From positions 124,001-188,000 of the forward strand of contig ADNK01000489.1 in NCBI GenBank assembly GCA_000320545.1: 64,000 nt of DNA. The letters are read 5' to 3'. The DNA is from Bigelowiella natans CCMP2755. Lineage: Eukaryota; Protista; Cercozoa. Shown here piece by piece: positions 1 to 64,000 of this stretch. The translations under genes were made by a program, and so were the position numbers. Below the pieces are notes generated by a model. The model was not told the origin of the DNA. It worked only from the letters and a program-made list of their open reading frames with translations, and ran no database searches. How positions within the stretch are numbered: the stretch's first letter is position 1; each line of letters begins with the position of its first letter.

Positions 1-1604
1 CTGAATTCAACCGTGATACGATTCTGGAGGTCTGACGGGAAGTAGCAGAGGAGTCCGGCCCCATAGGGTCTGGATTCTCTCCGAACTCAAATCGTCGAGA
101 ACGAGAGCCAAATGGGTAGAAGTTCGGCTTGGTTTTGCCTTTGATTCTCTGCTTCGCATATTTCTTTCTAATCGACTGCTGGATGTTAGAGACTTGGTAC
201 TGCCGAGACTGGCTGAAGTTGTGCTTTATGTGCTGCTCTATTGGAACGCCAAATGCTGTGGTCTGGAACCCACTGCAAAATATCAATTATGGGAAATAAT
301 AATGACAGGAGATTCAGAAGACAATCAATGTGATAGATCAGAAAATCACTCGGGAGAAACACGGAACTAAACTGGAACCCACATCATGGGTAGATAAAAG
401 CTGCATTGTCGAAATTCAGAAAAGAAAAAAAAATAATGAGAGCTATGAGCTGCTCAAAAAGGAAGCAACTGATCAAAATATTAGAAGACAAACTTCCCTT
501 GAATGTATCTAATTCTATTTATGATACGATTATCATATTCAGAACAATGTTGTGTTGTTAATTAGCTCGCCAGGATTTAATAAAAGAAATCACCTTGCAT
601 TGAAGACACCCGGTTGGGTTTTAGTGCTGAGGAGATGGTGCATATTTGACGTTAGATTCGAGAATTTTATAGCCATGGCACGTTCTTGCTCCGCTTGTAG
701 TTTTGCGTAGTTTTCTCTCTCCTTCTCATCTAGGGCTGCCATCATTTTTATACTCTGAAGAAGATAAAGATAGAGAGATAGAAATAAGTCCGTGAGATCT
801 TCACATCTAAACTCATCGAATCAGTTAGAGGTTGAAACAAAAATATGGCTTGAGCTATGTCTATATAAAGGAACCTTCTCGTGGATTGTACGGATATATT
901 CTCTTCTCTTGTAGAAGTCATGTTTTGTCTTCCTACTCGTATAACCCCTCCACCTGGGGATCAAAAGGGAACAAATTAGAGATTATGAAATTCCGGCTCG
1001 TTAAAATTGAAACTTACACTTTCTGGATCTTGGTAGCCAAATAGTTGTAGTATTCGGCGTTTTGCTGCTGGAAATGTTTCGCCTTTATGGCACTGACCCT
1101 ATTTAAAGCAATGCTTAAAGAAACCCAAAAAGATATGTTGCATCCAACTTCGAACCTTTTCCTATCTCGATGACCGCGCCATAACCTTTGCATTTCCGTT
1201 GCTCTTTTGCTGAGAAATATTTGCAAGTGGAGTACAATCATTAGGTCGATCATTAGTGATTGCCTGAAAATGGCTTGTTCTATGGCTCGCACTTACTTCA
1301 AAATTCTGATGTATCTCCTAGCCATCCATCCGCGGACAAACCTTTGTATCCTAACTACTGCCCTCAGCTCATTTGAGCGATTTTTCTCTGTTTCTCTAAA
1401 GAGAGGGATGGGGAGATAGGAAAAATAAATTCCAGTCGAGACAAATATAGTATCCGATAACAATTGGGAATCTAGAACAAAAGTCTACGAAACACTGAAA
1501 GTTTACAGAGAAACACACTAATTTTATCACCTAAGAGCATCAAACAGATCCGCCATCATCTGCATGGGCTCCGACTCTTTGATTCGAAGGTAGGCTAGCG
1601 CCAT
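1..1604 (-). CDS. SPATA17: Spermatogenesis-associated protein 17-like IQ-motif protein (multi-exon; 3' end runs off the window)
   Basis: ATG at 1604 (MALAYLRIKESEPMQMMADLFDAL). Spliced exons give three IQ motifs (VRIQRFVRGWMARR, TEMQRLWRGHRDRK, ATKIQKV-WRGYTSRKTKHDFYKRREYI) and HHLLSTKTQPGVFNA, matching my recall of the SPATA17 signature. GT-AG introns. Confidence 0.85.
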
Positions 1605-2714
1605 TTGTTATTGTCCCTCCTCCTGAGTGGAGCGTAAGACGAAAGATTCGCTGGCACGACGTCTTGCTCTGGGTATTGGCAAATGTGCGTCTCTTCGAGA
1701 AAGTCCAGTAAAACCGGGACCTTCGTTAAGAAACGACAGTCACAGCTTACGCACGATCTCTCGAACTTCGTACGTAGGACACCCTAGCTCTGGCGAACTG
1801 GCCAACGACGGGGGGGGGAAACTCTGGCAGGTATCTGTCAGCCACAATGGATTACTGACGACAACATTGGCGATAGAAAAACGCATGGAATTTTATATTA
1901 GAGACAGATATATTTTGTTGTCGTAAGTGAATAACCCCATGTACTCGATCTCGATTTCGATCCAAGGAAGGATGAGATTCGGTCGAAGAAACTCCCGACC
2001 GAAACGGTAGGGGGAAACGCTCCAGCTTAGTATCGTTTTTTGATGTCGCACCTATAAAATCACCTAGATTTTATGCAACACACGGCGACGATAAAGCACG
2101 TCCGAGAAGGATAATGGCTTCCCGCCGGGCGATCCGTGCATAAAGAATAGACGCCGACTTGGACGGAGATGGCTTCTCACTCTTCCTATAGATCGAGTAA
2201 TGTTGAGGCGAAGAAGCGACAAGGGTAATAATCAGTGGAGGGGGTTTCTCTCCTCAGCCAGCCTGCCTCTAATTGTTTGCGTAGCATTGCAACTTCCGAA
2301 CCACCGGATGACACTACGTTGCAGCGATCATTCATTATCGGTGTAGTAAGTAGGTTCTCAAGTTTTTATTTAAAATAAGAGGAAGACTTTGTAATGGTGT
2401 CTTCATTCCGGTTGGTAATATGGCGTAGGCAGGCGCTGCACGATGAAGATATTTGTAAATATGTATTTGTATTTGTTTGAACTTTACGAATGAGAACGTA
2501 CCATCGTGCCGAGTAGGGAGTTTGTTAATGAGGGGAAACCAGCTTCGGCTCCGTTGCAAAATTTCAAGCCTTGCCATCCATTCGGTAAGTTAAATAAAAG
2601 TTATACGAAAATATCGTCACACACATCGGACGGGTGGGCTTTTATATCCATCCTAACTAGATGCAACAATGTTCATACACAGTGACGAATTATTGATATG
2701 TGTACACTCTTTAG

Positions 2715-2935
2715 GGCTAGCATCACAATCATCATCGTCCTCATTATCGTCCAATGTAGCAGCAGCTTCTACTGCTGCTACTGCTGCTGCTACTACCACT
2801 ACCACTGCCTCGAACTCATCCTCACCCTTGCTTACTTCATCGCCAATGTCATCGTTGGTGTCAAGTACAAAGCAAGATAGTGCTGCTGCCGCCGTGTTTC
2901 CACTCAAGGTTGTCAGCAGAAGCATTCATAATATG

Positions 2936-2987
<52 letters not shown>

Positions 2988-3113
2988 ACATATATGCTCC
3001 CATTGAACACTTCCATTTCCTCCATCAATGCAGGCTGTATCTTCTCATATTACTCATTTGAGTGGAGTTAGTCCAACAAAGGACGCTAGCATCTTTATGG
3101 CCGCTGCTCTAAC

Positions 3114-3148
<35 letters not shown>

Positions 3149-3494
3149 TGTTAAAGTTGCCCTGAACATGTGCTTTGTGCGCATTTGTAGCGCTGCTCCT
3201 CCTTGGTTTTATCTTCCATTGTAAGTTCAAGTATTTATACGTATCGTAGCAAATCGCTACAGAACTGTTATCCAAAGCCCGAGCCAATGGCATAGAGGGG
3301 GGAGAAGGCAGGTTGTTGCGTAGTCCTGGGTCTCTCACAATCACTAATAATCCATGTTGCTGCACTCTTCCTCTTGTTCTGGGCCTTTTCCTTTATCCTG
3401 CTTACTAAGTAGTATATATAATGCTCATCTTGACGAAAGTTGTCACAAGGCTTCCATATCTTTGCAGACTTTTCCATCCTCTTTCTCGTTCTCC

Positions 3495-3575
<81 letters not shown>

Positions 3576-4610
3576 CAAATGCTTTGACTTCCTACCTACT
3601 CCCCTCTTCGTTCGTTATGGTGTTTGTTGTTCAGCGAGGAGGCAACAGCAGCCGACCCCGTCAGCAGCGACGGCAGCAGCAGCAGCAGCAAACAACGGGT
3701 GATAATCAACCCCAAAATGGTCTTTCAAACGCTCCAAGATGTCCCACGTAATAATACATAAAAGAGAAAGTGGTTGGTTGTTGGTAACGCTAGTCTGCGA
3801 CAACTACAACACAACAACAACAACAACAACGACGACGACGACGATGTGATCCTATCCATGCCATTGCTTCTACCACTGTCGCCATCCATGCACTTCACAG
3901 CAGATATAGCACAAGATCTGCCTAAACACACCTTTCGCCTTTACCCCTGCTACTGCTACTGCTACTACTACAGACCTGAAAGAGATGCTACTTCGTGGCA
4001 AAGCAGCAATGGCAGCTAAAGGGCAAGAGAGGCACAAGCGAAAACGGGCTATTCGTGCCAACAGCAACAGTAGTAATATACCGGGAATAACAGCAAAACC
4101 GGTTCGCTCAACAGCAGGCATGCTCCAGCAGCAAGCGTCACAATCATCCTCATCCTCTTCCTCCTCCTTCTCAGCGGAGGCAACAAGAGAAGGCGGGAAG
4201 AGACGAATTCATATCATTGAGGAGGGGAGAGTAGAAAACGAAAAGAATGGAGAGAATAAGAGAAGGAAAATGGAGGAAGATGATGATGATGAGGATGAGG
4301 ATGAGGAGGAGAGGGAGGAGGAAGAAGGAACACCGATTGGGAATGATGTGATGAGTATAAAAAGAAGAAGAAGAAGAATCAACAGCAGCAGTAGCAGCAG
4401 GGGGTCATCATCATTACGTCCCCTCCTCGGATTGCCTCCTCATGCTCCTTCATCAGCATCAACAGCTATATCCTCCTCCTCCTCCTCCTCCTCCTCCTTC
4501 TCCTCCTCCTCCTCACCATCACAATCACAACATATGATGAAATTTCCGTCCCCAATGGCTTTAATGGTCGACGGAAACTTGGGGGCAGGAAAAACTACCG
4601 CGGCGCACGT

Positions 4611-4647
<37 letters not shown>

Positions 4648-5618
4648 TCTCTTTGTATAATGTACATATATAGCTAGGTGCCTCCTGTTTTTATGTAAAT
4701 CGATCAGAAGTAGTTGCCATGTTGTTGTTCCTCCTCCTCCTCCTCCTCCTCCTCCTCCTCCTCCCCCTCCCACGACCCGACTGCTCTAATTTGGATTTTG
4801 CTCCTCGCTGTGTGCCGTCTTCTATTTTGCTACTTCGCCCTCGTGTTGTTTGTTGTCGTTGTTGTTGTTGCCATTAACCGCCTTTGTTATTGCTCAGATG
4901 CTGTGCAAGCTATTGAACACTTCGAAACTGCTGAGGGCTGTAGGAGGCACCACTCACGACCTGTTCTTGGAGGACACAACTTGCCTCCCTGTCTCACAGT
5001 CAATGCTGCTGCTTCATCATGTAAAGACCACGCTGCTGCCTAACTAGCGTATTAGAGTTAGCAGTAGTAGCAGCTTGCAGCTCTTCTCTGTCTCAAATGA
5101 TGAACTACTACTATGAGCCAATCGTGCGTTGTTGTTGCCACCCCCTCCCTAATCCTCCGTCTCACCCATCTTCCAGGGCAGTTTCAGGGAACAGCTCTAT
5201 GGATACATTGTCTCGCTTTCAACACAACTAGCACTCACGCTTAAGAGGTAGTAAGTAGTAGTAGTAGTTGTAGTTGTAGTAGTAGCAGCAGCAGTATTAG
5301 TAGCAGTAGTACACGTTGATTTTTAATCCGATACAAAAGTGAATCGATGTCTTGATTGTAATGATTCCAATGTTATTTCTCTTCTATCCTTCTTCTCATC
5401 CCTTCCTCCTCCGCCTCTCTGTTCTCGCAAGATGCGAGGTTATCAGCAAGAGGAGATGTAGCGATAAACGACACAAATCGACATCGTCATTTTGCTGTAT
5501 TCTGGTCAGTTCGTACGACATTCAAATCTGTCCATGTGTTTTCGTGTGTGCGTGTTTGTGCTTATTGAAGCACATCTATTCTCTCTCTCTCTCTCTCTCT
5601 CTCCCTTTCTCTCTTTCT

Positions 5619-5663
<45 letters not shown>

Positions 5664-7227
5664 ACACTCACACACACTCACGGGAGAGCAGCACGACGAA
5701 GTCATTATCGTGATCTCTTGACAAATGTGCTACGGGTTTGTTTGTTTGTTTGTTTGTTTGCTGCCTTGTCTTCAGGATCGATCGCCTTTGTCACTTGATG
5801 GGCTGATGATATACGGTGTTTGCGAGGGTATCATCACGAAAAGCCAGGCAAGCCAACTAGACAACGATAAACCACTACCACTATCATCAACATCACCAGA
5901 CAACAACCCGCATATATTTGGATTTGCAATCTCCCGTGAGCGTGTGCGTGTGCTCGCTTTGCTGTCCCTCTTCTAGTAATCATGCCGCTCTCCACGACTT
6001 TTGCTTCTTCTTCTTCTTCTTCTTCTTATTATTATTATTATTCTCTTCAGTTTGAAATGTTCTCCGCACAGCGAGACAGCATATGGACGCAGTGGAATCA
6101 GGTTGGCACCACGTCATCATCACATCCATCTCCATCACAATCACTGGTTGCATCATGCGCTTGGTTCTGCTGCTGCGGCTTCTTCTCCTTCTTCTTCTTC
6201 TTCTTCTTCTTCTTCTTCTTCTTTCTCACACTTGATTATTATCAATCACCACCAGGAGGAGAAGAATGCCCTTCACACGATGTTGCTGTACATCGATAGC
6301 GAACCGTGTGTGTGCAGGACAAACCTCACTCGCCGGCAGATGCTGCTTAATGATCACCTTGGGGTAGTAAGTAGTAGTAGTAGTAGTAGCAGCAGCAGCA
6401 GCAGCAGTAGCAGTAGAAGAACCGCAATTAACGTTTTCATCAATCACCAGCTGACGAATTCAGTCAATCGTGCACTCACCATGCGCTTTGCCAGGGAAAT
6501 GGAAGAGGAGGAGGAGGAGGAGGAGGAGGAGTGGGACAACGGGCAATAAAGAAGGAGGACAAGGAAGATAATAAGGGGAACGACAATCATAATGCAGATC
6601 AACGACGACGTGGCATTAGTAACCAAAGTGGAAGAAAGAGGAGCTACACCAAGAGGAGTGCTGCCGCAATTCCGAGCAGCAGCAGCATGATGGTCCCCTG
6701 CTCAATGGAGGTCATCATGGAGCGTCTAGATGAGGCAAACTTCCTTCGGATCATCAGCTTACTCTTGGTCGAGGAGGAGGAGGAGGAGGAGGGGGAGGAG
6801 GAGGGCGATGATGATGATGATGATGACGACGATGACGAGGCAAACCAAAGTATTATTCGAGGAGCTGCTTTAGGAGGAGAACAACCAAAGCCAATGATGG
6901 CAAAAGAGGCAGGTAGTGCCACAGCAGCTGCTGCTGCAGGCCCCATCGCACGACGAGGAGGAGGAGCAGGAGGACAACGAAAACCACGGAAGAAACGATC
7001 ACCACAACTACGTCGTCGTGGTGGTGGTGGCGGTACAGCTGCTGCTGCTGCGGATGGGTGCTACTTCTCTCTGAAGAACAGAAACAACAACAACAACAAC
7101 AACGTGTGCATTCTCTTGGAGTGCGACTTGAGCCGCCAAGAGCTCGCTACTTGCCCTCGCTGCGGTTAGTGATAAATGATCCATCCTGCTGCTGCTGTTG
7201 CTGTTGCTGCTACTACTACTGCTGTGT

Positions 7228-7268
<41 letters not shown>

Positions 7269-7308
7269 TGGATTTAGATCTACTATTTTCCAATCAATAT
7301 ACATATAT

Positions 7309-7369
<61 letters not shown>

Positions 7370-7904
7370 CGTGTGTTGTTATGACGATGATGTTCCTTGC
7401 TGACCTACAATACATCTTTTCTGCTCATTGTTCTCAGACATCATGCTTGACGGCTCAAAAGTGAGTCAATCGTCTTCCTCCAGAAAGTCTTCATCAATGC
7501 CTGCATCGTCATCTGTGGGGTGGAGGGTCCTGGAGATGCTGCTCGCATCGTTGCCTAGCAGCAGTAGTAGTAGTAGTAGTAGTATCAACGCTGCCATGAC
7601 GAAGAAGAAGAAGAGGAGGAGGCACAGTCAAGCCTGTGAGAATGGGGGAAATGCCGATGATGACGACGATGACGACGACGACGATGATGATGACGATGGA
7701 GGTGATAAAGATGCTCGAGGTCGTCACGGTGCGAGAGGGATCACGAGCACTAGCAACAACAGCAGCAGTGGTAGCGTCTTTGGCCAAGCTGGAGATGTCA
7801 GGCTAAGGTACCACAGAGGAGCAGTGGAGGAGGACGAGGAGGAGCAGGAAATCTAGTCGCACTTCTCCTCCTCACACTTCTTTCTTCTTAATGTGTTTCC
7901 TTTC

Positions 7905-7949
<45 letters not shown>

Positions 7950-8700
7950 AGACACACACGCATCTATTTGCATGACTGCTCTGTTTGATCGTCCCGCTGT
8001 AATAATCTAGTGTTAATAGACTGGTGCTCTGCTCTTTGCTCATGTTCGGTTGGAGCCCTCTAGAGAACATTGGAGGAGGAGGAGGAGGAGGAGGAGGAGG
8101 AGGAAGAGGAAGCAGTAAATTGATTCGTGGTGATATTCTGATCAAGTGCGTTGGGTGTCCGCTCCATATTGATGATGATGAGGAGGAGGAGGATGAGGAG
8201 ATGAAGAGAACGAAACCAGCCGTGGGGCGAGCTGATGAAGCTGAGGAGGCGGAGGAGGAGGAGGAGGAGGAGGAGGAGGAGGAAGTGGAAAAGACGAAGG
8301 GACTGCAAGGAGCGAAGCAACAAGTTGGAGGGAGAGGAGGAGGAGGAGAGGAGAAGGAGAAAGAAGAGACCCACACGGAAACGAGAAGTTCAGTTGATAA
8401 CAACTACAACTACAAGAAGAAGAAGAAGAAGAATAGATTGACCGATGTCTTAAAGGTGTGCTACCAGTCATCCGAGGACGTTTTACGAGCTTACAAAGCA
8501 CTGATCGAGCTCAGGTGCTGCTGCTGTGCATGTGCCCATGCATGTACTTGCGTGCATTTGCGGATATATAGCTCTCATCATCATCATCATCATCATCTTA
8601 GCCTCCTGCTATCTAGAGCTTCCTCGGTCGTAATGTTGTCGAGTCGCCTCCTTGTGATTGCTGCCAAAAATATTTGGATGATGCTTTAAACTGCGAGTAG
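2715..8700 (+). CDS. Multi-exon protein: N-terminal H2A-like histone fold, low-complexity linker, deoxynucleoside kinase (dNK)-like P-loop domain, unassigned C-terminus; true start probably upstream of 2715
   Basis: Phase-consistent exons ..2908, 3034-3114, 3250-3311, 3635-3747 and 3974-4608 give VFPLKAVSSHITHLSGVSPTKDASIFMAAALTQIATELLSKA...KQRVIINPKMVFQTLQDVPHLKEMLL. Downstream exons give dNK motifs in order: DGNLGAGKTT, FLE, YYYEP, SFREQLY, ILDRSPLS, LLYIDSEPCVCR, ERLDEAN. The last exon ends CCQKYLDDALNCE-stop at 8700. Confidence 0.7.
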
Positions 8701-9195
8701 CCTACTGCTATGTCTCTCTGGTTTGCATAAGCGAACTCCACCCCCCTCACATCCATTCTTTCTCTCGGTTGCAACCGTATTATTGTCTCAGGAAAAAGAA
8801 GAAGATTCCTCACACAAACGGAGGGGCAGGGTGTCAAGCACGCATTAGTAGGAGGGTAGAGGTGATAGATGATGACAAACAATTGGAAAGCACGATGATT
8901 CACAATCGGTGCGGATCATAGCGGTTTTGGAGGTGGTGGTGGTGGTGGTGGTGGTGACGATAACAATTATTGTAAGAAGTGTTTTGTTGGAGATGAATAA
9001 GCTCCTTTACCTCCACCATTCTTCTGTCTCATGATGCTACTGTTCTCGTACATTTGGGAAGGTCTACATCTCAATGGCATGCTGGTCCATCCCCACCACC
9101 AGCAACCCCTTCAGGCGAGTTGTGATGTTCCACCTCTCGAGGTAGGAACGATGATGATGATAGCAACATCAGAAAATATTTGCAATGAGTAAAAG

Positions 9196-9233
<38 letters not shown>

Positions 9234-9599
9234 CAAGAAGTGGTGCATGATCTATCACGTGTTATCTCTCTGATCATTCTTCTCGACCAATACCAAAATT
9301 CATGATGCCAAAATGGTGTGTATTCATCTTATTTCCAACATTAGAGCATGAGCACCACTCTTATTTATGCATCGCGAACACCCCTGCGATCTCCTGAATA
9401 AATTGCTTCTAATCCCTGGGTTCACTGATACGATTTTTTCTCGCGCGTATACGCATGCAGAGGGCACTCCGTCACGTTCTATGTTGAAGGGAAACAAGAA
9501 ATATTCGGAGAATCTTCCGATGAAAAAGTCATCGAATCTGTGAAAACCAAATTTCGGGCTGCGGGATTAACAAGCTGGAGTCTCAAGGTATCATCATCC

Positions 9600-10350
9600 T
9601 AGCTGTGCAATTGTGTACGAGAACTAACAAGCCTACACTCAACAATGGTGACGAATGGATTATTGGCGCATAAAACAGTCATTATCTAGTTATTATGAGT
9701 GACGCGCCGCGCGAGCGTGAGCACGCCCAACAACATCTAGAATATCGGTGCACAGCTCAAAAAGAGCAGCAGGCCAAAGCAAATATTGCGCGCATGCTAC
9801 CTTGCTAGCTTGTGCGAGACCATTTTTCTTTGCTCATTTGCTGAATCATGCGTGCACACGTGCCACACGTGCCGGCGAGCTGCACGGAATTGGCTGGATA
9901 CTACACCAGGTAAGCGCAATGTTTTCCTGCGCGTGTCCTATGCACGCTGCGAGTGATGATGAGACAACGTACAAACGAGTGCGCTTGATAAGCGCACATG
10001 CGTATGCAAATGCTTAGCAGATTGTGCCAAGATTGCCAATATATAAGCAGAATGACATACTAAGCAACTACTAGTTACACACATCTAGATGTTGTTATTG
10101 ATTACATCCGTCTTACATCTAGATGTTGCTGAGAGACCGATATCATGTCAGAGCTCCGTTGGCAACAGTGCATAACCTTTCTCAGGGTAGCAGTCTTCTT
10201 TCTACCGCTTCGAGCACTCTCTATTTCGACTTCCACGTACGTGCTAGCGTGCGCGATGAAGAAACACTTCGCAAATATGTACATGCACCCGTCAAAGCGC
10301 AGACGCCTTGACCTTATCTGTCTTGATTCTGTGGTTGATGATGACGACGT
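9600..10350. repeat. CpG-decayed (CTAG/CATG/TGCA-rich) intergenic island 1
   Basis: Dense CATG/TGCA/CTAG tetramers and no credible ORF. Contains the 20-mer TTGATTACATCCGTCTTACA (10098-10117), identical to 46500-46519. Confidence 0.6.
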
Positions 10351-10415
10351 CAGATGATGATAGTGATAGTGATGTGTAGATTAAAATTGATTCAAGAAGA
10401 TTACGATACCTTTAG

Positions 10416-10526
<111 letters not shown>

Positions 10527-10684
10527 ATACATATTTAAGCAAGCATGAAATTGCCGTAATACAAGCTTTCAGGTTGCGAGACACTTGAACAACTCTTTTT
10601 TTTCTTTCTCTGTGAAATAATTCTTTGCTATTTTCTCTGCTGCTGCGATCATGGTCACCTATTGTATATCTTACATTACTACTG

Positions 10685-11323
10685 CTACGTTAGGATTACT
10701 GACCTCTTGATATAGTCTCGGTCGCCATCCCTCTGTTCCAACTGATGAATGTTGTAGCGGTGCCAAATAAGCAAAGGCAGGCAGTAACGAGTCAGGCTCA
10801 CATACATCCATGCATACAGATGACGACCGATACGATGAAAGTGGTGGATCAATTGTGAGTTGGCAATCCATTGCCATCTTTCTAAGCACTTCTCCGCATC
10901 ATCTGCAACAACCTGCAGAAGTGTTGTTATTACCTTCTGACCACTTTTGAATGCCTTGAGCTTCTTCCTTTTTTTCTTCTTTCCTTTTCCCTAATAAGTA
11001 AGCAGTTGGTAGGTAGGCAGAGGGGCGACGAACCACGCAACGATGGGTTATTCTTCTGTAGTACTCTCAAGATCTTACAACAAAAATGTAATGATATCAT
11101 CATACTAAGACACAACGACTCAAAGCACAAAAGGAGAAGGGGGGGAGGGGTTGGTGATCAAGTGCTGCGACTGACCGAGACGAAGTTACGCCAGCTTCCA
11201 ACCCGCTTCTCGCGCCCTTCAACCCAATTCTCCTCCTTTTTCTTCTCGACCTGGACAGGTGTGTTTACACATCGATGATGGGATATGATGAGAAGACAGT
11301 GGGCAGCGGTTTTCATTGGGAAT

Positions 11324-11356
<33 letters not shown>

Positions 11357-11577
11357 GGGAGGAGGAGGAGGAGGAGGAGAGGAGGAGGAGGTATGTTTGA
11401 GGCACTCCTTAATAATGCGAATCGGAAGATATATCGCATCATTTGAAGTGTGGTAGTGGTGGGAATGGTTGTAGCTGCTGCATACAATATGCATATTTAA
11501 CAGCAAGTCGTTTTTCTGTCCAAAAAGACTATATACTACACAATTTGCTTCTATTTTCTCATTTGGCACCACTACTG

Positions 11578-11608
<31 letters not shown>

Positions 11609-12370
11609 CTCTCTCGCTACTTTGATTTCCTTCTTCTCTTCCGCAGCCTGTTTCTGTAGAAACACGCATATCACCACCACAATCACCATCATCATCATCA
11701 TCATTTTTATCTGGGGCAATGGGTGGTGGTTGATTTGGAAGCTCGCACGAGGATACGAATACTGCAAGGCCATTAGAGAAGACACTCTCTCCGTTATGTC
11801 TTCCTCATGTTCTTATTCTTCTTCTTCTCTCTTTTTTTCTTTCTTTCCTCCTCCATTTTATTTGTACGCCGTCCGTCGTGTTCTTAAAAAAGCACCACCA
11901 ACTAACCAACTAATCCACACCAACCTCAGCCTGAGTAGCTGCTTTCAGTAGTTGCCTCTTCCGCCACCTGTCCGCCATCGTTGTTGGAGAGAGAGGGGGG
12001 GGGGGGGGGAGAGAGAGAGAGAGAGAGAGAAGGAGGGGAGATAAAAAAAGGAGAGGAATGTGGGTTGGTATCAAAAGTTTTCACATATGTTGTTTGTTTT
12101 TGTACATCGCACTCTAGAACATGGATGATGATGCACGAGTATAAACCAATCATCAATCTCCTTTAATCGTTGGATGGGGAATCTACACAGGGCTTAGTGT
12201 TTCTCCGTGGATGCTTGTGTTGTTGTTGTTGTTGGGTGTGAGGCAGTAAGGGGAGAGAAAATAAGAACTGTACTACTCGCGCTCTATCATCATCTCCTTC
12301 ACCTGTGTCAACAGGAACGGGGGGGGGGGGGGGTGAACCAACGAGTATGAGCACCATCACATACAATATT

Positions 12371-12405
<35 letters not shown>

Positions 12406-12723
12406 TACATGTATGTAAGTATACATATATACTCATACCACAGTATGAATTGTACGATATAATACACACACACACACACATATGCATATGTATACACATT
12501 TTTCGTATATCGATAGTGAACGCCGCACTCAGTACATAGCGAATAATGCTGTCTCATCTGTGTTGCTGTCTTCTCATCACCTCGTTGCGAACTTCCATAT
12601 GAAAGTTGGGGTCCTTTTCAGCTTCCTTCAGGGGATCAGGCCCCCCCTCAGCCATAATGTCCTGCTGCCGTTTTTTCTCGGCTGAGGTATGTAGCAATTT
12701 TCACGGTGTAAATATTATTAAAC

Positions 12724-12794
<71 letters not shown>

Positions 12795-14316
12795 AAGTAT
12801 CTATGTTAACGGTCGGTAACGTGCCTTCCTCTTCCTTATCGCGCGCCAGCAGCTTAAGTAGCTTCTCTGCGTCGGTTTGTTTTCGAGTAGGCTGATGATA
12901 TTTATCGCAAGGAGGACCGCCAATTTTAAACCAAAAAAACAACCATAAATCAGGTACTTATATATCATGGTAGCTGTGATTGACATTCATCACAGCAGAG
13001 GATGATAATGCATGGAGCAATTGTGCCGCAGCGCGACAGCATCGAGAGTCCTGTAGCGTGAATTCACAACCAGAATTTATGGCGCCAAGAAACACATTAT
13101 TTGTTTTCAAGTTCATTTGTGTACTACTGCAATCTTACTGCAGCAGCCTTTGCGGCTTTGGATGCTTGTGCAGCGGCGGCAGCCTCCTGTTGTCTCCTAT
13201 CTTCCCTCACTTTCAGCACCCTTCTCTTTGCCTGTTGAACGAAATAGGAAGGGCGGTGCTGCCGATTAGTTTGCCTCCTTCCAATTGGGAGAATAAAAGT
13301 GACCACCACCTTATCCACCATCTCATTTACGATAAGCCTTTTCTTTGCGTTTGTGAGAGAAGCTTTAGCCGCCTAGATAGATAGCAGGCAGTGGGTAATG
13401 CGTCGCGAGAAGAGCAAGAAGAAGAAGAAGAAGAAGGGTCCACCTATATCACGGCGGGATAACTATGAGAGTACCTGCAATTTAGCGAAAGCCTCCTGAG
13501 CGCGGTCTCTCATTTCTTCTGGCACTTTGTCAGGGTGGCACCTCAGGGAGACCTTCACAAACACAGCAGCAGGCAGCAGGCAATAAGCATAAGCAACCAA
13601 CAAACGAGGGGATCAAACTTCTCGAGCGAACAATGGAAGGCGCGCACCACAACGACGACTGTAGAGGCGCGCCCCGTTATAATTTTTTTTCGAAATTCGT
13701 GGGATAACCTTTCGAAAATGCTTCTGAATCTGCGTCCCAGAAGCGCTGTACCTGAGAAACATGCATGTATTTTTATTTTCCAACGTTCCGTCTATGGTTT
13801 ATGTACACGTATATATTTTCCAACGTTCCGTTTATGGTTTATGATGTATGTGGTTTTAGGAGGAGGAATGGTTTCATGTGTTGTACGGAAGGTCGAGGAT
13901 AGCAAAAGGGTCCAGTTTAAATGCGCCGATAATCCTATCGATCTCAATCTGATTTGGTGGTTAGGGAAGGAGTGAATGAACGGGCCATTCATGTTAGTAC
14001 GTAATGAGTGCCGGCCGACCTTTCTTTCAAGCATCGAGAACATACTCTCCATCTCCCGAGGAACCTCGTAAACCATCCTAAGGTTCATTCAGATGATAAA
14101 TGTCAATAGTTTCTCGTTTTACTCTTGATAATTTCGCACTCACTCCTGGAGGTTGGCTGGTTTCAAGTTGAACGGGTTCTCTCGTCCATCAACCTTCACG
14201 GGATAACGGCCATTGACCAGCGGCCCACAGATCTTTCCGATGATACCATTGTACTTGGCGTTCTTGAGGTTGTGGATCTCGACTTCGGTGCCCTCTGCGA
14301 ACGTGGCCGCCGCCAT
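10685..14316 (-). CDS. DNAJC8: DnaJ homolog subfamily C member 8-like J-domain protein with an N-terminal SH3/KOW-like module (multi-exon)
   Basis: Exons give IEIDRIIGAFKLDPFAILDLPYSASGTQIQKHFRK-VSLRCHPDKVPEEMRDRAQEAFAKL (J domain with HPD), WRKRQLLK, WVEGREKRVGSWRNF and C-terminal DRDYIKRSVILT-stop. This resembles plant/algal DNAJC8. ATG at 14316. Confidence 0.85.
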
Positions 14317-15520
14317 CCTTGCCCAGTCGTGTGAATGAAATGAAATTCCTAGTTCCTAGATTGTGGGAGAAGATGGTGAAGGAAAAACATGCAAATTAAT
14401 TAATTGACATGCAGAACACCAGAATACCTCACTTCATTATTCATCATCCTTTCATCTCGAAGAAACTCTGGATATTTGTTCAAATGGAAATCCAGGAAAA
14501 TGCCGGGGCAATCGGGGGAATTCCAGCGGTTTTTGGACATTCCCTTTTTCTTCTGTTTCCTATTTTTGGACTGGAAACACATCTGCAAGAGGGGGCCATA
14601 CTGGCGAAATTACGACAGGATTGCGAGACGCTGCATTTCCTGGATTTTGGCCTAAATTAGGTGTTCTTGATGCACAAGAAAAAAACGGAGTGCAAAAACC
14701 CTTTAAAAAAGGAGTGCTTTTCACAACTTCTCTCGTTGACTTTCGGTGCTTCTGCGTGGCACCACGGGCTTGTCGTTTTGAGTACGATATCGTAGTCTAC
14801 AAGCTGTAGAACAATGCATTTTCGTGTGCACGTCCAACTTCAAAAAGGCACAGTGTCACCCATCGCCAGAATTTGTTGTCAGCTCTAAATTATTCCATTG
14901 AATCACAGATTATCTCATGAATCTGTCGTAATTTTCATTAATACGAGTAAATAATAAAAAATATCTCAACATGATGTCGGAATACGTTGGTTTTTCCGAA
15001 GGCTTCAATCTGATTTTCTCTTGGAAAACTCGTACTTGGAGACGCGCCAGAGATGGCTCATGGGACGATCGAAAATGGCTCTCTCTTCTGTTACCCCGAG
15101 ATCACACATTTTCAGTACAAAATTAGATGTTTCTCTGATTTTCTACTCTCTTACGAATTTCAGAATATGCCTCACTCAAATAATCTTCTGTGAACGAGCA
15201 AAAAGAAATTATCTATTGGAAGAAGTTTAGTAGTAAATAATATAATACTGCTTTTTCGAGTTTTCCAGATTTCATATCCTGCAAGATTTGAAATTTTGCT
15301 CTGAAAGCGGAAGTTGTTGAGCAAGTATGAAAAATAGAAAGCTTCCAGCGACCTTTTCTAAACGAACTCCCTTCCCTCGGAGGTTTGGGTGGTAAAAGAT
15401 GAGTTTTATTTTCACAAGAAAAATGAAAATTTATTTGTCGTTATCAATAAATCTAATACATTTTTTGTGAGTAAGTGATTTTCCTTCGCAGTTGATATGC
15501 TGAAGGTTATCGTTCACTGA

Positions 15521-17900
15521 ATGAAGCTGGGACGGAAGAAAGCTCCCCCCTCCAAAACCATCGCTTCTCTCAGCCAAAGGTTCCTCATTCTCACTTGCAT
15601 CCGTTCTTCCTACGTTAATTAAGATTGTCGACCTGCATTTCAGGAACTTTGTCTGTTAAAAGAGGAGAAAGAGCTCGCTAGAGCACATCTAGCTGTGTCA
15701 TCTGCGTTCAATCTAATGTCTTATAGGCTTGCTGCCTCCTCCACGTGCTTTGAGACGTACTTTTCATATTTTATTCTTTCCCCAAATTTTGGCTCACGTT
15801 CAAATGACAGTTCAAGATTCCAAAATACCTCGACAACTCGGACAATGTTTCAATAATGTTTACAGACATCGAGCAAATTCAAAAAGCGGAACTGGAAAAG
15901 CTGACGCGGTAACATTAGTCTGATCTGACAGTATACATCCCTTTCTTATCATCGTATTTCAATGAATAGGCTTGTGGAACTAGTGATAAGTCCACCCAAA
16001 CAGAATCTGCCGGTATTTTCGGAGGTAATTATCATAATAGTTTTTTTGTTTTCATGGCGAGATGTAAAGCGACGGGCACTAGAGAAAGCCAATTATACAT
16101 GGCATCACTAATTTTTCCGTTCTGTCTCTATTTTTCCCGTTCTGTCTCCCCTAGTCGCAGAGAACCTCGACGCTATCGCATCAGAATTTAAGAAGATCCT
16201 GGATGAACGATATACGAATCACAATGATTTCAAACTGGATGAACAACATACGAGTTCCACGGAGACTTCGCCAGAATCTAGACCGATGTCGCCCACACAG
16301 ATTACAAATAGAAACAAACCCGAGGACAACATAGGGGAGCTGGTGGTAGCCTATAACCCTCAAGCAATAGATCCCAAAACTGGCGCGGTACCCTAAAACA
16401 GCATTACAGAATTTGAGCAATTATGTGATTCCGTAGTTTAGATTTCCTCTCGTTCTGAAGAACGTTCTCGATTTCCTTAGGTTGTATCTCTTTGTCGGGA
16501 TCATAAAACTGGGAAATTGGCCTGGGTGAATTCCGGCATGGAACCATTGCAGCCTCAGGCGTTATGTGTGGATCAAAGGTTCAACCATCCTGCTATCTAA
16601 CCTCTATCCTACGCATTCAATTTCTGGGCGAGAAATGAGTTATTTTTTATCTAGAACCGGAAAGACTTGCTGGCTATCGGTACCTGAAGCTCTAAGCCAG
16701 ATTCGCAAAAGAGTGTACCATAGGGTAATTTCACAAACAAACAAAAAAATGATTAGTTCTGGACTAGGTTCCCGTTATCTTTCGGCTACTGTATAATACC
16801 GGGCTCTTCTCATTTGTGCGAAATACTCAGTCGGACGAAAGAACGGGGCAGTACGACCAGCAAGCAATCATTAGTAGTGCCACCTGTAGTCCATATAATC
16901 CAATAGTACCAAATTCAAATGGTTCCCCTGTCCAAAGCGCACGTAGTCCGCTGACTACAAAAATGACGACAGCTGGGCGTTCACTAGGAACAAAAACAGA
17001 AGTATCCATAAAAATATCTTCGCATGGTGGTACACGGAAGGCATGGCAGCCAAAACTTCGTGAATCACACTTGATTTCGGCCTCGGGTATCACTAAAGCG
17101 TTGGCAATTAATCCTGCCCGTATGAGGCAGTCAACAGCTGCATCGGCAACAGAAAGATCAACAGGTCCCACGACGACTTCTGCCTCCTTAGAATATTCTT
17201 CAAAGACAAAGCGAATGCAGAATCAACATCCAGGGATCCCTATCTCGAAAGGAGGCGGTCCTCACAAGGTGGGCGATTACATCTGGCGTTTCTCCGCTTT
17301 GAGTGATCAATGTCAAAAACCGATTTTCTCTCGATCAGGAACAGAGGGTGGATAGCAAATACGGCAAAGAGTTAAATGGAGACAGCTTAAAAACCGGAAG
17401 AAAGAACCGACGTAGTTCTCGGAGCACAAAGGTAGGAAAATCGATATTTCAACTAGCAATGGTCCGAAAGTCTTTCTGTTTTCTATGACCAGGTCGCTAA
17501 AGTTCAGTATGGTAAACACCGGGGTAGAGATGAAAGCACCGCTACAAAGCGTAAACGGCCATCGTAATATGCATATTATCATATTTCTTGCCTTCCCCTC
17601 TGTTCTAAACCTACAAGAGGTTCACACTAGCTCGATTATCTTACGACTGAACGTATTTATGGGTACAGATCAAGACTTAAAAACTGCACTTCATCTTCGA
17701 AGAGATATTCCAGAAGTAGAGTGAGAGCTGCTACGAAGGTACACGGAGGAGATCGCTTTTGTATTTTTTAGGAGGTAGAGAAGGGTATGTTGTGGATAGT
17801 TTGGGAAAATGCAGTCCTCGTGCAGTAATAGTCTTCCTTTGATCCAATTAGAAGGCCACCAATTCTGACTGTCCAGTAGACTCAGACACTTGTAATCAGA
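15521..17900 (+). CDS. Hypothetical multi-exon protein (boundaries uncertain)
   Basis: A series of AG..GT-bounded open segments: MKLGRKKAPPSK..., VAENLDAIASEFKKILDER..., VVSLCRDHKTGKLAW, TGKTCWLSVPEAL and ORF 16816-17355. No family recognised. Confidence 0.35.
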
Positions 17901-18179
17901 CCAAAATAAATCATATTTCCCAGTCGGGGCGCACTCAAACACCAACCATAAGTCATAATTCCGCCCTAGATGCTCTGAGTTTTGTAGCTATCAGGGCAGT
18001 GAGACGTGAAACTAATGGTCTGTCTCCATAATGAATTATCAACCTTCAGTGCCTAGTGATCATCCTTCTTAGTGAAAGAGAAGTCATTGTTAATATTTCC
18101 CTAATTAGCGAGCACGAAGTGTTAAGTGTAAATATTAAAAGTATCCGGTGAAAAATATTTGCACTATATTATTAAAGCA

Positions 18180-18750
18180 ACATTTCTAGTTGTCGAGATC
18201 ATGCTATCGGTAAGACTCGCGTTGATGATAAGAAGCACTGTGCTCATTCCTAGATTCGTTTACTATAGCTATGTCCTGCTTGGCAGTGCTGCATTCATAC
18301 GCACAGCACTAGAACAGGATTACGACTTCATGGTGCATGCAGCACACCTTCGATGCTACAATCTAGCGCAATGCGAAGTACATGTCAACAGCAATGCCGT
18401 GGCTGAGCAATTGAAGATTCTTCATGCCGTAGCTTGGGTTAAAGCGAAAAGCTCGCAGCAAATAAAGCATGCGCGCCTAGCTAGCTAGGGGACCAACAAG
18501 TCATTCATGATGTTAGATGTAAACATGGACATTTCTAGATCTAGACATGCGCATGTGGTCAAATGGCTCTGCTACACGGCGCACATCTATATACCATAGC
18601 GACATGCTACATGGCCATGTATGACGAGTCGCATTTATGTGACAATAAATTACAAAAGTCACGACTACGTCTGCATAGCTAGACATCACAATTATTAGTG
18701 CAATGAGTGGAACGGAATGTGCCCGCCTAGCCTAACCGTTTGCATCTTTT
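18180..18750. repeat. CpG-decayed intergenic island 2
   Basis: Runs such as CTAGCTAGCTAG and TCTAGATCTAGACATG, with many CATG/TGCA. Confidence 0.6.
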
Positions 18751-18753
18751 TTG

Positions 18754-20011
18754 CTACGTTTGAGTACCATCTATGCTGTGCTTTTCCATGTGGACAGCGA
18801 CAAGTTGTTGTTGGGTAGCAGATAATTCTGACTTTTCGCAAACGCACCGAACAATCTCGGCAAGTACATTTTTATCGGATCCAGCGACTTCAAAGGCGTA
18901 TGCAAGAGCTTCGTCTTGTTTTTGAAGTTCCATGTTCTCATCGAAACGCTTCTCTAACAATATCTTTATGTACTCCCTGCATGTATAGATTCCACTCTTA
19001 AGGATATGATAACTCGAAAATCAACAAGTAAATGTCCTTGTCCTACGGAAAATCTACCTTATAATCCACTGTTTATGCTCTTTTAATTGCCAGCCATGTG
19101 CTGCCAACTTCAAGATATTCTGAAGTAGAAAACAACTTCATTTCTTATATTTTATCCGTGGTTAGTGCTACATCTTCTCTCGTTCTCTCCGTTCTTTTTG
19201 GTATATGGGCGTTATGTTGAGAAGCAAAACCAGAATCGAGAAGCATCGCGTCCTGTAAAAATCGTGCTTTTTGGAGAGTTGGAGTACAAACATGATCTCT
19301 TCCACACTTTTTTGGCTCAGTGTGCTAGTGTGATCGCAGAATCTCAAGATGTGGCCCATCCATCGAGAAACGAAGTTACTGGTCGGTGGTACACTTAATG
19401 ACTCTACCATGCCGTATATCTTATATCGCAACTCCTGATACCAACAGCACACATGTAAGGAAGGAGAAAGTATCAGAATGAAGGGAGTAGTCTTCGGAAC
19501 TCCTAGGGTGCTAACATACCACATTTCTGGCTCATTGCATGTGATGATCAAGCTTGTTAAACAAATGATATTGAATTCCATCATGTTTCCAAAGTGTACT
19601 CAATACATCACAGCAGCCCAAAGCAAGCAATCATTTATCATCACGTAGAAGTCAAACCCGAGATATGTTCCTGTTTCTGAACGCTGCGCTAGCAGCCCTA
19701 ATGAAGCAACCACGCGAAATAGTATGGTCCAGCGACAGCTCGTGGAGTTTCATCAACCACCGCATGGCCGCCTTCAGTCTTTTGTGGTTCTCGTTATCGC
19801 TGTGGCTAATAGCGTCCTCTACTTCTACCACTACTTCTTCTTCGTGAAAGAGGTACCAAGCAAGAGCGTTTATATAGCCGTTGTCGTTGTATACTCTCAG
19901 ATTCGGGTTGAGAAAGGTCAGGCAGCCTAGGCTCCTCTTGATGGCGAACTCGTACGCAGTGGGGGGATACGAAGCAATCTCGAGGCAGAGTGACTGCGTG
20001 CATTGGTTCAT
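18754..20011 (-). CDS. Hypothetical helical protein (multi-exon)
   Basis: Three colinear minus-strand ORFs with globular, protein-like composition (19652-20011, 19168-19584, 18754-18960), separated by short intron-like gaps. Confidence 0.5.
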
Positions 20012-20313
20012 ATTATCAATAATTTATGAAACCGGAACGAGCAAAAGGCGAATAGAAGAAAAGGGATTATTACCGCTTTGGATGGAGGAATTAATCTGCA
20101 CATCTCGTCGTGCACCATCGCACAATATTCAAACTGAAAACCGATGAATCGTCAGCAGAAGAAGTAGCGATGAAGATGATCAAGTACATTCTTACGCTCA
20201 GCAGCAAATTTCATTGCTTCCCTGTGATATTATTTCGGATTTATTATGAGGAATTCACATACTTGTTCTCAAAATTAAATTACATTTTGTCGGAAATTAA
20301 GACTAGTGCAATT

Positions 20314-21882
20314 TTATTCTGACATGTATTTCTGCTGCCATTTCTTCCGCGTCTTTAACTTCATCTCTGGTTTCGCCTGTGAGGAAGAGAACAGAGCAGC
20401 CTCTTCCCAGATGGGTTTGATAAAGTTTTCAACTTGATTCATACTCCTGAATTTTGATTTTTGTGCCAATGTGCTGGGAGTTTCGTCTTCATCTTCCATT
20501 TCCACTAGATCTGCCCACTCGTTGTCAGCAGAAGTCCTACGGGACACCGCTGTCTGCTGCTTGGTATCGATCTTTGTTTTTGTTGCTGTTACAATATCCG
20601 TGTCAGATGCTACCGTCATCTTCTCATTTCCCTCTTTTCGTGCTATTAAATTTGTGCTATTGCCGTCGTCCCGAGCCTCCTGCTCCTCCCCCTCCTTCTT
20701 CGCAATTGGATGAATTAACTCTTCCTTGGCCCTGAAGTTCGAGTCCTTGATCCATTCCTGAAAACGACCTTGGTCACCATTGATACGGAATGCAGATTCT
20801 ATTTTTTGCCTGAACGTGGAAAGGCGACGACAGTCACAGCCTCTTAGGTACCAGAACATCGCTCGATCATAATCACGGCGCACTACCGCTGCCATCATTG
20901 CCCAGCAACAGCCTTCCATGTACTGATCAGATTTTATGGAAGGTTTGCACTGCTCAATGAATTGAAATAGCCAATCTTCGGCACGCACCTGGTCTCCAAG
21001 AAGCCCCCATCCCTGTATCAGTTCCAGGTAGTTCTGCGGGATTATCTCCACGTCAAATTCATCTCTCGCCATCAGCAAAAGTTTAGAGGCTCCGTTAACG
21101 AGATCTAGGTGCCGTTCGAATTCAGATTGACCCTCCTTCTCAGATCCTTGATAAGACGCTGCATTCTCAATATCTTGAAGAGAGGCCTGAGTTATGCCAT
21201 CGCATTTCTTCAGATAGAAACTCAAAAATGCATTTGTTGTCTCCGTCTTTCCACCACATGATGTCTCTATTTCAAGAGCAAGTCGTAAAGATGACTCAAT
21301 TCTATCCATTGCTCCATTTAAAGTAAATTGCTTCGCAAACTCATAGAAAATTTCCGAAGGAAAGGGGTATCCAGCTTTATACAGCTTTTGGAAGCGGCTA
21401 TCCAAGTCTATCAGATGAGAAGTTGATCCAACAAAAGAGAGGATCTTAGCATCGTTTATCCATCTATTCTGGAACTTGGCAACATCACTAGGGCTACTTG
21501 GAGGTGGCTGATATTGCATCGAATCGAGGTACGAAATCACGTCCAGATACTTATCTGTATCCATCCTTGATCTGGAGTTCGTTCCGAAGTCTTTCTTCAT
21601 ACATCGGCCTCTCCATAACTTTTCCTCAACCGAAGGAAAACAATCCTGAACGGAGAGCTTTGGATTATAACGCTTCTTCCCAGAAGAGCCAGAGAGGCTC
21701 GAGAACGAGCAAGCGAATGCGCTCGTGGAAGACGACGACGAGGAAGACGATGAGGAGCCAACACTCCAGTGCGTCTGGGGGGGGGCTACAGAGGATGGCT
21801 TCCTTTTATGCACAGTGGTTGCAAGTCCACGCGGTAGCGCTGAGGCCTGCAGCAGAAGTAGCCTTGAAATCTTCGATGACAT
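20314..21882 (-). CDS. Intronless 522-aa protein with a likely mitochondrial presequence and PPR/TPR-like helical repeats
   Basis: Long uninterrupted ORF. Ser/Arg-rich, acid-free N-terminus (MSSKISRLLLLQASALPRGLATT). Segments PQNYLELIQGWGLLGDQVRAEDWL and WAMMAAVVRRDYDRAMFWY resemble PPR/TPR units. Confidence 0.7.
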   Translation of the reverse strand: MSSKISRLLLLQASALPRGLATTVHKRKPSSVAPPQTHWSVGSSSSSSSSSSTSAFACSFSSLSGSSGKKRYNPKLSVQDCFPSVEEKLWRGRCMKKDFGTNSRSRMDTDKYLDVISYLDSMQYQPPPSSPSDVAKFQNRWINDAKILSFVGSTSHLIDLDSRFQKLYKAGYPFPSEIFYEFAKQFTLNGAMDRIESSLRLALEIETSCGGKTETTNAFLSFYLKKCDGITQASLQDIENAASYQGSEKEGQSEFERHLDLVNGASKLLLMARDEFDVEIIPQNYLELIQGWGLLGDQVRAEDWLFQFIEQCKPSIKSDQYMEGCCWAMMAAVVRRDYDRAMFWYLRGCDCRRLSTFRQKIESAFRINGDQGRFQEWIKDSNFRAKEELIHPIAKKEGEEQEARDDGNSTNLIARKEGNEKMTVASDTDIVTATKTKIDTKQQTAVSRRTSADNEWADLVEMEDEDETPSTLAQKSKFRSMNQVENFIKPIWEEAALFSSSQAKPEMKLKTRKKWQQKYMSE

Positions 21883-22042
21883 TGCTGTTTACTTTCAGGT
21901 GGGGGGCAGCGATTCGTAGCGATTATTATCCGATAAAATCGTACGGATATTGCAAGTCGCAACTGTGAAGCAGCCGATATCATTGCAGATGTTATCCTTC
22001 TACGCGAAGACAATACTTCTTATGATGTTCCTCGCATAGAAA

Positions 22043-24540
22043 ATGATCGTACTGGCGCTGAGTATTGTTGCTATTATTGGTTAAAAAGCATGCATGTGAA
22101 GGAAGGAAGACATCGTTGCCACCCCGGATTCCAACCGAAATGCGAGAATCATAAAATTGTAGGGGAATTTATGTGATCGTCATGAGTTTTTATAGGTCTT
22201 AGTATATATTTCCCCTCTCCTTTTTGCTTCAACGCTGTACCTGATTTGGAAAGTGGTACCGAGCTGTGAAGGGAAGGAGGAGGACGCCTGGAGGAGCTGC
22301 GAACACGAGCAAGGGGCACGGGAAGAGGAACCGGACCTTGCTTAACCTCCTCTTCTGCACAAATATCAACACTAAATCGTGGAGTTAAACGATGGGTGAT
22401 TACTTTTTTGTGGTGCTCCCGTACCTCGACATGAAAGGAAATCTTTATACCGACAGGTGCGTGTTGCTCCTTACTGCTGGGAAAGCACAAATCCTACGAG
22501 AAGGTATTTCTCACATAAATGGATTTATGTATGGATATTGTGGACATCTTGGAGAGGGACCCGTAGCGATTCGGACTAATTCGTTGTGGGAATTAGAGTC
22601 AGTTGTGATGATACTCTGGTATGTTCTTCCTTTCTTCTCCTCCTCCTCCTTCTCCTTCTTCTCCTTCTTAAGGTTACAGCGCAAGAAGGGAAACATACAG
22701 GGTAGCCTCACAACTATATCTCCACGAGCATTGTACTAATGACTCATGACAACATTAGCTTGGAGCTGCAAGAAGCTAGCACCGATCTGGGCGCTACTAG
22801 AAAGGAGAGAACAGTATCTGGGGGACGCTTGGGTATTTCTCTCTGCATCATGAACAAAATGAGGATTCCGATCCTTCCCATCATTTCTGTGTTTTTAGAA
22901 CCCAGTGCACCTTAATGAAGAATGCCTTCTTCTCTCTTTTGATGCCCCGACAGAGCTTATCTTCTTGTCGTCAATTTGTTAGATGGCTCACTTCCTTTCG
23001 ATGGGAAAAAAAAGGCAAAGAGAAAATTCGGAGGGTCTACCGCCCCGGTAAGTTGCCACCATAAAAACGCTAAACGGATCCAAATCATGCACGTGTATCC
23101 GAGATTGTATAATTTTTTCAAATGTGCAGACGTTGGCTCCCCCCCCAGAGGATTTGGAAAGGATGGTTGCTCTCCAACTTATCTAATTCTAAAATTTATC
23201 ATCTCAAACATTATTGCCATTGTTAGGTGTCCTTCTCCTTATCTTGTTTTACCTTGCTACCCAACTGAATCCAACAGCGCTAAGCATTATATCAATAATT
23301 ATAGAGGGACGAGCTGCGGGTCAAGTTGCGAAAATTCTTCAAGACTCATAACCCTTCCCAAGCTAGTAAGATTTACGCTGATGAAACTATACACATCCTT
23401 TCTTGGTGTAACTATTTATTGTTTCCTTCACAGATCCTAAGAGTCTAGCGCACATCGTCTCCTTCTATACAAGCTTTGATACAATAGCAACGCTCAATTC
23501 ACGTCTGAAGTAATAATGCCAACCCCGCTGTAGTTCCTCGTCAAATCTGGACCTCTTCACCATCATTTAACTTGCATTCTTTGTTATGGTATACCGTCAT
23601 CATCACTACAGGGATAAATATGGTGTAGATCTCACATCTGTGGAAGAGGGTCATAATGGCGAAAATTACATTAAATTTGGAGGGGCACAGAGCAGCGATG
23701 GACAAGATCAAACAGATGCCCTTCCCCCATCTCCAGAGGTCAAAATGGATGATGAGGGTGGTGGATTAGAAGGCACTAACGTGGATGATGCCGTTGCGGT
23801 GGAGCAATCTCTCGCAGATGGTGGCGGTCAAGTCCGAGAAACAAGAGCGGATTCGGCTCTCCAGAGGGCTGCAATGTTTGAGCAGTACGTAGTGTGAGCA
23901 GCATGAGCAGTACGTAGTATGAGCAACACTGAAGAGAGTGAATACATTTCATGCTGAATGATGATAACAATGGTCAGGACTTGGCAGTCGAGTATTCCCA
24001 CCGAAAAGGTGAAGCTGATATCAAGGGCAGATTCTAAGCCTATCTTGGTAACCATTCTTCTAGTAGCTTGACGATACCATTCTTACATCCGAATAAATTT
24101 CAGGGAATAGAAGATTTGCGCGGAGCACTCGCATCTGGGCGTATGACCCTGGTCGCATCAGGCGAAACAAACGGAAACGCAAAGGTAGACAAAATTTCTT
24201 CCGGTAGTGTGCAATTATTTTTCACGCAGCACACTTCTGCTTGTTCTCCCCAGGCATACTTTTACACTTTGAGTAAAAGGAAAAATATTGTGCTTTTCGA
24301 GCTCCTTGCTGAAATGGATGAGGTGATACTCTATAATTGACTGTGTGATTCCGAATTATACCTCAAGAAGTTGTTTTCCTAGAATACTGGGCAATTCAAG
24401 GAGTACAATCTTCTGTGCAAATTTACGGAACAAGAGTACTTTTTAAGATTTTAATGTCGTATTACTATGATCTAAAGTCAATTTCAAACATCGTAAGGGC
24501 TCTGGAAGAAGCAATGAAAACCGTCAAGAATGTGCTGGTA
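22043..24540 (+). CDS. Hypothetical multi-exon membrane protein with an 'FFxxHNPxKL...KYG' module and a KH-like C-terminus
   Basis: A hydrophobic exon (VLVYISPLLFASTLYLIWK); spliced RDELRVKLRKFFKTHNPSKL-PKSLAHIVSFY...LNSRLKDKYGVDL; and IPTEKVKLI...GIEDLRG...VQIYGTR...LEEAMKTVKNVL. Ends are uncertain. Confidence 0.45.
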
Positions 24541-24559
24541 AGTTTTTAGTCATAATACT

Positions 24560-25690
24560 TTTTTAGCTATTATGTTGAAGTTTTGTGTGAGAGAACCATA
24601 ATTTTAATTCAGGGAGCTGAGGAACAGACGTGACATTGCGATGATGTTCACATGTTGTGTCCAAATCATACACACACATGTTGCATGCAACGGAACTCAA
24701 AGGTTGTTTTAGCGTGCCATTCTTCTCAAGTCTCAGAAGAGCGAGCTTATCCGTAGGTTGCAACGTGTGACTGGGCGCATGCCTTCTTTGCCGTTTGTGC
24801 AGAGCAATGTCTAGATGTCTAGATGCATCCCATCGTGTCGTTCTTCCTTCTAGCCTGGTGCCCACACTTGCGTTTAGCGTTGTCTTAACACATTGTGATT
24901 TTTCATTCGAATATTATGAATTGTGATGTACGACAGCTAGTGATCACGATCACACATTGTGCGATGTGCGATGCGTGGGCGCGCGTCTGTCCGGATTGTC
25001 ACACGATGACGCCCATCTAGCTGTTCACACACTTGCATAGTCGGCACAGCTGCACAGCCATGGCTAGCTAGCTGACGTGCACACAGACAGCCACTTGCAG
25101 ATCTGGCTAGCATGCTAGCATGGCCAGCACAAGCACTGTGCACAAGCATTGCAAAAATAATATAATAGACACAGCAACATAGCACATGTGATATGTACAT
25201 GATGTATTGCATGTCTACACTCACAATAGACACAGCAACATGGTGCACATGATGTGCATGTGACACATTGCATGTCCATTCAATCATGAAATCGAAAGGA
25301 GCAAGTGCGTTCAATTTTGGTACCTCAGCTCTTCTCAGCAGTGTTGGACGTTTCTCATGGCCCTTCTTGCATGCATCGAAACGGCGCGTGCGAGCTCATT
25401 CATTCGGCTCACATCATCATTCATGGGGTGAGTGACAAGCATGCAGGACAATGCAACAAGCAGGACCGTCAGTTCAATGAGGAGCAAGACACCTGCTCGC
25501 TAACTCTGACACTAAATTTGACACCACTGTACGCACTAAATCATGCGCTGTCATCATCATGTCATCATGTGCGTGTGTGTGCATCAAAAGAGTTGCGTTT
25601 TGATTCATTTGACTGTACTGGCAATCCTCCTCATTGCCGAGCGTGAACCTGTGATTCCTTCCTTGCGACAACAAAAAATGCGATCATCTG
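24560..25690. repeat. CpG-decayed intergenic island 3a (left flank of the GST gene)
   Basis: TCTAGATGTCTAGATGCATC, GCTAGCTAGCT, CTAGCATGCTAGCATG and similar. Confidence 0.65.
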
Positions 25691-25925
25691 CTTCGAATTG
25701 CAGGGGACTTCCATGGCGTTTGCTTCCTTAAAGGACACACAACAACACAAAATGCTATCGCGGATTCCAAGGCACAGCAGATGCTTCAATGTGCGGAGGA
25801 CGGTGCAAAGGGGAATCTACAAACCAAACAGGCTGGCTACCGTCATCGTAAGCATTCCACTTGTCCTACTCAATTTCAATACCGACAACAGAGGCACAGA
25901 ATTTGCATCTAGACGACTCACCACC

Positions 25926-26840
25926 ATGGCTGCAGCACCACAAGAAGCGAAAAAGACGGAGTACGTGCCCCCCAAGGTGTGGGAATACAAGCCACAAGGC
26001 GGCAAATTCGGTAGTATCAACAAGCCAACCGCAGGGCCTCGGACAGAGAAGGAGCTTCCGAAGGGAAAACACGCTCTGCAGCTGCATTCACTCGCAACCC
26101 CAAATGGTGTGAAGGTTACCATGATGCTCGAGGAGCTCAACGAAATTTATGGTTTGGAGTATGATGCTTGGAAGATTAATATCATGGAAGGCGATCAGTT
26201 CGGTTCCAGATTCGTAAAAGCCAACCCTAACTCTAAAATCCCTGCTCTGCTTCACTACCACGAGGGGGCAGACAAGAAACCGCGGCGAGTTTTCGAATCG
26301 GCTTCCATCCTAATGTACCTTGCGGAACAATTCGACGAGAAGAATCACTTTCTACCGAAAGATGTAGATGCGAGGTCAGAAACAATAAGCTGGGTGATGT
26401 GGCAGATGGGATCTGCGCCTTACCTTGGAGGCGGCTTTGGCCATTTCTACAACTATGCACCGGTCAAGATAGAGTACGCGATCAATCGATTTACAATGGA
26501 GGCGAAACGGCAGTTGGATGTTCTTGAACGACATCTCAGTGGAAAGGAAGATTCTAAGTTCAGCGGTGGGAAATACATCGTTGGTGATACGTACACAATC
26601 GCAGACATGGCCATCTGGCCATGGTACGGAGCGCTAGCGCTGGGGAAACTGTATAGTGCTGGCGAATTTCTGCAAGTGGATGAGTATCCGAACGTTGTTG
26701 CGTGGGCAAAGCGGATAGGCGATCGAAAGGGTACAATTCGAGGTCGCATGGTTAACCGTTCATGGGGGGAGAAATCGGAACAGCTACCTGAGAGACACGA
26801 CGCATCAGATTTTGACAAGCTTCTTTCTTCTGAGAAATAA
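25926..26840 (+). CDS. yghU: Glutathione-dependent disulfide-bond oxidoreductase, Nu-class GST (YghU-like), intronless; possible in-frame N-terminal extension from upstream ATGs in ORF 25698-26840
   Basis: End-to-end similarity to my recall of E. coli YghU: YVPPKVW, SLATPNGVKV, NPNSKIPAL, VFESASIL, APYLGGGFGHFYNYAPVKIEYAINRFTMEAKRQLDVL, YTIADMAIWPWYG, QLPERHDASDF. Confidence 0.95.
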   Translation: MAAAPQEAKKTEYVPPKVWEYKPQGGKFGSINKPTAGPRTEKELPKGKHALQLHSLATPNGVKVTMMLEELNEIYGLEYDAWKINIMEGDQFGSRFVKANPNSKIPALLHYHEGADKKPRRVFESASILMYLAEQFDEKNHFLPKDVDARSETISWVMWQMGSAPYLGGGFGHFYNYAPVKIEYAINRFTMEAKRQLDVLERHLSGKEDSKFSGGKYIVGDTYTIADMAIWPWYGALALGKLYSAGEFLQVDEYPNVVAWAKRIGDRKGTIRGRMVNRSWGEKSEQLPERHDASDFDKLLSSEK

Positions 26841-26859
26841 ATGTGAACTACGTAGGAAA

Positions 26860-28000
26860 GAGAATCACACGCAAATTGCAGACACGATCATCATAGCGAA
26901 CCCCTGCCCCAAAATTCGAGAGAAAACGAAAGCATCCCGTTGAGTTCCCCCACCGCAAAAACCATGAAAGAAGATGTTTTGAAAGGGGTTGAGTCATCTG
27001 TCAGGCATTGACACATATCTAGATGTAGAACATCCGTTTTGCTGGCGCACATGCACCGATTGCAATGTGCGTTACCGTGCACGATGTCTAGCGAGAAGAT
27101 GCAAATGTGCATGTGTGATGGCAGCAGCAGGTGATGGACATACAGTCGCATGGCCACAAGTCACTGAGTGCGGCATTGCTGGATTGTTGTTGCTCGCTTG
27201 TTGCGTTGAACAAAGCGCTTTGAGCTGGCGAGAAAGCGGTGTGTCGAACAGTGTCAGCAAGTTGCATGTCGCTAGACACATCACTGGGTGACATTTTGTA
27301 TTTCACATGCGCTAGCTAGCACATGCTTTTGTCAGTGTGCGCAGTGCATCATGCATATTGTGCACTTCTAGAAATGCAGCGAAACAAACGAATGTGTGTC
27401 GACGATGGACAACGCATTGTGTCCAAAGTGTCGCAGCAGATGCGATGCAACTAGACAACATGGGCTAGCGCTGCACGTAGCCACCACTAGCTCCCTGCAC
27501 AATGCTAGAATGGCTACATTTGCATTGCTAGATCGGGATGACCAGTCGCAAGATGAAAGATGATCATTTTGAGCATCATATCCGCTAGTCTGGCGGACGG
27601 CGTCTCACACATCTAGGCATCAATGTGCTGACTAGCTGACCATGGTCCTGCTAGCCTGCCAACATCTACATGTACGTGTGTGCACAAAAATGACAGCTCT
27701 CGCACCGCTTCGATTCATGGCGGACATGTGTCGTAGCTACGCGCATAAACGTACGCTTTTAATCGCCAAAGTTAGAAAGCCATCGCTCGCAGCAGCATGC
27801 TACATATGCTCTGCAGTGCAGGCACTGCCGTGCTAGCACGCCATGAGGCTGCTACACTGACATGGTGCACACTAAATGTGTAGGTGTTGTACATCAAAAA
27901 GCATCAGATGTAACGTGTCATCTCTATGTATTATTGGCATTCCTCGATCTTAGTGCACACATACATATGACGATTGTTGTGAACTTAACAAGATTACTGC
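26860..28000. repeat. CpG-decayed intergenic island 3b (right flank of the GST gene)
   Basis: Dense CTAG/CATG/TGCA and no credible ORF. Confidence 0.65.
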
Positions 28001-28159
28001 AGCTGCAGCCTCAGCCTCGCCATCAAGATATGTCAACCTTATCCTGCGATATTGGTGAGTGATAGGCCCTCGTCTTTCTATGTAAAACAAGCATTTTAGA
28101 CTCCGAACTTTATTTGCCCAATCTCACAGGTATCAAATCACATTTGCGAACGGATACAC

Positions 28160-28201
<42 letters not shown>

Positions 28202-28287
28202 GAGGCATGTTCTACCACCCGCTAAAGATATTTTGATCCCATTGTACACATATATGATCTTCTGTCAAGAGTCATGCATTCCTTCTT

Positions 28288-31200
28288 TCAAAGCACACAC
28301 CAGTCTGGGTTAGATGAGGATATCTCTCGCGAAAATGCAGCCGGTGGTCCTCCTGGTGGCACTTCAGCAGCAGCAGCATCTTCAGGTTGAGCTACTACTT
28401 CTGCAGCAGCGGGTTGAACATCTGCTGCAGCGCCTGGTTCGTGAGGAGTCACTGCAGGTTCGACCTGCTCGCCATCTTGCACAGTGTCCATGGGATCGGC
28501 TGGTGCTGCATTATGTTCCATTAATGTCAACATCATGAATGTTTCGTGAAAGTAAAGAATAAATGCCTATTATTATCACTGCACATGCGCATTTACCTCC
28601 TCCTCCACCTCCCTCCGAGCTCTTTGCTTCTACTGCTGGAGCGTCAATTTCCATGGCCTTACCCCCTCCTAAAACACCACGGCAATGTAAATGGTAGGAG
28701 AAATCAAATGATGGGGAATTCATTCAAAGTCCATAGTGGGTCGTCGTATGCACGGCCCACACACGAGGCTTGGCTATCGTCAGAGTGTAGAATAAGTGGT
28801 TAATTTTTGGGTATTTGAATCGTCAAAGCGCGAATTCGCGCGCATCCGAGAATCACCGGTTTCTCATCATATCGTGTTCCAAGCCAAAAAGTGAGGAGGA
28901 GGAGGAGGAGGAGGAGGAGGATAGTCATTTTTAAACTAACTTATGTATTTACCTGCTTCTGCTGCTGCTGCTTCTTCTGCTGCTTTTGCTTTTACATCTT
29001 CTGCTGCTGGTTCAACGTGCTCCTCTTGACTGACTTTTTCTTTTCCTTCCTTCTCAGCTTTGCTTTCCTGCTCTCCATCCTTCCCATCTTCTCCTTTGGG
29101 TTTTTTACCTTGAGTAGACAACATTTTAAGAGTGATATTGTTAGAAGCTTTCCGTCTGTGCAAAAGATTATGGATGAAATCACCTTCCTCCTCCTCGCCG
29201 GCGGGGCCTTGACCAGCAGGGGACGATTTCTCTTCCAATACCGGGGAGGGAAAGAAATCTACTGTTGCTTCAACTCCTTTCGGTTCAACTCCTTCCTCGC
29301 CCTGTAGGCCCTTTTGTTCGTGAAGTACTTCTGAACCGTCCTCAGATTGACCGTACAATATCCAATGCGTGGGTTGTCTTTCGGGAGGAACTCCATTATT
29401 CGTGGCGGCATATCTTACGACGTAGGACGAAACGATGGTCGGCTCATTGAACTCGTAAAGAAGCTCTGTGCTGCCATTCTTCTTGAAGTTAAGGTCCATG
29501 AATGTTGTGCTATCATCAGCATCTGCAAGATTTGACAAACCGTGCTCAACCGGGCTATCTCCTCGCGGATTAATCGGTGCACGTGGCATCGTGAAGTGGC
29601 CACGAGAGAAGAACTGGATCTGGCTCAGCGCCATCACCTTCTCCTCCTCGCCGCCTCTTACTTTCGTGAACACAATCTTGTATTTTTTGAATCCTTGTTC
29701 TTTTTGCCTCTGTACGCGCTCTGCCCTTGCCTTCAATTCGGCGGGATCTGGCTGTGTGTGTTTTTTGACAAGGAGGTCGTAGTGTGACTTTCCCATGTAA
29801 AACGCGAGGTGTACTGGAGGGTTTTTCTTCTCGAATTGGGAACCAATAATCTTAGTTGCTTGAATTTCCTTATTCGTTTTGTAGTCGTTGGTAACGCGGT
29901 AGTAGATGTGTAGGGGTGTCTCCAAAACTTCGCTCAGGGCTTGTGCTTCAAGTTCAGTACCGAACACTTTATCAGTCATCAGCACCTGGCCATATACTGC
30001 ACTGGCTTGCTGAGTATCCGCTGCTTCAAGAAGATCCTTTCCAGGAAACATAGCCTTCATTTGGGCAAAAAGGGTCTTGGACGTCGGATTGCCTCCACCT
30101 GCGCTGGCCGTCTGAATAGCATGTTTCACCTCGGCCGAAATGGATCGAGCGTACTTAGGGTCTGTTTGCAGGTGCATTACTGCCTCTATTCGTTTATTCA
30201 TCGCCATCTCTGCAGTTTTTTCTTGACTTAAATTCCTTATTTTAGCTACTACATCCTGGATCTCCCCATCATGCTTGCATTCCGAGAAGGCTTTCCCAAA
30301 GTGAGCACCTCTCGACGAGGCTCCAAATAGACAATTTCCGTCATTAGGTATTTTGACGAAGTAGAAAGATTTGTGAAGCCGTTTGAAATAGTCGTCGTCC
30401 TGGCTTATTAACTTCTGGCGCTGTTTCTGCTTTATCGTATCAGCCAACGTGCTCTTGATGTCAGAAACAATATTGTTACAAATCTCCATGAAACCCTTGA
30501 ATGGGGTTGGGAGTTCCTTCGAAAACTCGGCTGTCTCTTTCTTGAAGTCTGCCATATCCTTGATCAATTTATCAACGTCCTTGTTACGCCCGAGAACAAC
30601 ATCACGTTGAATATCTTGCATTTTGCATGCCTTCTCGAATATCGAGTCCAGTTTTTTTGTCTGCGTGGAGGGGGGAATGAAATGAGTACGTCTGTTACAC
30701 ATGTGCGTGTGCTCTATTCATTTTAAGTACCTTAGCCTCGCCGATCCCGTGGGAAAGGATTCGCTTCCAGTATTTCGGAGTGTTGTCGACGACTACAGGT
30801 TGGTAGAAATCTGGGGAAATATGCTGCTGCTGCTGCTGAGCCCTTTTAGGATCACCGGTAAATCGGCCCATTGTCTGCGAATCTCTGGGCTGTAATTTTC
30901 GGGACCTCCGCGATACAATTTCGTCCCACTTGGCACTCCATCCCTCGTAATGGATCTTTACATGAGTTTCGTTGACCTCAATGACGGTGGCACTACGGTA
31001 TTTGTTCTTGTCGAGGGCATCGCACTTATCGCCCATGTTCAAAGTCATACCGAAGCCTTCCACTAATTCTGCTGGTCCACCCGCTGGAGCAGGATTGACT
31101 GCTTCTACCGGCGTATGAACATGTGTACCACCTTGTGCAAGTCTCTGGGAGGTTTTTTTAATGAACTCTCTGGTAGTCCGGCCTTGAATCTGCTGCACAA

Positions 31201-31327
31201 ACTCGCATCGAAACTGGCTTTCGGTAATGGAAACCACTTTGGCCTGGCGCCATTCTCCGTCCCTCTTCACATCTAAAATGTCGTTGGTTTTCACCTTTGT
31301 ATACCATGGTGCCTCATCTTGAGACAT
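28288..31327 (-). CDS. OTU-family deubiquitinase with two N-terminal Tudor/Agenet-like domains and a galactose-binding (F5/8-C-like) domain; multi-exon
   Basis: ORFs 30695-31327 and 28936-30702 join in frame through a 70-nt GT-AG intron (30730-30661; EAK|TKKL). OTU Cys box IPNDGNCLF, FGTELEAQALS and His box KSHYDLL. Tudor-like DVKRDGEWRQAKVV and VKIHYEGWSAKWDE. Further acidic exons run to about 28288; the 3' end is uncertain. Confidence 0.85.
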
Positions 31328-32453
31328 GGTCGCTTCTTATCCGTCTCGACTAACCAATCTCTTCCACCACTCTCCCTCGATGACACACTGTATGATTAAT
31401 TAATCAGCTTTTTCTTTCTTCCTCTATTCAGAAGTCATTTGTCCGATATTCTTCCGTGTATACTAAAAATGTGGTTAGTTTTATTTTAAGACAACATAAG
31501 TTAATAAATTCGTTGAATTATACCATGTATCCTAAATGCTTTCGTCAGTCTCGTCATCTGACACTTTCGGACCCCAAATATCAGCATTGCGATTCACACG
31601 ATTGCAATGGATATGGTTGACGTTTTAAAATAATGACCTTTATTTAGAATCAACAAAATAATAGAATATAACCTACATGCGTCTACTACAGATATTAGAC
31701 GCAGCATCAAATACCTCGTATTAGTGCTAAAGAGGATTTTATAAAATGATTCTCACATGATCTCACTTTTACGACAACAGATTTTTGTGTGCCTGTCCTG
31801 GGTTAGAAGCCAATTTTTTTCAACGACATCTGGGAACTAGGAGAAGGGGTTCTTTATGAAAGCAACATGCGAGGTATGATATCATATTCATCATGGGAGA
31901 CAAATGAAACATCATGTCGTAGAGATAAAATATCAGATTACACAAGCACCCTTCCCTTCCCTCTCAAAACATGCAATCACCTGCTATTCCCTATGATTTC
32001 GTGATTTGACCACCAGGTAGGAAAAAAGAAAAATGCCGTAAAACTTTATTTAGCGACATTCCTAATCGTCAAAATTTCTGCAGGGAAAGGCACAACTCTC
32101 AAGCGGCTCCCCCCCTACTAGTGCTCGATCATAATTTTCAACAGAGATAGCTGGTAATTTATTGAAATTTAGAGATAATGTTGGGATAACTTTCTCGTTT
32201 TCGACGTCAATTTTCATAACGCAAAACTCGTTAGTTCGTTTTGAGAAAAGGTGGTAACTTCGTCTGTGAATTTGTACAGAGCGAGAACCACACTCTTTGA
32301 AATAAGATAATAATTTTGAATTATTGTTTCTAGTAAATTCTTCAGGCATTTTTGCAAGGTCCAAACTACGAGGATCAACAAGTAGGAATTTATTGCATCA
32401 ATCATTTTGCTGTTAAGAGAAATCATCATCGAATATTATTCTTTTCTGGCAGG

Positions 32454-33985
32454 ATGGCTGGAGGAGCTGTGCTACGATCTTTTTTCCTCCTCATTGCTCT
32501 TGGCTCCACTGCCGCTCATGGTAGTACCAAAATTATGTTTGAAAATATTCTCTTTCAAGTAACACCGGTTCACCACAAATATTAGGCCCTGTGAGAAATG
32601 TAGCTCGATCTATCGGTTCCAGTGCAAATCTTGTAAGATCTTCACCGAAGATTCAACCAAAAAATGCTGCGCTTACTCCTTTTAGTATTAACACGAATCG
32701 CAAGAGGCAACCGTTGTCAGTTCCAGCCAAAAGGACAGACAAAATCGGAGAGGGGATCAAGAATGAGCGATCAAATGGCGTCTCCCACCAACCACTGGCG
32801 GCATTCAATCTACCTAACAATCAAAGGGCGATGATGGGACTCATGATGCTTGCTGCTCTGCTGCACACAGATGCAGCACACGCTCTGGACGTTTTCGACA
32901 ACGAGTGGGTTTCGCAATTCAAGGTGTTGGGCATAAACCATAAAATTTATTGATTGGTTCCAAAATAGCGGAACAAGATTCGTAATAATGTGGGGATAAT
33001 ATCTCTATCTTCCTGCAAAATTAAGTGGACATTACCACCTTTTTACTGGTCATCATAATCTATTGTTCTCAAAGTAACAACCTTCATTATTTTTCTGAAT
33101 GCAGGTGGATTTTGCTGGCTTTGAGATTGACCACCGCGTTCTTGTAGAAGGCGTTGTTGGTGGGCAATTAATTGGGTTCATCGGTGCGCTTGTTGGTGGT
33201 AGAGCTGCAAAGAAGCGCAAGGATGAGGTCGTGATCATGATGATGATGTGTATATTTTGGACATGATTGCGAATGATGAGAGGTGTAGAATAATCTGATG
33301 ACAAAAGACCGTATTTTCCTTCTCTCTTCTCTATCTTGTATTTCAATCGATAGGTGGAGAAGCTTGCAAAGCAGCTTAAGGATGTGAACGCGAAACTCCG
33401 TGCAAAGGCAAGTACTTTTTTGGATTTTTTTTTGGGATTTATAGACACACGCCATAGTCAGCAGAACGATCCGAAAGCAGTCGCAAAAACATAAACGCAC
33501 ACAAACAATCGGCATGATGGCCTCGAGAACCATTACTATCATGAGTCGCCAAGAGAAGTGTGAACTTGCTCCTTGTGTGAACTTGCTCCTTCTGCATTTA
33601 TCCACGTCGTCATCAAATGGTATAACAAAATGGCTATTGTATTCGATGTTGTAATTGCCGTCGCTCAGGCTCGCACCATGAGAAGGAAAAAAAAACAGGA
33701 GGTGAAGGACCCCTTGTACGAGCGCGTGTTTGGTACGATGAACGACAATACAACCAAAATGAAAATGATGAGTGACGTTTTTGCTGCGATATGTGCTAAT
33801 AATATAGGATACCTAAGGATGGGAAAGCGTACTCTTAAGGAGAAGAACGGCGAAGCCGCTCTTTCGGCTTTTCAGAAGGCAATGCAAGCGATCAAAGAAG
33901 CAAAACAGGCGGGCAGTTTCAACAACTTCATGTAATAATAATACACTCACTTTGGCACCCAATGCTTCCTAGAAGAAGACGGTGA

Positions 33986-34025
<40 letters not shown>

Positions 34026-34648
34026 GCCAATGCGTACCGTATTATCACCATATCGTCGTTTCCCACATGCTCAGGGCCGAACGCAAGTGCCATCGTGGCT
34101 TAGGTGCTGCACAATTACTACTCGGCAACTATCCTGCAGCGCTTCAGGTAAGTCGGATGAGATTAAGATGATGATGAGGAGGAGGAGGAGGAGGATGAGG
34201 GAGAGAAGGGTGGTTCAAGCACCAGCACCTCAGTCGCGAATAAGATATGGAAACATCTTCTTGTTCCCTTCCTCATTATCGTTCTTCGCATCGATTTTCA
34301 TTTTTGATTTCCGTTGCACTAATATTTACCTTTTGTTGTTTTTGTTCTTGCACAATTAGCATTTGGAGAAAGTGGTAGAGATCTCTCTTGCAAACAACGA
34401 GAATACGGGACTCGGAGACGCTTACGGTGCAATCGCTGATATCTATACTGAGGCTAATGACTTTGAGAACGCTGCCATTTACTACGACAAGTACATCGAG
34501 GTATTCACTAATCCTTTTTTTCAAACGTAAATTGTTGCCGTTAGATAATATGTCACGTCCAATAACTTTGCAGTCAATCAACGACGACATCCAAACCAGC
34601 GAGGATATTGAATTGGACGAGGAAGCAAAGTTGGTAGCCGAAACTTAG
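32454..34648 (+). CDS. FLU: FLUORESCENT IN BLUE LIGHT (FLU/FLP) homolog, a plastid TPR regulator of glutamyl-tRNA reductase, with a bipartite leader
   Basis: Spliced exons give GFIGALVGGRAAKKRKDEVEKLAKQLKDVNAKLRAK, YLRMGKRTLKEKNGEAALSAF, ERKCHRGLGAA and GDAYGAIADIYTEANDFENAAIYYDKYI, matching my recall of Arabidopsis FLU. N-terminal signal peptide MAGGAVLRSFFLLIALGSTAAH is followed by a basic Ser/Arg transit peptide. Confidence 0.88.
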
Positions 34649-35039
34649 TAATTGAAACGAACGTCAGGCAAATCACATATTTTGTCTTTTCGGTTTACCT
34701 GCATTAGGCTCCACAATGATTAGATAATTTGTGGGAAACCCGTATTTCTTGTCCATCGCAAGAAAATAATGGAAATATAAATCTTACTATGATCTTCCTT
34801 TGGTTCATTCCTTATTCAACTCTACAAGATCTGTCCCTACAGGGACAGAATAACTTTAATCCCAACAACATCGTCGAATCATAAATATCATTGCAAAGCA
34901 CTGAGACCTTCGGAACTTTCATCTTCTGTACAAACTTTATGAAACGCAAAAAAACGAAGGAACGATGAAATTGGTGTATCAAACAACCTCGCGTTCATAC
35001 GTGAAATGGTTTACAAGCCAAACTCAAGTAGTTCCATTG

Positions 35040-35860
35040 ACACGTGATCAAATTGAAGTAGAGGGCAAATAAACTATTGTGATCCCGCTACTTATGCTAG
35101 AAAAGAGTCTAGAGTGCATGTAAGTGTGCTATTCTAGTATTGTGCTCGCATGTAGCATTATTGTGCACACTGCTATTGCGCATGATTGCAGCATCTAGCC
35201 ATACCAGCACGCAAACTCACAGAACTAGAGAGCGAGGTGCAATATACGTATCGGTTATGCGGTCCGGACATGCAAGCAGGCAACATGACCTATGAGCGTT
35301 GCTAGGTTTTTTGTGCATGTCAGAACGCATGTGATGTGCACTGCTCTAGAGCGACGCTCTAGCGCTGCTACACACACATCATGATGGCAAACTCTAGAAA
35401 CTGTGCTTGCAACAAGTGTGCCATCTAGATCTAGCATAGCTAGCTAGTTAGCTAACTCTAGAACTCTAGAACTAGCTAAGCCATGCTAGCATGCTGCGTC
35501 AGTAATCGCGATTCATGCTAGCATGTGGTCGTTCCCATATATATGTCCATCTGAGACATCCATGCTGTGTCATGCATTAGTGTAGCACAGCATGTTGCAG
35601 TCGAGCAGTTGTGTGCGATGACGGACTGACTTCTAGACTTGCACACTTGCCATTGCACCGTCTAGCCGTGCCGACAATCTACCATCATGCACCATGCTAG
35701 CATGGCATGGCTGATTGCATGCATGCTGTGACACGATGCGATCTAGCGATGTGTGATCGACTGATGACCATGCCGCGCCCATCTAGCTATGTCAAGATGT
35801 CATGATGGTGTTGATTTTCCTGTTGCTGGACACCTGCCGTAGCCAGCACTAATTTGAGCT
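35040..35860. repeat. CpG-decayed intergenic island 4
   Basis: Manual count of about 24 CTAG in about 770 bp (about 3 expected at uniform composition), plus many CATG/TGCA. Confidence 0.75.
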
Positions 35861-35867
35861 AGTTCAT

Positions 35868-36335
35868 CTACCACTTCAGATGTTCCACAATATTTTGCCT
35901 TCCTCTGAAAACTGCAACATCGAGGGGTGTCCTTTCATCTTTGTTCCTGGTCTCAAGGTTGGCCTTAACACCCTTCACGAGGTACTGCGCCGCTTCAACT
36001 CGGCCAAAGCGGGCAGCACAGTGAAGAGCTGTGTTTCCATCGTTGTCCTCAGCTTCGACATTGGCCTTGGCACTCTCCACGAGGTACCGCACCGCTTCAA
36101 CTCGACCAAAGAGAGTAGCATAATGGAGGACTGTTCGTCCATCGTTGTCTTTGGCATCGACTCTGGCCTTAGCGTTCTCCATGAGATACCGCATCGTCCC
36201 AACGTTCCCAATGAAACCGGTACAGAGAAGGGGTGTCTCTCCGAGTTTATTCTTGGCCTCAACATTGGCTTTCTCTACCTCCACTAGATGGCGTATTGCA
36301 TCGATATCTCCCGATTCAGCGGCAGTAAAGAGGGC
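35868..36335 (-). CDS. Ankyrin-repeat protein (main exon; first exon not confidently found)
   Basis: GxTPL/T(V/A)LH..A..G....VRYLVE..KANVEAKD repeats. AG acceptor at 36337-36336 before ALFTAAESGD. Confidence 0.85.
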   Translation of the reverse strand, partial: ALFTAAESGDIDAIRHLVEVEKANVEAKNKLGETPLLCTGFIGNVGTMRYLMENAKARVDAKDNDGRTVLHYATLFGRVEAVRYLVESAKANVEAEDNDGNTALHCAARFGRVEAAQYLVKGVKANLETRNKDERTPLDVAVFRGRQNIVEHLKW

Positions 36336-36728
36336 CTAAAATAAACAACAATTTAGCACATCGGTTGAACGATGGTCCATACGCCTCGTGCCTATTTGTG
36401 CTATCCAGCCTCGCTTGATTTTCTTTCCTTTCTTCTCCTTCGTTATTTTTCTCTCGTCATTCATGTGAAATCTTGTTAGTTGTCATGATGGTTTCCATAC
36501 TAGAAGTTGTCATTATAAGGCATGCTATATACAGTAGTTTTTCTACCTGATCATGCACATGCAGCCCCACCTACAATAGTACGTCAGAGTTAGATATGGC
36601 TACTTCCTAATTACGCCTACTCAAACGCACACGCGATACATCTATACATAGTCTGAACAAAAATCATTTTACGCTTCTGATTTATCGAGCTATCTTCCTT
36701 GAGCAACGAAAAGAGGGGGGAAAGAAGG

Positions 36729-37668
36729 TCATACCTTTTTCAGATAAGTTATAACGGAGAATCTTCGGAAGGATAAAGCAATATCAAGAGGAGTCTTTTC
36801 CTCGTTGTTCCTGGCTTCAGGATTAGCCTTACCCTTCTCCACCAGGTACCGCACTGCATCAGCTTGGCCACTCTCAGCAGCAAAATAGAGGGGTGTATAT
36901 CCAAAGTTATCCTTAGCCTCGATGTAGGCCTTGGCATTCTCCACAAGGTACCGCAACGCATCAACTTGGCCATAGTCAGCAGCATAGTGGAGGGGCGTCA
37001 TTCCTTCCACGTTCTTGGTCTCGATGTTGGCCTTGGCACTTTCCACAAGGTACTTTACCGCATCAATCTGGCCACATCCAGCGGCATAGTGTAGCGGTGT
37101 CATGCCATCGTTGTTCCTGGCCTCGATGTGGGCCTTGGCGCTCTCCACTAGATACCGCACCGTGTCAGCCTTGCCATGGTCAGTAGCACAGTGTAGGGAC
37201 GTCCTTCCGTCTCTATTCTTCGCTTCAACATTGGCCTTGGCATTCTCCACCAGGTATCGTACCATCTCAATCTGGCCATATTGGGCAGCATAGTGGAGGG
37301 CTGTGTATTCTTTATCTCCCTTGGCCTCGACGTCAATCTTAGTAGTCTCGATGAGGTATCTTGCAGCATCAACTTGGCCATGTCGAGATGCCCAGTGAAG
37401 AGGTGAGTATCCAAACCTGTTCTTGGTCTCGATGCATGCTTTATTTTCCTGCACTAGGGATCGCACCGCGTCAACATCTCCCGACTCCACCGCAGCAAAG
37501 AGAGCCTGTGAAGACAATCCGTGTCAGGATACGCTCAAATCTTTTCGGTTCTATTTAATCGCTACATATTCTCTGAGAGGCAATCATCAATGAAAGATGT
37601 CGGTGAGGCGGGTATATATATTTATTGTTAGATCTAGAGACCTTTTCATTCGCCTGGCTCGCTCCCAT
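36729..37668 (-). CDS. N-myristoylated ankyrin-repeat protein (about 7-8 repeats)
   Basis: 27-nt first exon MGASQANEK (37668-37642) splices in phase 0 to ALFAAVESGD (37505-36729). Canonical TPLHYAA..GQ.DAV.YLVE repeats. Confidence 0.88.
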
Positions 37669-37899
37669 GTTTGGAAGCTTCGACGCTCGTGTTGTGCTGC
37701 TGCCTGAGGTGTCGTCAGCCGACGAACCGACGACCTACTTACGACATATGATTTATGGTTGTCGCTCCGTCAATTCAGGATGCGTTTTGGCTTGATTTTA
37801 GTGCGATGCTTCCTCCTCCTTTTCCATGTGTTTTTGGAGCACGATGGTGCTCTACAGCCAGCTCATGACACAGGAAAAATCAAGAGATTTTTGGTCTGC

Positions 37900-40125
37900 G
37901 ACATGCTCCGAGATTCCCCGGCGTGGCAATAATATCATGCGACAATAATTCTTGGATGTCACAGGATCTTTTTGGCATTGAATCTGGTCTCATCGCTATC
38001 GTTACTCATAATGATATTAATCTACCGGTAGGTCTCCCAGTGGTAACAGATAAGTTCCATGCACAACACGACGATCTGCGTGCTCTGACCAGCATGCCAC
38101 TCAAAAGGCAGCGATGATCCCTCGAACCGCTTCTTCGATCACCGACTGAGAACCTGTTTCTTCCTTCCTAGGTTTGTCTACCTTATCACCAAGTCACCGC
38201 GGTTTAAAGTTGCAGAGCTTCAGAAGACCTTCTCGAGGTACTGGTTTCGTATTTTATTGTTTCTGTTTGCCAATGTCCATCTCCCTTTGCAGGTACGGGA
38301 TCAATGTCCTTCCCTGGGAAAAAAATACAGACAACATCCCTCCAGATCAGGTTGGTTAGAAGCTCCGCTAGCATGCTGATATTATCGTGAATTCGACGTT
38401 GAATGGGCATTTCTGCGAAGGTGTCAGATGATGATGAAGAGCTGAAGAGTCTGCTTATGGGTACTACTTAATCGCATATTCAGTTGCAAGGCATATTGTA
38501 ATCATGAACTAATCAAAGGGGAGATGATCGATCGCACGACTTTAGGGATCAAAGACAATGACAAGGTGGTTTTCCGTTGTGATGAAGAAGAATTCTCGAT
38601 TATGTCTCCACCTTCGAATCTGAAGATTAATTGCAGGTATCAATTGTTGCCGTTGTTCGGGAGAGCACCTGCTTGAAAGATCCGAATACTGCGAAAGAAG
38701 TAAAACCCAATATGCATCTCCAAAGGTTTGTTCGTGCTCTTGATAGATCTCCCCCTCTCTCTCTCTCTCTTCTTATTTTACCTAATTATAATTTAACACT
38801 GTTCCACTCACAGCGTAAACCACGTCTCGGACCTGCGTGCAATTCGGATGCTGAAGAAGTCTAAGGTTGTCTTTTCTTTTGATATCCTCCGACACCTCGG
38901 TAACCTACGTGAGCTCATCGGTGATGCTCGCTTGTTCTTCTCGTTTTTGAACGACGAAACTACTGCTGCTAAGATGTTTTTTTAGTTACGAGCTTAACAC
39001 AAAAAATTATTGCTATTGCTTTAGATGACTAACCGCACGATTATCTTTTCATCAGGGTTGCTAACATCTTTTATACCCCGCACCCTGCCTTCTTTCTGTT
39101 TCTCACCACTTACTATTACAGAAGCTCCTTAAATACGACTACTCGTTCACTACGGAGGGGTAAACAAAACAGTACTCACTCATCCACTATGCATACACTG
39201 CACCAAAATGAAAAGTTGTGATGAGAGAAATACTGCTGATTTTATTAAGAGTGTTCATCAAAGTATTCTCGCTGCAGATACATTGACCTAAAGAGACGGG
39301 GGAATCAAAGTAAAGAAGCGAAAGATCAAACTGAAGAGGTTACTGTTGAGATGGAAGTAAACATGGATGATAATGTCCTTCATCGCTCGACAGTTCGCAC
39401 ACAAACATGAATAATTGACTGTAGGAGCAGCTAGCAGCATTATTCTCTCCCTTGTAGGTTTTTGGATGGGACCAAAAGTTTAAATTGAAAGGCACCCACT
39501 ACTCTTACCAGGTAATTAATGAGAACCACAGAAAGCTTCATTCCACGCGCCTCCTCTGAGGCATTTAATAATATCTGATTGTTGGAACGTTTTATCTTTT
39601 AAAAATTTATGAAATTTCTATCTAAAGATTTAAGAAAAAAACTACTATCATCACCCCCCCAGTTTCTCCCTCCCCCTATTCACTTCGTTTTAACACCTTT
39701 CTTTCATTAATCACGCTGCTGCGGATGCAACTTCTCAGGACCTCGTTTCTTCTGGACTTAAGGTGATCTTATATATGCACGCATGCACGCACACACGTAC
39801 GCAAGGACACAAAGCTTGGGCATGAAATCACGGGTGTGCTTGTTGCTTGAAGGTGAGCTCCCGCGACATGAATGTATCGAGGCTGGTCCGAGACATCCTG
39901 TACTACAAGAAAAGAACCGCTCTCAAATTCACAGATATCCGGCAGGTCCCCATCTCAAGCGCGATCAGTCAGCACTTTACTACGACATTATTGTCACACA
40001 CGAAAAGGACTTTGGTCATCCGAAACTTACTGCTGTTGTTTTCCTATGAAATATTAGGATAAATCAATTGACTTCGGAGTCTCGGTGGGTAGCCCCTGAT
40101 ACGCCGCTATTGTCAACGGGATTAC

Positions 40126-40158
<33 letters not shown>

Positions 40159-40707
40159 CATCATAGTGCTTGTAATGACGTACGGTTTTGATCACCATTT
40201 ATCGTCAAAATATAGGATGTCGTTCATTACATCTTTTTCCGCATCCTCACCCATCGTCGCATTGGGTGCTGTTGTCCGAAAACTGTGATGATAATATTGA
40301 CACCTTACAAACTCTTCCTCATTTTTCCGATGAAGGTGAGGCAATTTACGGAAGGGAACAAATATCTCAACAATCCTGTGGCTATTCAATATCGAATTCC
40401 GAACATGTACTGGCTTTTATGTCCGGAGTTTGTTAGTACAAAAGACACCAATACATGCTATACTTCTAGGTACACGGCAATGTGTAATAACGGCGCATTC
40501 TTCCGTTCAGCCATCAACAGGAGGGAGAAAACGTCTGTTACACCATCATTCGTTGTGGTATTGTTACGTTTCATAGTTATGGTCACTAAGCATCTTTTCC
40601 GTGGGTAGGTACTGGCTTCCTGGACTGAATGCAGGTGGATGATGAGTATATTGGAAGAGTGTAGGCGTAAGTGGCGAGTTTGCGACGAATGTGAGAGTGT
40701 GAGGAAG

Positions 40708-40746
<39 letters not shown>

Positions 40747-42641
40747 ATTTGCTTGTGCGAGCGACAACCACTAGCATAGATCTAAAAACAACGAAAGGAC
40801 CAGGCAACAATCACCATCACTTCTACTACTACACTACTATATGGCTTTAGGTGTTCCGTACACCCCGAAGAAGGACGCCATTCATGAAATTACGTACGTA
40901 AACGTTTCTCACTATTGATGGATACCTGCCTGTATATGTTGTTGAAAGACACTGCAGCTATACACGTCCGATTAAGTGTTGCACAACAAAATAGGGGTAG
41001 ATCGATAGTGGTAAATGCTGTTCAATCCACACACATTATTTACTCTACAATCCTGGTTCAATATATCTTTTTCACTAGATTCATGACGCACGATTTCGGT
41101 CATTTCACAGTGCCAGATCTCGTCTTTGAGGTACGCATTTATCGTCTTCGTTCTCCTGATTCAATATCTATGTGCTGGGAGACTACTGACTTCCGTCATC
41201 GTTGTCGTGATCGTTCCCTTACATCTACAAGGGCAAGGTGTCTACGCTGCACAAAAATGTGTACATCACGTGGCGAATGATGAGTGAGGCCGTCACCATG
41301 ATAATGGCGGACATGATCTTCGTTCACAGTCTGACGTATTATTATCAATCTTCCCATATTTTCAATGATAAAAACCTTGATAAGTACAATGACAACGAAT
41401 TAATGAACGATCACGGTTCTTCTTCGTTCTCTGCTTCAAACTCTTTCCTACTCCTCCCCGGTATTTTCCCTTTCCCCCCCCCCCCTCCCATCTCACTCAT
41501 CGTAATACTTCTCTCAATATCTCATGCCGCATACCTTCTAAATTCCTCGCTGAAGAAGTAATAATTGTCCCCTATCATAGGATTTCGGAACCCGAGTACG
41601 ATTACGAAAAGAGAAAGATATTTCCTCTTCTAACAGACACCGGCATAGATTTGGTGGGTAGGAGGGAGGGGGGAAGAGACGAAGGGGCGAGGAGGAACGA
41701 AATCTTGAAACAAATGACGATATTCGCTCTCATCACTTCTGCGCCTCTCTGTGATGTGTGATGATCCACGCAGAGCGATTCGAGCATGTTTGTTCAAAAC
41801 GTGGAACGACTCTTGGAGGTAATAAGGAAAGGCTATATTAGCGTACGTTAGTAACAACAAAAGAATCGTCATAAACAACAATATAACTTCGGATCATCAT
41901 CACGATAAGTGCTCGCAAGTACTTCTACTATATTAGCTGTAGTTTTGTAGAATGCATGTCATTGAAGAAATTAAAAAATAGCGTGGTCATCATCATCATC
42001 GTCGTCGTCGTCGTTGTCTTCGTCATCATCTCCAATCGCCAACCAGGCCAATGTGGAATACTGCCTCCTCGGAAGAGACGAGAAATACAGGGTACGATCA
42101 TCATCATCATCGTCATCATCATCATCATCATCATCGTCATCGTCATCGTCATCGCCATACCAAGTAACGATGATACTACAGCATTTATTAACCCATGCAC
42201 AACAAAAGCACACACTTATCCGAAACGCAGCGCCACAATTCACAAATGAAGGTATAACTGTACTATCCTCCGCTTAACACTTACTTATAGGCAATGTTGG
42301 CGGCAAACGGCGTAACGAGTCTCGAAAACCTCGAGCAGTACATCACGCTTTCCCCTCCCCCCAACCCGCCCCACACTCACTTCACAATTCGAGACTAGAA
42401 TCCATGAGTATACCCGCTATGCTACGACACAGCAACGGCAACAACAAACGACTAGCTACTACTAATATTCTACGCTCTTTTTCTCCATCCGCAATTTCCA
42501 TGACACCGATGATCATTACTCTTCTTACATCTAAGGTTTAAAGCGAAGTATATGCCCTTTTTTGTTGAAGACTTTCGGTATTCGTTCATTATCCCTCCTT
42601 ATACCCCTCCTCCGTCCTCCGCCCTCCCCCCTCGGGCATTC

Positions 42642-42695
<54 letters not shown>

Positions 42696-43752
42696 TTGTT
42701 CCCTGTCGCTTCTTCAACGTTGTGCTCATGTAAAACATCGCTGCTACGACGCCACTGGTAATGCTACTACCTCAATGTTGCTAGGTGGACCGTTAAGAAT
42801 CACTCCGGAATGAGTGAGAGATCTGCCGACTACCAGAAATGGTGGCAGATGGTACTACTGCTACACATACACCATAGATATGCTCTCTCGTTATTATCAA
42901 GATGATTTCTTCTGATCCCCGTCATTCTAGACTCCTCCTCCTCCTCCTCCTCCTCCTCTCTTTGCCTCCGTACTAACGGGATGAGTGCTTCATCCCACCG
43001 ACCTGCTGACCTGCAGCTGCTGCAACCCTTGCTGTTGAATAGTCCCCCTCCGAACACCGTTGTTTGCCTCCTCCTTGCTCTCTTTCCAACAAAGGTGAAG
43101 CCGATTCGGGATGCTCACGGGCTCTGCCTCAAGACCGTCTCGGAGGCAATAGAAAACGGGTGGTTGCGATGATGGCACTCTCGTGATGACAATTCTACGA
43201 TTTGCTCTACGCTGTGTACGTATGCGAGTTTGAATGTATGTGCGGAGGCACACGCTCGCGCACTATTTTGACGCTATACACCCCAATTAATGCTTGTCGA
43301 AGGTGCATCGGTAATAGTCGCGAGGAGCTCGTATGGAACGTCTTTGAGAATGTAATTCCCCTCGAAGATGCTGTGTTGCAACTATCAGCAAATCTTTTAC
43401 CGTCGTTGATAGGCGTAAGACAAATACATATCACTGATTCTTTCATACTATTCTGCTGGTATATTGTGTTCTCCTCCTCTTCGGCATCCCTCGTTCGTGA
43501 TCATCACAATCACCCGTCATCGTCGCTATTGACTTGATCAGGTTCTGGACCAGTGCATTCGACCTGGATGGCTGCAGGAGGAGAAGGTATACAACCGTCA
43601 TTACGATATTGAGAAGAAGCAGAATCAAAATAGGAAGCTAGTGATGATACTGAGGAGGAGGAGGAGGTGGAAATGAAGGAATGATAAACAATAGCTTACA
43701 CTCATCGTCGCATGTATATGCATCAACTTACATCAGGGCACTTCAATAATGT

Positions 43753-43788
<36 letters not shown>

Positions 43789-44420
43789 TTAATATGTTAG
43801 ATTGCGATGCTCCCGGAGGAACAGCAGCTATCTCGTGCTTTTGCAAGATGGTTGATCGGCCAGGTTCTAGTGAAGCAATTTAACACTGCTATCCGTCATG
43901 ATCCTGTGGCTCATTTCTTCCGATTTCAGTTGTTGCTTGAATCTCTCCTATTCTGACCGAATAACGAGCATGTGCGCAGTTTCCACATACTTTATATTAC
44001 ATGTATGGTTTATCAATCAAGAGCAAGCGAACGTTAAGGACTACGCAATTCTTCTTTGCTGTGTTGTTCAAACTGTATGCTTTCACAAATTACGATGTTG
44101 TCCTTATCTTTACTGTGCTACGCGTTATATTATCATCACTGTTTCTATCATCTCCTGTCATTTAATTAATTGATTTCAATTGTTTTAATATATTCATGAA
44201 AGGCTGCTATATTTTCCAAGTTTGACTTTCTTCCAGAGTCAAAAGTATAGAAGAAGGCGCGCGCGCACACGCACGCACACACATAAACAAACGCACGCAC
44301 TAAATATCCATCCTGCTCACTTGTCATTATTTCCCCACTTTCATGATGACCAGTATTATCAGCACGTCATTACAATTTCATCACCAGTATTATCACTACC
44401 TCATTACGATCTCCCCCCTC

Positions 44421-44466
<46 letters not shown>

Positions 44467-44922
44467 CCCATTCTGACTTTATTGCTTTCACCCTCTCAAA
44501 ATAATGATACTATTACAGATGTACTAAAAATGATAATACCACTACAGATGTACTTCAACGCGCTGAAGGAGGCATCAATTGACTCCAAGGAGGGCATGAC
44601 ATTAGATGAGATTGACTCGGTCATTTGAACATTTATAAATCAATCATCTAATTAAAAGTTGTTAAGAGGAATAATGAAATAGGGGGGTGAAAGGGAGGAG
44701 GAGGAGGAGGAGGAGGAGGAGGAGGAGGAAAGCTGGAAGAAAACATACAAAAAAGTCAAAGCTGCGAATTGGAATTCCACTCTTCGCTGCTGCTACTCCT
44801 GTACTACTGTTTACTGATGGAATGATGTTGCTAATCTCTTTTAGCTGAGAAGCTTCTTTGATCAATACTTGAGTATCCTCCGCGCTAAGAACCTCATCTC
44901 CATTGTAAAGAAGACACTATAA

Positions 44923-44962
<40 letters not shown>

Positions 44963-45720
44963 TCTTCCTGCGTCGAACTGAATAGAACCTTATGTATCAT
45001 CACACTATTTGTTATGTTTGTTGGGCTGGTACACGCTCTTTTTGGAACTAGTAGTGTTTCCATGTCCGCTGCTCCATTGACACATTTTACCCCCCCCCCC
45101 CCCCTCGATAAGATGTGAATACTTTAAAACTTCGATATTGCTGTAGGATGACGAGAACACGTACAGCACATTCTACCCGCTATTCGAGCCTTTCTACGTG
45201 TATGAAATTGCCCGTTATTCCCTCCTCCATTGCCTCCTTTCTGTTCGCCATCAAATACAAGACAATCAACTTGCTGTTGTATACGAGCATTGTTGCTATT
45301 TCTCCCTTTTTGGTTACTTGCTCTCATTGTTGTTGAGGACAGTCAGCGTCGTATGCTTTTATTTCTCCTTCATCTTCTTTTTCTCCTTCTTTTTATTCTT
45401 TCCTCTCCTTTTTCTTCTTCTAATCTTTCAGATTCTACGATCATGATCTTGAGACTTACACCAACCTGGAAGAGCTTTCGACTCAAATTTATAATCGGTA
45501 GTATAAGAGACAGAGGAGGTGGTAGTAGTGGTGTAGTGGTAGTAGTAGTAGTAGAATAGTAATAATAATAGCAGCAGCAGTAGTAGCAGCGACAGCTGGT
45601 GAGTGTTGAACGCACATAAGGAAGAAGCACGAGAACAACATCTCACATAATATCCCATCTACTAAAGCGAGATCTCCAAGGCCATTATTGAGGAAAATAT
45701 AAAGCCTAATCAGGTATGGT
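37900..45720 (+). CDS. Large multi-exon protein: degenerate HAM1/ITPase-like domain fused to an unknown domain with [13 protein letters not shown] and RMMSEA motifs
   Basis: More than 25 short GT-AG exons read continuously: FVYLITKSPRFKVAELQKTFSRYGINV, VAVVRESTCL, VFGWDQKF...[133 protein letters not shown]. Start and stop are approximate. Confidence 0.75.
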
Positions 45721-45989
45721 GACATCAAACGTCAAATCAAATTGAAACCATCGGCTGCAGTGAGACGCTATGTCTGAACAATGTAGCAATGATGACCCAT
45801 CTACACATGCATCCCGCCGCCACCTCCATCTCCTCTTGTTAGTGTTCTCATTGTTTGTTGTTCAGCACACCGAAGTTCTTCAACCTCGGTCCTGCTACGC
45901 AGCTGCTACCTTGGGAGAACTGGTTGTCGAGGATGCTGAAGATTGAACACTTTCGTATGGCGACAACCAGCGTCCAGCAATGAGAGGGG

Positions 45990-46520
45990 TCCAGCATTTG
46001 CATTGTGGATAGATGCTGAATTATTTGCATTCATGTGAGCACTTGCATGCATCTACCGTCGCAACATGAAAATTCACAAATGAATCTAGGAATAATGACA
46101 AACGAATTGTTCATGAATCTGTGATCACATGCAGCATCATGATGTAACAAGGTGATCGATGCTGCGTGACGTCACTTCTCAGGCTCGCGAGCAGAGATGT
46201 CCAACAAAAGCGCAACCATTCGATTCGAACGCTGTATGTGATGACTGACGCATGGTCAACAGAAGGCAGGAGACATCGCACACAGAGCACATGTTGCATG
46301 AGAGTAGCATGCTAGCATGCACACATGGCTTGTGTTAAAAACATGTGCGTGGTGTGTGTCCACATTCACAAAGCTGCACAAGAGACAGCACGGTTGTTTT
46401 TAAAAAAACAATCATTGCAATGCCACGTTGCTATGTAGTTCCTCGCTAATTACAGCTACATTAGTACATTAGGATGGCCATTGAACAATTTTAATTTGAT
46501 TGATTACATCCGTCTTACAG
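45990..46520. repeat. CpG-decayed intergenic island 5 containing a dispersed repeat core
   Basis: CATG/TGCA-rich. 46440-46522 aligns in reverse complement with 54801-54875 and shares a 20-mer with 10098-10117. Confidence 0.65.
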
Positions 46521-46592
46521 CTTCGGTTTGTCAAATTTGAGAATCTAATCGATCACGATGTGAAATGAAGAGGGATGCTATTATCACGTTTC

Positions 46593-46845
46593 TTATTTCT
46601 TTCCGATGATATCGAGGTGATGCAGTACCTGACACACAGAGACCAAAGTGAAAACTTATTTAATCAAGACATCCTTCAAAACAATGCCCGTAGTTGCGCG
46701 CAACAACATTTATACTCTGTATGTGATGACGTTCTCGAGGTGTTGCGGTCTGTGACCCCTCGTCGTTATTATCGTCGTCGTCGTCGTACCGTTGCATCAG
46801 CGCCATGGTTGTCCTCAACGAAGATGGTCATGGAACTAACACAAC

Positions 46846-46882
<37 letters not shown>

Positions 46883-47389
46883 AATAATGAACAAATGAGG
46901 TTATTGCTGGAAAGGTGATGATCAAGCTTGAGCTCGCGAAAGACCAATACAAGTGGGAAAGATGAAAGAATATCAGCACGTTTTTCTTGAATACATCTTG
47001 TATCATAATAGATGCTGCTGCTAGTTACATTTACTACTAACTAACAGGTAGGACTACCACTACCACTACTACTACTACTACTAAAACTACAACTACTACG
47101 ATCATTGTCCTCTCACTTGCACTTTGCCGCAGGAAGCTTGAAAGTGGCAGTTTCTCCTTCCATGGTAAACTACCCCGCAGCACACCATCATGATAGTAAT
47201 ACAGCAGCGATAGGTCAATAAAGGGTGGGGGGAGGACACACAACGCACCCATCACGCCGTCGATCGCACTGGCATGTAGTAGTAGTGGTAAAGAGCAGGC
47301 AGAGTGAAGTCGGAGCAATATCAACTACAACTACTACTACTACTACTACTACTGCAACTGCTACTGCTACTTATTGCTATTACTACTAC

Positions 47390-47420
<31 letters not shown>

Positions 47421-47603
47421 GCTCTACCACTACTGCTACTACTACTACTACCTCAACAGTGGGATCCGCATCTTCAGCGTCCTGGAACTCCAGATTCGGC
47501 ATATTAATGAATACTTTCACAGTCTTCGGTGCGCTCTCTATGAGAGGAGGAGAAGGGGGGGGGGGGGGGGGGTGGAGAGGAAATCAGCTAAGAATGAGTG
47601 TTT

Positions 47604-47647
<44 letters not shown>

Positions 47648-48342
47648 TTGTGTGTGTTGTGTGTGTCCGCATAGGTTTTTTGTCCGATGGATGTAAGTTA
47701 ATGCGACGTGTTTCGTCTTTTCGTCGTGAGTAGTAGTAGTAGTAGTAGTAGTAGCTACCATGTGCTACTGCCATCGTTCGTTTTGTTGTTGGTGTTCTTT
47801 CATCTAGCTACTGTATCTCACCTTGGATCTTAGCGTGGAGGACGACGGCTCGAGGCTTCACAGTTTGCTTAAACGGGAGAACTATCAGTAGCTGCTCGTC
47901 GGCATCACTCTCCAGGAACGAAGAAGAAGGTGCTAGGAGGGGAAGGAGAAGAAGAAGAAGAGGGAGAAGAGGAAGAGAACCAACCATGCCAAAAAGGAAT
48001 AGTAACGGCCTTTTTCATCAAATGTGTCCAACAACAATCGTCACATGTAACTAACGAGTGCATCATATATCTTTGCATCTTCGTGTACATGAGCTGCTAA
48101 CTCCTTTCCTAGCCAATCCTGCCTACTACTACCACCCATCCACGATTATGCATCTTAATGTACTACTACTACTACTACTACAACTACTGCTACTGCTACT
48201 GCTATTGGTACTTTGTGTTGGTTTGTTGCCGAGAATAGAGCTTAGAGGATGAGAGGCGGACTCGTTCATACACCCTGCGCGACTACAATCGACAAGATCA
48301 AGGATGCTTCCCTGACAACAACAACAACAACAACAACACACG

Positions 48343-48394
<52 letters not shown>

Positions 48395-48723
48395 TGACGA
48401 CGCCGACGATGGTGATAAATGGTGGGAGGTGAGGAGGCGTTGGTGAGAGTTATTATTGAAATGTAGTAGTAGCTATTAAAACTATTCAGCAATAGAAGCA
48501 GATATTGCAAATGTTGCGTGCGAAGAGAGCAATAGGGACATCGCATTCGCGACCTCCGTGATCACGCTATATTTCCCATCATCGACTCCTGTGCTAGCAG
48601 CAGCATTAGCGCTATTCTTCTTGTTGTCCTTTGCTCCTCCTCCCCCCTTTCCGATAACACTCCTGGGTTGAAAAACGACATCTAACCGTGCGAAGGCATT
48701 GAACTACGATTTCTACAAAAACA

Positions 48724-48761
<38 letters not shown>

Positions 48762-49060
48762 TAAGATGACTTCCCTAGCGATAAATTCGTCTTCTGGTCT
48801 TTTCAGGGAATTAAACGTCCCAGTGATCGTAAATAATGAAGATCGCACACTAATCCCCTCCCCCCCCCCCCCCAAGACATACAAGCACGCCACATGATAT
48901 TGATACATCATTCTGTATTTGACATCATCATCATCATCATAAAATGAGACGACCTGATGGCGTTTCCTACCCTCGCCGCTCGATTCAGCCATGCAGGAAC
49001 TTTCACGGTACATCCCATACTCTGATTGTTTGATTGGTTGATTGTTTAATTGGTTGTCTA

Positions 49061-49093
<33 letters not shown>

Positions 49094-50132
49094 GATGAAC
49101 GGATTCATGAACTCCCTCCCTCCAAAACAACGACCTTCGCAAATGCATCGGAGAAGTGGTTGCAGTTCCTTGCGGTTAGATCATAGGTGTTATTCTTCCA
49201 GTCAGACTGAGATGTGGTAAAGAAGAGAAGAGGGGATGTAGAAAATATAAATGTATCAAATGGACAGTCTGATCCCACCCCCCCTGTATTTACACTATTA
49301 CTTTTTTGGTGACTCTATTAATGAATCACACCTTCATTTCTCGTAGAACGGCTTGCACTTCGTTCCTATCCAACGAAATGATCATAGTGCATTTATAAAT
49401 AATATATATCATCATTATTACGACGGCAATGATGACGCAATGTGCTAGTATAGTTCAATCCATGATCGCTCTTGATTCATTCGCAAACTATTACTTTGTC
49501 AGGGACGTGGTGCCCAAGCTGAGAGTCTCTTTGTACCTTGGAATTATTACAAGATGACCATAAATCAACATGGCATAACAACCCACTGTGTTAGGCGCTG
49601 TATAGCTCAGCTGACTTCCATGGCGCAGAGTCTGGCATCCATTTAGGCCTCTGGGAAAATACTCCTGTCGAGAGTCCTCCCCCCCCCCCCCCGAACACAT
49701 ACTCGGTGCCGAACACTTCGACGCCACTGACCATCATAATAATGGGGGGTATTATCATAGGTGGCGGTGATAGTTAGCGCAATCAGTTGGATCATCGCTT
49801 TCTTCCCGGAGAGATTAAGACGGAGTGTTCGGTCAGGAAAATGGTGATATGTGCTGCTGCATGCATAGCATACCTGTGGAAGATCTGGAATGCTGGTAGG
49901 CCACGGTTCGCTGAGTCTGAAGTAATAATACAACTTTTGAGCTGGGAAGATTCGATGCTTGCTCGCTTCCTTTCGAAAGAAGTTCTAACTATCATTTGCC
50001 CCTACGAGTTATTTTTCCGAGAATATAACCTCCACCTTTTGGCTCGTAGATATTGAGAGACACGGGGATGGGTGTCGTTCCACTGGTCTTCCGATCGGGC
50101 TCAGCCCCCTTTTTGGAGCCGCTGGACCCCAT
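46593..50132 (-). CDS. N-myristoylated PPPDE/DeSI isopeptidase fused to a C-terminal PITH domain (multi-exon)
   Basis: MGSSGS start; VSLNIYE, IFH|SGVEVFGTEYVFGG, YKETLSLG, YDLTARNCNHFSD and VPAWLNRAA (PPPDE His/Cys dyad). Then SILDLVDCSRAGCMNES, ESDADEQLLIVLPFKQTVK, APKTVKVFINMPNLEF, SMTIFVEDNHGADAT-VLHHLDIIGKK-stop (PITH). Confidence 0.88.
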
Positions 50133-50561
50133 TTGAGGAAATAATCGCTTGGTTTCTTTCTTTGTGAGACAGTTCCACCACCAACCACCACCCACCACAC
50201 AGCACGGGTCGTCGGTTCTTGTTGGTATTTTCCTTGAATGGGCAGCCTCTGCTGCTGTGCTTGCAAGAGAGGATTTTCGTTTGGTTCTTGGCTATTTTTA
50301 TTGGACGCACGTCTAAAATACCATGCTTTATCGAGACATAGGGTTTTGCGTCAGTCAAGGGAAGAAGGTGGTTTCGCACTGACGACAAGTAGGGACCCGA
50401 TGGACAATAAATATTGTGGCATTTTACCAACGCGACAACATATTGAAGGCAAAATATGTGAAAATCGGGACCGATGCAGAGGCTTTGCGGATAGGACACC
50501 CATCTCCGAGCAAGAACATTCCTCTCCAACCCCTCACGTGGGTCGTTGTCTCCAGAGTCTC

Positions 50562-51278
50562 ATGAATGAAAAAGGCTCGAAGCAGTTCGAACTAAAAAAG
50601 CCAGAGGGCGGGAGGCTATGGTCCAGGAAGGAGGTGGGGCAAAGATAAATACCATTTCCTCGCTCATCATCATCTAATAGGAGAGAGCAGCTGTAAGTGT
50701 GATGCGATGAGCTGTATTGGTTTTCATACTTCGCTTTAGGTGGAGACCTCAAGAGAAAGTCTCAACATGTTGTACCAGCTTTCAAAGTCGCCGGAAGGCA
50801 GGAAAAAGCTCCAAAATCAAGGTCTCGCAGCGGCATGATGAGTACTGATAGAATCTGTCTGTACTTATCGTGTAATAACCACCCTCCTCATTCAAGGGGC
50901 TGGAGCAATGCTAGTGCCGATTGCAACGCTGTGTTGTCATGCGACAATAAAAACGCACTTTAACCGAACGATAGCACGAGGAGAAGGTATTTAACATACA
51001 CTCGCACCGCAACACCACTGTAGTAGTAGTAGTAGTAGTAGTAGCAAGTAGTAGAAACAAACACTCCCATCTTTACATCAGAGAACAGTCCCGAGCTGCT
51101 GCAGTCGAACGATGATTCCGATCCCTTGGCCGAAGATGACAGCGTAGCAGGATATTTGGATTGGTTGAAGGTTGGCCTTCTAGTTCTAAGGGTAGTGCGT
51201 AATCTTTGTGTCGGATCTTCGATGACGCAAACAGATCTTGTGGAACGGGGGGTTGTGGACCCCATTGCTTCGGTACCA

Positions 51279-51310
<32 letters not shown>

Positions 51311-51740
51311 GCACGCATGCACGCACACACAGACGAAATACTAACAAAAGCTATCGTGGCAAGTACAAATTGCCAATTGGAATACCATCCATCCCCTGAA
51401 TAGAAACTAGACAGCAGCAGCAGCACTTAGTGATATAAATGGCTCTATTGTATGCTGCACTTCTGCTACTCCCCAGCTTCTAGAGCATACCATAAGGGAG
51501 ATCATCAGGAAAGCCGTGCCGGAAATGCGCTCTCGTCTGGTCGCAACAGAGGATAAGATGGAACGAAAACTTGAGGAGCAAGTTGGTATACTCACCAATT
51601 CAGTCGTCGCTCACATATTCTTCTTGAATTCTATCGTATTGACGTTATCTTATACCCAGCAATTAGCGCCTCCCAGTGCCTTGTGAATGTGTGCACTGGA
51701 AATAATAAAGCTACTCAGGTTTGTTGCTCCTTGTCAGATA

Positions 51741-51777
<37 letters not shown>

Positions 51778-51993
51778 ACACAAATGTGTGGGTATTATAC
51801 AGCTTTATTTCCTCCTCCTCCTCCTTCCTACTGTCTTCTTCTTCTTCTTCTTCTTCTTCTCCTTCTTCTTCCACCTCCTGTCGGTAATGAATCATGGTTA
51901 TCATCATTCAGGGTCGTGTATGGGAGCGTGTATTTCCCATACTCATCACCACAATGGTCACAGCGCCGTTAGAGAAGGATTCACTACTGGATG

Positions 51994-52028
<35 letters not shown>

Positions 52029-54554
52029 TTGCTGCTGCTCCTATATTCTCACACACCACCTTTTTATTACTACTCGATTGACGTAAGATCAAAGTAAAGT
52101 CATTGCTGCTGCTGCTGCTGCTGCTCTTGTTTCCATGCAGATTGCTTGCGGAGTCCTCCAGACGTGTACCGTGCACTCACCTGAGCGGTTGTGTTACCCT
52201 CCCCCAACCTCCCCTTACGTCATCAACTATATGTTTATTCATATCTGGTAAGCTTCGTTGTTGAGATCAGGGGAAGATTATGCTTTATGCACGCAGCTTG
52301 GCCGTCGTTTTCGCCTCCTCGTGTCTCCTTCTTCTTCTTCTTCTTTTTTTCCTCATTCTTCTCCTTCGTTTTGCTCTCCCTCTTCCAAATCAATCACAGC
52401 CTGAATGAACTAAGGATGGGCCGTGGAATCAAGGTCGTGGCGGTGTAGAAACCGACGACACACCATAAATAATAATGATGATGATGATTATCATGGTTGT
52501 TGTTATTATTATTGTTATGACGCAATGACGGATGATGATGATGATGATGATGATTGTGCCCCTCCCAAATGCATTGGTGAGAAAGCACCGATCAATCAAT
52601 CAATGACGACTTTCGTCATCGTCCTCATCAACAACAAACAGCTCCTAACGGAGATAGTAAGGCAGCAAGCTACTCGTCGAGCCAACAGCCATGATGGTGA
52701 TAATGATCATCATCATCATCATCATTTGCAACTGCTCTCCATGCCGTGGCCATCGTCCCAGGAAGACCTCCAAAATCTCTTCAATTCAAATGTACTACTA
52801 CTACTACTACTACTACCACTACTTCTCTACTACTGCCACACTATTTATCTGTATATGCACGTTATCATTGTTGTCGTAGTATTATCACTATTCTTCTTAT
52901 TATTATTAGTGGTAGTAGTAGTAGTCAGCAGTAAGGGGAGGAGCAAGGAACACGCCATGTAATCAACATGATCATCCTGCTCCGACATTTGCGGGTGAAC
53001 ATATGATGTTGTTAATGGTGATAAGATAACATATGGCATCATCTGCAAAATATAGAGTCTTGCTTGGACGTACCACACCCTCTCAAACTTGATCATATCG
53101 GAGTTATCGCCTCGATCGTCGGGCAATGTTACAACGGATAACAATAATGATAATGAGAATAGCGAAGACGTTACTCGCAAACCACCACCATCATCATCAT
53201 CATCGTCACACTCAATTCTTTGCCGCCTCTTCAAACGCCTATCAGTATCATCATCATCAACAACCTCTTCCTCCTCCTCCTCCTCAATCCAAACACCTTT
53301 ATCATCATCGTCGTCATCATCATCATCATCTAATGAGACGGAGAAGAAAGGGCAGAAGAGTATAAACGAGGAAGCTGTTCTCCTCCTCCTCGCCTACTCT
53401 GAGCTATTGATTCGAGATAAAGATGTGATTACAGCAATCTCCTCCTCCTCCTCCTCATCATCATCAGAAATGAAAGAGGGGGACGCTAAGAGACAGAGTG
53501 ACACAATAAGCCTGGGCCTGGAAGATTATGCGAAAGCCGTTGCAAGCTGGGTGGTTGCAATGAGGACAGAGATTAGCATTTCTCCAAAATGGGCCGCCGT
53601 GGATCTCAAGGTAGTAGTACCCTCTTTCAATTGCACGACTACCTGATGATCAAACGAAGGAGGAGGAGAAGAAGAAAAAGAAGAAGGAACGATAACAAAT
53701 AATGAAGACAAAATATGATTGGTCCTCCCCCGAATCCTTCACCTCTCTTTACATCGCATGATCAGCTTCTCTTCTAGACTATTCTTTTTCTCGCTCCTCT
53801 TCCTCATCGTTGTTTGCATTGCCACTCCTCAGAAACATTCTTTTTTCGCATGGGATCTTGATCTCCTTACCCCCTCCCAAAATCCTTGCCTCTTTTTTTT
53901 CCGGAAAAAATGAGTATCGATCCAATCCACCACCACCGATATATGTGTTTGATCAATACACGATGATATCGGTCGTCGTGTCTTGTTTGTGCGTGAAAAA
54001 CGTATCATCAGAGCTGTGGTGTGGAGACGACCGCGCACGAGTCACTAAACACACTGGTCCTTCATGCGGCCATTCGCCTCCTGACGAGCTTCATCACCGT
54101 GCTATCGAAGGCTTCCCGTACATCCTTAGCAACGACTGCAGGGTTCATCCCTGCGATCAAGCACTATTTCGCTATGGTTTCTGGATCCCGACCGGCCCCA
54201 AAGCTTGGGAAGGGAAAGCTGGAATTCAAGGGCTCTCCGTACAGGTTTCGCACTGATATTATCAGCCTGATGGCGAATCTGGCGACCTGCGGCAGAGCTG
54301 CTCAAACCTCGGTTGCGGAAAAGGGCGGGCTCGAGGCGCTCATGTCGCAGACTTACATCGACACAAACAACCCCCTCCAAAAGGAACACGCGATCTTTGC
54401 CCTTCGCAACTTGTGTGAAGGCAATGTAGACATCCAGAAACAGATCTCAAAGCTGCAGTATCAAGGGGTGTGCAACACTAAAGAGCTTGCAGAGATGGGG
54501 GTGAAGGTCAGCAATGCTTCCGGTAACGTGAAAATTAGTAAAAGCGACAAATAA
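50562..54554 (+). CDS. ATXN10: Ataxin-10 homolog (ARM-repeat), multi-exon; start approximate
   Basis: C-terminal Atx10 domain FRTDIISLMANL...GGLEALM..TYIDTNNPLQKEHAIFALRNLCEGNVDIQKQISKL.YQG. N-terminal LRVVRNLCVG motif. Confidence 0.85.
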
Positions 54555-54559
54555 ATCCA

Positions 54560-55140
54560 AGGCCACGCGCTTGCATTCTCATGCGCCTTTGTGCATTATC
54601 CTTCTGCAAATTACAATAATTTATTAATTTATCCAATATTATGCGATGCTAGCTAGCTAGGCAGATATGTACACTAGCCAGCTAGCTAGCTAGCTAGTAT
54701 TGTATCTAAATTGTTGTAGCCTTGGAGCTATTTTGCTAGTTTGTAGATAGAGTTGAAAAGCGTTCATTCCATTAGCCCGTCGAGACTACTAGCTAGCTAG
54801 CCTGTGCGACAGATGTAATGAATTGATGACATTTTTTCAATGGTAATTCTAATGTAGCAAAGTAAGCTAGCAAGGCACAACCATACTGCGCAGCGTGCAT
54901 AGCATGTAAGAATTTTTGCAAGCTTGCTAGGTTGTGCGGCAATCCATCAGTTCTACGCCGCGGCACACTTCTAATCGTGCGCATGTACGTGATGCGTGCT
55001 AGCGTGCAATGTAGCGCTGTGGGATAGACAGTGATGCTTTGAAGCGCATAACACGCGCGCGCTTTCAGTATGCTATTCTCCCAAAGTATAGACGAACAGG
55101 CTGCTATCCATCCTTCTTTGATATTCGACAAGGTAGTACA
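54560..55140. repeat. CpG-decayed intergenic island 6
   Basis: (GCTA)n/CTAG runs at 54647-54700 and 54787-54800. Inverted copy of the repeat core at 54801-54875. Confidence 0.7.
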
Positions 55141-55187
55141 TTGCTAACAGATATAATGCATGATGGATTTTGCTTAAACCTCCAAAT

Positions 55188-55383
55188 TTAAGATTTGCGG
55201 GAAGCATCGCTTTCATCTGAGACATCATTGCCGGCAATCCCTACCTGCGCCTCTTCATCTTTCTCATTTTTTGCTATCAAAAAGATAACACAGATTCATA
55301 AATTTCCATGCGTCTGAATATTCTCTTTCTATTCTCTCTCTCTCTCCCTCTTTAACATGCGCGCTCACACACTCACACACACG

Positions 55384-55436
<53 letters not shown>

Positions 55437-55934
55437 CATGATAGGCATACGAGAAATACAATAGCAATAGCGATGATGCAGAGGATTATTGTGAAGTGGT
55501 TAGCAACCTTGGGTCTTCGTCTTCTTCTGTGTTCACTCGATCACGGACGGACAGAGCAGCACCTGCACCATTGTTCACGCTTGTTCCTGACAAGTTTAAA
55601 AAATAGTGAGAATAATACCAGCATCTTGTGGTGAATAGAGGAGAGAGGGGGGGGTTTAAGTAGGTAGCAAGAAGTAATGGTGTTGCCTAATCCTTCGCAT
55701 TTGTCCTCCTCCTCATCATCATCATCATCATGATTTATCATCATACATACCACTTTCTCGCTGAGAGGCTATTCCAGCTTGCGAAGGAGCGTTCGAGACT
55801 AGTATAGAGGAGAATGTTAGTATTTCCAATATTATCATCAGCATCATCATCATTCTCCATCGTTGCTACATGATACTACTGATGATGATCACGGTATAAG
55901 CTATGCAGAAATTATATACATTTATATATTGATA

Positions 55935-55973
<39 letters not shown>

Positions 55974-55987
55974 CATATTAAAGTATA

Positions 55988-56021
<34 letters not shown>

Positions 56022-57291
56022 CATTGTAATATAAAGAGCATCATCATCATCATCGCCGTCTTGTCTTACGTATGTGGAGATAATTGGTTGATTTCATCAT
56101 TTGCACGAACCTGAGGAACAGAAGATAGTGTTGTTGCTGATGATGATCATGATGGAAAGAAGAATGGCATTCATCATCATCATCATCATCATCATCATAT
56201 CATTATCATCACAAGCTATTTGTTCGTCTTCTCTTTCCAAGATAAATATGGCTCCTCACTCAGCGTAAGAGATCTCGTTATTCCCTGTAGCGTCTCCCTC
56301 CTGTTGTTTCAATCAATATATCCATACATGGATGAAGATGATGACGATGATAGTGATGACGGTGATGACGACGATGATGATGGTATATGTGTGCTTGCGT
56401 GTATATCGATTGGCGATAAGGTATGAGGGATGTAGTGTACGTCTCTCTTTCTCTCCCTCTTCCACTTTACATATATAAATATGTATGAAATGGCGACTTT
56501 CAAAAGCTCCTCCACGTCAAACTTGTTCTTATCAGACCCCAGAAGATGCTGAGGAATATGAGAATCATGAGAAATATATCGCCAAGTAGTCGTACGTACC
56601 AGATGTACTACGAACGAGGAAGAATAAATAAAAACAAGAAGAAGGAAAATGACAAGAACTAGGGAGAACCTCCACCATTATTATTATTTTATTATTATTA
56701 TTATAATCATTATAATTGTAATTATTAGAATTAGAATAACTGCCAAGCATCGATGGTAGGTGAGATTCCTTCTCATACGTTTGATGGATGGATGGATGGA
56801 TGGATGGATGGCAGCACCAGTAAGAGTGAAAATGCTACACTACGATAGGACAACTACCATAACAACAGTAGTAATCATAATAATACCACCTGTATATCAG
56901 CGGCCGTGATCTTCCCATTCTTCGTGAAATCCATCGAATCGAAGAGCTTCCGCAGCACCTCCTTGTCGTCCTGCAACCAACCAACACAAACAAGAGCCAA
57001 CACACAACACCACGGAGAAAAGGGAGATAATCAGAAGAGAGAGGAGGGAACGTCGGGGACGACAAACACATGATGCAAGGAAGATACTAGGAAGTATACG
57101 GCGTGCGAGTGGTCAATTTCACTTATTATTCAGTGCTGTTCTTCTTCTTCTTCTTCTTCTTCTTCTTCTTCTACGATCAAGCGTTAGCATTCAATGAATA
57201 CCTCTACTACTACTACTACTACTACTACTACCACTACTACTGCTAGTACTACTGCTACAACTCTATTACTACTTAGTATTACTTACAACTC

Positions 57292-57326
<35 letters not shown>

Positions 57327-58451
57327 GCGAACAATCAACCTCCATGTCATCTCCAATTGCCGCAGCTAGGAATTCAGTGTAACTTATACGTCCTTTGAGG
57401 AGGAGGAGGAGGAGGAGGAGGAGGAGGAGGAGGAGGAAGGTGGGAAGACCAGTAAATAAGTAAAAGGAGAATATAAGAGCGACGATGCAACGATTAGCAG
57501 AACCTAATGGCACGCTACTGATGATCGCGATGATGATGATGATGATGATGATAGATAGATAGATAGAAAAGCTAGTAAGCACAGTGATGGATTGATTGAT
57601 CGATTGATCGATTGATTGATTAATTGATTGATTGTGGCGGCCCATCTGCGTTGTTGTTGTTAATGCCTTTTTTTCCTCATCATGTTCTTCTCACAACAAT
57701 TACAATGAGGAGAACCTTGTTGATTCACGTCGAGGGACTCAAATATAGCCTAATCGCAGAATATATAAATATGTATACATATGATGTATATTTACTGGTA
57801 ACAGGACAATCCACTTTCTATTTCATGAAAATCACGCAGAAGAAACGCAAGCTCAATCATCCTGCTACAAATAATAATAATAATTATCACTATCATCATC
57901 ATCATTCCTCCTCCTTCTCCTCCTCCGCATTTTTCCTCCTCCTCATCAACCATCACCACCACCACCACCACCACTATCAGCATAATATTAAAGAATAACA
58001 ATATACCTTTGCATCGATGGAGTAATTGTGTCGTGTTAGAGCAGCCTTCAGCTCGTCGCACGTTATGTATCCTGTATTTTCTGCAAGAAGGAAGGAAGGA
58101 AGGAAGGATGAATGAATGAAGGAAGAACCAAAAAAAAGCTTGAATCACAATATTTCAGGAATCAAATAGCAGTTGTCTGTCTGTCAGTCAGTCTGTCTGT
58201 CTTCTTCTCCATTTCTTCTTCTTCTTCTTCTTCTTCTTCTTCTTTCTTTGCCACCACCACCACCACCTCCACCTCCTCCTCCTCCTCCTCCTCCTCGTCC
58301 TTATTCTGATGAGACTGATGAAGAATACTACTTACACTACTACTACTACTACCAGAGTCCAGGGAGTCGAAGGTACTCTTCAGTTTTTCAATCTTCGCAT
58401 CTTGCTCATTGAACGCTCGCACCTGACAAGCAGGCATGTAAGTACACAGAG

Positions 58452-58485
<34 letters not shown>

Positions 58486-58597
58486 GAGCACTCCTACTAC
58501 ATTAGTCCTACCATGAGAACAAGTTTCTTCAACTTGCCACTATTTTGGAACGAGATCATACGATTCAAGGTTGCTCTGAAAGTAGACGACAGTCAAG

Positions 58598-58629
<32 letters not shown>

Positions 58630-58897
58630 GAAGCAACACTCGTTAGCTTTGCGTAGCTTGGGTTATTTCAAATCAGTACAGGAGAGCAGATGCATGGAAG
58701 TAGCAAGAAAAAACTAAGACGTCTCCTCGGTTTGGACAACAACAACAACAATAACAAGCACAACAACCACTCACTACAACAAAGACCTTTCCAGTTCTTG
58801 ATCTTTGGTGTCTTTTTCAATGTCTTCAAAGAACTTAGACTGTGGTCGGCGAAGGCGGTTACAAAGGAAGGGGAAGAAGAAGAAGGGGAGGGGTAGC

Positions 58898-58930
<33 letters not shown>

Positions 58931-59149
58931 CAGGAAATATGAACAAAACAGCGAGCACCAGCAGAGCATTATACAAGAAGGCCAAAACGAATATAAATCA
59001 TATGCTATACACTATTTATTGGACAACATCTAGGGTTCGGCGACGACGACATTATCAACGTGATGGAGAACACGATGGGCTGTGTTGTTGCTTCTCCTAT
59101 GCTGAATTGTGTTGGACTGCTATAGATGATGGGTGCTAACACACTTGTG

Positions 59150-59185
<36 letters not shown>

Positions 59186-59499
59186 ATTAATCAATCAATC
59201 GATCAATCATCATCAAGCGCTCATTATTCTTTCTCCTTCTCCTTCTTCTACCTTGAGGGCTTGTGCGCAAGACCAACGCTGATTAGGATTCACCTGCCAT
59301 CCAACAACAACATCGCCACAACAAATCAATAAGTACATGATTACAGTATGACAAACACACAGGCAAGGTGCTTTATCATCCTTGTATTAATGTAATTGCA
59401 TCATCCAAAAAAGGAATCAGGTAGTAGGCATCATCATCATCATCATCATCATCATCCTCAATTCTCAGAAACAACAACAACCAATCATCAGCTCACACA

Positions 59500-59537
<38 letters not shown>

Positions 59538-59937
59538 GCCACCTTGAGCAGATTGCTGATCAATTCCCTTGCATTCCTGCTCATGGTGTGTGGATACCGT
59601 ACCATGCCTTGCCTGTGTGTGTGTGTGTGTGTGGTTGTTGCGGTTGTGCACCAGCAGCGTCGTCGTCATCAATCATACAACATACCTTATAGCATGGTCC
59701 AGCTCGGCTTTATACTTGCCGTTGAAAGGGGGCTTTGATGCGATCAGAATGTAAGTCATTATCCCCAGAGCCCAGCAGTCGCATTTCTCGTCATATCTGA
59801 TGATGCAGTGGAGGGAGAGAGGGAGGGAGAGAAAGTATTCTTTGTGATCATAATAATACAAATACAGTTGAAAGAAGAAGAAGAAAGCAACGATGTGTCT
59901 TTCTTTCTCTGCTACCTACAACGAGCTAGGACAACGT

Positions 59938-59978
<41 letters not shown>

Positions 59979-60726
59979 AAATCATGATATCATCATCATC
60001 ATCATCTTATTACTACTACTACTACTCTTACTACAATCAATACGATATTGTTGTTGTTATTACAGCACCGAAATATCCCGACAACAGGCACTGGTACTAC
60101 TACCTTCCATCAAGCACTTGAGGAGACATGTAATATGGTGTTCCGCATATGGTCTACCCGCGGTTAGTTAGTCCGACAGGTGTTAGACACGAATACGAGG
60201 AGGAGAAGGTGGAGGAGGGAGAGGAGAAAGATAGAGAGAGAGACTTTAGAGACAATAGTGATTTGATCACATCACCAAGAAACATATCATGGCTGACTGT
60301 GTGTACTACTACTCATGGGGGGGGGTTCATACTATCGATATGATGATCAATCACACTTTTGAGGTCAATGTGTGCAGTATGGTGGATCATAATATATGAG
60401 TGCAGAATATGGGATGGCAATATCGTTCCTCCTCCAATCGTCTGAAATCATCATCATCGGAGAATTGTTGTTGTTCTTGTTGTTACCTTCATGTTCCGTT
60501 TCCTCTCAGCCTTCGTTTCTTTGATCTTGGCCTTTTTATTATTTATTTAGAGGTTGTATGCGGGAGGATTTCTTGTCAACTTTTAATACGACTACACGTG
60601 CATAACAGGCCTGCATGCTGCAAAAAGAACGATTTTGTTTTGTTGGATGACAGCAGTAGTGCGAGTAGTGCAATGATTCTTCCTTGATCAGTCGCCATGA
60701 CCTTTATACTCGTATGTATGTATCAC

Positions 60727-60772
<46 letters not shown>

Positions 60773-61049
60773 AGGAAGGTCCAACAATCATATATCCCCC
60801 ACCATATATACCCACCGTATCGCCGCCGGGTATAAGGTCCACGCTATGTACTTTCTTTCCAATTCCGAAGTCAATTACCTGTAAAGGTGTTTGTTCATGT
60901 TTTCCCTACTACTACTACTACTGCAGTATTCGTGAAAGGAAAAATGGGACAACGACGACTGATGATTACGTAGTAATACACGACAATAACATGGTGGTCT
61001 GCCTGCCTGCCTGCTGCCCCATTAAAACTAGCTTGTTGTCTTCTTGCAT

Positions 61050-61116
<67 letters not shown>

Positions 61117-61692
61117 CCCCTCCCATTATAATTTTGCAATTGTTCTCTGCTTTAGAATACCACCACCCCTCTCATCATCAGTATCATCATCATCATCATC
61201 ATCATCATCCCTCTCCTTCATCTCTGCTTCTTCTCTGTTGATATTAATCAAATCGTAGTAGGTCTCTCTCTTCTTTTCCCTTGTTCTTTTCTTCTTCTTC
61301 TTCTTCTTACGATAATGTCGTCAAGCTTGTCTGTGGACGTGAACACAAAGTTTTCCAATTTGATATCCCGATGACAAATGCCCTGAGCAGCAGCCAGAGG
61401 AAGGTAAGTAAGATCAACGAGAAGATCAAAGTAAGCGTGAAGAACGAGGAGATCATGCTCCTCCTCCTCCTCCTCCTCTTAATGTCAAAGAGTGTAGCAG
61501 TCGCATTATAAATTGATGATGGATGTCCGTTGTTACTGTTGTTGTTGTTGTTGTCTCACTTTGCTATGGCAGTATGCAATTGCTTGGACAATCTTTCGCA
61601 TGACGATTGCGACCTGACAGCAGAGGGGGGGAGGAGCAGGGCCAACGAACGATTAGTTTTGTGAGGTAGTAAAGTAGTACAGATTTATGCGT

Positions 61693-61727
<35 letters not shown>

Positions 61728-62931
61728 CCACCGACCTCCCTCTCGGTCTTCAAGCGGACCTTACCAAGATCCTACAACCGAACAACAACAACAACAACAA
61801 TAATAACAACAACAACAACAACAGCATTCCTCTTATCGGTCTTTTATGACTTTTTTTCTTCGTATAACTTATTTTTCTTATTATTCGTTGAAATATTCGT
61901 GTAACTTGCCTTTCCCAAAAGCAGCTGCATGACGAGGTACCTATGAGATAATAATGAGTAGTTCACTTTGAATGATGATCTCTTCCTTCTTCTGATGTCG
62001 CTACTACTACTACTGCTACTACTACTACTACTACTTACTACTACTTACATCTTGCTCCCTTGTTCATACACTTCGTATAGACGAACGATGGCTGGGTGAT
62101 CTAAGCGCCGTAGCAAATCAACCTAACAAGTGGAAGTGGGGAGGAAGTAATTAACAGATAATCATAGCATCACTGTTCGCTTTATGACCCTACCCCTACT
62201 ACTACTACTGCTACCCCCTCCCATGTCTTGCTCTATGCTACGACGCGTGTACAGCCAGCAACCTCATTCTTTAGTTCTCCCAGCTGGGCTGGATCGAGTT
62301 TCCGCTTGTTGATACTTTTTATTGCGAATCTGCCGATTGGAAAGGTCAGTGGCGAATGGATTTATGAAGGAACAGAGACAATATGTGCAAAGAGCGCAAT
62401 AATATCTTCCTCCTCCTTGTGTACGTACAAATTTGTTCGATGTCGACCATCGTTCAGCACACCTTTTCTTCGTTTCTCTGTGGGTAGCGATATGCACCTG
62501 TTTGAGGAGGCATCATATCATCGAGTGTCAGCAGAAGAGGAATTGCTAGAATGGTTGGTATTAGAGGAATATACCGATCCTGTCATTCCTGCACCTAGAA
62601 GTTTCCCGCGCTGATAGATTTGCCACACGCCACCACTTTTGTTGGTCTTCATCAGCTAGGATACGAGGAGAGCATGGTTATTGTCACTTAACTTGTGTTA
62701 TGATGAGCTTGGAATCAGCATAAGGTAGAAAAGCTACTGTTCCCTCACCTGCTCATGAATCCCACCCCCACTTCCTGCAACGTTATCTGCAGCTTCCTTT
62801 GTACTCTTGCAGCCCATATCTGTTAATAATAATAGTAGGGAATCAGACAACACTTTCAAAGCAGAGAGCACAACATGATGATGATCAAAGTTATGACTTT
62901 TATTCTCCTCAGTTGAGTGGCAGCAGCCCAT
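55188..62931 (-). CDS. Calcium-dependent protein kinase (CDPK) with an acylated N-terminus and four EF-hand-like motifs (about 25 exons)
   Basis: LLGAGMTGS-V, FAIKSI, LDHPAIVRLYE, HRDIKLENF, IDFG, CGTPYYMSPQV, DCWALG and QRWSCAQAL; junction FQNSGKLKKLVL; EF loops DSENTGYITCDEL, DVNQQGRISYTEF, DFTKNGKITAADI and DATGNNEISYAE. One GC-AG intron (donor at 61909). Confidence 0.92.
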
Positions 62932-63329
62932 AAATTACAGTCTTCGCCCGATGGGGTGCTCTTTCCGAATCTATGTTTTCCTTTCTCCCGATCGATCTGA
63001 CCACCGAGGAGCATTCATCAAAACATGTATATTGCGGACATTTGAGCTCTAGTCAGCACACATGCCATTCTCTCATCATCATCATCATCATGAATATCAT
63101 CATCATCATCATCATCATCATACTCTTCACCAGGGCGGCGATCTTTCGGATTGTTGGTTCTTTCTTTACTTCTTAGCAGCAGCACCGGCCCTCGTGCCAT
63201 TTTCCATCAAAACGCCCTTGGATTTGTACCTGCGACTGCGATAAATTCGTTGCTAAATTTTGTTTTCGTCTACCGGTAATATTCTGCTTCGCAGACGGCA
63301 ACTCTCAGCGCAACGCAATGGGGTGTGTG

Positions 63330-63333
63330 TGTG

Positions 63334-63378
<45 letters not shown>

Positions 63379-63513
63379 TGTCATGCTGCAATTGTGACAT
63401 TCATGTGCCGATGATGATAAAAAAAAGTGTCCCATACACCCCCAGCCCCGCGCACACATTCATTTTGCCCCGTGAAGCCCCCCTATCACCCCCTCCACAC
63501 ATATACCCCAAAA

Positions 63514-63546
<33 letters not shown>

Positions 63547-63952
63547 GTAGCTCCATTACTAGAACTAGACATGGATGTTCGACGAAGTAATAGTCTGACC
63601 GATTGCTTTCTTCGGTGTTCTTTTTTGTTCTGTTCTCGTATGCCTGTATGCGTGTGGGTGGGTAGAGAACAGGCTAAGAGAAATATGGAATGGAACGTTC
63701 ACAAGTATACAGACATCGGAAGCTGATTGAAGACGCTCTGTGCGTAATTTTTTGAATGGCGTTTGCGTGAGTGGTGTTGTTTGTTGTTTGTTTACAAGTA
63801 CTTGAACGTGTGTGTGTGTTTGTGATGTACATGCTGCAATTATGGCATCAATGTGCCGATGATGATAAAAAAAGTGTCCATAGAATCAATCCTCTCGAGC
63901 GCATTCATTTTGCACCGTGAAGATGAAAACTTGCATCACCATCTGAGGCTTT

Positions 63953-63992
<40 letters not shown>

Positions 63993-64000
63993 GTAGCTCC
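63330..64000. repeat. Diverged tandem duplication with a period of about 447 bp, continuing past the window end
   Basis: CATGCTGCAATT...ATGTGCCGATGATGATAAAAAAA at 63382 and 63830; CATTCATTTTGC.CCGTGAAG in both; (CA)nGTGTAGCTCC ending at 63554 and 64000. Confidence 0.85.

What the first reader, a model, noticed from the sequence alone, without database searches (positions are those of the whole stretch)
2880..6770. H2A-like histone fold fused to a deoxynucleoside-kinase-like domain: a macroH2A-style architecture hidden in micro-exons
Seen: five exons (..2908, 3034-3114, 3250-3311, 3635-3747, 3974..) splice with matching phases (0, 0, 2, 1) into AAAVFPLKAVSSHITHLSGVSPTKDASIFMAAALTQIATELLSKA-[Ser-rich insert]-KQRVIINPKMVFQTLQDVPHLKEMLL. 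Known: H2A reads AGLQFPVGRVHRLL...[20 protein letters not shown]...[23 protein letters not shown], with the same FP, helix-2 and I.P..L....L..LL pattern. The same frame runs through a basic/acidic linker with NLS-like KRRRRR into DGNLGAGKTT, followed by dNK motifs (YYYEP, SF..QLY, DRS, LLYID..P..C). Inference: a chromatin-tethered nucleotide-salvage enzyme or nucleotide sensor, analogous to macroH2A but with a P-loop kinase. I do not know of this combination being described.
Basis: partly seen in the sequence, partly recalled or inferred. Interest (0 to 1): 0.85.

Follow-up and report, generated by a model that had tools for sequence, protein, structure and literature searches.

The report
Histone-fold and nucleoside-kinase fusion gene
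A single-copy, expressed, many-intron gene of a chlorarachniophyte alga joins a very divergent H2A-type histone-fold domain to a divergent deoxynucleoside-kinase-family domain; a second genus has the same fusion, which I did not find described, and its function is untested.

Summary
The observation largely holds. Transcript contigs from three runs and an independent transcript from a JGI sample (P0001/L004) confirm all five proposed exons to the base, with GT..AG ends. One item is wrong: the 'YYYEP' motif lies in a confirmed intron (5021-5176).

The gene is larger than reported. It starts at ATG 2169 and has at least 15 exons. It runs past 6770 to at least 7585 by transcript contigs, and probably to about 8516 by ortholog matches.

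Chlorarachnion reptans has a collinear ortholog, P0003 (636 aa). It carries the same N-terminal domain (66% identity) and a Pfam dNK domain above the curated cut-off (E 7.3e-9, 36.1 bits). The fusion is therefore real and shared by two genera.

The histone fold gets no sequence support from Pfam, PDB or hhalign (P 0.11). Three weaker lines support it:
- Protein-language-model neighbours are all histone-fold families.
- Shape matches are enriched in histone folds.
- A predicted handshake dimer with the genome's own H2B scores 0.73, against 0.00 for the best of 3 controls.

H2A features needed in a nucleosome look absent, so the macroH2A analogy is architectural only. Kinase activity is uncertain. 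The joined spliced model was not searched. The two histone notes the scan holds on this genome concern other genes.

The parts
2100..2224 (+). Exon 1: 5' UTR and start codon (ATG 2169). The transcript contigs end at about 2100.
   Evidence: P0001 begins with the peptide read from 2169.
2517..2584 (+). Exon 2
   Evidence: Joints 2223->2516 and 2583->2714; L004.
2715..2908 (+). Exon 3: Ser/Ala/Thr-rich low-complexity N-terminus. It ends with AAAAVFPLK, the start of helix 1.
3034..3114 (+). Exon 4: helix 1, loop 1 and the first half of helix 2 of the histone-like domain.
   Evidence: 18/27 identical to P0003 81-107.
3250..3311 (+). Exon 5: end of helix 2 and start of the insert in loop 2.
3635..3747 (+). 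Exon 6: Ser-rich insert, loop 2 (QRVIINP) and helix 3.
   Evidence: 19/27 identical to P0003 128-154.
3974..4608 (+). Exon 7: C-terminal helix (LKEMLL), a roughly 180-aa basic/acidic/Ser-rich linker with KRKR and KRRRRR runs, then the P-loop DGNLGAGKTT (4564-4608).
   Evidence: Open frame. Contig A covers 3974 to about 4495. P-loop piece: weak Pfam TsaE/Zeta/dNK hits.
4898..5020 (+). Exon 8: dNK-like, carries the conserved FLE..CLP motif (candidate general-base Glu).
5177..5247 (+). Exon 9: dNK-like SF.EQLY motif.
   Evidence: Joints 5020->5177 and 5245->5430.
5432..5504 (+). Exon 10
   Evidence: Start from joint 5245->5430. End inferred from the length of the contig record, the GT donor and the frame.
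5776..5847 (+). Exon 11: DRS motif (the ERS motif of dNKs). It is followed by a GC donor.
   Evidence: Length arithmetic on contig record 13, frame, collinear with P0003 319-342.
6051..6101 (+). Exon 12
   Evidence: Joint 6098->6253, frame.
6256..6363 (+). Exon 13: strand plus lid motif LLYIDSEPCVCRTNLTRRQ.
   Evidence: (z 11).
6495..7164 (+). Exon 14: Gly run and a basic/acidic insert, a helix conserved with P0003 408-425, and the Cys motif VCILLEC...CPRC (7104-7163).
   Evidence: Contigs cover 6542-6757 and 6843-7071 and run on to 7164. The start at 6495 is inferred from contig ends and frame. Conservation.
7438..7585 (+). Exon 15 (its 3' end is not resolved). The in-frame stop at 7854 must be spliced out if the downstream conserved pieces belong to this gene.
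   Evidence: Contig record 5 joins 7164 to 7438.
8064..8516 (+). Probable further coding exon(s): KLIRGDILIKCVGCPLH and YQSSEDVLRAYKALIELR match P0003 547-568 and 595-612.
   Evidence: Boundaries are not determined.

Best explanation
This is one single-copy nuclear gene of a chlorarachniophyte. I infer Bigelowiella, because the genome is 91 Mb and the nearest relative found is Chlorarachnion. The gene has at least 15 short exons, and its introns are full of microsatellites. The protein is probably more than 930 aa, with these parts in order:
1. A low-complexity N-terminus without a signal peptide.
2. A very divergent H2A-type histone-fold domain: helix 1, loop 1, a long helix 2, loop 2 with a Ser-rich insert, helix 3 and a C-terminal helix.
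3. A linker of about 180 aa with basic and acidic runs.
4. A divergent deoxynucleoside-kinase-family P-loop domain.
5. A conserved Cys-containing C-terminal region.

Most likely mechanism (inferred): the histone-fold domain forms a handshake heterodimer with an H2B-type partner. That partner could be H2B itself or an NF-YB, NC2-beta or POLE3-like protein. The dimer would place the dNK-fold module on DNA-bound or chromatin-bound complexes in the host nucleus. There the module would either phosphorylate deoxynucleosides locally or act only as a nucleotide-binding module.

Shown: splicing, expression, the single open frame across the junction exon, orthology with a C. reptans protein that carries a Pfam-level dNK domain, and single copy in the genome. 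Predicted only: the histone fold and its pairing. Inferred: location, catalysis and biological role.
For: Splicing and expression:
- Spliced contigs appear in three runs from three studies.
- An independent transcript-derived protein, P0001, matches the exon model residue for residue. Its contig L004 is 98-100% identical to the exons.

Frame: the reading frame stays open over all junctions.

Fusion: exon 3974-4608 carries both the histone-like C-terminal helix and the P-loop in one frame.

Ortholog P0003:
- It has both domains.
- Pfam dNK hit at E 7.3e-9, 36.1 bits against a cut-off of 27.
- Weak PDB hits to dAK/dCK and Dm-dNK.
- The window exons map onto P0003 81-612 in strict order.
- P0003 matches only this locus in the genome.

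Histone fold:
- All the best named ESM-Atlas feature neighbours are histone-fold families, best score 0.86 with 170 shared features.
- AlphaFold2 monomers give helices of 12, 24 and 10 residues plus a C-terminal helix (9 residues in one model, 31 in the other).
- VIA-align's top rows include TAF, archaeal histone, H2A, macroH2A, CENP-S/X and NC2 chains (Z up to 4.3).
- Atlas shape search returns CENP-X and archaeal histones at TM 0.46-0.65.
- ESMFold2 dimer with the genome's own H2B: ipSAE 0.70/0.73/0.73, best of 3 controls 0.00, about 190 contacts, partner pLDDT 60-62, runs agreeing in at least 88% of contacts. The mark was reached by 51 of 78 solved complexes and 2 of 108 mismatched pairs.
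- The interface pairs loop 1 with loop 2 and helix 2 with helix 2, as in H2A-H2B.

Conservation: the histone-like exons are the best-conserved part, 45/68 identical to P0003 against 62/153 for the dNK exons.
Against: - No sequence method detects a histone fold. Pfam on P0001 and P0003 pieces, phmmer and a two-sequence profile against the PDB, and PF00808 over the genome all miss it.
- hhalign against the genome's own H2A gives an in-register alignment, but P is only 0.11.
- Monomer models are low-confidence (pLDDT 50-58), and the shape matches have Z below 5, which the tool says is common by chance.
- A complex pass can reflect memory of H2A-H2B structures, and it does not say which partner binds.
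- RNA continuity across the (TCC)n run at about 4470-4530 is not shown directly, because both contigs break there.
- The window's own dNK exons do not reach Pfam significance one by one.
- The ortholog has DVS instead of ERS/DRS and lacks the FQ glutamine, so catalysis may not be conserved.
Confidence: 0.6

Rival explanations
1. The architecture is right, but the dNK-fold domain is a pseudo-enzyme. It would bind a nucleotide or serve as a scaffold, as the dNK-fold subunit NDUFA10 of complex I does, rather than phosphorylate deoxynucleosides.
For: - C. reptans has DVS for ERS and lacks the Gln of the FQ motif.
- The stretch between the candidate general-base Glu and that motif is about 12 residues shorter than in Drosophila dNK. 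This is my reading against known dNK motifs.
- The dNK exons are only about 40% identical between the two genera.
- The genome has a second, more canonical-looking dNK exon elsewhere (L001).
Against: - The P-loop is intact in both species.
- The window's copy keeps DRS, EQ.Y and the RR of the lid.
Confidence: 0.4
2. The N-terminal domain is a true nucleosomal H2A variant, so the protein is a macroH2A-like histone that carries a kinase-fold domain into nucleosomes.
For: - FP at the start of helix 1, RVIINP against H2A's RIIP, and LKEMLL against LNKLL are all in register with the genome's own H2A.
- Among the shape matches, H2A chains have some of the highest identities, 19-22%.
- The predicted dimer with H2B passes.
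Against: - No H2A or Histone HMM hit.
- There is no docking domain after the C-terminal helix.
- Most acidic-patch and helix-1 basic residues are replaced (my reading of the sequence).
- There is a 20-30 residue insert in loop 2.
- A pass does not tell which family member binds.
Confidence: 0.1
3. The N-terminal region is not a histone fold. It is an unrelated helical dimerisation or linker domain, and the protein is simply a lineage-specific long dNK-family protein.
For: All sequence-based tests are negative. Models are low-confidence and shape matches are weak.
Against: - Three semi-independent structure and language-model lines point to the same fold.
- Complex controls scored 0.00.
- The helix lengths and the loop 1 and loop 2 positions fit the fold.
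Confidence: 0.17
4. There are two products from one locus. A promoter or start inside exon 3974-4608, where Met codons lie just before the P-loop, would give a dNK-only protein. The histone-like part would then be a separate or alternative product.
For: Both transcript assemblies break at the (TCC)n run, so continuity in this species is inferred. The peptide MMKFPSPMALM precedes the P-loop.
Against: - The exon is open throughout.
- The depths of the two contigs are similar: 78.8 and 75.1 in X1, 14.6 and 25.5 in X2.
- The C. reptans transcript encodes both domains in one ORF.
Confidence: 0.1

Closest known systems
macroH2A (H2A histone domain, basic linker, macro domain)
   Same: The order of parts is the same: an N-terminal H2A-type fold, a charged linker, then a C-terminal globular domain of a nucleotide-binding family.
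   Different: - macroH2A's histone domain is a clear H2A by sequence, with a docking domain, and it sits in nucleosomes.
- Here the fold is undetectable by HMMs and lacks those features.
- The C-terminal domain here is a P-loop dNK fold, not a macro domain.
- There is an extra Cys-rich C-terminal region.
Non-nucleosomal H2A-type histone-fold proteins (NC2-alpha/DRAP1, NF-YC, POLE4/CHRAC-16; Pfam PF00808)
   Same: Both have the F/L-P start of helix 1, a long helix 2, a basic residue in loop 2, a hydrophobic C-terminal helix and an expected H2B-type partner. The nearest language-model clusters are PF00808 families.
   Different: There is no PF00808 hit. The domain has an insert in loop 2. It is fused to an enzyme-family domain, and I found no paper holding both 'histone fold' and 'deoxynucleoside kinase'.
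Deoxynucleoside kinase family (dCK/dGK/TK2/Dm-dNK, bacterial dAK/dGK; Pfam PF01712)
   Same: The P-loop, the FQ-like motif, the ERS-like motif (DRS) and the strand plus Arg-rich lid motif all occur in family order. The ortholog passes Pfam's cut-off.
   Different: - The domain is very divergent; the best PDB match has E 0.09.
- It is shortened between the Glu and FQ motifs and has a long insert after the lid.
- It sits inside a protein of more than 900 aa.
- Catalytic residues are not all conserved between the two orthologs.
NDUFA10 (dNK-fold accessory subunit of mitochondrial complex I)
   Same: It is a precedent for a dNK-fold domain used without a known kinase role (from my own knowledge).
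   Different: It is a different protein in a different compartment and has no histone-fold domain. It was not compared here.

Membership tests
Deoxynucleoside kinase family (PF01712) | Profile match above Pfam's gathering score | tested here: inconclusive
Ortholog P0003 scores 36.1 bits against 27, E 7.3e-9, over residues 229-386. The window's exons searched singly give only the P-loop piece at 13.4 bits. Membership therefore rests on collinear orthology.
Deoxynucleoside kinase family (PF01712) | Walker A P-loop GxxGxGK[ST] | tested here: met
   GNLGAGKTT at 4570-4596 in confirmed exon 3974-4608. It is conserved in P0003 as GNVGCGKTT.
Deoxynucleoside kinase family (PF01712) | ERS motif (Glu-Arg-Ser) and Arg-rich lid | tested here: inconclusive
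   The window has DRS and R....RR. The ortholog has DVS and ARR. The motif is conservatively changed in one species and broken in the other.
Deoxynucleoside kinase family (PF01712) | Deoxynucleoside phosphorylation with an NTP donor | not testable with these tools
   This needs an enzyme assay.
Histone fold (PF00125 / PF00808 clan) | Sequence-profile match to a histone-fold family | tested here: not met
   - Pfam gives no hit on P0001 95-215 or P0003 68-166 at E up to 10.
- The PDB gives nothing by phmmer or by profile.
- PF00808 over the genome finds 23 other places and not this one.
Histone fold (PF00125 / PF00808 clan) | Helix-loop-long helix-loop-helix topology | tested here: inconclusive
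   - Predicted helices of 12, 24 and 10 residues plus a C-terminal helix appear in two models, but pLDDT is only 50-58.
- Shape matches are enriched in histone folds, at Z up to 4.3 and TM 0.46-0.65.
- Foldseek against the PDB found nothing.
Histone fold (PF00125 / PF00808 clan) | Handshake dimer with a complementary histone-fold partner | tested here: met
   This is a prediction only. ipSAE is 0.73 with the genome's own H2B, and the best of 3 controls is 0.00. The mark was reached by 51 of 78 solved complexes and 2 of 108 mismatched pairs. Partner pLDDT is 60-62 and the runs agree in at least 88% of contacts.
Nucleosomal H2A / macroH2A | H2A-level sequence identity, docking domain, acidic patch | tested here: not met
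   hhalign against the genome's own H2A and H2A.Z gives P 0.11 over 22-43 columns. After LKEMLL comes a charged linker, not a docking domain. There is no macro domain.

The most novel reading that the evidence does not exclude
The protein is a genuine chromatin component: an H2A-class variant that pairs with H2B and carries a catalytically active deoxynucleoside kinase into nucleosomes or replication- and repair-linked histone-fold complexes. It would be an enzyme-bearing histone variant that evolved independently of macroH2A.
Probability: 0.1. Interest if true: 0.9.

Novelty: new variant of a known kind. Interest (0 to 1): 0.62.

Why it matters
Histone-fold domains fused to other globular domains are rare; macroH2A is the classic case. 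A second, independent architecture would give chromatin biologists a new natural experiment on how nucleotide metabolism or nucleotide sensing couples to DNA-bound complexes. Here an H2A-type fold, a charged linker and a nucleotide-kinase-fold domain are conserved across two chlorarachniophyte genera.

The case also shows that HMM-based histone surveys miss folds this divergent. If the dNK domain proves inactive, the finding is still a lineage-specific chromatin-associated candidate, but a more ordinary one.

Tried and rejected
Searches that led nowhere:
- Pfam on single exons gave nothing beyond generic P-loop hits. Some frames were wrong and were redone.
- PF01712 over the genome in six frames did not hit the window.
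- The search for homologous proteins with exon 3974-4608 found nothing in its length range.
- A degenerate P-loop DNA pattern and a protein-alignment scan of JGI metagenome contigs found no further relatives.
- L004 beyond the (TCC)n run is a chimeric assembly and gives no dNK part.
- phmmer of exon 6256-6363 against the PDB gave nothing.
- Foldseek of the first monomer model against the PDB gave only noise.
- The Atlas feature search on the C-terminal region of P0003 scored 0.80, which is chance level.
- The junction between the exon that starts at 7438 and the conserved pieces at 8064-8516 could not be fixed from splice-site logic alone, because too many combinations are compatible.

Readings rejected:
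- A nucleomorph- or plastid-targeted histone is unlikely, because neither ortholog has an N-terminal signal peptide. This is my reading of the sequence.

Exons were searched singly by reference, and the natural transcript-derived proteins P0001 and P0003 were used instead. The scripts only checked frame and phase exon by exon.
Full report
**Observation**

The window is eukaryotic, with microsatellite-rich introns and codon-repeat-rich exons. I found runs holding the stretch and laid contigs of three of them, plus one raw-read RNA run, on 2100-8000.

One spliced contig of about 1166 nt recurs in three runs from three studies. It joins 2100-2224, 2517-2584, 2715-2908, 3034-3114, 3250-3311, 3635-3747 and 3974 to about 4495. 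Table 5 lists the joints 2223->2516, 2583->2714, 2906->3032 and 3308->3632, all with GT..AG ends, and its record table shows 3747 joined to 3974. The 3114|3250 joint comes from L004.

A second contig joins 4898-5020, 5177-5247, 5432-... and ...-6101 with 6256-6359. Further contigs cover 6542-6757 and 6843-7164 joined to 7438-7585.

**Gene model**

I used the joints, the lengths of the contig records and splice-site logic to place the remaining boundaries: 5432-5504, 5776-5847 (followed by a GC donor), 6051-6101, 6256-6363 and 6495-7164. Checked exon by exon, the frame stays open from ATG 2169 through all junctions into the exon that starts at 7438.

Exon 3974-4608 is a single open frame. It carries the last helix of the N-terminal domain, a linker of about 180 residues and the P-loop.

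Both transcript contigs break inside the (TCC)n run at about 4470-4530. RNA continuity in this species is therefore inferred, not seen.

**An independent transcript**

A search of 1.84 billion representative proteins with that exon returned P0001 (396 aa, E 2e-92). It comes from contig L004 of JGI sample 3300017095. P0001 begins with the peptide read from ATG 2169 and follows my exon model residue for residue.

L004 aligns to the exons at 98-100% identity and also shows the 3114|3250 junction. After the (TCC)n run L004 is chimeric.

**The ortholog**

Searching with the histone-like part of P0001 found P0003 (636 aa), from the Chlorarachnion reptans transcriptome MMETSP0109. Evidence on P0003:
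- Pfam finds a dNK domain at residues 229-386, E 7.3e-9, 36.1 bits against the cut-off of 27.
- phmmer against the PDB gives weak but full-length hits to a deoxyadenosine/deoxycytidine kinase (E 0.09), and a P-loop-only hit to Drosophila dNK (E 0.26).
- Each window exon, taken singly, aligns best to P0003 in strict consecutive order, from residue 81 to residue 612. Eight pieces scored above all 300 shuffles.
- P0003 matches no other place in the 91-Mb genome.

The gene is thus single-copy, and two chlorarachniophyte genera share the fusion. This also argues against a chimeric assembly in either species.

I could not fix that junction.

**Is the N-terminal domain a histone fold?**

Sequence methods say nothing:
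- Pfam on P0001 and P0003 pieces gave no hit.
- phmmer and a two-sequence profile against the PDB gave no hit.
- PF00808 over the genome finds 23 other places but not this one.
For H2A.Z the result is the same over 22 columns.

Structure-level evidence is consistent:
- Two low-confidence AlphaFold2 models (pLDDT 58 and 50) give helices of 12, 24 and 10 residues plus a C-terminal helix, with an insert in loop 2.
- The best named ESM-Atlas neighbours by features are all histone-fold families: CBFD_NFYB_HMF, TFIID-18kDa and CENP-S. The top score is 0.86 with 170 shared features, which the tool rates as a lead.
- An exhaustive VIA-align search puts TAF42/62, TAF9, an archaeal histone, TAF18/28, several H2A chains, macroH2A, CENP-S/X and NC2 among its top rows. 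Z is at most 4.3, which the tool warns is common.
- The Atlas shape search returns CENP-X and archaeal histones at TM 0.46-0.65.
- ESMFold2 folded residues 92-215 of P0001 with the genome's own H2B (L012). It scored ipSAE 0.70, 0.73 and 0.73, against 0.00 for the best of 3 controls. There were about 190 contacts, partner pLDDT was 60-62 and the runs agreed in at least 88% of contacts. That mark was reached by 51 of 78 solved complexes and 2 of 108 mismatched pairs.
- The interface is the canonical one. Loop 1 and the start of helix 2 of the new domain lie against loop 2 and the helices after it in H2B, and its loop 2 lies against loop 1 of H2B.

The tool cautions that such a pass may come from memory of solved H2A-H2B complexes and does not say which family member binds. 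I take it as support for the fold and for an H2B-type partner, not for H2B itself.

The histone-like exons are also the best-conserved part of the protein: 45/68 identical between the genera, against 62/153 for the dNK exons. They show no difference between the window and L004, while the other exons do.

I put the histone fold at about 0.8.

**Which kind of histone fold?**

By my reading of the sequence, the domain keeps the FP start, a basic residue in loop 2 and a hydrophobic C-terminal helix. It lacks the H2A docking domain, most acidic-patch residues and most basic residues of helix 1.

It therefore looks more like the non-nucleosomal H2A-type folds (NC2-alpha, NF-YC, POLE4) than like a nucleosomal variant. 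The macroH2A comparison is an analogy of architecture only.

**Is the kinase domain active?**

The window's copy keeps the P-loop, a candidate general-base Glu (FLE), an EQ.Y version of the FQ.Y motif, DRS for ERS, and two lid arginines. The C. reptans copy has DVS and lacks the Gln.

Both copies are shorter than Drosophila dNK between the Glu and FQ motifs. That comparison rests on my own knowledge of dNK structures.

A second, more canonical-looking dNK exon exists elsewhere in the genome (L001). Catalysis is therefore open, and I give the pseudo-enzyme reading about 0.4.

**Surroundings**

Upstream on the minus strand lies an unrelated gene with IQ-like motifs. Neither ortholog has an N-terminal signal peptide, which argues against targeting to the plastid or nucleomorph; this is inference.

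**Novelty**

No paper in the held library contains both 'histone fold' and 'deoxynucleoside kinase'. A survey of eukaryotic chromatin evolution that includes Bigelowiella does not mention dNK. The scan's two other histone notes on this genome concern other genes.

I rate this a new variant of known kinds: a new domain architecture built from two known folds, restricted so far to chlorarachniophytes.

**Limits**

- The organism's name is inferred, not shown.

Noticed in passing
window 5848-6050: The intron after exon 5776-5847 starts with GC (GCAAGC), so it appears to be a GC-AG intron. The exon end follows from the length of the transcript contig and the reading frame.
   Followed up: partly
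window 2928-2999, 3107-3154, 3500-3575, 4609-4660, 5575-5690, 7235-7370, 7905-7950: Almost every intron of this gene holds a dinucleotide microsatellite, (TA)n, (GT)n, (GA)n or (CA)n. The exons hold codon repeats, (TCC)n, (GAG)n, (AGC)n and (GAT)n, and short-read transcript assemblies break at those repeats.
   Followed up: no
L004 1155-2032: The JGI transcript contig that gave P0001 is chimeric after the (TCC)n run. It continues into an unrelated sequence with a 240-aa ORF on the opposite strand. The last 25 or so residues of P0001 do not belong to this gene.
   Followed up: yes
L001 1498-1713 (G000:C1194:21734-21919): An exon elsewhere in the genome has a more canonical dNK pattern (W...FQ...VERSPLS; PF01712 16 bits). 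It is probably a second dNK-family gene and a possible source of the fused domain.
   Followed up: partly
window 7104-7163 and 8140-8160: Cys motifs (C....C........CP.C and CVGCPLH) are conserved with C. reptans P0003 484-504 and 564-569. They may form a zinc-binding module in the C-terminal region. There was no Pfam hit and no informative Atlas hit.
   Followed up: partly
window 4540-4575: Three Met codons (MMKFPSPMALM) lie just upstream of the P-loop inside the long exon. An internal start could in principle give a dNK-only product.
   Followed up: no
window 1014-1463, minus strand: The neighbouring upstream gene on the opposite strand has several IQ-like motifs (IQRFVRGW, ATKIQK).
   Followed up: no
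P0004 (C. reptans, 459 aa, PF05050): P0004 shares a stretch 100% identical to P0003 over 13% of P0003's length. This is probably an assembly overlap or a chimera in MMETSP0109.
   Followed up: no
L011 and L012 (G000:C634, C1317): The canonical core histone genes of this genome are intronless and arranged as divergent pairs: H2A next to H4 on C634, and H2B next to H3 on C1317.
   Followed up: partly
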